From assembly GCA_040437565.1 (NCBI GenBank), contig JBDOQK010000061.1, positions 1 through 64,000 of the forward strand: a stretch of 64,000 bases of DNA, in the 5' to 3' direction. Below the pieces are notes generated by a model, which was given only the letters and a program-made list of their open reading frames with translations, was not told the DNA's origin and did no database searches. Position numbers and translations under genes: made by a program. Shown here one piece after another: positions 1 to 64,000 of the stretch. The stretch comes from Albugo candida (Eukaryota). Numbering within the stretch: position 1 is the first letter of the stretch; every line of letters starts with the position of its first letter.

Positions 1-3000
1 ATGATTTCGGTCACCTCCACCTCTGTGACTTTCACTTCCTCCACATCAGGTCGAATCTCCTCTTCAATCTCCTTCGTCGTTTTCTTTGGCGTCTTGGTCT
101 TCTTTTTCTTCTTCTTAGACACTGCTGTCTCTTCGATAGGGAAGCTTGGCACCTTTTCTAAACTGCTGTCACTACCAAAATCACGGTTTTGATGATAGGT
201 TGAGAGTGGCTGTTGTCGATACTGCAGGTCAAGGTGATCATGACTCTTGAAGCACTGTGCCGAACTCTCTGAATGCGGTATGGCAGTATTTTTAGTGTCT
301 TGGTATAATTTGTAATCTACATTTTGGATGATGGAATCGTCGTCCTCATCAGATTCGTATGCGAGAGCTTTGAATGCTGTGGCGTTCCATGATTGCTTTC
401 CATGTTTGGGCTTGACGCTAGTNNNNNNNNNNNNNNNNNNNNNNNNNNNNNNNNNNNNNNNNNNNNNNNNNNNNNNNNNNNNNNNNNNNNNNNNNNNNNN
501 NNNNNNNNNNNNNNNNNNNNNNGTCAAGGTGATCATGACTCTTGAAGCACTGTGCCGAACTCTCTGAATGCGGTATGGCAGTATTTTTAGTGTCTTGGTA
601 TAATTTGTAATCTACATTTTGGATGATGGAATCGTCGTCCTCATCAGATTCGTATGCGAGAGCTTTGAATGCTGTGGCGTTCCATGATTGCTTTCCATGT
701 TTGGGCTTGACGCTAGTATGTTTATCGTATCTGTCGTTTTTTGCAATGCTGGAAATACTGCTACGTGTAAAACTGCTACTATCGACCTTGTCATAATGTT
801 TAGCTGCCCAACGATCAATATCTTTCGGAGATTTTCTCTTCTTGCATTTGCAATTTCGTGTATGGTAAACATTCCATCCATCCTCCGCTAGGCTTCCGAC
901 TTTAGCTGAGTGATGCGAGTCACCATATTGAGATACTTCTGGTTGATTAGTGAATTCACGTTGCGCATTTTCGCTATCAGATTCGACTTGCTTTAATTCT
1001 GTTGTGGTCGATGATTCAGATGATGGAGCTATTCTGCCCATTGTTTTCGCAGAAGATTCTAAACACTCTGATTTCCAATCTGATTCTCCTTTGTCGATTC
1101 CATCCCCAATTGAAGAAGGTTTACTATTCACCACGTTTTGATGCAATTTGGTCGGCAGAGGCAATTCCGTGCCCTTTTGATGATCCCTCATAGGTAAGAT
1201 ATTGGCGGTTTTTGATTCGGGGGAATTTGGTGCATGATCAAACTCACGAGTCAGTTCTACTTGAACTGATTTGAGACTTTTTCGATCGGTTTTTGCGTGT
1301 GCCATCAAATGATCATTTTCCGGAAGCTCGACTTGCTCCATCGATTGAGTGCGTTTTTTGGAAAGGGATTTATGTTTTTGATCAGCAGTGATTGCATCGC
1401 TACTTTCCAATTCTCTGTGCTGCATAGCGCTACCTCCATGCTGATTCGCTCTTGAGGGAGTCTTCAAGCGATGTTTCGATTCTTCACCAACTACTTGGCC
1501 ACTTGATTGCGTACCGGAGAGAAGTAATTGACGTCGAGATTGACGTTTCTTGATAGGTAAATCTTCAGCCCCGCTCTTCCATGCGACCTGCGTTTTCAAA
1601 AACTCATTTAAAATTAGTACCCACTGCGAGTGACGGTCAGCTTGATTGTAATAGCGTGATGCTGAACCAACTTCACAAGAACGGATATGCCGAGAATTCC
1701 GCTCGATATCCTGTAAAGCTTTCAGAGTCCAGGAGGCACTTACCTTTTCGGTTGCGAGTGGCTGATCCACACATTCTTCCTTACCTTTTTCTTCAGTTGA
1801 CGTTGACGGCTGATTTTCCAAGCCAATTGCTTCAGGCTCCATTTCAGGTTCCAGCATTACGAGGGAAGTCGTGTCGCATTTAGTGGGCGTGAAATAGTTC
1901 TCAATCAGAACAAACTTGAGCTCGTTCTCATCACATTTTTCGTTCTGCGTGAGCGAATCGTCAACTTTGGTACTTTCGTCAATTGAAGTCTCTGTTTCGC
2001 ACGTAGAAACACATGTGCGTAATTGGACTCCCTGGGTATATGTTTCATAGGTCTTTGGACGCACATCGTCAAGTAAGTAGTACCATAAGCTCGAGCTGCC
2101 TTCCACCTCCATCCATGTTGACACATCTGATTGAGACCTTGCATAGGCGAGCAAATACGTCCTCAGATTTTCCAAGTTGGAACCACATATTTCCTGCGTA
2201 AAAGTTGTCGTACGCCACTGCCTGGAGGCGATAAAGTCACTTCTTAACGGAACTAGCTCCAAGTCACCACTATCTTTTTCGTCAATGTGAAAAGCTTGTT
2301 CCAAATTGTTTTCGTAGCATGCCAAAAGCATTTTTCCATCCAAACTGAGCCTTACTTTGGTGAAATGTAATCGCTCGCACTGCTCTTGAAGCGAGAATCC
2401 CTTCCATTTGTTGCATTCATGAGCCAAAGTGGTATCGTAATATGCTTTTTTACTAATTTCACCTGATTGATACCCAGCTCTACTCCTTTCGTGGAATGAC
2501 AATCTCTTGAGCTGATTACGAGCCCAAACCTTATTTTCGTTTTGAGACGAGCACATATAAGACCCTTCCTTGTTAAATAGCGCCATGTAGTATGATATTC
2601 TGTCGACGATTGCAGCACTCGATGAAACAAATGGCACATGAATACCACCATGAACTAGCTGCAAATCTACCATTTTTCTTTTCGATTGAAAGTGCCGATT
2701 GAGTAAGAATGCAGCCGCAAAAGATGAGTCGTAACCTCCAGCAACAAAACCTGCAACTGGATCTTTCAAATGTCGAGGGATATCCATCACGCCAACTCCA
2801 TACTTACGCCTTCTGATCAAAAACGTTACAGCATCGACAATAAATTCCAAAGTATGTCCATCTTTGGCAAGTACACTCGCTAGCTGATGTAGATAGACGA
2901 GATCACGGTCTCGTACGTCTTCTTTACCCATGTTGGTCTGATACGATTCCTTTCCATAGACGATCATCTGCACCTTGTATCCACTACACTTTGCTTGCTC

Positions 3001-3513
3001 GATAGCAATGCCAAAGTTCATTGAGTCCCCGACATTATTTTTCAAAATCACCAGACATCCTTTTGATCCCGTGATGACTTGAATCGCCTTGAAGATTTGC
3101 TGAGAGCTAGGAGAAGCAAGCAACTCCCCGCATACCGCACCTGTAAGCTTCCCGTAACCAACGTACAAAGCGTGCACGGGCTCTCGTCCCGTCATTCCAC
3201 CCGATAGTATCACAACTTGCTGATCTCGGGTTTCTTCATAACCAGCATACAGCACAGCATTACATCCTTCAACCAAGATAAGGTCGGGACGAGATCGAAC
3301 CAGATCTTGAAGCATACTTTCCACCACGTTCCCATTCCCTTGATCCAACACCAACTCTTTCAATTCCATGTTTTTCATTGCTTCGAGAGAAACACCAACT
3401 TTCAAAGTAGACCAACCAATTGTGTCAGATTTTGCATTATAGAAATCAATCATTTGCCAAATTTTATTTTTCGAATCTTGCTCGGACAGCTGCATACAAA
3501 GCAGAAGAGACAT
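1..3513 (-). CDS. Large protein with N-terminal degenerate Dak1/DhaK (dihydroxyacetone kinase K-subunit)-like domain and long low-complexity/charged C-terminus; 3'-partial
   Basis: VILSGGMTGREPVHALYVGYGKLTGAVCGELLASPSSQQIFKAI...GCLVILKNNVGDSMNFGIAIEQAK matches the DhaK pattern SGGGSGHEP..GFVG.G.L.AAV.G.VFASP...KNYTGD.LNF. First ATG 3513 (track uses TTG 3573). After collapsing the 227-422/523-718 duplicate, the frame stays open (HDHLDLQYRQQ...SKKKKKKTKTPKK...VTEI) to base 1. Confidence 0.8.
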
Positions 3514-5036
3514 TTCGAAGCCAGAAAAAGAGCAGAATCCTTTTTTTACGCAAGTTTGATTCGAATGTTTCAAATTGATCTGTTTAGCGATTATCTAGAT
3601 CGACCGCTTTTCTCGTAAATAAAATGTTATGAGCTACTTTCTAATCACGAGAAAAGCGATCTCTTTTAGCTGACCGGCACTTTATAATAGAAGATGCATG
3701 CATAAGTAGCGCCCAAACCTTCTCCCATACGGCACCAGCTTTAGCAGCACTGCAGCACTTACAACTACAATAACATTCGGCACATGCTGCACGGCATGAC
3801 TCTTCTAATTATCTCGGCTGCATAGGATTGTCTATTCTTCAAGATTGCCATGATTCGGTTTGCTGAATACCCCATTAAGTTCAGTTCGCCTTTTTGCATC
3901 GGCATATATTGAAATACCAGTGATATAAACTGTTAGATGATAAAAGACGCTAATCATTATTCATATTATATCGACCAATGTGTGGAATGAATGACTATCG
4001 ATCTTGGTCAATGCTGGTGGGTTCACTCTTTACTAGTACTCACTCTTTGACTGTTTCATAAACTCGTAGCATGTTGAAGAAAGACTTTAGAATACCTCTT
4101 TTAGTACTTTTTGCATTGATGATACAAGTAGAGCATCGCTATAGAGAAAAGAATTTCTCTATTCTCGTTACACATCATGTCTACATGTACGCTCACTTAA
4201 TGTGTTACACAATGTGTCGTGAAAAGAAAATAGGTAGTCATTTTTATAGAATTTGTATGCTATCAAACCATTTTTTGTGGCCAATGCAGTTTAGAAGGCC
4301 TTTCAACGCACTCGAAAATCATGAACGTTCCAGCTAGACTCGTCGTGTCTGACAGTATACAATAATAGTGATACCGGTACGCACAATTACACACAAAAGA
4401 AATGCACTTCACGGGGTGGTAGTATTCAAGTGTTGCTTTTTTGGTGCAGACGCACTCACCTTCCTTTTCATTGCCTTTGATACCTGAATCATGCACTCGC
4501 GTCTACATCAGCCAATGAAGCTCGCAATTCTTTTAGTGCTTGTTCCAGAGTGGNNNNNNNNNNNNNNNNNNNNNNNNNNNNNNNNNNNNNNNNNNNNNNN
4601 NNNNNNNNNNNNNNNNNNNNNNNNNNNNNNNNNNNNNNNNNNNNNNNNNNNNNTACTTTTTGCATTGATGATACAAGTAGAGCATCGCTATAGAGAAAAG
4701 AATTTCTCTATTCTCGTTACACATCATGTCTACATGTACGCTCACTTAATGTGTTACACAATGTGTCGTGAAAAGAAAATAGGTAGTCATTTTTATAGAA
4801 TTTGTATGCTATCAAACCATTTTTTGTGGCCAATGCAGTTTAGAAGGCCTTTCAACGCACTCGAAAATCATGAACGTTCCAGCTAGACTCGTCGTGTCTG
4901 ACAGTATACAATAATAGTGATACCGGTACGCACAATTACACACAAAAGAAATGCACTTCACGGGGTGGTAGTATTCAAGTGTTGCTTTTTTGGTGCAGAC
5001 GCACTCACCTTCCTTTTCATTGCCTTTGATACCTGA

Positions 5037-5870
5037 TCATGCACTCGCGTCTACATCAGCCAATGAAGCTCGCAATTCTTTTAGTGCTTGTTCCAGAGTG
5101 GCTACGTCTTTCTCAACATTAGAAGAAGCTTCGACACCTCGACTGCCTGACTGCAGTCGATCAAGAACGGAAATAGCGCCATCGCGATTTTCACCAGCTT
5201 TCAATATGTTATCGTCCATCAATGCATCCGCACTCGATCGTCCAATCTTTGCTATCGGCGAAATGAAGTCTCTCTCGTACCGACGACACAAACGCTCAAT
5301 AGATTCGGTATACGTCGCTGCTTGGTCTAAATCATGCTCAAATGTTCTTGATACTGTCGACGTCTCATATGTCAACAGTTGAGATCGCAGATCATCAGCT
5401 ACCTTTTGCTCGTCCCGCAACTGACTCGCAACAGCCACGAGCTCAGCACGAGCTCGAATTGTGTCGGCTTTGCATTGTCGGATGATTGCTTCGTACTGCT
5501 GTAACTTGGTATTTGACTTCACTAGGTCTTGACGCAGAACGTCGTTCTCTTGGGTAAGATCAGAAACTTGTGATTCCAAATCAAGCACCTGGTGTGATGA
5601 AATAGAAGATTGCAGCAAATTTGATGAAAGAAGTGACTGTGCTTCCGCGGACTGCGTGTCGCATGATTGTCCCTGGTAGCACTGAAACTGCTCAATTGTA
5701 GTTTGTAGTGATCGAGCCAGTGCTCGGAGTGCCACCATGTCCTGCTGTTGACGCTCATTTCTTGGTGATGTCCTGTCGCATGAAGACCGTTCTGATTCAA
5801 CCTCTGAATCCTTTGTATGATGTTCGTTTTTTCTGCTTTTATATCGTATCTTTCCGAGTCTTCGGGACAT
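5037..5870 (-). CDS. Hypothetical coiled-coil protein (277 aa; may extend 5' across the gap)
   Basis: Long ORF with heptad-like L/E/Q/K/R runs (VLDLESQVSDLTQENDVLRQDL...). Confidence 0.65.
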   Translation of the reverse strand: MSRRLGKIRYKSRKNEHHTKDSEVESERSSCDRTSPRNERQQQDMVALRALARSLQTTIEQFQCYQGQSCDTQSAEAQSLLSSNLLQSSISSHQVLDLESQVSDLTQENDVLRQDLVKSNTKLQQYEAIIRQCKADTIRARAELVAVASQLRDEQKVADDLRSQLLTYETSTVSRTFEHDLDQAATYTESIERLCRRYERDFISPIAKIGRSSADALMDDNILKAGENRDGAISVLDRLQSGSRGVEASSNVEKDVATLEQALKELRASLADVDASA

Positions 5871-8800
5871 TGCCCTGCCACATTTAATTTCAAATATAGC
5901 CTTAATGGNNNNNNNNNNNNNNNNNNNNNNNNNNNNNNNNNNNNNNNNNNNNNNNNNNNNNNNNNNNNNNNNNNNNNNNNNNNNNNNNNNNNNNNNNNNN
6001 NNNNNNNNTCAGTCAATTGCGTATGCATCGTCTATTCATCCTCTAAGAAACATTGAAGAAATAATTTACGATTTTCCGGGTCTGGATCAGGAGGAAAGGT
6101 CTATCATCATGCAAACTATCCACAATATCTAAATGAAATTGGATATATATAATACGTCTTGTCTCGGAGAGAAAGCTCATGATAGATCGAACACAAGCGA
6201 GGATACCACATCACTAAGATAATACCTTCAGCAGCGGAATGATTGCATTTCAGCCGTTGCAATAATGGTACGATGGTATTACTTAATATGAATTGAAAGT
6301 CGAGTGGTTTGAAGTTAAATGGTAGCATCGGGTGCTAATTGAATGTGGTAGGTGTGACCGAAATCAACATCGTTCATTACACAAGACACGCCCCGTGTTC
6401 ATCGTAAAGAATCTAGCAGCAAGATCTCATCACTTACAAGGTGATTTCAAAGTTAGATGTACTCAACACCTGCTACCGGGGCTTGCAGTGTACAAATCCA
6501 CATTAGTTGCTTCTTCAAAGAGAACATCGGTTTGAGTTGCAAGTTCGATTTTTGCAATTACGTATTATATGCAGCTCTATCACTCTTGAGGCTATGCTAT
6601 CGCCAAGTGACGTAATGGTATCTCACATGTTCTGAGACGATCTTCTTGGTCAGTGTGCGGCAATTACATGATGGTGTAGCAACTGGTCTACTACGCATAA
6701 CTCTGTGGCGCAAAATAGTAATCGCCCATGGCGAGAACGCTCCTAGTATCCCACCTACATGCAGTTGCACATGCATCTATCCTATCCCCATAATTCAATA
6801 CTGCAAAAGCTAGCGCGATGGGCTTATCAAGTGACGTATGGATATGATATAGCTGATTTTCCACATCCCAGCGACGAAATCCTAGAATGTCAATAACACT
6901 GAATGGCAATGAGAACATTTCGAAGATAAAAAACAGCTGATCGTTGAAAAGTACAAAATGTTTAGTATAGAAATTGATGTCTACAGCGCGCTTAGCGTAT
7001 AGATAGTAGTACTTAGATCTTCGATGCTCCAATCATTTCTCACCTACGTCATTCTTGAGACACCTTTCCGGTATCCTAATGCGCGCAAGTAAACTAGAAA
7101 TATGCATGTAGCGATCAACACGTAGTGATGACAAAATACAACCTTTACTCACATTTTAACTGCGTCATCGCATGCTTTTTAATAGACTGTCATGCTTCAT
7201 CTATGATTTTGGATCCCCTCCCATGAAGCTCTTTGTTCCAGAAGGGTCATTACGTATCGCTTTTTATTCGAGAAAAAACCAACCGAAAAAGACCTGAGCG
7301 AAATGAGACTGAGATTATTGTATCTTATGATTGTCTTTACTATGCAGGGCAAATAACATCACGACCAGGCCAGTAACGACCTACGCATTGAGCAATGATA
7401 GATTTATCGATAGATTTAAAATAAGATTTTCATTATAGGATTGCGATCGCTTGTCAACCGAATCGGTTGATGGTCTTTCGGTGGGATAACTTGTAGAACA
7501 CTTATGATGTTTTCTTGCATGATAAGCGATGTATTGAACTGGTGGAAGCGGATAAATTGATGATAGCTCAGGAGCTGCTACCACGGAGAGGGCTCTATAC
7601 GTCTCTAGATTCATACCTAAAGCACTACCACGAATTCTCAGCACCGCTCGAGCCTATGGGGAGTGGGTAATCATGTACGTGGTACGCTTGACGAGTACGG
7701 ATTCAGTCAATATATTCTTGACGACGATTGCAGAGATATATGTTCCAATTCTGCTTGTTTGCGAGAAAAAAAGCCCAGCCGAGTTACACTGCAATCATCA
7801 GAGCTTGTACACTCACTTAAGAATCTACATCGATGACTCTCAATGAAACTTACATGGAGATCATACAGATGCCGTCAATTTGGAGTGCATATGAAGTAAT
7901 TTTAGTATGTGAGTAGCTTTTATCCAGAACCTAAGACGAAAAACGAAAACGAGGAAAGAGCTTTTTTCTTAAAGGAAGTCGGACCTTGCTGACATGTGAA
8001 TGATCTTAATGGAATAATTCAAAGCTTCCACATTGCGACCAATACATTTTGAAATAGCATACGCAGCGGTATGCAATCATCAGTGAAAAAAAAGGAGAAT
8101 TCTATGCCCAGTTTAGCTCAGGGGAGAGGAAGTGATCTCCTATCCTTCAGACTTCCTTTTTGTTTTGTAAGCACGATTTATTCGAATCGCAAGTGTAACA
8201 AAGCATATTTTACGGGTGCATCCATCCTTAACATCATCCGATTTGAAGAACGATAGCGCTAAACTTTGTAAGATCCGATGTCGTATTTGACGTCTTGTCA
8301 TGGATTACACAATGCGAATTTGACATGAAAGATGGTCACATATGTAGCTGTACAAATTTCCATTCATTGTTGATTGTATGATCATCGCCACTGCATCCAC
8401 TAACAGAAGGTCGAGAATGCTCCAAGTGCTTGAACCGTATGTGGTACGTGTGATTTCCAGCAAAGATAGACACGAACGAGCTGAGTTATGATACCTTCGA
8501 TGTGTTCAAGAGCGAGGATTGAATTACGGCACGAAATACCGTCCGCATCATCAGACAATGGAGAACAAGCTGAAGAATTCAGCCGATTTTTTTCAAATAA
8601 GTGAGCTATTTCCAACAAAGTCTTATGACGGACACGAACTTTTTACAACTCAGTGAAAATTTTTGCTATCCGATGTCCATAATCACTTTGTAACGATCGC
8701 AACAATCATCGCAATCACGCAAACCTGCTCGAATCTTTATCAGGACGAGACTCAAGCCACAAGATAAAATTCACAACCAACGAGATTTTCTTATTTTTTT

Positions 8801-10115
8801 GGAAATATTTTTTTGCACTCAAGAAAGCTTAGTAAGCTTTTAGCTTTCCAAGGCTTTTAGCTTGATGAAGACTTTGAAATAGTCGAAATCTGACATCATC
8901 ATTTTTTTGGGTTGTGCACCTTGGAAAACGCGAGAGCTAAAGTCGGTATGGGCAGCATGGAAGCACAACAACATAATAGCTATTCGTGCATCTGCAGGAT
9001 ACATCGAATCTCAATCGCGATGAGCACTTCAAAGGTAGTGTACTCAGCAAGATCGGCGAATTGTCCCAACTCGACCGACGAATTTGTACAGGCTCAGAAT
9101 TATATCATGGAGGTGTGTTCCAAGCAAATTGAGATCAGGACTTACATTTGAAAAATTGAATTCAAGAAACATGTGCAAACATCTTAACAAAAAGCAGATT
9201 AGACGGTACGGGAAGATAGATTTTATCATCGCCATGAATTTTTTCTATTCTTTACGGGAGTTTTCGAAGTGACTAAATATAGTAGCGAAGCGAATACAGT
9301 GATAACTCGATGCTCAATCAATAAAAGTTTACAGCCTTAAAAAGTCAGTTGAGTAGTCCGACTTGGAAAGTAAAAAAGTGTTCGTCTCCTCTGGAAGCCA
9401 TCATAGACAAGATTTTGTGATGTTGATCTGAAGCAAAAAGACACTTGAGTCACTTACAGATCAAAGGTTTTCTCCACTGCATAATGCCAGTGTTTGTAGA
9501 CGATGATTCAGTATCATAACAGAAGTCAGGCATGATCTACCATACTAAAGATATGTTATAGAACACAAGCTACCCCGAGTCACATGTTTGACGACATCAT
9601 CATCTCAAGCGTCGTTCTTTCGAACATGATCAGCTCAAGACATTTATTACCTGATCTTCAATTTGCTCTGAAAACATCTTGTCAATTCTACCAATGATGA
9701 GCGCCCGAATTGAACCGTCGCAAGAAAAGCTGGACGGCATGATGAAATACATCAGCGCGAGTAGCTTCAACGCATTTCATGGAAGAACACAATCCCTTCA
9801 ATACGTCGCCAATATCTGAAGTCCACAGCTAAATCTGCTACCAAGTTCCAAGCGCAAATCTATTGTAACTGTTGGTTGTCAAAAGTTTCTGTAAGCCGTG
9901 CGATGTATATGTGACAAAAAATCTACCGACTTATTTGCCGACGCATCAATTTGTCGTCTCCCTGTGGATAAGAGAGTCTCATGAGGTAAGAGCAGCTAGT
10001 TCACGTAACCGATTTCCTTACTTGGACATCAGCTAAATATAACAGGTAACGTCAATCATATCGGTTACGATCGCTGTGGTCTTCCCTTCAGTCAAACATT
10101 TATCTTCTCGTAAAC

Positions 10116-10403
10116 ATGCGATCAGGTCAACGAGTCGTTCAATCTGCTATCAAACGATGGCTAGGAGACCCAGGAACGTATCCGATCATCGTTGTTTGTG
10201 GTTTTGCCGGTGCCTTATGTACTTATCAGTGTGGGCGCTATTTGTTTGGACATCCAGACATTTCGTGGAACAAAACTTCTCGTAATAATACTCTCAAGCA
10301 TGATCCAGAGGTCGGTGAAAAGTGGCAGTCTCATCGCGTTGGTATAGCTACAATCAGGAAAAACGCTGTAAATGAAGCTAAAGGGCTTTACAAAGAAGAA
10401 TAA
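10116..10403 (+). CDS. NDUFA4: NDUFA4/B12D-family small mitochondrial membrane protein
   Basis: 95 aa; KRWLGDPGTYPIIVVCGFAGALC..RYLFGHPDISWNK fits the family pattern (YP, TM helix, R.L..NPDV.W.K). Confidence 0.85.
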   Translation: MRSGQRVVQSAIKRWLGDPGTYPIIVVCGFAGALCTYQCGRYLFGHPDISWNKTSRNNTLKHDPEVGEKWQSHRVGIATIRKNAVNEAKGLYKEE

Positions 10404-12440
10404 AGTGATCAAGCGGTATTTTCCTCCATTCACAACGGTATAGTGGATTTGCATCGAAATTTGAGGTCAGAAGATGCCTTTGAAGCGTCAAGTAATAGAC
10501 TACCTGAAGATTAATACAGCAGTCTTGCTTATTTTACCTTTGTACAAGTTCTTGGAATTTCACTCCGACTAATCCGCAATGAGGCCAACCTTTTGTGGCG
10601 GGTATACGCATCGATTGATTGACAGCTGTTCGCACGGTGGCTACTCTACTTCCTCTCAATGTGGAAATGCATGCCAGCTTCACTCTGATGCTTGGATAAA
10701 GCTGGTGCTGCTACTTGCTACAAGTAAAGTACTCATCGATTTATCGCTATTACTCCAAACAACTGATACAAGCCCTGCAGATTTACAACCAGAGAATACT
10801 CTCACGCGTATCAATATGCTACTGTCACTATCAGAATTTTTCTTTTGTCATCGTTGTTGACAAGCTCCCAGTCCGGTAGCGAATGTATATGACGATTCAC
10901 CAAATACATCACTGGACGACATCGGGTATGCAGTGCGACTTTTTGAGCGACATTGCAAATATAAAACCGCATTGTGAAATCAAACATATATGAAAAAAGG
11001 CTTTGCTTGAGGAATTGTTTGCAACGCTCTGCGCATATGCCACAATCATGTGCGTATGCGTAGTGTCATACTACGGTAAGTATGGCGAAAAGCAATTTTC
11101 ACCGATGCTATTGAGTAGCTGCTGTACTATTTACAGTTGAGTCATGCAACTACACTTAAGGGCTCAACAGCTTGTGTCGGACCCAAAGCCGCCGTATTGC
11201 ACGTCTCGATATATCCATAACTAGTATAATAATATCAGTCCGGAATTATTTGATAACGAGCCAGCCAAACACTTGTCAGATATTCAGGGTGGATGTAAGC
11301 AATCTGCTTTCGAGTGCATATCTCAGATCAAACAGATTTTTGTTGCATAAAGATCTGCAGCACTGACATCTATCTCTTCAGCAAAATGGCGTAAAAAATC
11401 AAGATTGCTCTGGCTCATCGTAAAGTGAGACCGATTAAATGTGCTTCATAATCAACAGCTTGGTGCTAGCGGGTTCATGAAAAATTTCATCACTTCGGAG
11501 CAATGATAATTCTTCATGTAGCACATTCTGAAAAATAAATGAGGATAATTCTGTGGAATTGATGAGATGTACGAATCAAAGTGACTTTTTAGACACGGCA
11601 AAAAGTAGTTAAGACCATCGGCTAAATGCAATCTCATGACCCCTCTTTGACCGTGAAGTTGAAAAAGTTTGAACAAATCTGTGTTGTGCAATCCCATGAA
11701 AAGTGATCGGTATTTCTAAGAATCCCTTATCCACGAATCGTGGATTGATTGTTGAATGGCACACGTGTTTCCTATCACACGCACTGGGTCCTATCCTATT
11801 TTGCTTGGATGTAGTGTCTAGTAATAGTGGAACAGCTAGAACTGAAAGTCATTACAAAGCACCACCATTTTTCTAATCAATCATGGCTTTCTGACCCTAT
11901 CGTAGTAAGGCTGACTGATCGTTGAGAAGCCATGTAAATCTCGACGTGCAAGTATTTCTCAACACGAAGCAATCAGTCAGAAAGGTACACGTAAGACTGG
12001 ATATTATATAATCAACTCTTTTAGCTCCTACCTGCCACTTTCTCATTATTTATCTGTTGCTGTTATATGAGATCTTTGAAACGCTCAGCCAAGTTGTACT
12101 TCGGGCCAGACATCCTTTCCAACCCACGTATGCCATTCTTCAACCAGTCCTGCCTTAAAATCTTCTTTAAAGAAGCTGAGGTATTTTTATTTGGACTGTA
12201 CAATAATGTAAGCTCTCCCATGCGNNNNNNNNNNNNNNNNNNNNNNNNNNNNNNNNNNNNNNNNNNNNNNNNNNNNNNNNNNNNNNNNNNNNNNNNNNNN
12301 NNNNNNNNNNNNNNNNNNNNNNNNTGCAAGTATTTCTTAACACGAAGCAATCAGTCAGAAAGGTACACGTAAGACTGGATATTATATAATCAACTCTTTT
12401 AGTTCCTACCTGCCACTTTCTCATTATTTATCTGTTGCTG

Positions 12441-14103
12441 TTAAATGAGATCTTTGAAACGCTCAGCCAAGTTGTATTTCGGACCAGACATCCTTTCCAA
12501 CCCGCGTATGCCATTCTTCAACCAGTCCTGCCTTAGAATCTTCTTTAAAGAAGCTGAGGTATTTTTATTTGGACTGTACAATAATGTAAGCTCTCCCATG
12601 CGGATATCGTGCAGATTTCTTAGTGGATGCAGAGGTGGATACACAAAAGCATAAAATTTCGATATTCGATATCCGTAGAGTAGAGCACTCTGATGTAGAT
12701 ATTCCATTTCCGCGCCTTCTCTGTAACTTTCGGTTTGTGACTTGGATAGCATAATAGTCAGATCAGTGAATATCTCAGCTTGAACTCGAAACGCGTCGAT
12801 GTTGTACATATGTAAATGCGAGCAAACGGTATTGACAAATTCCGAGTCAATGTCTGCGAATATAGCGCATTTTCTCGTCAAATTCTCACAGCGCCGAAAA
12901 TCTTCCATCTTGTGTCTTATTTGATTTAATACAGTGTTGCGTGTACTAATTTCAATCAGCGACCAGTTTTCTAATGGAGCTCCCATTTTATTGGCAACCA
13001 ATAATGTATCGGTGGTAAGCACACATGAATTTTTCATGGAACAGCGATGACACTGACAATCAAAATGATAGCGATTTCGTAAAGCTTTTCTTCTGTCGTC
13101 CAAGCAGTTCGCTGGGTCAACTATAAATCAGCATTCAGAACGCATTTGATCTATATGACTTCGGATTCAGAAAATTTACCGTATGAAACAGTGATTTCTT
13201 CATCTTTTTGGATCGATTTCATCGTCCAAAGCTCTAATTGTGCACTTCTAGGTGCAAAACTAAATTCGATCGAATGTTAGGCAATATTTGTAGTGAGGTG
13301 ATGCAAATGGATGCCATACATTGTGACACAATTAGGATCGCAACTGTGATTCACCATTGCCCCCAAAGGGTAACACCCAGCTCCAATTTCTAGAAAATTT
13401 TCATCCAGGATGCAGAAGTTGTTGCATTGAAATCGACACAGCATTTTTTGTAGATCCCGTATATGCCACGATTCTAGCCAAACGAAGACTTCAGTTGAAT
13501 TATGCATATATCGCTTTATATACCTCTAACTAAACCCAGTTTTTGAGTGAGTAGTGATAAGAGATTTGTTTCATTCGTGATGTCAACGGAATGCCACATC
13601 AAGTCCATCGGAGAAATACTCAGATCATTCAATTTGTCGGATACAGTACTAGTTTTGATATCAAGCGCAAGACCATCAATGCGCCTAACGACGCGACCAA
13701 GTAGTAAAATATCGCTAATTTGATGATCTTGTAAACGTAGGGTAGCGAGCTGGCGGAAAATAGCGCACTCAATACGATGGTCGAGTTTCCAATCGCTTTT
13801 TTGGCAAGCTTTTGAGCCTATGGTTGCACAGTATCAAAGAGTCCTCCTTGAAGCACGTTTGCGGAACTCACAGTAATGCGCTATATGACAAGCTCCACAT
13901 CGTGAAACACAATCTAGCTGCTGGAAACAAACAAAACAACGTTCCTGCCAGTGTCTAACGGCCAATATTCTCGCGAAAGGAGATGACAGTAAAACCTGAG
14001 ACCCTTCTTCTACAAAAGCTGTCCGTAATCTAATGCATCGATTGATCTTCTGCACGACATCACTCTCATCAATCACGTCACTCAAATATATTCTGGTCTC
14101 CAT
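12441..14103 (-). CDS. SMYD-type SET and MYND domain lysine methyltransferase, about 5 exons
   Basis: Spliced by GT-AG: CFVC..CGACHIAHYC|SKACQKSDWKLDHRIEC (MYND); FQCNNF..GAGCYPLGAMVNHSCDPNC; EEITVSY|VD; post-SET YHFDCQCHRC. Confidence 0.9.
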
Positions 14104-15599
14104 TTTATAGTATTGTGTTTAACAATGGCCTTGTATTTCTCGATGTTAAGGAGCTGCAATCAGGCGATGCTTGCTCTTTACGATGAAAAATGGTACAACC
14201 CGCAATCAGAATAGATTGCATCGAGCTTTGAGCATCTCATATTTTGAGAATGTCCGTGTAGGGAACGCCACCAAAGATGATATGTGGGCATTAAGTCGAT
14301 CCGTAAGGGCTCCCAGGTCACGAGCTCTTAATTCGCTTGCCTTCAATCTCACGTAATTGGTTGACTTGTGAAAGCATATTCCACGACCCGTTTTCGCATC
14401 ATCGCGGCACTTTTAAGCCCGCACCACACTTTCCTTACGCAAACTTCATCATTTAACTGCTTCAATCACTCCATATTCGCAGTATTGTNNNNNNNNNNNN
14501 NNNNNNNNNNNNNNNNNNNNNNNNNNNNNNNNNNNNNNNNNNNNNNNNNNNNNNNNNNNNNNNNNNNNNNNNNNNNNNNNNNNNNNNNTTTCTCGATGTT
14601 AAGGAGCTGCAATCAGGCGATGCTTGCTCTTTACGATGAAAAATGGTACAACCCGCAATCAGAATAGATTGCATCGAGCTTTGAGCATCTCATATTTTGA
14701 GAATGTCCGTGTAGGGAACGCCACCAAAGATGATATGTGGGCATTAAGTCGATCCGTAAGGGCTCCCAGGTCACGAGCTCTTAATTCGCTTGCCTTCAAT
14801 CTCACGTAATTGGTTGACTTGTGAAAGCATATTCCACGACCCGTTTTCGCATCATCGCGGCACTTTTAAGCCCGCACCACACTTTCCTTACGCAAACTTC
14901 ATCATTTAACTGCTTCAATCACTCCATATTCGCAGTATTGTTTGCTCGAAGCACACAAGTCTAAGCAGACAGCGGCGCTTCACAACTATCACTTCGATCT
15001 CCGAATCGCAATTTGAGATGTTTATATGGTGATCGAGGAATAGAAAAGATCTCTACTGGGAGGTGTGGTGAAATGGACATTCGACAGCAAAAATTCACTA
15101 TACTCGGTTTGATGATTAATCCATATTAACAGTGGCGATAAGCCTAGTCTCGAAATCCGTGAGTAAGCAAATTGATGGTTCTTGCTCATAAACTTTTGCG
15201 TTCATGTCTNNNNNNNNNNNNNNNNNNNNNNNNNNNNNNNNNNNNNNNNNNNNNNNNNNNNNNNNNNNNNNNNNNNNNNNNNNNNNNNNNNNNNNNNNNN
15301 NNNNNNNNNTCTCGAAATCCGTGAGTAAGCAAATTGATGGTTCTTGCTCATAAACTTTTGCGTTCATGTCTTGTTGTGATACCTTGTGAGCGCAATTTGA
15401 TCTTTGTCGCAAAAACGCAGCACCAGTTTATTTACATATGCGTAAATAAAGTATTTATGACTTTGATGCAGTACAAATGATGCCTCCATCTCAGTTTCTT
15501 GCAATTATGGTTTGCGATCCTTCGCTGCGCATGCAATAGCTGCTTTACTCGAATCAGAACCACAAAAACGCTAGTCGCGATAGACAAGCTCGGGATTTA

Positions 15600-17740
15600 G
15601 ATAGCGTTGCACGTGGTACACATCAGCGGTGATGGCAAAAGAGCTTGTGATGCTCGATTCAAACCGTTTCCAGTGAGCCTGGATTGTAATTGCCTCGCTG
15701 ATTTTGAGTTTGGGATGATTTTGCACAAGCTGAACGATCTGATGCTATCAATTGGAAATGTTCTTCGGGCAAAATTAAAGTGTGCAAATGCAATTAGAAA
15801 AAACGATTATACTTTTTGCGTTTGTTTACAGTAATGCAGCTTCGCTGTCCACGTAAGGCTTAAATGAAGCTGTGGAGCAGCGACGCAGCGATTTGGATCG
15901 AAAATTCAGTAGACATGTCTAGTTCGTATTGAGCCGGGAGTTTTCACGGTTATCATGTGCCAAAACGTTGTGTGTATTCAGAAAGCACTCGTTTCTGCAA
16001 AATGCGGATCACACCTCCGATACGATGCTAATAAGTCCATTGAGCTCCATTTTTTCTACCTGAGACCCAAAATTTGCGAGAAGTTTGATTAAACCATATT
16101 TAGGAAAACAAATAATAAGTGCGATGAGTATCGTTGAAGGTGATGCTGACTTCTGCCAAAGTCGTCTCCAATTCGCAGCCAGCTCACATTTTGCCATTTC
16201 ATATATATCTTTTATCAAGTCTTGTTGAATGATCTGCACTAAGATTCAATGCCTCCTGCTTTGGGTAAATTTCCATGCGAGCCTGTATACTTGCACTCTT
16301 GCTTGCCATTTCGGCATTGCCGATTTCACTGTTCAGTGGTGCACTTGAAATACCTTCCAAGCTGTTTCTATGCAGGCGATGCCGCTCTTTGATCCAGTTT
16401 ATATTTTTGCTCCTACCGCTTTAATATTGTTGATTCAGCGCGTTCGATTTTCAACGATGCATTTTGGTCAATGTTCAAAGCTGCTGCTGACTGCACGATA
16501 CCGCTATTTACTGATAGAGAAACGGCATTTTTTCCACTACTTTATTCTTTGCGCTTGAAATGAGTGAGGATTGCGTGTTCATTTATTGTCTTTCAAGAAC
16601 TGAAGCATACAAATGTTCCCGCACGTGTACTTTGGGTTAACGCTATAAAGAATCATGTTAAATGAGTTATACGATTGGATAGCAATATACAATAGTTATA
16701 AACTTGGTTGACAAAATTATTTTGGTGGAGAGAAGTTCGTCATAGCAAACGCAATCGATTAGCCAATTCTTATTTCGAAATAACTTCCGCCGACGTCGAT
16801 TTGGCACATCGACTATTTATGCCATTCTAGAGTTTTGCTTGGTGCACGCTTCCAGAAGGGTAGCTTTGCTGTAACTCAACTTATCCTGAAATCCGACATT
16901 GCTTTTTTCCTTTGCCGGCTTCCGAATATTGAACTGAGTTATAAACATGGTTTCGCTGAGCAGGTTCAATATTGCGCTCGATTGCGCTTCGTTAAAGTTT
17001 GGAAAGTGAAGCAGAAGGTCACGAAGAGTCAAATGTGCAATAGTGAGAATGAAATATTCTGCTGTTACTCTAATGATGCCGCTGATGACGATTTGACTTG
17101 AACTCTTTGCCAATCTTATTATCTAAAATGAATCAAAAATGCACATACATGGAGTAGTAATCAACTAACTGATAGTAAGCATGTTGCACAATATATATTC
17201 AAAGCAGCAATAGACTTACGTCCCATCATCATCTTCTTCTGCCTCAAAAAAAAGCCATTGCGTACTGTGTACATCGGCGTTTGATGCGACCATTTCCGTC
17301 ATTACATTCACCACAGGGCACGTTACCTACGCAATAAATGAAATCAATCCCAGATCGCGCTCACTAAACATGGTCCACGCGTTACTCACCGCTCTACCAA
17401 AACTTCGTTGCTTTAGGAGTTTGCAAATCGCTGACTCGGACATGTATTGGCCCTTTCGTTTGATTTCTCGCTTGAGTGTACGCGTCATTGTGATCGATCT
17501 TCCAATGCGATAAAATGCCATATTACTCGTCCAATACGGGTGGACAGTGTAAATGCGATATAAGGTTGCAAGAAATTCATTCGCTGCAAGTATTGACCAC
17601 TCATTTGCTTCCACATGCATCATGTTTGATGCACCTTTGAATCCTGCAAAAGGGTGCTGTGTGAACGAAAGTGAGCACAAGATGAACGTGTCTTGGTGCC
17701 TACTTGCTACTTGAACATTCTTAGCGATGCTTCCTACCAT
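15600..17740 (-). CDS. Possible multi-exon hypothetical gene or decayed gene
   Basis: Three co-oriented protein-like ORF segments (17327-17740, 16817-17113, 16009-16239); no recognisable family; exon structure not resolved. Confidence 0.3.
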
Positions 17741-18491
17741 AACGACAGCTTTGATTTCACTTCAGCGTTCAATAAAAGCGAAGCAATCGAGCGAGGAACA
17801 ACTCCGACCTGAACTTTGATCCGAGGATGGGCTCACTAATGATACTTTGACTCGCAAAGGTTTTCACTCGAGAAAGATTGTAATGGCACGGAATTTGTGA
17901 CGCAAAACGTAGCATGTCTTGCGTCAAGACACATAATACAGCAGCCCCCTACTTATCACTAGCTAACTACTAAGGCGTGGGAGACAAACACCTATCGTAT
18001 AGTGCGACCAGCAAGTGGAAACATGAGGAATCTCAATCAGCTACAGTAACGATGCTTCTGATTATACACTGAAACGTCTGGATCAATTTGACAAATGTAT
18101 GCAGCGGGTGCGTTTGCTTATCCTAACGTGATATCAGGCGAAATCTACGTGCCTGGTCGAGTCACGGATGAACATGCAGGTGGTCAGACATATAGCCTAG
18201 TCTAACGTTGAGGATGGCAAGCGAGCTGTCAAACGATCTTTTCGATCCGTTATCAAAAATTACCTATTACTGAATCCTGCAAATTTGAAATGGATCACTT
18301 CTAGTCGTTTACCAGATATCGGCTATTTGAATGACATGCGATTGAACATGGTACCGGTTCTGACACAGCAGCGAGAGTATCATGATAACAAAATTCTGCC
18401 ACACGGAGGATTATTCAGCATTCAAATCAAACTACGAGGCATGGAACTTTCAGCTCCTGAATCTTGCTGTCTACTGTATTGTATATAACAG

Positions 18492-19964
18492 CTAAATTTG
18501 GACTACGCGGATGTCTCGTTCATTTGGTTCACTCGAAGCGATCAGTGCTTCAGTGAGTTCACTAGAATGCTCACCGGTTCTTCTTTTTAAAATGTCTTCG
18601 TCATCAAAACATTCTTGAAATAGCTGCGCGCGTGTCGAACGCATAGTTTTGGATATAAGCTCACCAAAAAATCGGTAGACAAAGAGACCAAGCATGATCA
18701 AAATCAAACCGAAAATGTCTTTTGACGCCAGTGGTTCATGCCCGGGCATGAAAGGGAATGTGAAAGCTACGTTTCCGAGTGGGACCATAATTGTCATCGC
18801 CTACGTAAGAAAAATGAACTATACATCGCTAGTAATGCAAAGGTATATCGCGTACCAAGTACAATATGTTGGAACTACCGAACTTCAGGATGAAAATGAT
18901 TAGAATATTGTATAGTATGTTGAAAAAAAGGTAGATGGTGACGTATACTGGTGCGCGGCTGCAATCATCAGGATACGGTTCTTCGTATATCGAATTATGA
19001 CCCAAATAACATCGGAAGCCGTTCCATAGATTACTGGGTAGTTCCGAAGGTGATACAGACGGACTTCCAAGCATTGCAATGGGAATTGTCAAAGGCAAGC
19101 AGATGATGAATTGATAAATAGCGACCCAACCATTCAGATAAATCGCATCCATTTCTGCTTCTCCGAGGTGTTTTTCCTTATACACGCTCGACAAACACAT
19201 TGGAATACAACTCAGAATCATTACGAGCGCCCATGCGAACGAGTTACTTGTTTCCAAGTCCAAGAAATCGAATGCTTGCAAATTCGATGCCGCAAGCGAA
19301 AGATTTGGACCAAGCACAATAATAAGTCCGAATGTAACAATACCCGCGCCAAAATATTGAGAATTTGTGTATTGTGTGTGAAGCCATATGCTAGATATGA
19401 CCATGGAAATAGGAATGGCGGCTTGTCCAAGAAGAATCAAAATTGATCCTCCAAGGTAAGTTGCCGCGAACACCTGCAAGATACCAGAGAAGCCATCCAG
19501 CGCACCCATCACGGCGAATGTTTTCTTCGGAATCATCTGCTGCTCCATCGTAATGGACTTTCCATATTTGAGCATTGGAAGAATGTATGCAAAGCTGATG
19601 GGAATCTATGATCACAACAGTATCAATGATACGATCGGCGAGGTGTTTTGTGGCTATGTACATAAATGAAAGTGGTCAAAAGGTTAAGGAACGTTGGATA
19701 ATTCCGCATAGGAATTGTTTGAAGCCTTGAATGAAAATTGGAGCTATAAGCGACACGGAAGGATGAGAGATCGCTAATTCTTACTTTTGGAAAACTAGAA
19801 AATGAAGCAATTACGATGCTGTTATGCGATCATCACTTATATATAAACATACTTTTGTTGCCAAGTCCGATCACAACGAGAGCTACAAACGAAATTGCTA
19901 GTTTTGTCTCACGCTTGGCCAAAAGGTTAGCCTCCATTTTAGGTTCCCTCGCAACTGATTTCAT
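18492..19964 (-). CDS. CRT-like (chloroquine-resistance transporter family, DMT superfamily) membrane transporter, 5 exons
   Basis: Spliced N-terminus GLGNK-IFQK-LQTIPMRNYPTFLNLLTTFIY-IPISFAY; FAVMGALDG; LLGQAAIPISM; CLSSVYKEK; NGWVAIYQF; Cys loop GFRCYLG..DDC; last intron joins ILYL|AMTIMVPLGN. Confidence 0.9.
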
Positions 19965-20016
19965 GGAATCGATTGCTTTATTTAATAAAATAAAAATTCT
20001 TCCTTAAGTTCGAAAA

Positions 20017-21313
20017 ATGGAGCAGATACGCCTGAGCTGGCGCGGCATTGTGTTTCTCTTAGTGTTGCTTGTAACGGGATCTATCGCGCTTTTTGCTGTT
20101 CTGACACCTCTATTTATATTGACATTAGTATCTCGTGCCATTTTACACACGAAAAATCCATTATTCCGAAGAATATATGATTTTTATCGTCAAGCTGCTC
20201 ACACGATGTACGCCCAAAGCTCGGGTAATATGCGGTTCTCTCGGATAAAAAGTTAAAGATTTAATTTGTAGTCAGTGGATGTGGATGGGACTGGTGGTCA
20301 TGCTGATCAAGAATTTGTTTCATACAAAAATATTATGTTTTGGTGATGAGAGCACGAAACAGAATGAAAAAAAGATGATCAACGAACGGGCTCTTTGGCT
20401 TTCCAATCATCGAACAAGAATTGATTGGATGGTACTGTGGTCGTTAGCTCTTGATACGGGAACTCTGGGCCATCTGAAAATCGTTCTTAAACATACTTTG
20501 CGGATGATTCCGGTTTTCGGATGGGCCATGCAGCATTTTATGTTCATCTTTCTGGTCCGTATAGCTATACATCAATGTCTTTCTGTCCTTTAATGTTGTA
20601 TATGCTTAAAGCGCCGTAGTTGGGCTGAGGACAAGAAACAACTATCATTCTTGCTACCGTTTCTTGGGTCATATGAGCCCAATTCCTCCTATCTATTTTT
20701 TCCGGAAGGCAGCGACTTGAGTGAGAAAATGGTTGAGAAGAGCAACGCATTTGCAAAGTCGAAAAATCTCGAAGCACGGCAGTATACTCTACATCCAAGA
20801 ACAAAAGGATTCGCGTTCATAATCGACGAAGTATTTCCTCACTTGGACGCGATATACGATATCACAATGATGTATATTGATCACACAAAAGGCGAGAGAC
20901 CTTCAGAGCTATCGCTTATATCTGGACGGATGCCCAAAGAGGTCTATTTCTACATCGAACGCTTACCCGTCGACTCGCTCCGGTCCGAAATCGGCAACAC
21001 CAAGCGCTTGTCAACGTGGATCGAGTCCAGATTTCAACGCAAAGAGACTACACTGAAAACGTTCTATGAGAAAGCTCATCAACTACCAGAAAATGCGAAA
21101 CCTTTATTCGATGAATACAAAGCTTCAAAGTCGTGGCTTATCCTGTGCTATTGGGTTGGTATCATCGTGTTCCCTTCGATCCTCCTCGTAATGGTCGAGA
21201 TACATATTGTTCTGATGTACATAATGGGAATCTGCGTAGCTTACATCCTGTCAACCTCATTTTTCAATGGAGCGGATAACTTCATTTTTCATATACGACA
21301 AGAGAGCCAGTAA
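20017..21313 (+). CDS. PlsC-family lysophospholipid acyltransferase (LCLAT1/AGPAT-like), 3 exons
   Basis: SNHRTRIDW (NHx4D), KIVLKH.LR.IPVFGWAMQ..FIFL, FPEGSD, HPRTKGF, DAIYDIT, C-terminal TM segments. Confidence 0.92.
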
Positions 21314-21478
21314 TACGATAATGCTGCTCAGTGGGTCATAGATTTTTCAATTTAAGATCTCATCATCATCCGAACGAACCGAAATAATGATCTGATCGCA
21401 CGTGCAGCAAGTTTGCTGCCTGCACGTTCTATGCTCAAGTCGATTTTGGAATAGAGTTTTTGTTATGCATATCCATAG

Positions 21479-21895
21479 TCATAAGCTAATTCCAATGCTT
21501 GTCTGATCTTTCTCATTAATACCTTCCGCTGCCTGACGGAGAATAGTACTCAGTCGATCGATGTCGTCTTGTTGGAAGCGACCCGCACAGTCATCTATGA
21601 GTAGATGGTAATCTACCAGCGCGGTGGGCCAATGGTTGAGTAATTGAAGAATCTCGTTACTGGTCAAATTGAATCTCTCTTCCTTTATTCGAGTCAGCAC
21701 ATTCTGAACAATGTGATTTGTGAACTTGCGTTCCAAAAAGTACGATTTCGATAAGAGTTTCTGTACTTTGTGATTCATCCATGAGCTCTCTGAATGGTTG
21801 GCGCTAGAGATCGTGCGTTCTCGTCGACGATCTTGTAAAACTTCGTAAACTTCATAGTTTGTAAGGGATGCTTCGAATGACATTAACACTTTCAT
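21479..21895 (-). CDS. CRCP: RNA polymerase III subunit RPC9/C17 (Rpb4 family)
   Basis: MKVL....LTNYEVYEVL start and LTSNEILQLLNHWPT.LVDYHLLIDDCAGRF motif; ATG at 21895. Confidence 0.85.
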   Translation of the reverse strand: MKVLMSFEASLTNYEVYEVLQDRRRERTISSANHSESSWMNHKVQKLLSKSYFLERKFTNHIVQNVLTRIKEERFNLTSNEILQLLNHWPTALVDYHLLIDDCAGRFQQDDIDRLSTILRQAAEGINEKDQTSIGISL

Positions 21896-23154
21896 TATTG
21901 CAAATCTCGGGCGCTCGTAACCAATTAATTTTGTCAAGTGATACTACTCGTCGATATATTCTCATCAAATAGGACAAAAGTACACCGCTACTGTAGCTAT
22001 CTGACGGTAGTCAATGGATTAGTTGAGGCAAAACGATCATTGTGCATATCGTTCATGTTCTGAGACATTATGTTCTAACCCTCTTGATGTACACTTACCG
22101 ATATCCGTGCATGTAGCCAACTCAAGCTCGCTTTTTANNNNNNNNNNNNNNNNNNNNNNNNNNNNNNNNNNNNNNNNNNNNNNNNNNNNNNNNNNNNNNN
22201 NNNNNNNNNNNNNNNNNNNNNNNNNNNNNNNNNNNNNCGTCGATATATATTCTCATCAAATAGGACAAAAGTACACCGCTACTGTAGCTTTCTGACGGTA
22301 GTCAATGGATTAGTTGAGGCAAAACGATCATTGTGCATATCGTTCATGTTCTGAGACATTGAGTTCTAACCCTCTTGATGTACACTTACCGATATCCGTG
22401 CATGTAGCCAACTCAAGCTCGCTTTTTACGTTCAGCGCACAAGCTGACTTATTTGGAAATGACTATAGAGTGGCTTGGAATTAAGAACACAATAATGGAC
22501 TGCATACTTCGATTAACGGCTTCACTGATGCATTTTACTAGATCAGTTACTTATCAAGTATTGCTTGCTACCTGTATCACCTACTTATCTTTGCCAACAG
22601 CACCGTGGATGGTTCCTGTAATATCGCGTCCGCTCTTCTCTGCGAATCAATCGAATGATACCCCGGATGAGTCACATTTCCTTATTCGGCGATCGAAAAA
22701 CGCGAAAGAGCAATATTCTCTGTGCTTTTGCTTGTGAACAAATGCAGTACCATTTTCCAAGGTCATGAACCCTGGCGTTGACCGTCGATCATCCTGGTTA
22801 CTTCCCAACTCAACTCGCCTCGGCTTATATTGTCATGTTTGTACCCTACCGTTTCGGATACCAAGCCAGGTGTCAAATCGGTCTCCAATGATCGGCAAAC
22901 TTGCACTCTACATTTTACTGTGCTTGTCTTAAAGTTTCCAGAAATAGACTAAGAATAAATGCAGCGAATGCTACGTTAAGTAAGGCTTGGTCTTCATTGC
23001 AATCAGAGAAGTAATCAAGCTTTGGATTAAGTACTGATAGTCTCAGTCGTATATGTAAAATCGTGCATTGATTACAGATAAACTTCACTTTTTTTCACGA
23101 ATTTGCTATCTAAACTGACCCAGTCACTAACATAACACTTGTGCACTTGACTTA

Positions 23155-23817
23155 TTAAACATATGTATTCACGTCTCCGTTCACATCCTGGTATGACGAT
23201 GTGGTCGGTGTTACAATGGCTTTCATTTTCTTCGGTCCCACTACAGGAGTAATGTACTCTTCGTAAGGCAGGCAGACGGCATTGCATGCCTTCTCATTAT
23301 GAATGTCGCTTTTTGTATTGTCATGGGCATTTCCAACATGCAAGGAACCAACGGATGAGATCAAACACGCAACACTCGTGAGGAAGGTGAAGGTGGTCGA
23401 TACAACCAGCGAGTCACATTCAAAAGAGTCATTGTAGCGGAAGCATTCCGCGCTATAATCAGACATTACAAATATAATTCCAATTGTAAGAAGTAATCCT
23501 GCAAATACGACATCGATAAAAGCTGTTGTACGAGGAGAACACTTAACCAAACAATGATAAAAATCCATGAAAAGGGTCCATATTGAGTATAAAAGAGTAA
23601 AAAGCAATACCACAATCAATGCAATCGCTTCAGAGCAACCACTTGCACGATCGGAATAAACGTGATTCCGTATCCTACGAAATGCCATGGATAATGTCAC
23701 GAGCGCAATAATGCTCGAAAATATCTGCCATATCCGTGCAATAGAGCGGACCCAGGACGCATTCATACTGTCGATTGCATTATGTGCTAAAGATGATAAA
23801 CGGACATCAGTCTGCAT
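23155..23817 (-). CDS. MARVEL-like four-TM membrane protein
   Basis: Four hydrophobic helices, R..Q..FS.IAL start, D....LL...GI, two Cys in the last loop, YEEYITP tail. Confidence 0.75.
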   Translation of the reverse strand: MQTDVRLSSLAHNAIDSMNASWVRSIARIWQIFSSIIALVTLSMAFRRIRNHVYSDRASGCSEAIALIVVLLFTLLYSIWTLFMDFYHCLVKCSPRTTAFIDVVFAGLLLTIGIIFVMSDYSAECFRYNDSFECDSLVVSTTFTFLTSVACLISSVGSLHVGNAHDNTKSDIHNEKACNAVCLPYEEYITPVVGPKKMKAIVTPTTSSYQDVNGDVNTYV

Positions 23818-24203
23818 TGCGTAGACCTCTTTGGGAGTGTTCTCAAATTAAAATGCAAATGCTTTTCTTCGTGAATGCTTTGCATCTCTGAGAAATATTT
23901 ACCAGAATTTTGTTTTGTCGATCGGCTCAAGTCGTTTTCAATCACATGTTTGCTATCTTTTTAGACGTTACAAGAACGTTCAGACTTTACAAGATGCAAA
24001 ACTGACGACAGGAAAGTGAGCTGCTAGGTACAGCTACAAAGATTAGATATTGATCCTTGATCGGATATTTGGCATAATATTAAGTAGACGCGGTTCATTT
24101 TAATTTCGTATAGTTTTAGCGTCGGCAATACTCAGTAGTCATCGAATTACAAGAAATATTCCATGGAGACTTGTTCGTGTTGAAAATGCAAGTGGCAAGT
24201 AAA

Positions 24204-24525
24204 TCAAGGCTTTTCGAGTGTAGTCTTTTTGCTTGGAGGGGGAGCTCGGTGCTGTTGCTGGTATCGATTGGTCCCAACCTGCTGTACGGTTCCGCTTCCC
24301 GGTCGCAATATATTGTCATTGATGTCTTCGGCCGGTATGCGATTTTTGCTCCGTTGCTGAGAAACAAAATAAACGGCTAGAATCACTCCTCCCGCGGCCA
24401 AAACGGCATTACTATATAGCAATCTCAGCTCAGAAGCAAAAGCATCGTAGGCTTGCTACAAACCGGTTTGTTGCGCTTGATACGCGTTTCAGCGCTTGAT
24501 TCTTTGGATTATCGGCTACCACCAT
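24204..24525 (-). CDS. Small single-pass membrane protein (~90 aa, 2 exons)
   Basis: MVVADNPKNQALKRVSSATNR|NAVLAAGGVILAVYFVSQQR... joined in frame by a GT...AG intron. Confidence 0.6.
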
Positions 24526-24941
24526 TGTATATATCCGTGCAATATTATAACAAGAAGAATTTATGGAAGTGACGCCCAAAATGCATCGAATATGCGACCA
24601 TGTCGAGAAAGTGTCACAACTCATGTCGCTTAGTCAATCTGTCTCTTCAGTCGTAACAAGTTATAGTTAAGTTTCATGTGAACATGTGATAGATGTAGGC
24701 GACTCTGGCAGAACGGATTAGCCGGAAAATAGTTTCATTGCAAAAATGACGCCACCACGCGCTTTCGCCAAATAAAGAGATAGAAATACAGCATACTTAA
24801 AGCCGTAGCACTCACAAATGTATTGAATGTCCTTGTTCATCCAGTTAGGATACGCAGGAGACCCGTCATTGGTCACACGATTTAAATAACACCCAACCAA
24901 TTTGTGATTTCAGACAGCTAATCGCTTTGTATGCGGCAAAG

Positions 24942-26457
24942 ATGACGCAATGTACTCCTATCGGCTCAACTTGTTGCGATAAAAGAGCGCATACGGAAAA
25001 AGTTCTGAAACGAGATCATCACGTTCAATTTACATCTAGTGCAGTGGTAGAATTCAAGCACGATCTACCATCCAATGTCCGCAGTGGCCTCCATACTGCA
25101 ATCTACTTTTCATTTCATACTATCTACTCTAGGTCGCAGCTTGCTAATTTTGACCGAGATTGGCGTCAAGAATGGATCGCCCGTGGCAACCCTATAGAAA
25201 ACTTTGAGAGATGGAAGATATTTCGGGAGTACGCAAAGGATCTGAGCGTCAGTTTGGGAGGTCTAGTGGTGCCGCAAGGTATTTATCTGAAGGGAGACAT
25301 ATCAGAAGCACTATCTGCGTTGATTTTATTCAATTGGCTTCAGCTTCAGACAAGCTTGATAAAATACCTTCACCTTTCAACAGTCTGCAATGTATCTCTG
25401 CCAAAAGTCTCCACGTTCGACATTGTGCCTCATTTTGAAAAGCTTGAACAAGAGAACAGGCGGCACGTACCCGAGTGTCTATTCAAAGAAGCTGATATCA
25501 ATAATGCGAGCCGTCAGGCAATTCGATCCTAGCTTAAGCAAACATTTCTGATCCGTGAGGGTAGCGAGACTATGATCGACTTCTTAGCATCAACAAGCCA
25601 GCGAATCGAGCAACTACAATCTGAAATTGATATTCTGTCAATGAAATTAAGACTTGAGCAAGTACCAAGCGTATTTGGAGTCGAAGGGTATGCCTTCGGT
25701 CGTAAATGGCTTTCTGTCGCAGAATATTTGAAAATTCTTTCTGTTGAAGACCTACTGGTACTAATACAAGAACGGGACCTCAACGTTGCTACAAAATCGC
25801 ATAACTCAGTGAACAATGCCTTAATCAAGGTTACTAGTGATGAGTTGGTGGCAACTCATGAATTATTTGCGGGAAAACCTTTGAAGCTAATGAGTCTCAA
25901 GGAACTCAAGATGGAAGCACATCTTCGCAATTTAGCACCGAAAGAGAAGCATATACAACGCAAAACCCTCTATGCGATGAACGAGCAGAAAAATCAGCGC
26001 GTGCTCGAGAAGAAGAGAATCAAACGCGGGCTGAAGAAGAGGAACAGGAATGTCTGGATCAGTTTACTTCATGTATGATTCTACTGTCCATCCTTAAATC
26101 GGTAGCTCTCGATTTACATCTCTTTTCAATGCAGCCGGTAATGAAACGTGAAGTTATATTATCAAAGCAGTACGAGTTTCTGCACGCAAAATTGTGTCAT
26201 ACATTAGAGGGTAAGGACCTCGCATGAAGCTGAAATAGGTAGTCTGACGATTAGCTGCAGATTCATTGGAACGAGAGCTTTTGATGCGAAGGAATATGGA
26301 GTTAAGCAAGCTGATTAAGCTGATCTCGAATGAACTGGGACTAACTACACCACAGTCTGCTCTCGATGATTTTGATGCGCTGTTCCAAAATTTCTGTATT
26401 CAGTTGCAGTCTCACCACTTCTTTCTTCCAGTCAACGTATCTGATCAAATAATGTGA
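24942..26457 (+). CDS. Hypothetical multi-exon protein with a possible SAP-like motif
   Basis: Three track ORFs join via GT-AG introns (25467-25532, ~26073-26133, ~26210-26260); LKLMSLKELKMEAHLRNL resembles a SAP helix. Confidence 0.65.
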
Positions 26458-26859
26458 TTTTTTGATACGAGACAAAGAACAAACTTCTCACAATAGCAGC
26501 CATGATTAGTCAATTCTTCAGCCTCAACAATAAAGAGAGAACGCGCTGGTTCATCTTCGATATCCGACATTATTTGACAAGTTTTTTCACCATGATCAAT
26601 TTATGAGCAAACAAAATACCATTTGACACACACGAAAGGATCACTTGTTGCAAAACTTTGTTCAGGTCTGATTGGTGCAAGTGTCTTCTGAACCGTGGCA
26701 CGATGATTTGTGTGCAAATTTCCTGCTCCAATTCTCAGTTGCTTCATGGCCAAAAGCGTCATAAGGCCCGCGTATGTCTGGGGTTCTACAAGGTGTAGCC
26801 CGAATCGGTCAAGTTTTTGGCATTGAATGTCTACATGAAGAAATAGGAATAGTTGAGTA

Positions 26860-28400
26860 ATGTCAGCTGGCGATATATATACATCTAAAGCCACGCCTGA
26901 GTAATTGCTGGACACAATTTGCCGTCACATCCTATTGGGCGCCTATCCTGGACTCTAATACGCCTGTAATGTCCATGATTGATCAGACGCAAGAAACCTA
27001 TTACTGACAAGCTCGAAGAAAGTCGCTCTGTCTTCGAACAAATACCAGTGAGATTGTCTAGCACCCCTATTTTTTAGCATCAGCTTACCGCGCAGCAGTC
27101 GAGTAATTTGCAACGCAAAGTCAAACTGCACGAGGGGTATTATCCACGTAGCGAGCACTATGCTCNNNNNNNNNNNNNNNNNNNNNNNNNNNNNNNNNNN
27201 NNNNNNNNNNNNNNNNNNNNNNNNNNNNNNNNNNNNNNNNNNNNNNNNNNNNNNNNNNNNNNNNNCGGTCAAGTTTTTGGCATTGAATGTCTACATGAAG
27301 AAATAGGAATAGTTGAGTAATGTCAGCTGGCAATGCATATAGATCTAAAGCCACGCCTGAGTAATTGCCGGACACAATTTGCCGTCACATCCTATTGGGC
27401 GCCTATCCTGGACGCTAATACGCCTGTAATGTCCATGATTGATCAGACGCAAGAAACATATTACTGACAGGCTCGAAGAAAGTCGCTCTGTCTTCGAACA
27501 AATACCAGTGAGATTGTCTAGCACCCCTATTTTTTTTAGCATCAGCTTACCGCGCAGCAGTCGAGTAATTTGCAACGCAAAGTCAAACTGCACGAGGGGT
27601 ATTATCCACGTAGCGAGCACTATGCTCGTTGATATTGAGGCGATGACCTTCGAGATGATAAATTTGCGAGCTTGGTCAATTTTATTGCTACAGGTCGCAC
27701 CAATATATTGGGTGCTGTAAAATTTGACGATACAACCTTTTCCCATACTGCCACTGGTGTCGTAATGTTTGCGTCCTGGACTGCATGATTTTGCAATTAA
27801 GATTAATGATCCCATCAAAATTTTTTTTGCTGAAAGNNNNNNNNNNNNNNNNNNNNNNNNNNNNNNNNNNNNNNNNNNNNNNNNNNNNNNNNNNNNNNNN
27901 NNNNNNNNNNNNNNNNNNNNNNNNNNNNNNNNNNNNACTGCATGATTTTGCAATTAAGATTAATGATCCCATCAAAATTTTTTTTGCTGAAAGATATATT
28001 CCTATAATCCCACGTTGCTTTATGCTTGCAAGCAATATCTCAGGTGAGATAGAAAAAATCCTGCACTTTTTGGCTTCCAAAAAGCTTGTGAAGTATGCGA
28101 AGCCTTGCGTGAGCTCACTCCATTTAAGCACCCGCGACTGCAATTTGTACAGCTTTCTTGCATCCTGTATCAGATGACGTAAATATTCTAATTAATCGCT
28201 GGATACTCGTGTAGCAAAGGATGCGAGTCTCGAGCCAGAAAGAGCGCAATAAACACGGAAGCGCTCAACTACAAATAAAAATGTCGCGGAACTTTTCTCA
28301 GCATCGGGCTCCGACGAGATAAAAACAACAGCTATCGTCTATGGCCGGATTGATGCTCAACCGTTGTTTGTTGGAACAGTCTCGACATGAAGCTTATTTT
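26860..28400 (-). pseudogene. Pseudogene paralog of the DIX-like/ELMO gene at 61757-62953 (3' part assembled twice)
   Basis: Broken-frame matches: FQQTTVEHQS~FQQTLVEDKS; IRIFTSSDT~IRSFTSSDT; FDGIINLNCKIMQS~FDGVKNFTNKVMQS; NINEHSARY~IINEQSARY; WYLFEDRATFFELVSNRFLASDQSW~WCLFEDKVAFFELASIMFLAFDQSW; IGAQ*DVTANCVQQLLRRG~IGAHLDGTANCALELLRRG. Confidence 0.9.
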
Positions 28401-28444
28401 AACGAGACAGGCTTTACCGCCTGTACGATTTAAATTTGTCCGCC

Positions 28445-28478
28445 GTGGCTATACTGTAGCTGTGGCTATACTGTAGCT
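28445..28478. repeat. 17-bp tandem duplication (GTGGCTATACTGTAGCT x2)
   Basis: Read directly from the sequence. Confidence 0.9.
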
Positions 28479-29009
28479 GCTCGTAATTATTATTACAAAG
28501 AGCACTTGCGCAGCGGATCGAGTCCATATAACTGTAATTTAGCTTTCGTATGCGCATGAAGCTGTTGATTGTACCGATATAAGCAATCATGCATTACTTC
28601 AATGTGGAAGAACTCGACATTAGATCTGGCGAGATTGGGCAAAAGGCACCTTCAACTTGGACAGAAGTAAGCTTCGAGAAAGATGAATTAAAAGGCGAGG
28701 CCGAGTATCAGCGTCTAGGTACGTAATGATTTCTGTGCGCCATTATATAAAGCTCTTAGCGATCAAATATACGGTAGAAGAACCTCTTTGGGTCAAGTGG
28801 ACCATCACCGCAACTCCGCGTACTGCGTTTTCTGTAACAGTATGAAACACGCGATGTGACAGAAATCCACAGAAAGCACCAGACGAGCACTTGGTGCTGA
28901 CAAAGTAAGGGATTCTCCATGCTTGCAGTACGCTCGATCTCGTTGATTCCGAGTAGTTAAACTTGATATGTCCCAATAGAGGATATGACAGTCACCAAAT
29001 CCCACGGCC

Positions 29010-29150
29010 ACTTTTGTTTTGGAATACCAAGATGCTTGGCCTGATGAGCTGCCGAAAACGAGACCATATACTCAACACGTGACGATCTCATCTGCACTTT
29101 GAAATAGAGTTAATCCAGTATAAAATCAAGGATTGGTCCCAATCGTAACT
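29010..29150 (+). mobile_element. Possible short Ty3/Gypsy pol remnant
   Basis: VLEYQDAWPDELPKTRP resembles the Gypsy pre-RT linker L.EY.DVFP.ELP. Confidence 0.35.
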
Positions 29151-29454
29151 TTTGATCGCAAAAAGTGAATTATACACCACCGACTTCTAGCGTACATCCT
29201 TCTTTATACCTTTCTAAAATTCTTCTTCATAACCTGCTTGAGTAATGTCGATCATCGTTGACGCCATTCGACAGCCGTATCGCATGATTCTACCCTATAT
29301 AAAGCTTGCACACAGCGTGCTGGTACGACAAAACGTGGAGGCGGAACGATGCCGGTGGTAGTGCTGACGCTCACGTTGTGCCTTCCAGTTTCCATCCCCG
29401 GGTATGAGCTGACAATTCACGTTGAGGGCTCCTTCCGTACGGTGCGGTGGAAGA

Positions 29455-30838
29455 ATGCGATGCCTTCGCCGAATTATCATCTCATCAGCGCTAGTAATGA
29501 GCGTGGTCGACTCGAGCACAGGTGCTCCTCGCACTGTGCGTGAGCTAATACGATCGCTTCCCTCCATTTAGGTTCCATCGTACGATTACGGCCATCTGAC
29601 GGACGAGAGAACGCCCCAAGATATGCTGTTGCGCGCTTGAGCGAGACGATATACATGCACTGCAGCTCAGAAGCCCGGCTGAATCTGAATGCTGGGTGCC
29701 CTGGTTATTGTGATCGGTACTTTCACTTTAGCCGTGCCTTGAAGATTGCAATTAATACGTTCGCACAAGCATAGGAGAAGAGCTCTTTCAAAATTCATGA
29801 TGAAGATCAATTGGTATCAACCCGGGAAATGATCAATGAGACAACCCGTATGGATCATTTTCATCTTTACGAAGGAATAAAAAATGAGGCTGTAGCGAAT
29901 CCGACATCCAATCACGCTCACGGATTGCCCCGCGAGATGTTGTCAGTTTAACTACATGAAGATCGTGGATATTAATTCTGGTGGCTTCTCCACCATTTAG
30001 TCGTGCGAGCAACCAAGGCCAGATGAATTCTATGCAAGCTGAGCGAGATGATAGGGGTCTAATCATCCAGCGAGGGGATGGCCAGCCTTGAACAATGTGG
30101 AGACAGTGACATGGTGGGTACAGGAGCAATTGGATGGCTTCGAAATAGCCTTATTCTACCACCGTGACTGTGCATCAAATCGCTAGTTTATGGAATCAGC
30201 TAAACGTTTTTCTGTCGGACAAGCTGCATAACGAAAGCAGGTATTCCCGGGACGGACTATTCTATTATATGCAATGGAAATCATAGAGGTAATTTAGCAA
30301 GCTGCAAACCTTGGGATTGATGTGTCGAAGCAAGAAGCGGGAATATGGTCTAGATACAGTGTATTCCGCATTACGCGAATCCGGCAGCACCAATTGTTTC
30401 TCGAAGTCAGCCAGCACCTGATGCATCTTCACCAACAAGTATTCCACCTCCGCCAGTCATAAACCCAGTTCTAAATCATCCAATTCCCACCACAAAGCCC
30501 TTTTTAGAGCTCCAGTTCCAGCTTCGGCTGCTCCTTTACCACCTCCTCCTTCAACTCCAACAGGACCAAGTACCGCTGCCAACCAATTTCCCTCCCTCTG
30601 ATTTCTTCTCCTTCCCCGCTCCCACTCATATTCTTCCTTACCCTCCAACAAGACCAAGAATTTTCCCTCGAGTACTCCTTCGAGTTCAACAAGGCCAAGT
30701 TCTCCTTCCACAAGTCAGCCAACACCACCCAACAAGCATGAGACAAAGTCTACAGTACCAGCTTGTAGCTCCAACGCCGTCATATCCACCCAGAAGTTGA
30801 GGCAAAGGTTACACCAACTCCGAGTCGTTTTAACTTGA
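29455..30838 (+). pseudogene. Pseudogene paralog of the secreted Cys-rich/Pro-rich gene starting at 60822
   Basis: MRCLRRIIISSALVMSVVDSSTGAPRTVRELIRSLPSI*VPSYDYGHLTDERTPQDMLL/ALERD vs MRSLHQILISTSVVINVVHSSMGVPRTDHELIRSLPFIQVPSYDYGHLMDDETPQNMLLALERD; CASNR*FMESAK..KAGIPGTDYSIICNGNH..MV*IQCIP vs CASSRQLVEAAK..KADVPKTDCSTICNRNH..IVWMQCIP; Pro/Ser/Thr-rich tail. Confidence 0.92.
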
Positions 30839-31679
30839 AGTCACAAATTGAAATAAATGCTTGTATTCGGGAATATAAATCTACGGATAAGGAAGCTCAC
30901 TTGATCAAACAAAGTATCAGGTTCATATGACCAACTAGTTTTTGTAGATACTCTCGTAGTATAAAACTGATGGACATGTAATGGACCGCAGATGATATGG
31001 GCATGACTATTAAGCCAAAACATACGCATGCAGAACAACTTGTATTGCGGTTGTTCACAAATGTTCAGTATCTCGAAGACCTGCGCACTTTCATCCTTGC
31101 ATTACGACATGAAAGTCTCAATTTGCCCAGTGATTCGTCTTGAGGGATTGTTCGATTGTGTGGCGAAGAGGAACCATTGGACACCTATGAATTGTGGCGG
31201 TAAAATCTTCGAAAGATCGCATGAAAATACAGCTCGGAATCATGACAAATACCAGTCGCTCACCCTACTTGCGTGCTAGGATATAACGCTAATCAGTGCA
31301 CGTTTTGGCACCCATACTGCAATCTAATCGCGTCTCATATGTTATTTTTGATATCCCGGCTTTTTTGTTTTGATACAAAGTGAGTACAAGAATATACGAC
31401 CTGGGCAAATGGATAGAGAGGACTGAGAGTCAAATTGGGGGCCGTAGCGCGGATTGAATCTGTGACTTTGGAATTACAGTATATTATGATCATTGTACTC
31501 ATAGTTCTACCCACTTGGGTTCAGCTCTCAACGATCTTGCTGAGCTCGAATCATCTCTGAACAGCCTGCATTGTATCTCTTACGAAACGTTTCTACCACC
31601 ATATTGTGGCTCTCGTGGAACATAGTGGGCGTAAAATTCCAATTACTCGGGTATTATGTATATAATCTCTCATGCGCAG

Positions 31680-32570
31680 AGGTATATACGCCTGCAATCA
31701 CTTATCAATATGCGTATATCCAAGTGCAGGTTGCTGTATTTTCTAAGTAACAAATAAAGCCACTTATATTCTCAATCTGTCATCTGTATACTTGGAGCTC
31801 CACAAGTATTGTATTTGTAAACCCACCTCTTGTTAGCATTACTATATCAAAGAGCAGCTAAGTCACCTTGCACCCACACTTTGCTCACTGATAACGGTGA
31901 GTTCACTTGAAAGCATTGTACATGTAACAAGCCTTTTGACAAAGAAAACGGATAATCGATCTGGAAGTCGAGTCTACCAATCGTAGTCCCAGCCTGTAAT
32001 ATATAATCGCTTCGAGAAACTAATCTGCTCCGTATTATCAGGTCAAGTTGTTGTTGAAGGTTTAATTATGTAGTCTACAAGCTGGGTCGATTCCTCAGCT
32101 ATAGCCACTCCGACACGTCGTGCGTGTGACGAAAGACTTCATGATTTTGCATGTAGGATGCTTTACCCCCATCGAAAGCGTTTATTCCGGAAATATGATC
32201 GCTGTGAAATTTCGCAACACTTAATACCTTACACGCAACTTGTCTGGCGACATGAATCATAACCATTCAATTCTCTCTGTTAGAGTAGCTTCTTGCCAAG
32301 GATACAAAGTCGTGTGCGGGTTCATCGCGTTTGGAATCGACCAGATCGNNNNNNNNNNNNNNNNNNNNNNNNNNNNNNNNNNNNNNNNNNNNNNNNNNNN
32401 NNNNNNNNNNNNNNNNNNNNNNNNNNNNNNNNNNNNNNNNNNNNNNNNTTCCCCGGATTAACCGTAAAATCGGGTTGGAGGAAAAGGATGAGCAGCTATG
32501 TTTCCATGATTCGGATAGATCCCTTACCAATGCTTCATATGATAATATCGACAAAAACTTGTTTTCTACT
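31680..32570 (-). pseudogene. Second decayed DIX-like/ELMO paralog
   Basis: VFCRY..ALVRDLSESWKHSCSSF~VLCRY..TLVEDKSDSWKHNCSSF; EPAHD~DPAHD; TQLVDYIIKPSTTT*PDNTEQ~TQLVDLSIAASTSTHPNNMEH; RLDFQIDYPF~RLGFQTDDPF; LLFDIVML~LLCDILML. Confidence 0.85.
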
Positions 32571-34726
32571 TCTACGTAAACTTATTTGGCATCTGATGTG
32601 TCGATATTGAACAAATGTCGCCTAGAATTTGTTTCTCAAAAAAAATGTTGGAAAATAAACTTCATGATGGGGAAGCGAGATCCCATACCTCATCTATATT
32701 TTAAGGCGGGATTTGTTGGTGTAGATGAGAAGGAGTTAAAAGGAAGTAGGATGGAACCAAAATAAAGAGTCGAATGTGATATAGGGAGCGATAGCGTGTT
32801 CATCTACTTGTTGGGAAATATAAAAACTTGGCAGCCAAAGTCAAGTGAAGAGAGATTACCAAGCAACTACCAGAAAACCGCAATTTTTTGGGTTGTACTG
32901 AAATTGTTGTCCTGAAAAGATGACGAAAGCAAAAGGACCTCGCATGAAATCAAAACAATATCACGTTAGAGCATACTACCGAGGCGATCAAAGCTGATAC
33001 TAATGCCATGGTAGTAAACAGTAGGATGACTAAGCCAATGTATTTAAAAAAGTTGAAAGAGCGCATTTACATACTTGATAACTTGTTGCGGACAAGTGAG
33101 AGAGGTATGAAATTGAAGGGGATCCCGAGAAGATGATACACAATTTGAAGTTTACAGCCGGATGGGGAAGAATCGTAGGGGTGACAGGATAATAGGATTG
33201 TCCGTCGCAGCGGAGGATGCACGCCAAACGCTCTTAAGAGCTAGTTCAGAGGGGCATGGCGTGGACGAAAAGTCGATCAATTGCGATAACCGAAGCAACG
33301 TACGAGTCCGCGTCATCGGCTTACATGTGAATGTCGTGATAGTACACGAAAAGGAGGTGAGGAAGGTTTTATAGCCAGGCCGAATTCTATACATACTGTA
33401 GGACGCGATAGGTGATTTGGAATGAAGATCATATTGCAGCGGCTAGGTTGGAGTTCTCCGCACCAGTGTTCCGTATGCTCTAAGGCGAGTTTCAAATAGT
33501 GTCAGACGAAACAGACTTAACGAAAGAATTAGGAGCTTTAGATAAAGTGAGAGGTGATGACTAGAACGTAAGCTGTCTGCATCGATGGTGGGGTCAACTG
33601 GGGCTCGAAAACAGTCCTCGCTACGCAAAAACCGCTGAGAAACCGAAAATATCATGATCGGTAATACCCGTGTTATGGTCGTAGTAGACTCAAATCAGGA
33701 AAGACGCGAAGGAAAGGAATTGTGCAGAGTGCTGAAGGAGCTTTCTGGTAGATGAAGGAAAGACAATGCCCGAACCTAAGCGTCGCCTTACTGTGCTCAT
33801 GAGGCACTTCGAAAGCCACTCATAACGGACAATGATTCGGTGTGGTACTCGTCAGTTGTAAGGAATATCTGTGAACTGATTTATGAATGTCTAGCAACGC
33901 GCTTGTATACTTTGATGCTACTGAGAACGAGGCTAATTGTTAATGACTTCTCAATTCGTTCAAGACACAGAGGCATGGTAAGGGATCTTCAGGGGTTGAT
34001 GAAGAAATGACTATTGGCGAAGGTCGTGGCACTCCTTGTGCGTAATCTGCTCATTGCTCATGGGGCTCGTGATTCTGACAACGCGAAACGAGAGCGAGTC
34101 ACAAAAAGTCCACATATTCGAGACCAGAGAAGGACCATTGAGCATTAGGACGAGGTTAGTTGGGTGAAAAAAGCCATGCCAGGAAAGATGAATGTGTACG
34201 GAAGGCTGCAAAAACATGACACTGAGAGCATTCAGCTAAAATCGAATCCATACTCTATCAAGCTTCTACGAGTCACTCCGACACCGCTTTAACCGGCGGA
34301 CAGCCGAATCCTTAGAACATTCAACTTTTAAAAAGCACTGCTTTTTCGCCTTCAGGTGAGGGCCTGTAGAAGACGAAGAACGGAAAAATGTTTCGAGAAT
34401 GATCTAGACTTGTTGTTACTTTATGTATAGCATGTAGTTGATCGTGGGGAATATTATGCATTCCACGACAGTTCAAGTCTACTGTCAAGTATAGAATATG
34501 GATAGGATGATTTAACAAAATGAAATCGATCGTAAATCAATACGGAACTGCCAATACTACAAAGAAGACAGTTTCATGGATTAAAAAATAAGTCAGCACG
34601 ATCGGTAAAGGGGGATAAAAAAGCTTTTATTTAAAGGTATCTCTTCATTGAATGTGGGATCGTTCTCCTCGATGAAGCATCAGTATGCGCATACGCGATT
34701 CAAGTGCGTTGATCATGTAAGTCGAT

Positions 34727-35240
34727 TTAACAAAAGTATTAACTCTGCCATGCAAAACCAAGACCACCCCCACCCCCATACAAGCCTGCACCGAACGCAT
34801 TCCAGTATCCCAATGGGTAGGCCCAGCCTCCAAGTCCACCACATGAGAAGCCAAACCTCCATGGCCCGAATCCACCAAATCCACCGAAACCACCCCAGCC
34901 ACCCCAGTCACCCGCTAGATCACCGTAAAATTGCTCGTCATTACTATTGGTGCCGTTTGGTTCCTGATGAATTGAAGTGGCTGTTTTCTTGACCGGCTCC
35001 ATGTTACCCGTTAGGGAGATTCCGGACGGCATTTATACATTTTGAATCGCTTCCAAGGTACATCAAAGATGATGGCTGACTTGCAGATGAAGGCGTTTCC
35101 GACACCAAGATTTTTTTAGCTGTGAGTTGTGGCGTTATGGCAGTCACGGGATCGAACAATTCAAGTTGAAGATGACACAAGTTCAAGTGCAAGAAAAAAA
35201 AGAGTGTTGGAAGCACTTTACAATGTGCGCTCGGTTTCAC
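34727..35240 (-). pseudogene. Glycine/aromatic-rich secreted-type protein, apparently frameshifted with a premature stop
   Basis: EQFYG..WGGWGGFGGFGGFGPWRFGFSCGGLGGWAYPLGYWNAFGAGLYGGGGGLG; the hydrophobic leader is in another frame; ends AWQS*YFC*. Confidence 0.6.
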
Positions 35241-35364
35241 GTCGCAGTTGGACTTAGTCTAAACAGTTTGTTCGATTCTAATTTTCTAATGACAAAAAGT
35301 CAGTATTGCAATTTTCTCAGACATACCTATCCTCATCAAATTTACCGGCTACTACCTAACCCGC

Positions 35365-37212
35365 CAATTTAGTACGAAACAACTCGAAAAACCAGTTTTT
35401 TTACCTCTTTCCTCTCGAAAACAATGGTTCAAGTTGACATATCGACGCAACCCAGGGTGGTAGCGTCCACTTGTAGTGACGTGGCAACCCTCATGAGTCA
35501 CCCTTTTTTGGGTGATTTCATGATGGTTGATGAGTCACCACCCCTGTGTGATGAGGTAGAAAGTACCCCCACCCCCAGTGTGACGGTACAGTCTAATACC
35601 GGCACTACTGCTGTAGGATGTGGTACCGGTGGTACATACGGTACTGTAGTTGACTCATCACAGGGTGACCCAAAGGTAACTGCAACTGCAACTGTGGACA
35701 ACACTAAAAGTCCCACTCTTGCAGACATCATCAAGCCAAAGGAGTCCTTGAACAAGGACCAGGCTAGAGCTCCACGCGAAATTTCGCGTGGAGCTCCCAA
35801 AGCCGAAAGCCTCGGANNNNNNNNNNNNNNNNNNNNNNNNNNNNNNNNNNNNNNNNNNNNNNNNNNNNNNNNNNNNNNNNNNNNNNNNNNNNNNNNNNNN
35901 NNNNNNNNNNNNNNNNCAGACTCACGACACACGTGGCAAACCTGTTCAATGAGATCACAAAGTGTGGCAAAAGATTGGTTGCGATTGATGAAATAGGACG
36001 TTGATAAAGGTGGGTGGAAATAACGCCTTAATCTGATTGGTCAGAAAATCACATTGGTGTGGTAACAACGTCATAATCTGATTGGTCAGAAAGTCACATT
36101 GGTGTGGTAACAACGTCATAATCTGATTGGTCCATTGATGCTACATTGGTGGGTGGAAATAGCAAAAAGCTGGGTGGAAATAGCAATTCCTTTGATTTAA
36201 TATTATTCTTCAGCTAAATACGAAACGCCTCGCTACAATACATATGTAGTTCACGTATCTCCATATGGCTTCGTCATCATTTCTTCAACATGTTCTACTT
36301 TCAACAGATTCGACATTGCTTTCAGAGAAACCAAATGGTGTTTTGACGCAACTCGAACTCAACCAAGTCTATTGCGATGGATCGGGTGGGAAACTCAACT
36401 TGAGTAATCATCTTTGCTCTCTTTAAATCGGACCATGCCGTGTCCACGAATTCCCAATTTGACCATAATGGGTCCGGAGGATTCGGTCAAGTATTTGAGT
36501 ATTCCATTCGGCCAGACACCGATTCATTCGATGGTTATTTCAACTCTCGGCAAGCGCTTTTACGATGGGTTTGGTGTATGGTTTCGACGAGCAAGAACTA
36601 TTTGTGGTCGACTACTGGTTGCGCAAACGATGATTTTATCACGTCTGTGGCATTACACGATACCCGTTGATATACCAGCAGTGACTAGTCGACAGTGGCA
36701 ATCGATTTTAAATCGATTTATGCTTGGTCGGAAACACAAAAAAGATTCAAAACATGTTCACCTGATCAGCAAAAAATTCTTATATCTTCGCCGACAGGAT
36801 GGTGGACTGCAAGTTCCTTATTTGGTGGGACGACTAAAGCTACAACGTATTCAATTCCTTCAGCAGTTTGCCTCCGATGCGTCGACAATTATTCCTGCGA
36901 ATTGGACAACTGCTTCGACGGAATTAATAGAACTTATCCAACCTCCTTTTGGACCATACAAGCCGATGGATACATTCACCATCGCACCAAATCGACATGG
37001 GAAAATGCTTCAATGGATATCACATCGTCATTGTGTAAACACGCATTAAAATTGTGGCATCAGATGGATTGGAGCATTTCAATATCAGATTTAAATGTTT
37101 TACACCGCCGTCAGTACTACATGGAACAACCGATGTGGGTCCACTACGACCAAGCATTACATTATGAAGCTGCTACTCGCCATCCGAGTACGCAGAACGT
37201 TTGGTACAATCT
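35365..37212 (+). mobile_element. Non-LTR (L1/Tx1-like) retrotransposon fragments: 5' end/ORF1 start and RT C-terminal part, split by a gap and an unrelated repeat
   Basis: EDSVKYLSIPFG, GRLLVAQTMILSRLWHY, R.DGGL.VP are post-RT LINE motifs; 5' leader and ORF1 are homologous to 42001-42400. Confidence 0.85.
36029..36133. repeat. 45-bp tandem repeat (~2.3 units) flanked by GGGTGGAAATA repeats
   Basis: TAATCTGATTGGTCAGAAA(A/G)TCACATTGGTGTGGTAACAACGTCA x2 plus a partial unit. Confidence 0.9.
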
Positions 37213-40200
37213 NNNNNNNNNNNNNNNNNNNNNNNNNNNNNNNNNNNNNNNNNNNNNNNNNNNNNNNNNNNNNNNNNNNNNNNNNNNNNNNNNNNNNNNN
37301 NNNNNNNNNNNNAGAAGCCGAAGATCATTACTGCGGGTACGGCACGGACAAGTCAAAATGCAAGTGCAACTCTGATCCTAGTCCTAGTTAGATGGCATTG
37401 TTCCACCTAGTGTGGCGCACACTAATTTACAAACCACGGTACTTTTGGATCATTTTTACAACTTGACAACTTTGCAGCATTTACAAGCTGGATACAGTCT
37501 CTAATTCAGGTGGCTGAGGCTACTGCTATTAAGGAATCATAACCAGAAGACATATTATCATATATCACAGGTATTTTGACGAAACGTTTTTTACATGTAT
37601 ATATGTTATTTAAGATAGCCTAGGCAACTAGAGAAGTCAGTTAGTCTAACTCTAGTAATATAGACACCTTCAACTGAGACGCACCCATCTTCGCTCATCT
37701 GCCAGCACTTGATTCGATTTAAATCCACTAAATCGCTTCATGAATAAAACGCATTCATAGCGCAGCTAATGCAGTGCAGCTTCCTAGGCCAACAAAGTTA
37801 TGTTTTAACGATTTCTTTTCCCGGTGCTCACGAATCCATGATCGATGGTATCTAGCCAATCATCTGCAAAGATAAAAAAATATTTTGCTAAAATCGGTAT
37901 GCAAAATTCGATTATCTACAAGTATACCTTGCGTGAGACGATAAGAATGGATGCGGTATTCAATAGCATATAAGAAATTACGGGGATTATATACAGGTAA
38001 AAGATAGTGTCTTCATGAGCATAGCATTGGGAAGGAACGAGTTGCTTGACGACAACATTACTGTATTTTGGCAGCGATTCATATCAACTGCATTCACTCA
38101 TTTCGAATTTCTGCTCAGCTTCACTGGCATTATTTTAGCTGCTCGATGAATCACATGACTTTGCAATACATGCGATAGAAGATGAATGATGCAGAGCAAT
38201 CGGCCACTGCCTCGCCCGCAAAAAGATACATTTTAGAAGAGAGGCCATATTAGAAAATTCGGTGGATAAATTCTATTGTTTTACCGAAAGTATAGAATCA
38301 TTTGAATGACAGTAAAACCGAACATAAATGGTTGGACTTGACAGCACAGAAATTTCGCTCATATGATGAGCATTACATTGACATAACTGGATCGAATAGC
38401 TCCCGTACCATTTATACTTATTTATGGGCGACATGATACATGCACACGCAAAATTGCTGGTCGAGTAAGCTGATTATTTGCCGAAATCATTCGTTCTAGC
38501 TGATGTTTTTACCTTTTTTGTATTCCATAAAGTTTGATCCTCATGTACAGGCGTTATTGAGATCTTTTCCAAAATGGAAAGTCTAAAATAAAATTGATAA
38601 AGCTGCACAAATTTCAGTCTCCGCACAGTTTTCATGTTGCGAATCGCAACTCGGCTATGATCATACTAGCTTAATAATTCATCCCGGACTCAGCATGCAT
38701 CGATGCGGTCAAAATGAACATACGGGTGAAGATTGTTCAGAAGTTCTTACGTAAACTTTGCAAACATTTTGAGGCCCGAGAGTTCATCATTATGCGGCAT
38801 TCTATACCAGTTCATTGAAGCCTGCATCCAATGCATCCAGCAACCGCTTTTGTGACCAAATTTTTTTTTAATCAAGATCCAGAAATATGCTAGATAGAAA
38901 CTTTGCCGGAATTTTACAAAATGACACGACTTCCATGACGCATTTCTTCTTTCCTCCGGACATTTGGGTCAGTCCAATCCATATTCATATTTAACAAGTT
39001 GCTCTAGGAGGAAGTGCACCGCGTAGAGCGGTGATTTCTTTATTTAGTAAATTTGTCTCACTGCTTAAAGTTCCAGCCGAGCACTAAAAGGTACATAGCT
39101 CATTTTATTAATGCTCAATTAGTGGCCATAAAGGCACCCTGTGCATTGCAGCATTAGAGAAACAATGGGGATCGTTTAAAAAGATATCATCCAGGATACA
39201 CAAATTGCTGTACCGGGATCCAGACAGCAAACTAGCAAAGTCTGGGTGTGCCTCGAATACTTAACCACACAAAGAACAAATTCTGATATACATATTTTTC
39301 TTTACCTCATACTCAATCCAGACTGTGTGCGACATACAACATGGTGTGTTCTATTTGTGATGTCGATATGAATACCCCTTCAGGTCAATTGTAGTAATAT
39401 CACAACGCCTTATGTGTTAAGGAGTGTTATTCTCCGATACGGCAGCTAGTCAATCGAGTCGCCTCATTCAGCCTGATGTTGGCAAGAAAATAGAAAAATC
39501 GTTTTCAGTATGATGATTCAGACGCCAGTCAAGTGACATTGTCTCATAGATTCATCCGTTTGATTATTATTGCAGTACTTGCAATGATATGCTATATGGC
39601 GAATCATACATTGCACAACACAAGTGGCTGCTGGGAATGAAATGATCAACAATTCTTCAAGTGAGCGATGATCTAGAATATTGCTTAAACAGATGCGACT
39701 GAAAAGCTCGAAAGCTTTCATTTAGGATTCAATCTGTAACTTGATGCTTCTATTGTTCTCCTATATGGCATCTGTTCAGCCAAATATGACCCTGAACAAA
39801 TTTTGGTCTTCATGTGCAGCACTAGCTTCGTGATAATTCATGTTCAGTCGGCTTGCGTCAAGCTTGTGATAGTAAGTCAACAATTGAGAAGTTGACCAAA
39901 TTTTATTTCTGCATTAAGAAAGATCAAAGTATGGTACCTCAGAAAAAAGAAGGATCCTACCAAGTGAGGTTATGTAGGCATCTAGTCTGTCTGCAAGTAC
40001 TTCGAGGTCACAGAGCTCTTCGTTCACAACATCAATCGCTTCTATATTCTCACGTAACGTGGGAGCTGCTAGATATTACAATTAGGGATATCTGTAAGCA
40101 GCAGAAAATTTGAAGATCTGCTAAGTACCGTTTTCCCTAAATTTGCTTTTCTTTCGAGCTTTTTTGCTTTCAGTCAATATGTTTTGATAATGTTGGTCAA

Positions 40201-41997
40201 GTTCGTTGAGGACAAAAAGCATTATTTTCGATGAGGATTCGGAGCCTGCAATAATCACTCATTTATATATCATGATGATAAGCATAATAAAACTCACTTG
40301 TAAATTGAGTGCCAATGTACGCCGCTACGCTTTCGCAGACGTTCTCATTTAGCTTATCTATTTCTTCCATAATAACAATTAAGTACGATCGAACCGCACT
40401 CATTGGTTTCGCTTTATTATATGTTTCTGTGCTGTGCTTAGAAAACTGTACAGTATGTAATATGAGCATAAGTAGTAAACACAAGGTAAGCTCTGAAGTT
40501 GAAGGTGAGTTGAAAGAACAGCCAATCAAAAAGGGTCCATTTCTTGCGAATATACCAATTTACATGATGATGTAATACAAAAAAAAGGATATGGTAATTC
40601 CAATCAATAAAAATTAGCAAGTATATATTAGTATATTGATTCCAGCCGACCGGTAGCAGGACTGTTACCCGTGCATAGCCTCGACCCCTGCAGTAAGTCA
40701 AATTGGGATATGCCTAGAATCAGCTCGCGTGGTTTGCAAAAACACTTGGTCGGCTCTGATTATAATTTGTGTCAAGTATATACCTTAGTAGCGGAAGACA
40801 AGGTTTTTTACGGTAATTTAAATGAACATGCCAATTCAACATGCAAGACAGATGATGGCACGATGCCCGTCCATACGTGCTTGGATTCCACCTACGTTCG
40901 AAGCCATCGCTGCTAATGCTTAAAGCTATTTTCTCAGGTCGATGCTTTTAGCAAGCTATTGGGATTAAAAAGCGTAACGTATCAAGTAGCGATAAAGTAG
41001 GGGCTACACACTGGGATTAGTAACCAGTAAAAACAACTTTTTCCATCAGTGAAGAACGATTCCGCAATCTATATTTACTTCATAATGTAGGCTTGTTTAT
41101 TTCGTGTCACCCACCTTAGAATACCTAGATGAATCTGCGTTTGTTTAAATCCTCAAATTATTCTTTTTTCAGCTACAACATCAACTAAACCACGCTAAAT
41201 TTTCAGTCAACATGCACATATAAGAATAATATCAACTGCATCGACAAGATTGGTGCTGTTGGATAATGTATCTATCTGCCATAATTTTTTGTTGACAAGC
41301 AACTGTTTACAGACATGAATCATCCAGATCGGAGTTGTGAGGAAGCTCAGCGGACAGATCGTTACATTGCTTTTCCATTAGGCTCATATGCGAGCATTTA
41401 TTTACCGGTTAACAGGTACCTTTATTGGGCGCGGATTACCGAACATCAATAATCATGCAAACAATTGACCCATTCTAGCTGACGATAAAAATTGTTCTAA
41501 GATACAGGTGATGCTGTCGTTTAAACCATTTATAGCCAAATTGATGCGCTGGCCTATATAAATGCATTTAGCGTTGACTTTAACCAATGGTGTAAATGAT
41601 AGGGAGTTTTTGGTTGTATCACATGATGCATGAATCCAAAATTCTGACTGATGTAGAGGCGCTACAAGCTTCATTCAGTACGATCTGGCTTGACAAATCC
41701 ACTGATAGAAAGAAATGGTACTAATGCCTGTCCATCAGCCTCAATTGATTAAAGATAAGATTTTGCAAAGAGGCAATAATATAACATTTTATGACAGAAG
41801 CGCAGCTTGGAGTCTTAAGCGAGCGGAATTGGGAAGTTTCTTCTTCAACGGCATTTCAACATTGCAATGTCTCCTTTTCTAAAACTGAACAAGCATCAAT
41901 CCGCATTTTTAATGGGTGTCTATTATCTTTGCATCAGGTATTATGAGATTTTGGTGTCCGGGTTTGTCCTATCAAGTTGTCATATTGAACAAGTTAG

Positions 41998-44900
41998 TCA
42001 CTTCTCAATTTAGTACAAACAACCTGAAAAATAACCTTACTCAAATCTTTCCTCTCGAAAAGATGGTTTGAGTACGACCCAACCAAGGGTCCTAGCGTCC
42101 ACTTTTACTAACTTATCAACCCTGAAAATCAAATGTCCTTGGGTGATTGCATGATCGTTGAGGAGTTATCAACCTGTGTAATGACGTGGGAAGAATCCCC
42201 CACCCCCAGTGTGACGTTGCAGGCTGGTACAGGTGATACTGGCGCTGCCTCGTCACAGGCGAGTGATACTAGAAAATGCACCGCGAACGCCAAAACAATT
42301 CTTACTTGGCAAAGATTTTCAAGTCCCAAGAGTCCTTACGAAAGGAAAAGGCTCGAGTGAAACCGCAATACCGCCTGGAGCTCCAAAAGCCTCCGAGATG
42401 GAGGCTATGATGCATATGCCGACGGGAAACACCCTGATTTCGGCTTTTGCTGTGATATTGGAGGCAGCTAGAACTTTTCAAATGCCCAAGCCACTTTTTC
42501 AATGGTTTGGGAGACGGGTCAGGGGCTATCCCGTACTCCAAATGAAAAGATTCTAGCTTCTCTGATGCGAGCCCATGACATATAGTCTTTGGAAGCCTAC
42601 TGGGGGTCTACCGATTGCTTAGTTCTCCAGTCTGTCTAGGGACAACGTCAGGGTGATGCTCGCCACGGTATATGCCTGTCAGCAGCTGGAATACCAGCCT
42701 GTGACTATCCTTGTGAAAAAGAGTTTTCCAGGAGTTACATATTCTTGAAGCAAAATACTAACTCGATGTCTTCGTCGTCAGAATGGAGGAAGAAAAGATT
42801 AGTAGCATCTGCTCTCTTCACAGACTGGGGTGCCAATTGTCTTATGATACCTTCCGAGAGACTATTCCACTAAGAAAATAGATTTGTTATAACAGTTGCA
42901 CCCCAAAAGAAGTTCTGATGTCGACTTGGAGAGTCTACTTCAGCTCTTCAACATTCTCCTAATCGCAGGCCATATTTGGTAAAGTAATTTAGCTAATCGT
43001 TTACGCGAAACAGCTCTATTCAGTAAAGGGGAAAGATGCCCCGCTCCCAAGGGAACGAACATGTTCTGGGCAACGTGGCCCCTGCTGCTTGGATTCGTAG
43101 GCAATAGTACAAGCCCCGAGATGAAGGAAATACAAAAAAACGAGCTACAACAGCAGACTATCGTAGTGGTTTAACGACGGATAGCACCTCCTGTTTGAAT
43201 TCAACAGCAAGTGGCGGAGAGAGCTGAACGGAAGGACTCCGGTAAAATCTTCTTGGAGCTTAGGACTCGTCCCAATATCGTACAGCCAGAACACCTGCTT
43301 TTTCCTCCCTATACCACTTTCTCTTCCATAATTGCAGAAAATTGTAAGGTCACCACACGTGGACGATGATGATGTAGCTATGCAGCAGGTTCGACCTCAA
43401 GAGAAAAGAGTCATCGCATCGAGCCATTTCAGCAAAGGATTTCCGAAGCGCGACCCCTCAGAAACTTCCTGGTTTGGTCACCAGCAATTACAATCCGTGG
43501 TTTTGAACATGGAAGTGGAGATAGATTGAAAAAACGCAGTGGTGAATTCGACGTTCAGAAAAAGGATTCAGATCATTCCGTTGAAAGCACGGATGACGAC
43601 AGGGGTGTCTACATCAAAAGGAGCGGCCCACCTCTATCGGTCAAGACATATCACGGTCGCTAAAGGTGATTGTGATACAAATGTCGATAAAGTTGGTGAA
43701 CTAATGAAAGTCGACTCCGAAACTTCTCTCCAACAACTTTATAGGGATAAAATGGTTCAGGAAGACGTACATACACCACGTGTGCTAAAGAGTACCCAGC
43801 TTTGTATTAATAACGACAGGATTATTAAAGCATCTCTAAGACATTCCATCACTATAATTGGTGTTCTTTTGAAGAGCATGGAAGCCTATCAACCAGCATC
43901 AAATGAATTATCTCACCTTTTTTCAATCATGGGGAATGTGCTGCCCACGATTTTGGGGAAGACGTAACATTCCAACTCGATGAAATTTCCACGTATGTGG
44001 AAAGATCCCTACCAAAATGGACGTTCTATTCAAATAAGTAATTCCATGGTGGAGATATGCGCCAGCACGCATAGTTTATGTGACCTGGGCAAAAAAAGCT
44101 ATTACTTTCATCTAATTGATTCTCGTGTGTGTAGCACCAACCATCTACACAATCGTTCATTGGGTCTCGTATACCACGATGCGCACTTAATTTATATTCG
44201 AGCTCAACACTGTAGATTGCCTCACTAATTTGTTGACTTCATTGTTTCTCTTCGTGATGGGATCAAAGTGCTGGTCGCAGGGTTTTGATGGAAATGGCAC
44301 AGCGCGCGCTGCCATAATAAAGAGGAGCTTCTAATCAAAGCATGCTATTATTTGGAGGAATTGCGACCTACGTTTATCAACTGTAGATAGTAAAATCAGA
44401 TTAATTATTGGTACGCTACAGGGTAAATGCTAAGAGCTCCTCGATTATTTTAACGTGGAATAATATCTCAGCACTAGTGGTGGATGTCAATGGAATTCAT
44501 AAAAATGGTCATCTCTTGATCGACTTTGTCATATCACAACATTCTATTTGTCGTGTTCAAGAAACCAAACTTCACTTTCACAACCGACTGAATTCATTTC
44601 AGTTTTTATTTCATTCAAATTGCAGCATAAAAGCTTTGTCAATTGGCACAACAGTGGTTTTCTCCATCCAACTTGCATAGTAGTGGCAGTGTGATGACAA
44701 TCCTTCGTTCGGACTTGCTATACAACGGCTGAAATCTCACCGAACGAATTATTTTTCGCAATCGCTATATGGTTATGTGTCTTGTGTATTCTCATTCACG
44801 ATGTAGCGGTCTATACTCACAATGTATATGCACCGGTGAAGGCCGAGGAAAGAGTGATTTTATTTGAGCTAATACTCTCCAACATTTTCGAATCGGCCGC

Positions 44901-46345
44901 AACCATCTATCATTTGGGTAATTCAACACACCACTTGATCGAGCTGTCCATGCTTCGAGGGGAACAGTTTGACATGAACAAAGTCGAGTAGTGTGATTGG
45001 AATGGATTTCGAAATTGGATGTGGTATACGCTTGGCGAAACGACAGAAAACATTTTTTACAGGCCCATTACCGGGCAAGAATCGACTAGATTACATCTGA
45101 ATGTCGTAGAAGCTATTTAATATGGTATACGAACACATTATATATTTCCGTCCACGACATGCGGGTGATCATCTGGCACAAAAAGTAACCTNNNNNNNNN
45201 NNNNNNNNNNNNNNNNNNNNNNNNNNNNNNNNNNNNNNNNNNNNNNNNNNNNNNNNNNNNNNNNNNNNNNNNNNNNNNNNNNNNNNNNNNNGAATATCAG
45301 CTGGAAATTGTTTTTTTGTAACTTATTTCGATCCCAACTTCATTCGGCAATCACTTTTCTGTAAAAAAAGGATCACGAGATATTTTGGCAGCTATTAATC
45401 GATCGCACTGCTTTTCATTGATGTAAGAGTACTTTCATAAGTGTTGGCGCATCGATTTCGACGGTTTTTGCCGAAATATATCCATCAAGAGCAGAAAGCA
45501 TTTGTGCGAGGAAGTTCGATGCATTACCACATTCGACCTATTATCGACACACAAGACTTGGTCACTCATGAAGCGTATGCGACTTTTTTGGAATTTGAGA
45601 ACTCTTGTGTTCACGTCAATTAAACGTACATGTTTTGAGTTCTGAATGGGGTTGGGAAAACGTTCATCGGCTATATTCGTTTTCTTATACTAACACGAAG
45701 CCGCAGTTAATGATCAATGGCAATATCACACCTTACATGACACCAAAACGTGGAGTGAAACGAAGCAATCGTCTCTCAGCATTACTTTTCTCAAAGACGA
45801 ACCTACTAGGAATTCAATTCTGCACCATGAGTAGCATGACATTTAGATCAACGGAATGACTGTCGCAACTATATTATTTTTTGCGGACGATTCGGCATTG
45901 CTTTCGGATCAAGTCTATAAAGAAGGATCTGCTACGATTGTCAAATTGAGCAGAATATTTTTTCTCTCGTATTGAATCGAGCCATGCATCTCCACGTACA
46001 CCCAATTTGACCATAGTGAGTCCGGAGGATTCGGTCAAGTATTTGGGTATTCCGTTAGGCCATACACCTCGTTCGATGGTTATTCATTTCTCGACAAGCG
46101 TTCTTACGATGAGTTTGGTGTATGGTTTCGACGTGCAAAAACTGTCCGTGGTCGACGACTGGTTGCGCAGAAGTGAATTTGCCACGCCTGTGACATTACA
46201 TCATTCAGTGGAGAGACCGGTAAGGACTAAAAACAGCAGCAATCGATCCTAAATCGATTTATGCTTGGTCGTAAAGACAAAAAAGATTCGAAGGACGTGC
46301 ACCTGATCAGCAAAGAGTTTGTATATTTTCGTTGCTAAGATGGTG
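41998..46345 (+). mobile_element. Degenerate, largely colinear L1/Tx1-like LINE (ORF1, APE endonuclease, RT)
   Basis: APE motifs DVNGI, VQETKL, NVYAP, NRLDYI, GDHL; RT motifs LAHRFRRFLPKYIHQEQKAFVRG, RGVKRSNRLSALLF, FFADDS, VKYLGIPLG; many stops and frameshifts. Confidence 0.9.
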
Positions 46346-47869
46346 TACTTCGTAATGATAATTGTCTTCTTCCTGATCAGGTTCGTTATAACTGGAACTC
46401 GGATTGCGACGTAGCCATCGATCTATAAATATGTTTTAGTGCTATTTGTGTTTACCATCATGGAAAGCTAACTCGAACAATGATGTGATACAACTGTCTT
46501 TGATTGCGCTCCGTTACCGATGTATGGATCCCGACTTAATCGGAAACGTTATTTCAACCAAGCTGTACTGATTTCTGCTTAGATAAGAATACCATGAGCA
46601 ATATGAGTACAGTACAAGAAAAGTGCTAACGCACGTTTAGGTCTCCTTTATCACCGCTTCAAGCTCAGTTTGTAGATTTAGATACAAGGCTATTATTTCA
46701 AATGAAATTGGATTGCTGCATTTGGTTTTGCTGCCTCTGCTTATGATCATGTACTGTACTATACTGTGTTGATTGAGGTAAGATTCCTGCTAGTATGCTT
46801 AATAACCACAATATTATCAAGAAATAACTTGCGCAGGCACGAAATTGACAATTTTATACTATTTCAGGTCCTGTGTAGCCTTCTTCTCAGTGAAGCTTCT
46901 CAGAAGGGCCGCATTTTTTGCGTTTTGCTGAAAAGTCCGTCGAAAAAATCTCACCGCCCTCTCTTTTTTTCTCTATTTGTCTTTTGTGTCACCTTGTTTT
47001 GAAAGTCGCCATTGATTCTACTCTTGGCGGCTTTAAAAGTACTAAATTGATTTTTGAAATGCTATCGGTGAGATAGTTCGTGACATCGCTCTTGATTACA
47101 CGGGTTCGTAGTGCATTGGATAAAATCAGACTTTTCTGATCAAGCTATCTTTTAGTGCTTCTGGTAGCATGTTTGAGCAATATTTTGCTTCTTGGAAGTA
47201 ATTTGTCCCGAATGAAAGTCAAGCGGTCACTATTATAGATCGGGATCGTCAATCTAAGGGTAGTGTTTATAATTTTTTCATCATTGCGAGGATTATCGGT
47301 GCTACGACTTTTGCTGTTTTTTATAATAAAGTATCCGTCAGGTGCTCTTATCGGTCGCTATACAGGATAGCAGCTAATCTATTTGGAGCTGTATCTCCAA
47401 GCATCGGCCAGATCCAGCTGCGGAAATTATTTTATACTTGCGTATCGGCCAAAGTTGCTTTACACTGTTGGGTTTGGATTGAATCCGTCTACGTTATAGA
47501 TGGGTCACATGGTGCGGATCTGGGTACAGGGTAGCTGGTGTATGGAATAACAAGTGGTAGAAGTCAGGGAAACTAGTATTTTAAGTACTGATAGATGTTG
47601 TGAATGTTGGGTGGGTTGTTGATTGCGAAATTGATTCTGTGTATTGTCTTTGTCACTGCCTGATAGACTTTCTCTTCTATGCCTTACTGTCCACCTTACC
47701 GATCTGCCTTTTTTTCTGGCTCTACCTGAATATCGTAACGAACGTGCAACTCTTCCGATACCTATCTGCCGAGATCTGACAGCCGCCTCTTCCGTGCTCA
47801 TCGAAGCTCCTCGAGATTCACTTGCTTCTTCATTTCTCATCGTTTCCAACAATGAATACACTACACGGG

Positions 47870-49580
47870 AGCCGAGTTAACGAGAACAGTAAGGCCGCAT
47901 TTGGAAGTGTGGACTTGCAGCAAAAATTTCCGAATCGAAAATATCGTGCTATCACCCATCATATATCAGACAAGAATTTCGCCATGATTGAAGATGACAG
48001 ATGATAAGCTCTCTCAGAAGTAAAAGTGGATAGGAGCACGTCAATCAAAAAATTGCGCAGAACCACACAAGACGGCAGGTACCGGAAAGCTCGTTGCAGA
48101 GGTTTATCACGTCGGATGCTGTGCAGGGACAGGCACGATCCAGTGAAGAACAGCGTAACTTACACAAGAAAATAATCAGGCTCAGCAGTATCGCTGTTGT
48201 TGAATGGGAAATAGCAGTCCATGAAGTGAGAAATAAGCATCAGAAACTGTTTCTGGCCCATCAGTTTCAAACGCTGAATTAGACAGCTGTTGCTATGGGC
48301 GTACAGCAAAACAAGATCTTTCATTCAGAGGAGCGATCACATGCGGCTAGTGAGACACGTTGGGGACTCTTGGATAATCAAGATGAGAGATTTATGGAGG
48401 ATATTCGCGATATTCACTTGGAGTGTGTGACGTTGGACACTGGGGCAAATATACCTATACTTCCGATGTATAAGGGAATTACAAAAAAGAGAAGAGATAA
48501 TATATGGGCCTGTATATGGTGTACGATCACCACATAATGATTTCTAGTGCGAGCATTGAAAGTAGTGTTTCTGATGCCTATTGGGGCATGTGTCTACCAA
48601 TTTGTTAATTTGAGCTGCAGAAGCCGGGGAAGGATATCACGTAAGAAGATTTGGTGAAGTACTTCTCAGCGCGAATCCCGAGACCGACGACTTCAGAAAA
48701 TCGGATAAAGTTGTAAGCATGGAAATAAACATGCAAGTTGAGGATTCGCGAGTGGCCCGTTTACTTGCATACTGTATGAGAATATTGGTCATGCATGATT
48801 TGGAGATATTCACAGCAAGCGAGCCAAAGATCCATATCAGCGATCGTTTTGCTCGCCGACATTCCGAAACACGGTCCACGGAGAGAGTTGAAAAAAGATT
48901 TCAAATAAGGCTATGACAGGATCAACGGTGGATTTTGTGAATGGTAAGAAGAGACAGTTGTAAAGGTTCCTAAAATTCGAATTAGTCTTACCTGACGATA
49001 TCCTTCAAAAGTTAATGATAGATAGGCTGATGGAATGTAGCACTGCGGGAAAAAATCGAGGTCTGTCAAAGATGAAGAGAAACAGTCACGGTTACAACAG
49101 TTTCATGTGGTAAGTGTGGCTTGAATGATCACGTACTTTTCAGCGATATTCAAAGTGAAGCTTTCTGTACAGCCTCTTCGTTTCTCACTGTTTGTCTGTA
49201 AGCAGCGCTTCTATAAAAAAAAGTCCAAAATAAATAGTGGATGCAGAGATGTGCTACCGGAACCGCAAAAGCCGTTCGTCCTCTCCCCGCTCATTGTCAA
49301 GAAGTCTGGTGCTGAGAAATGAAGAATGACTGCGGATTTGCGGGTGGACAATGCACCGACAGAGCGAGTACTATGAACATGTCTATGACTGAAGTGATCT
49401 TTGATCACTTTCAAGGCTCCAAATTATTTCTTCTATTGTACTTTTTTAAAGGCTACTAGCAATTCCTACCGGATGAAAGTTGTCAGGAGTTGTAACAGAT
49501 ATGGGCATGTATACCCCAACGTGGGTTCTCATGGGGTACAGACAGTGTGGCCTACTGCCTAGCGAGTGTACAACAGTTGG
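47870..49580 (+). mobile_element. Degenerate Ty3/Gypsy LTR-retrotransposon internal region (gag and RT fragment)
   Basis: gag-like FLMPIGACV and EDSRVARLL...EPK; RT SPLIVKK....RMTADLR..NA.TE, FFKGY*QF...SCQE, GMYTPTWVLMG, DSVAYC. No LTR pair identified. Confidence 0.8.
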
Positions 49581-49887
49581 GTCTGCCTCAGCTCAAGTGA
49601 AGGTGCTTATATGACTAGAATTAGACTAACTGACTTTTCTGGACGCCTAGACTATCTCAAATGACAAAGATAAATATAAATACCTGTGAGAGATGATCAT
49701 ATGTCCTCTCGTTGATATCCCTGTATTGCAGTAGCCTCAACCACCACAGTTCAAGACTGTGTCCAGCGTGTAAATGATCTAAAGTTGTAAATCGGCCAAA
49801 AGTATGGTGTTTTTCGCAATTGGTGTGCGGAACACTAGTTCCAACGTAGCCATCAATTAAACTAGGAACAATGTTGCACTTACACGT

Positions 49888-50411
49888 CTACTTGACTGTG
49901 CAGTACCCGCAGCAATGATCTTCGACTTTTGAATTTTCAGCGAATGCTCCTTCCGTTGCGAGTTTATTCAGCATTTGTGCAAGCCGAATGCGCTCCCCCC
50001 GATCGTAACACTGTCTTCGAGAGTACCGAGCGTGCGTACTATACGTGATGTACTTCACGGGAAGTGCTGGAGCTATCGGAGTTGCTTCTCGCTTGTCAAA
50101 AAAACGAAGATTTCGATCGATCCAAGCAAAGTGCAGCGTCACCGCTTTAAATGCAAGCCACAAATCTGATATAGCCAGCTGATATTCTTTTAGTGCCGGC
50201 CGCAGTGCTGTCCCAATTACATTTGCAATATGCGTCCAACGTGGTCGGGTGAGAAGAACTTATCCCAAGTAGTTAAAAGCTTCATCCATAATTGTGCGGT
50301 GTGATCGCACTTGCGAAAGAGATGTTGATCTGATTCCACTGCCCCACACGATGCCTGAGTGCATAATATAATGTCCGACTGGCTATCCCTCAAAATCAGA
50401 AACGCGATCAA
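49888..50411 (-). mobile_element. LINE 3'-end fragment (C-terminal CCHC zinc knuckle region)
   Basis: CTQASCGAVESDQHLFRKCDHTAQLW followed by WLAFKAVTLHFAWIDRNLRFFD, typical of L1-like ORF2 C-termini. Confidence 0.8.
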
Positions 50412-53398
50412 ACTGATAACATCCGAAAGGCTCGAGGAAACTGTAGATCTGCGAAAATCGTTTATACACGTTTACGAAGATGCCGTGATGTAGCCATACA
50501 TGTTCGAACCTGTTTTGTATCTATTGCGTCCGATCTCTCGCGAGATGATCAATGTTTCGCATGGGATGACTTTTGATTGTTTCGGGAGGTTCCCAGACAG
50601 CACGTGATATGCTTCGACCGCAAGCAGTACTAGTAGTGCATTGCTAGAGTCAATACAAGGCACTATTCGAATTGTGCTCCAACTTTTGCATGAATATCAA
50701 GCTACTTTTTTTGTATTCTTTTACGGATCAAATGATTGATGATCTTAGAGAAAACGATATCACGTACAAGTGTGCGACTCTAATCAGTTCCAACAGTTTC
50801 AAATCTTCGATTTACCTGATTTTGAATAACTTCCAGTTCGTGCTAGGAGAATAATGTCACCAAACCAACCTTCTTTAATTCGACAATGCAATTTTATATA
50901 AATCTGCTTTAGGATCGTATAAAGCATCTCATATTCTCGGATTAGCAAAAACTTTAGGATCACTTTCATTCAAATTTTGTGGTGGAATCTCATTGGATGT
51001 AGAAATGCAGAAGAGGCCCGAGTACATGAAGAAGATTGCTAAGTCCACCCCGCAGGTTACTATTCTTATCCCTAATGCGGTGTCCACTCCAAGTCTTCTT
51101 TCTCGCTCCAGCTCTTTGGCGCATTTTAAATATTATCACAGCCGAAACTTTGAAAATTGCTCTGTGCATTGACACTAGTAGTTGTGATGAGTGAATCTTT
51201 CATTCACTTTGACCTCTTTACTGTTGAAGAAGGGTGTGTTGTTGTCAAGTTACGCTATCGACGATGCATGTTGGTAACGGCATAGGATTACCGACGCACC
51301 GGCCGGGCGAATTCTGATGTGCGACTATACAATTAGTAATGCGCGGTATGGAAAACTGTCAAGGTATAGTCGAAGAAAGCAGTAGGCTTAGAGTGGCAAG
51401 AGAGTTTGCGAACTAAGGACCTAAATATATTTGCAGTATTCAATTTGTCACCTGCTGAGCTCTACGCATCTTTTAACAGGTTATGAGCTGACGTAGAGAC
51501 CCCTTCTCTCTTGAATGGTGCAAAAACTACAAGTATTACTTGTTTCGTAGACAACAGCTGCAGTAGCTGACAAGCCTAATAACGAGAGGAGCGCTCCATG
51601 AGTCGTAATCACACCAGAGTCATATTGAAGCAGTCGTAAATTGTATTCGTCACAATCATTAGACCGACATTGCATTGATGTTTTTCACGTGTACAGCATA
51701 TGTGCAACATGTGTGCGTAGCTTGCTCACTAGGTACAAGTGTACGTCTGCGAATGCTGCACATTTGCTCGTCAACTATTTACAGGACCTTACATCTTCCA
51801 TCTCGCGACTTTTTCCGAATGTTTCTGACTGAAATCATGCATACTCGTATCCGAAATGTATCATTCGTCGTTACGTACGAAAACAAATTGCGTTGACAGC
51901 CACAAGTTTTTGCTCAGTATGTGTCCGCGAAATTTCAAGGCCAATAGTTTGTTGTACGAAGATCTGACAATTAATCATATGTATAGTAGCGAAGGATGAC
52001 AAAAACATCTTCTGGACCAATATCAGTGCAAACATTTGAATTGCGCTTTTACCTGCAACTTGATATCTGATCGGATCTTCGGAATGATTGCGTACTTCGT
52101 TACATAATCGGAATGCAGCTCCGATTCAACATCGCTCTGAGTAGGTACGGACCCTGATAAAATCATGATGTAGAGTGCATGTATTATTGCAAAATAGTCC
52201 AGTCCGTGCTCATTTTTGCATCACCAAAATTCTGACTACACAAACAATAACTGATTTAGAGTCATACACTTTAGCGCATCTGTATTGCGATCTTGAGTCA
52301 ATTATTTACTCGTGTTGTAATGAGAGATTCCGGTCGTTCGTGAACTGATAACTACTTTAAATGATATTTACATAAGCGAAGGGTGCTCGTAGAGGCATTT
52401 TATCGCCAACGGGTCGATGATACAGCCGTTACTCGTGTGAAGCGTTTGGGCCTGTGCTTCACCTATCGCAGAGTCTTCTACTGGCGAATGTGCACACAAA
52501 TCACTGCTGTACATGACAATGTTCATATCGCCAAATAAATATATCCGCTGGAACGGGCTAAAGCAATTATCTATTCTCAATTTGTGATGCAGCGAGAAAT
52601 AGGAGATGCAAGTTTTATATGAAGCCCTTCTTAACGAAGTCATCGGATGATGATGCACCCATTGATTTCCGCTACCGCATCATTCATTTCATATCGTCAA
52701 GACTTTTCATCCTTTTTGTCAATGTGTCATCTTTGGCATCAGCTGCGTCCACTATGGTCTAGAAGACTTTCTAAGGGATGTTAGGGCGGGTTGACTTGCG
52801 TCAAACGCACACTATAAAATCAACAATGATAATCTGACCGAGATTATTTCTGCATCCAGATTTTCATGCCTCATAGTACCAGCATAGAGCGTGGATAACC
52901 AGAACAAAGCTCATCTTTTCAGAAAGTTTGCTAGTACTTGTAGATAACGAAGCTCTCGTGTGTATTGAAATACCAGCAAAGTATCTGCCATGTATCATCC
53001 TTCATATATATGCCTGAGGCTTTCCACGTTTCTACTTTTGGCGAAATGTTGCGATGTTGTTAGTCAGCTCGTTGATCACAAAATGCATGCATCAAACCTA
53101 AAGACGGCATGACGGAGTGAGGTTATAGATTACTATGCCAAACGCATCCAAATGACTTTGGAATCGAGCGCCATAGTATATATAGTGAGATTGCAAGCAG
53201 ATTTAGTATTTCTCAACATTTCTTACTGTCTGGCGAATGCCATATCGATGGGCCAGTACGAAGTGGAATTCTGGTGGTTGTGGGTAATCGCTTAGTTCAA
53301 GGAAAGACCACCTCTGTTGGACAGCTGATAAGAAGAGTTGGTCCTAAAGTACCATTTGCAGATTATATTGAAGAATTATAACACGGAAGAGCATATAA

Positions 53399-53980
53399 TT
53401 ATTCAAATCGACCGCGGTGGGACATATAATCTTGAAAAGCCATAGAGCTCAGCAGCAAACACAATAGAGCTCCTTGACCATAAACTCGAGCCTGCATGAC
53501 TTGCTGTGAAACTTTGATTGCTGTGTTTGATCGTTGTGTCAAGTATATTCCACCAACGATAGGAACGCCAAGGACAGTAATTGTTCTATATGGATAATCG
53601 TAAATGTAGTTAGCCAGCCGATGATGCGGTAACAAATGATGCCCCGATGCCAGTTTCTCGCGAACATAATCGGGATCCATCGCTGCTAGGTACCGCTCGG
53701 GATTACGAGCACCGGCAACAATTCTTTGTTCTAAAGTGACGGCGAATGGCCCTAAAAAGGATGATATGATTAAAGCAGTCTTCCCACTCACACTCAACCT
53801 GTTGCGAAAAGTTGGCCAGTACTTATTAGCTGCGAACACGGCCGCTCCAGACGCCAACGAGAAAGAAAGTCCCGTCTTCAGCGCTGTCTTGTAAGCGTGC
53901 GCCGATATGATATCTCTCACAGTGGCGTCCTTGGTTCCTGAACTAGCATAATGATCGATCTGTTCGGCCTCGGAATCCAT
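53399..53980 (-). CDS. HIG1-domain mitochondrial membrane protein (Rcf2-like layout)
   Basis: N-terminal TM pair (FRNRLSVSGKTALI) and C-terminal SQQVMQARVYGQG HIG1 motif. Confidence 0.85.
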   Translation of the reverse strand: MDSEAEQIDHYASSGTKDATVRDIISAHAYKTALKTGLSFSLASGAAVFAANKYWPTFRNRLSVSGKTALIISSFLGPFAVTLEQRIVAGARNPERYLAAMDPDYVREKLASGHHLLPHHRLANYIYDYPYRTITVLGVPIVGGIYLTQRSNTAIKVSQQVMQARVYGQGALLCLLLSSMAFQDYMSHRGRFE

Positions 53981-54157
53981 CGGATTAAGAATTTGGATTT
54001 CTTCAGCAATTACAAGTTCGTTTACTACGTTCGTGTNNNNNNNNNNNNNNNNNNNNNNNNNNNNNNNNNNNNNNNNNNNNNNNNNNNNNNNNNNNNNNNN
54101 NNNNNNNNNNNNNNNNNNNNNNNNNNNNNNNNNNNNTTTACTAAGTTCGTATCAGGA

Positions 54158-55894
54158 TTAGGAATTTGACACAATTTCTTCATGCGCGGAAAATTGATCA
54201 CAGAGCGCTTGTAAATGGCTTTTGAGGCCATCTTGTGACTGGACGTTTTCCTGGTTCTCATCTGATTGCATCAAACCAAGTTGTTCATGAAGAATCATGT
54301 TCAAGGACTCAAATTCTAGCTGGCGTTCATGGAATTTGATTACTGTGTAGCCGTTCATTTTTGCTGAAAATACACAACAATGAGCCAACACGAAAGCAAG
54401 GCGCTGCAAGGTGAATAGGCCAGCGTCTAATCGACGTAGTAGCTGTTCCTCTTCATGATTGTTTTCTGTTTCTGCATCCTGTAGGTCGGTTTCTGTCTCC
54501 CCTTCTTCTTGCACGCGTTTGTAATACCTTGCAAACAAGTCGATCAAGCGATCCAATTTTTCATACTCTTTTTCCATCAGTTTTGAATGAAATCGAGCAA
54601 AACCATCCGCTCGTGCTTTTTCCGAAAGATACACACACATCGATGTTATGATGTTGATAGTGTACTCTTCTTGCTTCTCTTGAACCCTCTCCAATGTTCC
54701 CTTACTTACGTGACGCGATCTGTATCGACCTGTTTTGCCCATGAGAATTGAAAAAATATGTCTCAGACCGCCGATCTCTACCAAATGCTCGCAATTCCGA
54801 GGGCTTTCCATAAGTGAATGATCCAGCAGGCGAAGGGCTCCGGCATACATGAATGATGTTCGATCTTTGAGAAGCCGTAACAGAAGCTCAAGTCCTTCCA
54901 AATGACGAAATCGATTCTTTGCCTCTTGTGCCAGCAAAAGAGTGCAAAGAGCATTAAATATGTTCTCAAGAAATTCTTCTTCGTCTTCAGAGGAGGGATT
55001 CCGTTTGCGGTATAAAGCAATAATACGGAGTAATTTATCAAACCGGTCAGTTGTTTTCTTCTTAATCCCATCATCCATAAACGCTTCTTGAACGGGATTT
55101 GCTAATTGAAGCATTATTGACAGTACTTCGCTCGCGTACAGCTTATTCTGGGGGAATGCGACTGCACCTTCCCCACTCTTACGCTCCAACGCAATACTTT
55201 CTTTTTCGGCAATCAATCGGACAAGATGAGACAGAAATGTATTCTCACTGCAGATACTCACACATGAGTCAGGAACTAATTCAGCCATATTCTCAAAAAT
55301 CTGTAGAATATGGTAGATAACTTTTTGAGTCTCGTGTTCCTTGTCTTCTTGATCATCCTGTTCCATGTTTTCCTCATTGTTTATTTCAGCCACATCGACT
55401 TTTTTAAATCTCTCAAGAATCTGGACAAGGGACGTCAATACATTCTCCTCTACGAAAGCTTTTGCAATTGCAGCAATTGCCTCCAAATCGTCATCTTCCA
55501 TTTCTCCTAGGTCTTCAATGTCAGTCCAATCAGCGATGATGGCGATCACATCGTAATGGATGTCAATGTTTTCGTGTTGCAATAGACTTAGAAGTAGCGG
55601 TACAAAGTCGTCTTTGATCTCCAAACAGTGAGCAAATAAATTCGGAAAAGCAGCCACCCCTTTCCATTTGATTAATTCCTGATGCAATGCGACTTCCGAG
55701 TCCATAAATTTTGATGGCGTTTGAGCGTACTTGGTTCGTTCTATCGCATTTTTTTCAATCGTCTTTCGTAGTAATGAGAAGAGAGAATGAATCGATTTAG
55801 CGGTCATTGTGTCATCAATATATGTAGCATTTTCGACGCTAGAAACGAGCGAGTCAAAGCTTTGATCGGCCTTGAACCGCTTTGAGGCTTTCAT
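54158..55894 (-). CDS. CTNNBL1: Beta-catenin-like protein 1 (Prp19/CDC5L complex)
   Basis: [68 protein letters not shown]. Confidence 0.95.
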
Positions 55895-55930
55895 TACTTT
55901 GTTGTTTTAACTGCGATTGACTGGACGAAA

Positions 55931-57067
55931 ATGGAGAGCTCGACAGCAGCTTCGATTCCAGTAACCATCCTTTCAGGCTTCTTGGGATCTGGAAAAACAA
56001 CACTTCTCAATTATATATTAACTGCTTCACATGGAAAGCGAATTGCGGTGATAGAAAACGAGTTTGGAGAGGAGATTGGCATTGAAAGTCTGGTGGCTAA
56101 AGATGGACTTGATGGTCAGTACTTGCCTGAATTTTTCGAGCTTGGAAACGGATGTATATGCTGCTCGGTTCGTGATGATCTTGTGAACACGCTCGAACGG
56201 TTGCTGGAAACGAAAAGTGGAAAGTTCGATTACATTATTGTGGAGACGACAGGAATGGCAAATCCCGGCAAAGTTGCGTCGGTCTTTTGGGTGGATGATG
56301 AGCTAGAAGGAAGAATGTATCTAGATGGAATCATCACTATCGTTGATGCTCACAACATTGGTAAGAATTTGGAAAGAGATTCCACTAGAAATGAAGCTGC
56401 ATCGCAGTTGGCGTATGCTGATCGGATACTTCTGAACAAGGAAGATCTTCTTGAAGGTGATAATGCTTCTAAAGACAATATTGAGTCTCTGATCCAGAGC
56501 ATCAACGGATTAGCGCCATTCACATGGACGAAAAAAGGAATCGTGGACTTGAGTTATATCCTTGAAATTCAAGCATTCTCAATGGATCGCGCTAATCAAG
56601 TAGAACTCATGTTGGAAGACGATTTAAACTGTTCGAAGAAAGGCACAAAAGATGACATGGAGTCTGCGATCAACTCAGATATTCACGCTAATTGCGACCA
56701 TATAACGAATTCAGAAAAGGATAAAGTAAGGGGTCAAATTCATTCTGGAAAAGTACGCACAATCTGTGTAACAATTCCCCAAAAAGTTTTTTCAATACAA
56801 AAGTTGGAGCGCTGGCTTGGTGAGTTGTTATGGGCCGATCAGAAAGAAGGATTATGCGATGCAAACTTTGAAATATTTCGAATTAAGGGCGTTGTGGCAA
56901 TTGAGAAGAGTCCGTACAAATACATTCTTCAAGGTGTACATGATTTATTTGAAATAACATCGTCAAAGGAAGTGTGGAGCGATCGCATTTCTCGGATCGT
57001 TTTTATCGGAACGGGCTTACAGAAAACAGATATTGAGTTGAGCTTGATACAGAGCTGTCTCGCTTGA
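55931..57067 (+). CDS. ZNG1: CobW/COG0523 G3E GTPase zinc metallochaperone (ZNG1/CBWD-like)
   Basis: [33 protein letters not shown] and CobW_C motifs (FRIKG, QGVH, RIVFIG). Confidence 0.95.
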
Positions 57068-57275
57068 TCCTTGTCTAATCGCCTCTGATCGGAATAATAA
57101 TACCGCCAATAGAAAATCGCCGGCAAGTCATAGTCTGTGTGTACCAATGCACAAAACCCACAAAAGTTGTCAGCATTCGCTTTCTAACGTAAAAAAGAAT
57201 TTTGTCTCTTGCGTCCATTCCGCATATCGCAATTTAGCAACATGCATTAGCGTACCTATGTTAAGTTCGCACAAT

Positions 57276-57601
57276 ATGGTCGACGGATACAGCTACAGCG
57301 CAACTTTGAAAATATGGCTTACCAATGCAATTTACACCGGCGTCACATTGATCACAGGATTCTTAACATTGTTATTTGTTTACCAAGATAAACTCCTTTA
57401 CTTTCCTTCTATTCCTGGCGCTCCAAAGCTGACAAAAGACAATCCATCCGGTCCGATAATGCTTTCATTGACGACGCTGTTTTTCATAAAAGTATGTGTA
57501 GGATATCGTCATCCACGAGAGTATGATATCGAACACGAAGACGTTATGATCCCCACTGAGGATGGTATTCGAATCCATGTGTGGTTACTAAAGCAATCCA
57601 A
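57276..57601 (+). CDS. ABHD13: ABHD13-like alpha/beta hydrolase, 5' part (rest in gap)
   Basis: TM then YQDKLLYFP...DNP.G|YRHP.EY...EDVMIPTEDGIRIHVW; intron ~57452-57501. Confidence 0.8.
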
Positions 57602-57701
57602 NNNNNNNNNNNNNNNNNNNNNNNNNNNNNNNNNNNNNNNNNNNNNNNNNNNNNNNNNNNNNNNNNNNNNNNNNNNNNNNNNNNNNNNNNNNNNNNNNNN
57701 N

Positions 57702-58723
57702 CCCTGCAACATTTAATAATCCACCATTCAGCTTCGCGCCTCGTTTCGGGCATTCGATCATCTGGATGAACTCACCTCCGCAACGTCAATCACGTTTAAT
57801 CCCACGGCAGACAAAATATATGCTGGTTTCGAGCGTATGATCCGCGTGTTCGATCTGTCCCGTCCAAGCCGCGATTTCGAGTCTCGGCCGCTTGCAAAGA
57901 CGAAGAAAGCCAAGCAAGGACAGCGTGGTCTGATCAGCTCTATTCACTTCAATCCAGATCACTCCAAGTACGTGTATCCTCCCATCCGTGAACCCAGAAA
58001 TTTTCGAACGTGCAGCTATCCAGAATGTACGCAGCAGGATCGTTTCATGGCACAACAGGATTGTATGCCGAAGACTCGGGCGAAGAATTGATGACACTTT
58101 GCGTGCGTAAGCTTCCAGACGCCCAAACGTATTTCTGACGAGAAGCTCTTCACAGACTCACGAAGGAAGAGGGATCACGCAAGTACGTTTCTCGTACGAT
58201 GGGAATCTCTTGTTCACAGCTGCACGTCGTGATGGTCGAATCCATTGTTGGGATATTCGACAAACAAATGACATTCTGACTACTTTTCATCGCAAAGCAG
58301 ATACGAATCAGGTAGACCCGCCAATTTGAAATATGAATGGAGAAATGAATCGAGAATTTGTAGCGTATTGCTTTTGATCTTCATTGTGGAGGCCGGTACC
58401 TCATCTCCGGCAGTCAAGATGGCAGGGCTCTGTTGTTTGACATTCAAAAAGGAGTCCAAGTGAGTGAAAAGATGCGGCTATCTGGTAAGAGATTTGTGAG
58501 ATAGTATTGAATTCGATGGTTAGACACGTCGATAGATGCGATCAATGGAGTCTCATTCTTTCAGGATAACTGTCCACTTCGAATTGCTCTGTGTTCCGGG
58601 CAAAGACACTACACGGTAGCACCAGATATGGAGGAGGAAGAACCGATGGAAAACGATCATCAATCGACCCCTCAAAATGTTGTTCAGGTATACAAATACG
58701 AATTAAAACTCAGCACTCTATAA
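57702..58723 (+). CDS. WRAP53: Telomerase Cajal body protein 1 (WD40), 3' part, multi-exon
   Basis: AFDHLDELTSATSITFNP...IYAGFERMIRVFDLSRPSRD, GQRGLISSIHF, YAAGSF, GITQVRFS.DG..LFTAARRD..IHCWDIR, TNQ|RIAFDL, CSGQRHY; stop at 58721-58723. Confidence 0.88.
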
Positions 58724-58758
58724 TATTTCCAAAAAAAACGACTGCGGGGAAATGTTTT

Positions 58759-59571
58759 CTAACGGATACGATTGACTCCACCGAACGCAGCCCGACGCCT
58801 GCGCTCTCGTTCGTTGTAAGCTTCTTGCTCATTTTCTTCCACTCTCTCTCCACCATCTATACCAGCCTGTCCCCGTTTCACACATTTTACTTTGGCATCA
58901 GGCTCATATCTTCCTCTCCAGCCCGTTGCGCTCGATTGTGCTTCCAATTGCTCGAGTGTCAATCCGTGTATTGGATCGTTCTGAAGCTCTTCTTCCTTCT
59001 TCTTTTGTTCCAATCGCTTTCTCCTTACCTGTTCAAACCATTCAATTCGTCTTGCTTCGATTTTCTTCATTTCTTTACGTTGTTTTTTTGCTTTTTTTGC
59101 CTTCTTTTTCCTCTCTTTTTTCTCTTTTCGTGTTTCTTTCGGAGCATCAAACACATTTTGACCTCGATTTATATCGAACTCATTCGCCAATTCTATTCCC
59201 TCATACGCATGTCCAGGCAATCCTCGCATTTTTCCTTCAACTTGTGCTTGCTCCAGTAAGTCTTCCTTCATCTGTGACTCTTTTGGCAGGCGATATTTCA
59301 GCACATGGTCAACGCGTAATAACCGATCCAAAAGCCGATATCCATTCAGATTGTCCACAGCCAAAACGGTACTTTTCTGATTTTCGTATTTCAGAAATGC
59401 AAATCCTTTGCTTTTGCCTGTTTTCGGGTCGCGAATGAGACTTATATCTTCAATTTCGCCAAATTGACTCATTACACAAATCACATCGCCTTCTGTGAGC
59501 TCGAAAGATAGTCCTCCGATGTACACCCACGCGCTGTCTTTATATTTCTGATGCCAGGAGCCTTCATAAGG
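58759..59571 (-). CDS. RBMX2: RBMX2/Snu17 RES-complex RRM protein, 5'-partial
   Basis: SWHQKYKDSAWVYIGGLSFELTEGDVICVMSQFGE...KSKGFAFLKYENQKSTVLAVDNLNG...RVDHV and a Lys-rich tail. Confidence 0.95.
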   Translation of the reverse strand, partial: PYEGSWHQKYKDSAWVYIGGLSFELTEGDVICVMSQFGEIEDISLIRDPKTGKSKGFAFLKYENQKSTVLAVDNLNGYRLLDRLLRVDHVLKYRLPKESQMKEDLLEQAQVEGKMRGLPGHAYEGIELANEFDINRGQNVFDAPKETRKEKKERKKKAKKAKKQRKEMKKIEARRIEWFEQVRRKRLEQKKKEEELQNDPIHGLTLEQLEAQSSATGWRGRYEPDAKVKCVKRGQAGIDGGERVEENEQEAYNERERRRRAAFGGVNRIR

Positions 59572-59671
59572 NNNNNNNNNNNNNNNNNNNNNNNNNNNNN
59601 NNNNNNNNNNNNNNNNNNNNNNNNNNNNNNNNNNNNNNNNNNNNNNNNNNNNNNNNNNNNNNNNNNNNNNN

Positions 59672-60822
59672 GGTGGAGTTGTGGTTGGTGGTGGATTACC
59701 CGGCGACTCGACTTCCATTTGCTGTTCGAGTGAGGTATTTTGTCCAGTATTTGCTTTTATTACAGGCGTTTCTGTTAATGGGAGTTGATCGTTTTCCGGA
59801 ATTGGAGCTGGTTCTACTGAAGTATCTTGAGATAGAATGGCAGGGACACCAGCAAAAGAAGCTTCAGGGTTGACCAGAGGTAAAGTAGGAGGTGCAGGAA
59901 CATCTGGATATGGAGTCGGAGGTACAGGACCACTCGTAGGCGGATGTACAGGACCACCTGTAGTAGGAGATACAGGACCACCTGTAGTAGGAGGTACAGG
60001 ACCACCTGTAGTAGGAGATACAGGACCACCTGTAGTAGGAGGTACAGGACCACCTGTAGTAGGAGGCACAGGGCTAACCGGAGCTGGAACTGGAGGAAGG
60101 GCTCGGTTTTGAGGATCTGATGGTGGCGGTGGAATGTTTGATGGTGGAGGTGTTTCTGGTGGTGGAATTGAAGTAAGAATTGATGGTGGCGGATGCGCGG
60201 AATCGGGGATACACTGCATCCAGACTATTTTCCCTTTTCCTCCATTTTGGCATCCTTGGCAATTCTCTTTGCAGTTTTCTGCATCATCTGCATGGTTTCT
60301 ATTGCAGATAGTAGAACAGTCCGTCTTGGGAACATCTGCTTTCGCTTCGCAGCTTGCCTGGACAGAACAAGATTTTGCTGCTTCCACAAGCTGACGGCTT
60401 GATGCACAGCCAATTTCTTTTGGTTCGAGTATATCGATNNNNNNNNNNNNNNNNNNNNNNNNNNNNNNNNNNNNNNNNNNNNNNNNNNNNNNNNNNNNNN
60501 NNNNNNNNNNNNNNNNNNNNNNNNNNNNNNNNNNNNNNGGTTTGGCTTCTAGCACGCATTTGGTGGCAATTTCGAAATAAGCGTCTCGAATTCTTTGGTA
60601 ATTCGGGATGTTTCGGAGTGCAAGTATACCGTCTCGCTCAAGCGCCAACAACATATTTTGAGGTGTTTCATCGTCCATCAAATGGCCGTAATCGTATGAT
60701 GGAACCTGAATGAAGGGAAGTGATCGTATCAGCTCATGATCTGTGCGAGGAACACCCATGCTCGAGTGGACCACATTGATCACCACCGATGTTGAGATGA
60801 GAATTTGGTGAAGGGATCGCAT
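59672..60822 (-). CDS. Secreted protein: signal peptide, globular N-domain, 8-Cys module and Pro/Thr mucin-like stalk (internal gap, 3'-partial)
   Basis: Hydrophobic leader; both sides of the 60439-60538 gap are colinear in the ungapped pseudogene at 29455-30838. Confidence 0.8.
59925..60070 (-). repeat. Coding 24-bp tandem repeat, about 6 x (TTGGPV[P/S]P)
   Basis: GGACCACCTGTAGTAGGAG(A/G)TACA units on the + strand. Confidence 0.95.
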
Positions 60823-61756
60823 TGTCCAAAGGTATTTTTACAGCCGATGTGTTTTTTGAGTCGGAAGGAAATTCTAAAGTGTCTTATCTCTCAAGTGGAA
60901 GAAATGTCACTAATGCATGCCACGTCAACAATAATCATCGTTCTTACGTCTTGCGATTACTGCAGTTGAAAAGTTTGTATGTGTAAAAACTGGTGTAAGA
61001 CCGACTGGTACCCGTTCAACACGTTTGTGAGAGGAAAGGCTTCCGAGTGACAAAATGAATGGTTGATACTACTCATTAAAGGAAATTGGAAACGATTTAT
61101 TTGTTTATCAGTACCGTGATGTAAAAAGCATTGCCCATAGAAGTCGCCTTCCCACCACTGGCTGCGATGTAGTGCGACTTTCCATCGATACTGTAAACGA
61201 TCTTGCGAAAGGAATGTCAGATCTCCGCATGGTGTTACTATTCTTATTTTCTGATGTTCATATGCCAAGCGACTGCTAATTTTGCCAAAGGAGTGGCGAT
61301 GGACATTATATTATGTCCGGCTTCTTTCTCCTCCATATTTTAATATATCAATCGATTGATGGTTATCAAGAATTCTCGTGGTGTAACATTACTAATCTGA
61401 GAAACGTCTTCCACTAAGGCTGTGCGGGCAAAAGTCCACTGATATTGCATGTGGCTCTTTCTGATCGCATGATAAAATCGTAGGAACCGATTTTTAAGAC
61501 TGGCGTTTCTGAATTGAAAACAGGGGAAATAATGTGCTTACTCCTACCTGTGATGTTTTCGAGTAAGCGTACCCGAATACATTCCCTTATATGCGGTGTC
61601 CATGCAGCTCTTTCTATATATATCAAATCTTGCCATGTTTTATGTTGACTTTTTACACACTAAAGTATGAGTGATGCTTCTATGAACACAATCAATAATC
61701 GCATTACAGTCTCAGCCGATAAAATTCGATTTTGTACAGACGCTCCTTCCTAAAAT

Positions 61757-62953
61757 ATGACAAAAGAAGTCCTCTGTCGATACTTTTTTCAGCAAACATT
61801 GGTAGAGGATAAATCCGACTCATGGAAACATAACTGCTCCTCTTTTCTTGTTTCCTCAGACCCAACATTGATGGAACTTCGGCAGAAATTCCCATTTGTG
61901 GGCGAGTATCATTTCCGCCTTCAGAGCACTATTTCCGGCTCAGAAGTCGCATACATTTGGCTTGATCTGATCGATCCTGCGCAGAAAATACGATCATTTA
62001 CGTCATCTGATACGATATACATCAAAGTGTTACAAATTGCAGCCGTGAGCGATCCCGCGCATGACTCTGATTACTTGACCAAAAGCTTTCTTGAAAGCCA
62101 GGAACTACACAATTTCTTTTTATCGCGCCCGACAAATTGCTCACAGGTTCCGAATGACGTGAGAAACAGTCACATTGATCACACATTTCCGGCAAAAGCG
62201 GTGTTTGATGGGGTTAAGAATTTTACAAACAAAGTAATGCAATCGTCAGTGACGCAAACACTACAAAAACAGTCGCAGAAAGTATGGGGAAAAGTTGTAT
62301 CGTCGAATTTCACAGTGCACAATGTGTCGGCGCGGCCTGCAGCTGCGGCTTTGACTCAGCTCGTAGATCTATCAATTGCAGCATCAACAAGCACTCACCC
62401 GAACAACATGGAGCACGTACGTTATCTAGAGCGATTATGGATTGCAGGCTCCGATCAACAACCCTTTCAACTGCGTGGTCCATCTTGGAGTAGACTTGGT
62501 TTCCAGACGGATGACCCATTTTGTGAAGCAAAATTCTTATTGCAGCTGCAATGTATGGTATACTTTCTTGAAGTTCATCACTCAAGCGCACTCAGCATCA
62601 TCAATGAGCAAAGTGCGCGCTACAAAAATGATCTTCCTTCGTATAGTTTGGCTTTCTTGGCCTTGAGGATTGCACAGCTCCTCTGTGACATACTGATGCT
62701 ACAAGACCAAGAGTTTGTGACTGCTGAACGACCTTATTGGTGCTTGTTTGAAGACAAAGTGGCTTTCTTTGAGCTTGCCAGTATAATGTTTCTTGCATTT
62801 GACCAATCATGGAGATCACAAGCGCATGAGTGTCCAGAAATAGGCGCCCATTTGGATGGTACGGCGAATTGCGCTTTAGAATTACTTCGACGTGGTCCTA
62901 AATCAGTTGCATCGCTTGTCGACATTGCCCATACTTTACAAATCTTGCAGTGA
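61757..62953 (+). CDS. ELMO/CED-12 domain protein with N-terminal DIX-like (ubiquitin-fold) domain
   Basis: ELMO: HVRYLERLW, WSRLGFQTDDP, YSLAFLALRIAQLL, FLAFDQSW. N-terminus: TLMELRQKFPFVGEYHFRL...YIWLDL.D...IYIKVLQI. Confidence 0.85.
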   Translation: MTKEVLCRYFFQQTLVEDKSDSWKHNCSSFLVSSDPTLMELRQKFPFVGEYHFRLQSTISGSEVAYIWLDLIDPAQKIRSFTSSDTIYIKVLQIAAVSDPAHDSDYLTKSFLESQELHNFFLSRPTNCSQVPNDVRNSHIDHTFPAKAVFDGVKNFTNKVMQSSVTQTLQKQSQKVWGKVVSSNFTVHNVSARPAAAALTQLVDLSIAASTSTHPNNMEHVRYLERLWIAGSDQQPFQLRGPSWSRLGFQTDDPFCEAKFLLQLQCMVYFLEVHHSSALSIINEQSARYKNDLPSYSLAFLALRIAQLLCDILMLQDQEFVTAERPYWCLFEDKVAFFELASIMFLAFDQSWRSQAHECPEIGAHLDGTANCALELLRRGPKSVASLVDIAHTLQILQ

Positions 62954-63224
62954 GACGACCCATGGCTCCAGACCCGAAATGATCGCTCCCTTTGCGAAAA
63001 TATACGCTCCGATCTGATGAATCATTCATTGGTTGGCCATAAGCTGATCATGACGATCAAGCTTCTCAGAAGCTCTCTACAATGCGGAGGATTGATCTAC
63101 TGACTTGTAGTTGTGGAAACGCAGAGGTCTCGTTTTTGTGTTGAGGATATCAGATGATCTGAAAGACAGAATTGAGAATTGCGCAAGTTGACTGTACACG
63201 ACCAAATGTATTTCATGATGCTCT

Positions 63225-63752
63225 AAAATCACTTCGTGATTGTTCGAATTTTGATTCCATTGTTCGAGTGTCACTAAAGTACGAGTTATCACAGCCCGAG
63301 CTAATGATTGTTGAGGAGATGCCGAATTGCCAGACGGTAGATACTATCGATAGACTCCCTACAGCGGTAACCANNNNNNNNNNNNNNNNNNNNNNNNNNN
63401 NNNNNNNNNNNNNNNNNNNNNNNNNNNNNNNNNNNNNNNNNNNNNNNNNNNNNNNNNNNNNNNNNNNNNNNNNTGGTTACCGCTGTAGGGAGTCTATCGA
63501 TAGTATCTACCGTCTGGCAATTCGGCATCTCCTCAACAATCATTAGCTCGGGCTGTGATAACTCGTACTTTAGTGACACTCGAACAATGGAATCAAAATT
63601 CGAAAAATCACTTCGTGATTGTTCGAATTTTGATTCCATTGTTCGAGTGTCACTAAAGTACGAGTTATCACAGCCCGAGCTAATGATTGTTGAGGAGATG
63701 CCGAATTGCCAGACGGTAGATACTATCGATAGACTCCCTACAGCGGTAACCA
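63225..63752. repeat. ~150-bp segment present three times (direct, inverted, direct) around a gap
   Basis: 63225-63373 equals 63604-63752; 63474-63603 is the reverse complement of most of it. Confidence 0.9.
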
Positions 63753-64000
63753 GATTTATAACATTCTATCATGTATCGTATGAGATCCGACATCGAGCTT
63801 TGAGACTGTCGTAAGAGAAACGACGCAAAGTGTTTGCCCAGAAGTGAATAGATCCCAACAAGTACCCAACGATGCTCAAATCCTTTCCATGTACCGGCAA
63901 GAAATTGCAGGGTGGGTCTCAAAACGTGCAGTGGATAGCGTATTGGGCTTGTCAATTCAAACCCAAAAAGATAGAAGAAATAGAATCATATCATATTTGA

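Follow-up and report, generated by a model that had tools for sequence, protein, structure and literature searches.

A DIX and ELMO domain fusion of the ARAMIS type in Albugo candida, probably a binding scaffold without GAP activity

The window analysed here is a stretch of 64,000 nucleotides of Albugo candida (contig JBDOQK010000061.1), and near its end lies a gene for a protein that joins a DIX-like domain at the N-terminus to a C-terminal ELMO domain. Its features and those of its neighbours are collected in Table 1. At the stop frequency of the window, 398 consecutive open codons would arise by chance with a probability of ~3e-9. The neighbours between 53399 and 59560 look like unrelated housekeeping genes, and the repeat-rich frame that follows them connects to the RRM frame only through an N gap. 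Downstream of the gene, at 63225-63752, a stretch of 149 bases is present three times around an N gap, one copy being inverted, and this is probably an assembly artefact.

Table 1. Features at and around the DIX and ELMO gene; residue numbers are those of the encoded protein.
Feature	Position in the window	Strand	Basis or remark
ARAMIS gene	61757-62953	+	single open frame, 398 aa (P0001)
DIX-like domain, residues 1-96	61757-62044	+	ubiquitin-like fold with a long loop from strand 1 to strand 2
W68-x-D70 (with K90), putative tail residues of the DIX polymer interface	61958-61966	+	conservation and spacing
Variable linker, partly acidic, residues 97-142	62045-62182	+	least conserved part
Basic amphipathic helices, conserved, at residues 143-182; putative element for membrane binding	62183-62302	+	conservation, charge, hydrophobic moment
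ELMO domain, residues 192-396	62330-62944	+	Pfam PF04727 and model
Degenerate ELMOD GAP region, residues 244-266	62486-62554	+	Lys259 (62531-62533) at the catalytic-Arg position; GxG deleted
ERP(F/Y)W loop with Arg325	62726-62740	+	only ELMO-domain Arg invariant in close orthologs
HIG1-domain protein	53399-53980	-	Pfam
Beta-catenin-like CTNNBL1	54158-55894	-	Pfam
CobW-type GTPase	55931-57067	+	Pfam
RRM protein	~58759-59560	-	judged from translation
Open frame that has a hydrophobic start and tandem repeats rich in Pro/Thr/Gly	59680-60822	-	probably a separate gene

Contigs from four public sequencing runs have no joints across the gene. The codon of Lys259, the residue on which much of the interpretation turns, has the same letters throughout these runs, and a sequencing error at this position is therefore ruled out. 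Four coding differences were read by hand in other runs; three are silent and one leads to a residue that is common in orthologs. Two runs of one study are putatively RNA, and their contigs start 46-81 bases 5' of the ATG and contain no joints, which does not imply transcription. A protein search gave 34 matches among 4021 candidates, and all of the named ones are from oomycetes. Full-length orthologs share 38-74% identity with the A. candida protein, the nearest named relative being the ortholog of Albugo laibachii (73-74%).

Decayed copies of the gene, with stops and frameshifts, are present in the same window at 26878-28400 (-) and 31877-32565 (-). The first spans approximately residues 78-384 and adjoins a second C-terminal piece (301-384), and the other covers approximately residues 13-42 and 144-233; their DNA identity to the gene is patchy (67-82%). 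Because there are N gaps inside the decayed copies, the adjoining C-terminal piece may have been duplicated in assembly. Beyond the copies in the window, none were found in the A. candida genome. Broken copies nearby, together with Albugo's position as the most divergent sequence in the alignment of 31 close orthologs, could indicate that the intact gene is itself drifting towards a pseudogene and that the motif loss described below is simply decay. This explanation is largely refuted and hardly credible, since the open frame is unbroken and has a conserved counterpart in A. laibachii, the differences between runs are silent or lead to a common residue, and the catalytic arginine is missing from 30 of the 31 orthologs. 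On this conservation, a pseudogene was rejected.

The architecture has a name in the literature. Kostareli et al. (2025) described four DIX architectures in SAR organisms as the "Musketeer" proteins ATHOS, DARTAGNAN, PORTHOS and ARAMIS, in which ARAMIS is the fusion of DIX and ELMO and forms a third class of ELMO proteins (PMC12077222). File S1 of that paper contains 75 ARAMIS rows, all from stramenopiles, and row 75, assigned to Albugo candida, is identical by eye to the 398-aa protein; A. candida is also listed there with ATHOS, DARTAGNAN and PORTHOS. The protein studied here has a DIX-like domain at the N-terminus, a disordered linker, a C-terminal ELMO domain, an origin in a SAR organism and orthology to the published proteins, and it is almost certainly ARAMIS, a member of the Musketeer family. 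Its domain order is that of the published ARAMIS, with the difference that the linker is treated as disordered in the text of PMC12077222, whereas residues 143-182 form conserved basic helices here. The first-pass annotation regarded the fusion as a candidate for an undescribed function, and this does not stand: the fusion, the ARAMIS name, the idea of a role in polarity and apparently the Albugo protein itself are already published.

The loss of the GAP arginine in most ARAMIS members appears to have gone unremarked before. Term searches found no discussion of it in the main text and four supplements of PMC12077222, figures aside: 'arginine' and 'catalytic' are absent from the main text, where 'GAP' appears only in a reference, and the supplements contain neither 'arginine' nor any relevant 'GAP'. 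In literature searches, which left most subscription journals outside, PMC12077222 was the only work on ELMODs or ELMO domains in oomycetes among the best 15 of 103 matches, and no literature on Arf-linked pseudo-GAP ELMO domains was found. An ELMO domain without this arginine is not new in kind, since human ELMO1/2 also lack it.

The annotation read the first ~95 residues as DIX-like, and the predicted structure bears this out. Residues 1-96 match the Axin DIX domain with a Z score of 11.1 (rmsd 2.6 over 83 residues), and the top nine structural matches are all DIX domains, from Axin, Ccd1, Dvl1 and Dvl2 (Z 10.1-11.1, rmsd 2.2-2.6, 75-83 residues). The scores to SOSEKI and to the best non-DIX ubiquitin-like domain are 8.9 and 9.2, respectively. 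A Foldseek search of the model, as proposed earlier, placed DIX chains at ranks 1-6, with a best E value of 1.8e-3. The mean pLDDT of the full protein is 66.5, and ~67-93 per block over residues 1-100. Comparison with Pfam, also proposed earlier, was successful for one half of the protein only: ELMO_CED12 matches, but the DIX profile does not match the Albugo protein itself, while in the alignment of 31 orthologs it matches 19 (E values up to 1, best 4.2e-6). A family profile compared with solved structures matched no DIX chain. Relative to the DIX domains of Dishevelled, Axin, Ccd1/DIXIN and SOSEKI, ARAMIS shares the fold (Z 8.9-11.1) and the tail-type Trp, Asp and Lys, but has only 9-16% identity, a longer first loop and no conserved head His. 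This L1 loop is 16 residues long with a short helix, lying between strands 5-11 and 28-32, as read from the present model without superposition on those of PMC12077222.

DIX domains polymerise through head and tail faces, and in SOK4 the tail residues are W83, D85 and K103 and the head residues D33 and H34 (PMC7042713). In ARAMIS, W68 and D70 are invariant in all 60 aligned proteins of the wider family, and position 90 is K or R in 41 of them. We infer that W68, D70 and K90 are equivalent to the SOK4 tail residues, from their spacing and the ends of the aligned range and not from a residue-level superposition. A His before strand 2 is present by eye in the ATHOS and DARTAGNAN sequences of Albugo in File S1. 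For a head His of the SOK4 type, no conserved counterpart was found in the ARAMIS alignment. Head contacts in DIX polymers are partly backbone-mediated, and a changed head side chain need not block such contacts.

It is possible, though on balance doubtful, that the ARAMIS DIX domain has a tail face only and does not self-polymerise, but caps ATHOS or DARTAGNAN chains or pairs with them. This idea, which is compatible with the other readings discussed below, draws on the invariant tail-type residues, on the missing head His, on the enlarged L1 loops noted for ARAMIS and PORTHOS in PMC12077222, and on TgDDP, a Toxoplasma protein with DIX and DnaJ domains for which only monomers and dimers are reported (PMC13753751). 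Besides the backbone contacts, it is weakened by the six SAR DIX domains, of whichever Musketeer types, that were tested, all of which polymerise in vitro (PMC7042713). A complex prediction with two copies of the DIX domain and no alignment input scored 0.00, which is evidence neither way.

The linker that follows has a mean majority frequency of 0.43 in the close orthologs and 39% identity between the two Albugo proteins. The pLDDT is below 50 at residues 125-164 and 179-193. Residues 143-182 are different, with a mean majority frequency of 0.80. Their net charge is at least +3 in all 31 close orthologs and in 48 of the 60 wider family members, and their hydrophobic moment exceeds that of shuffled sequences (p<0.05) in 12/31 and 34/60, respectively. 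Judging from these properties, the helices would bind membrane. By eye, Albugo PORTHOS has a Lys-rich helix with a Trp right before its C-terminal domain, like ARAMIS, and a long L1 loop is present in both. A membrane-binding element common to PORTHOS and ARAMIS is possible.

The ELMO domain that the annotation named is well supported by both sequence and structure. Pfam ELMO_CED12 (PF04727) matches residues 209-357 with an E value of 7e-22. Folded alone, the domain has a pLDDT of 97, and its model matches ELMO2 (6ie1) with a Z score of 17.3 (rmsd 3.0 over 195 residues), the next match among 48,161 chains having a Z score of 7.2. A single-protein sequence search of solved structures gave weak matches to ELMO1/2 only. 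The GAP consensus of ELMODs is WX3G(F/W)QX3PXTD(F/L)RGXGX3LX2L (PMC8483735). Aligned in register, residues 244-260 match it at 5 of the 11 tested positions (W, G, F, Q and P), and the T, D, F/L and R positions as well as the two G are lost, a two-residue deletion accounting for the loss of GxG. The earlier observation that Arg is replaced by Lys and that TD and GxG are lost was thus correct: the catalytic Arg that is invariant in ELMOD GAPs is Lys259 in Albugo ARAMIS. Compared with ELMOD1-3 and the plant ELMODs, which are Arf/Arl GAPs, ARAMIS shares the W...GF-Q...P frame of the GAP region but lacks the catalytic Arg, TD and GxG, and it adds a DIX domain.

Between the two Albugo proteins, the GAP region is identical at 22 of 23 positions, against 76% elsewhere in the ELMO domain (uncorrected binomial p of 0.014, for one chosen window of 376); 13 of these 376 windows, from two other stretches, are equally conserved. 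In the close orthologs, the majority frequency of the GAP region is 0.80, compared with 0.72-0.75 for three other ELMO segments, while the ERPxW segment is more conserved still (0.92). By these values the degenerate GAP region is still constrained, which weakly supports a retained binding surface. An acidic residue (D or E) is found at the consensus Asp position in 59 of the 60 wider family members.

Most family members lack the arginine, but Lys is not their shared state. The annotation proposed an ortholog alignment at this position, and it confirms that Arg is absent in 30 of the 31 close orthologs; Gln, however, is found in 28 and Lys only in the two Albugo proteins, and Lys as the family state was therefore rejected. 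The one Arg belongs to a protein of Plasmopara halstedii (P0023), which is nested within Gln-bearing proteins, and since its GxG is still deleted, the Arg is probably a chance return. A wider search gave 245 proteins (150 listed), and 173 of the 182 stored ones were aligned after 9 duplicates or fragments were dropped; for a few rows rich in gaps, the residue assigned is uncertain. Among the 114 aligned proteins with a DIX-like N-terminus, the position holds Lys in 49, Gln in 29, Arg in 22 and another residue in 14, and a near-complete GAP motif is kept by nine. The 59 aligned proteins without a detectable DIX-like N-terminus, many of which are fragments, have Arg in 34, Lys in 14 and another residue or a gap in 11. 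One protein with both domains and an intact GAP motif, P0142, falls into a cluster with a record that bears the name Symbiodinium sp. KB8; as the ARAMIS rows of File S1 are all from stramenopiles, it represents an alveolate ARAMIS or else contamination. Among 10 Arg-keeping members whose taxonomy was looked up, this cluster alone received a name.

In File S1, inspected by eye, Arg is present in Ectocarpus and Nannochloropsis, Lys in Aphanomyces and an ochromonad, and Gln in Saprolegnia, Achlya, Thraustotheca, Phytophthora and Pythium. A FastTree phylogeny of the ELMO domain, calculated without ELMO1/2, places ARAMIS among ELMOD-type sequences. It contains a clade with the oomycete proteins (support 0.97), in which five members combine Arg with the two-residue deletion seen in Albugo, and apart from it another large clade (0.97) in which Lys prevails; two rows of the tree, L001_own and L007_own, are C-terminal part-domains whose placement is meaningless. 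As the brown-algal and Nannochloropsis members keep Arg, more than one loss of this residue is probable. The simplest informal reading of the sequences, with most rows lacking taxonomy, would be an ancestor that was active and from which Arg was lost several times.

The consequences of such a change are known from other ELMODs. Replacement of Arg by Lys abolishes GAP activity in mammalian ELMODs and the function of MCR and ELMOD_A in Arabidopsis (PMC8483735, PMC6724520), while mitochondrial fusion is still promoted by ELMOD2 R167K, which acts there as an effector (PMC6724520). The proposal that the protein is GAP-dead is therefore probably right: judged from its residues, Albugo ARAMIS probably has no GAP activity, and it would probably be a binding scaffold and not an enzyme.

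A GAP could also survive through a relocated or borrowed residue, such as Arg325, the Arg that Phytophthora and Pythium have three residues ahead of the canonical position, or one provided by a partner. Arg325 is invariant in the 31 close orthologs, Arg is found at position 256 in 25 and at position 250 in 20 of them, and 22 of the 114 family members keep the canonical Arg. Yet Albugo has Cys256 and Gln250, so these arginines are missing; Arg325 is Arg in just 17 of the 60 wider family members, and most Lys-bearing members lack it. Since, in addition, Lys at the site means a complete loss of activity in mammalian ELMODs (PMC8483735), a GAP of this kind is improbable, and sequence comparison made no substitute Arg evident in Albugo ARAMIS.

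A GAP-dead ELMO domain may still bind a GTPase, or it may have left GTPases altogether and offer a helical scaffold to different partners, like the domain of metazoan ELMO1/2, the partners of DOCK proteins. Human ELMO1/2, aligned to the family profile, have Thr at the Arg position, and the region proposed for ELMO in PMC11290852 likewise lacks Arg. ARAMIS has in common with these proteins an Arg-less ELMO domain and an N-terminal ubiquitin-like fold, but its N-terminus is of the DIX type and not of the Ras-binding type, and 398 aa leave no room for armadillo repeats or a PH domain, so that only the ELMO domain aligns. A scaffold without GTPases would also agree with the loss of 6 of the 11 tested consensus positions and the two-residue deletion, with the ERPxW loop rather than the GAP region being the most conserved ELMO segment, and with the absence of GTPase terms from the published ATHOS pulldown table (PMC12077222). 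Against it, the W...GF...P frame persists together with the acidic residue at the Asp position, and many lineages have settled on Lys, which is reported to stop catalysis yet spare effector function (PMC6724520). We consider this alternative somewhat unlikely, although GTPase binding, too, may have disappeared together with T, D, F and GxG, which is suggested by the ELMO1/2 domain that lacks Arg.

The preferred reading is that of a GAP-dead effector or adaptor. The DIX domain would dock ARAMIS onto assemblies of ATHOS, DARTAGNAN and PORTHOS, and the basic amphipathic helices would keep ARAMIS on a membrane. Its ELMO domain would descend from an active Arf/Arl GAP of the ELMOD type that lost its arginine finger, and the former GAP surface would now bind a partner, an Arf-family GTPase or some other, without accelerating hydrolysis. 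ARAMIS could then act in localised membrane traffic, at the trans-Golgi and clathrin coats. This whole chain is held tentatively; it may well be right, but falls a little short of an even chance.

The setting in membrane traffic is derived from three sources. TgDDP, of the DARTAGNAN type, is located at the trans-Golgi and co-purifies with clathrin, Hsp70 and an ATHOS-type protein (PMC13753751). A GAK analogy has been drawn for the Musketeers with kinase and J domains (PMC12077222), and Arf GAPs generally act in coat recruitment (PMC6724607). In both TgDDP and ARAMIS a SAR DIX domain is combined with an effector domain at the C-terminus, and an association with ATHOS-type protein is reported for TgDDP, which carries DnaJ where ARAMIS has ELMO and for which localisation and essentiality were tested. 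The clathrin link is borrowed, since Toxoplasma is an alveolate and the ARAMIS rows of File S1 are all stramenopile. On the ARAMIS side, four spectra of Phytophthora palmivora ARAMIS against none in the control were obtained in the ATHOS pulldown, a contact that its authors did not validate, having obtained no co-expressing strain (PMC12077222). The connection of ATHOS with ARAMIS rests on these four spectra, and the pulldown table, in which 'clathrin', 'GTPase' and 'ADP-ribosylation' are all absent, speaks against the clathrin and Arf setting.

The annotation suggested a role in cell polarity. A polarity or motility role for Musketeers is likewise proposed in PMC12077222, and the location of ATHOS at the ventral groove of zoospores, the sole oomycete localisation given there, fits a polarity reading equally well. 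The TgDDP data (PMC13753751), the best on the function of any Musketeer protein, nevertheless shift the balance, and localised membrane traffic seems the more likely role than polarity as such; a function in polarity or at the flagellar base would follow from it.

In a broader and unlikely version of the preferred reading, the Musketeers would be one coat-recycling machine assembled through DIX domains, with a NAK kinase, a J domain, a motif scaffold and an Arf module. ARAMIS would be the Arf module, a GAP in early stramenopiles that was repeatedly turned into a GAP-dead holder by a change of Arg to Lys or Gln, with a tail-only DIX domain capping the polymer. If true, evolution would have made the same Arg-to-Lys or Arg-to-Gln change that laboratories use to kill ELMODs, and nature would supply pairs, one active and one dead but alike in architecture, for studying how ELMO domains act on Arf GTPases, a mechanism that is poorly resolved. 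As the fusion is already published, what is left is of modest value. Should ARAMIS be a pseudo-GAP both in oomycetes and in numerous other stramenopiles, the Arg-keeping brown-algal and Nannochloropsis members are a natural comparison of GAP and effector function, and those who work on Musketeers in Phytophthora should not expect GAP activity from ARAMIS.

Loss of GAP activity in ARAMIS would not leave Albugo without such enzymes. The A. candida genome contains seven ELMO loci, and five of the six others keep Arg, so canonical GAPs are still available; no DIX match was found in any of these six. The remaining locus, L007 (G000:C1:336109-339357), is an ELMO gene whose GAP region is degenerate, with Glu in place of Arg, and which gave no DIX match. 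The Pfam DIX profile gave two weak matches in the genome, neither of which is a DIX domain on inspection; as the profile also missed the ARAMIS gene, it is silent on other Musketeers. A search of the same genome for the Arf family, the putative partners of the ELMO domain, gave 40 exon-wise matches.
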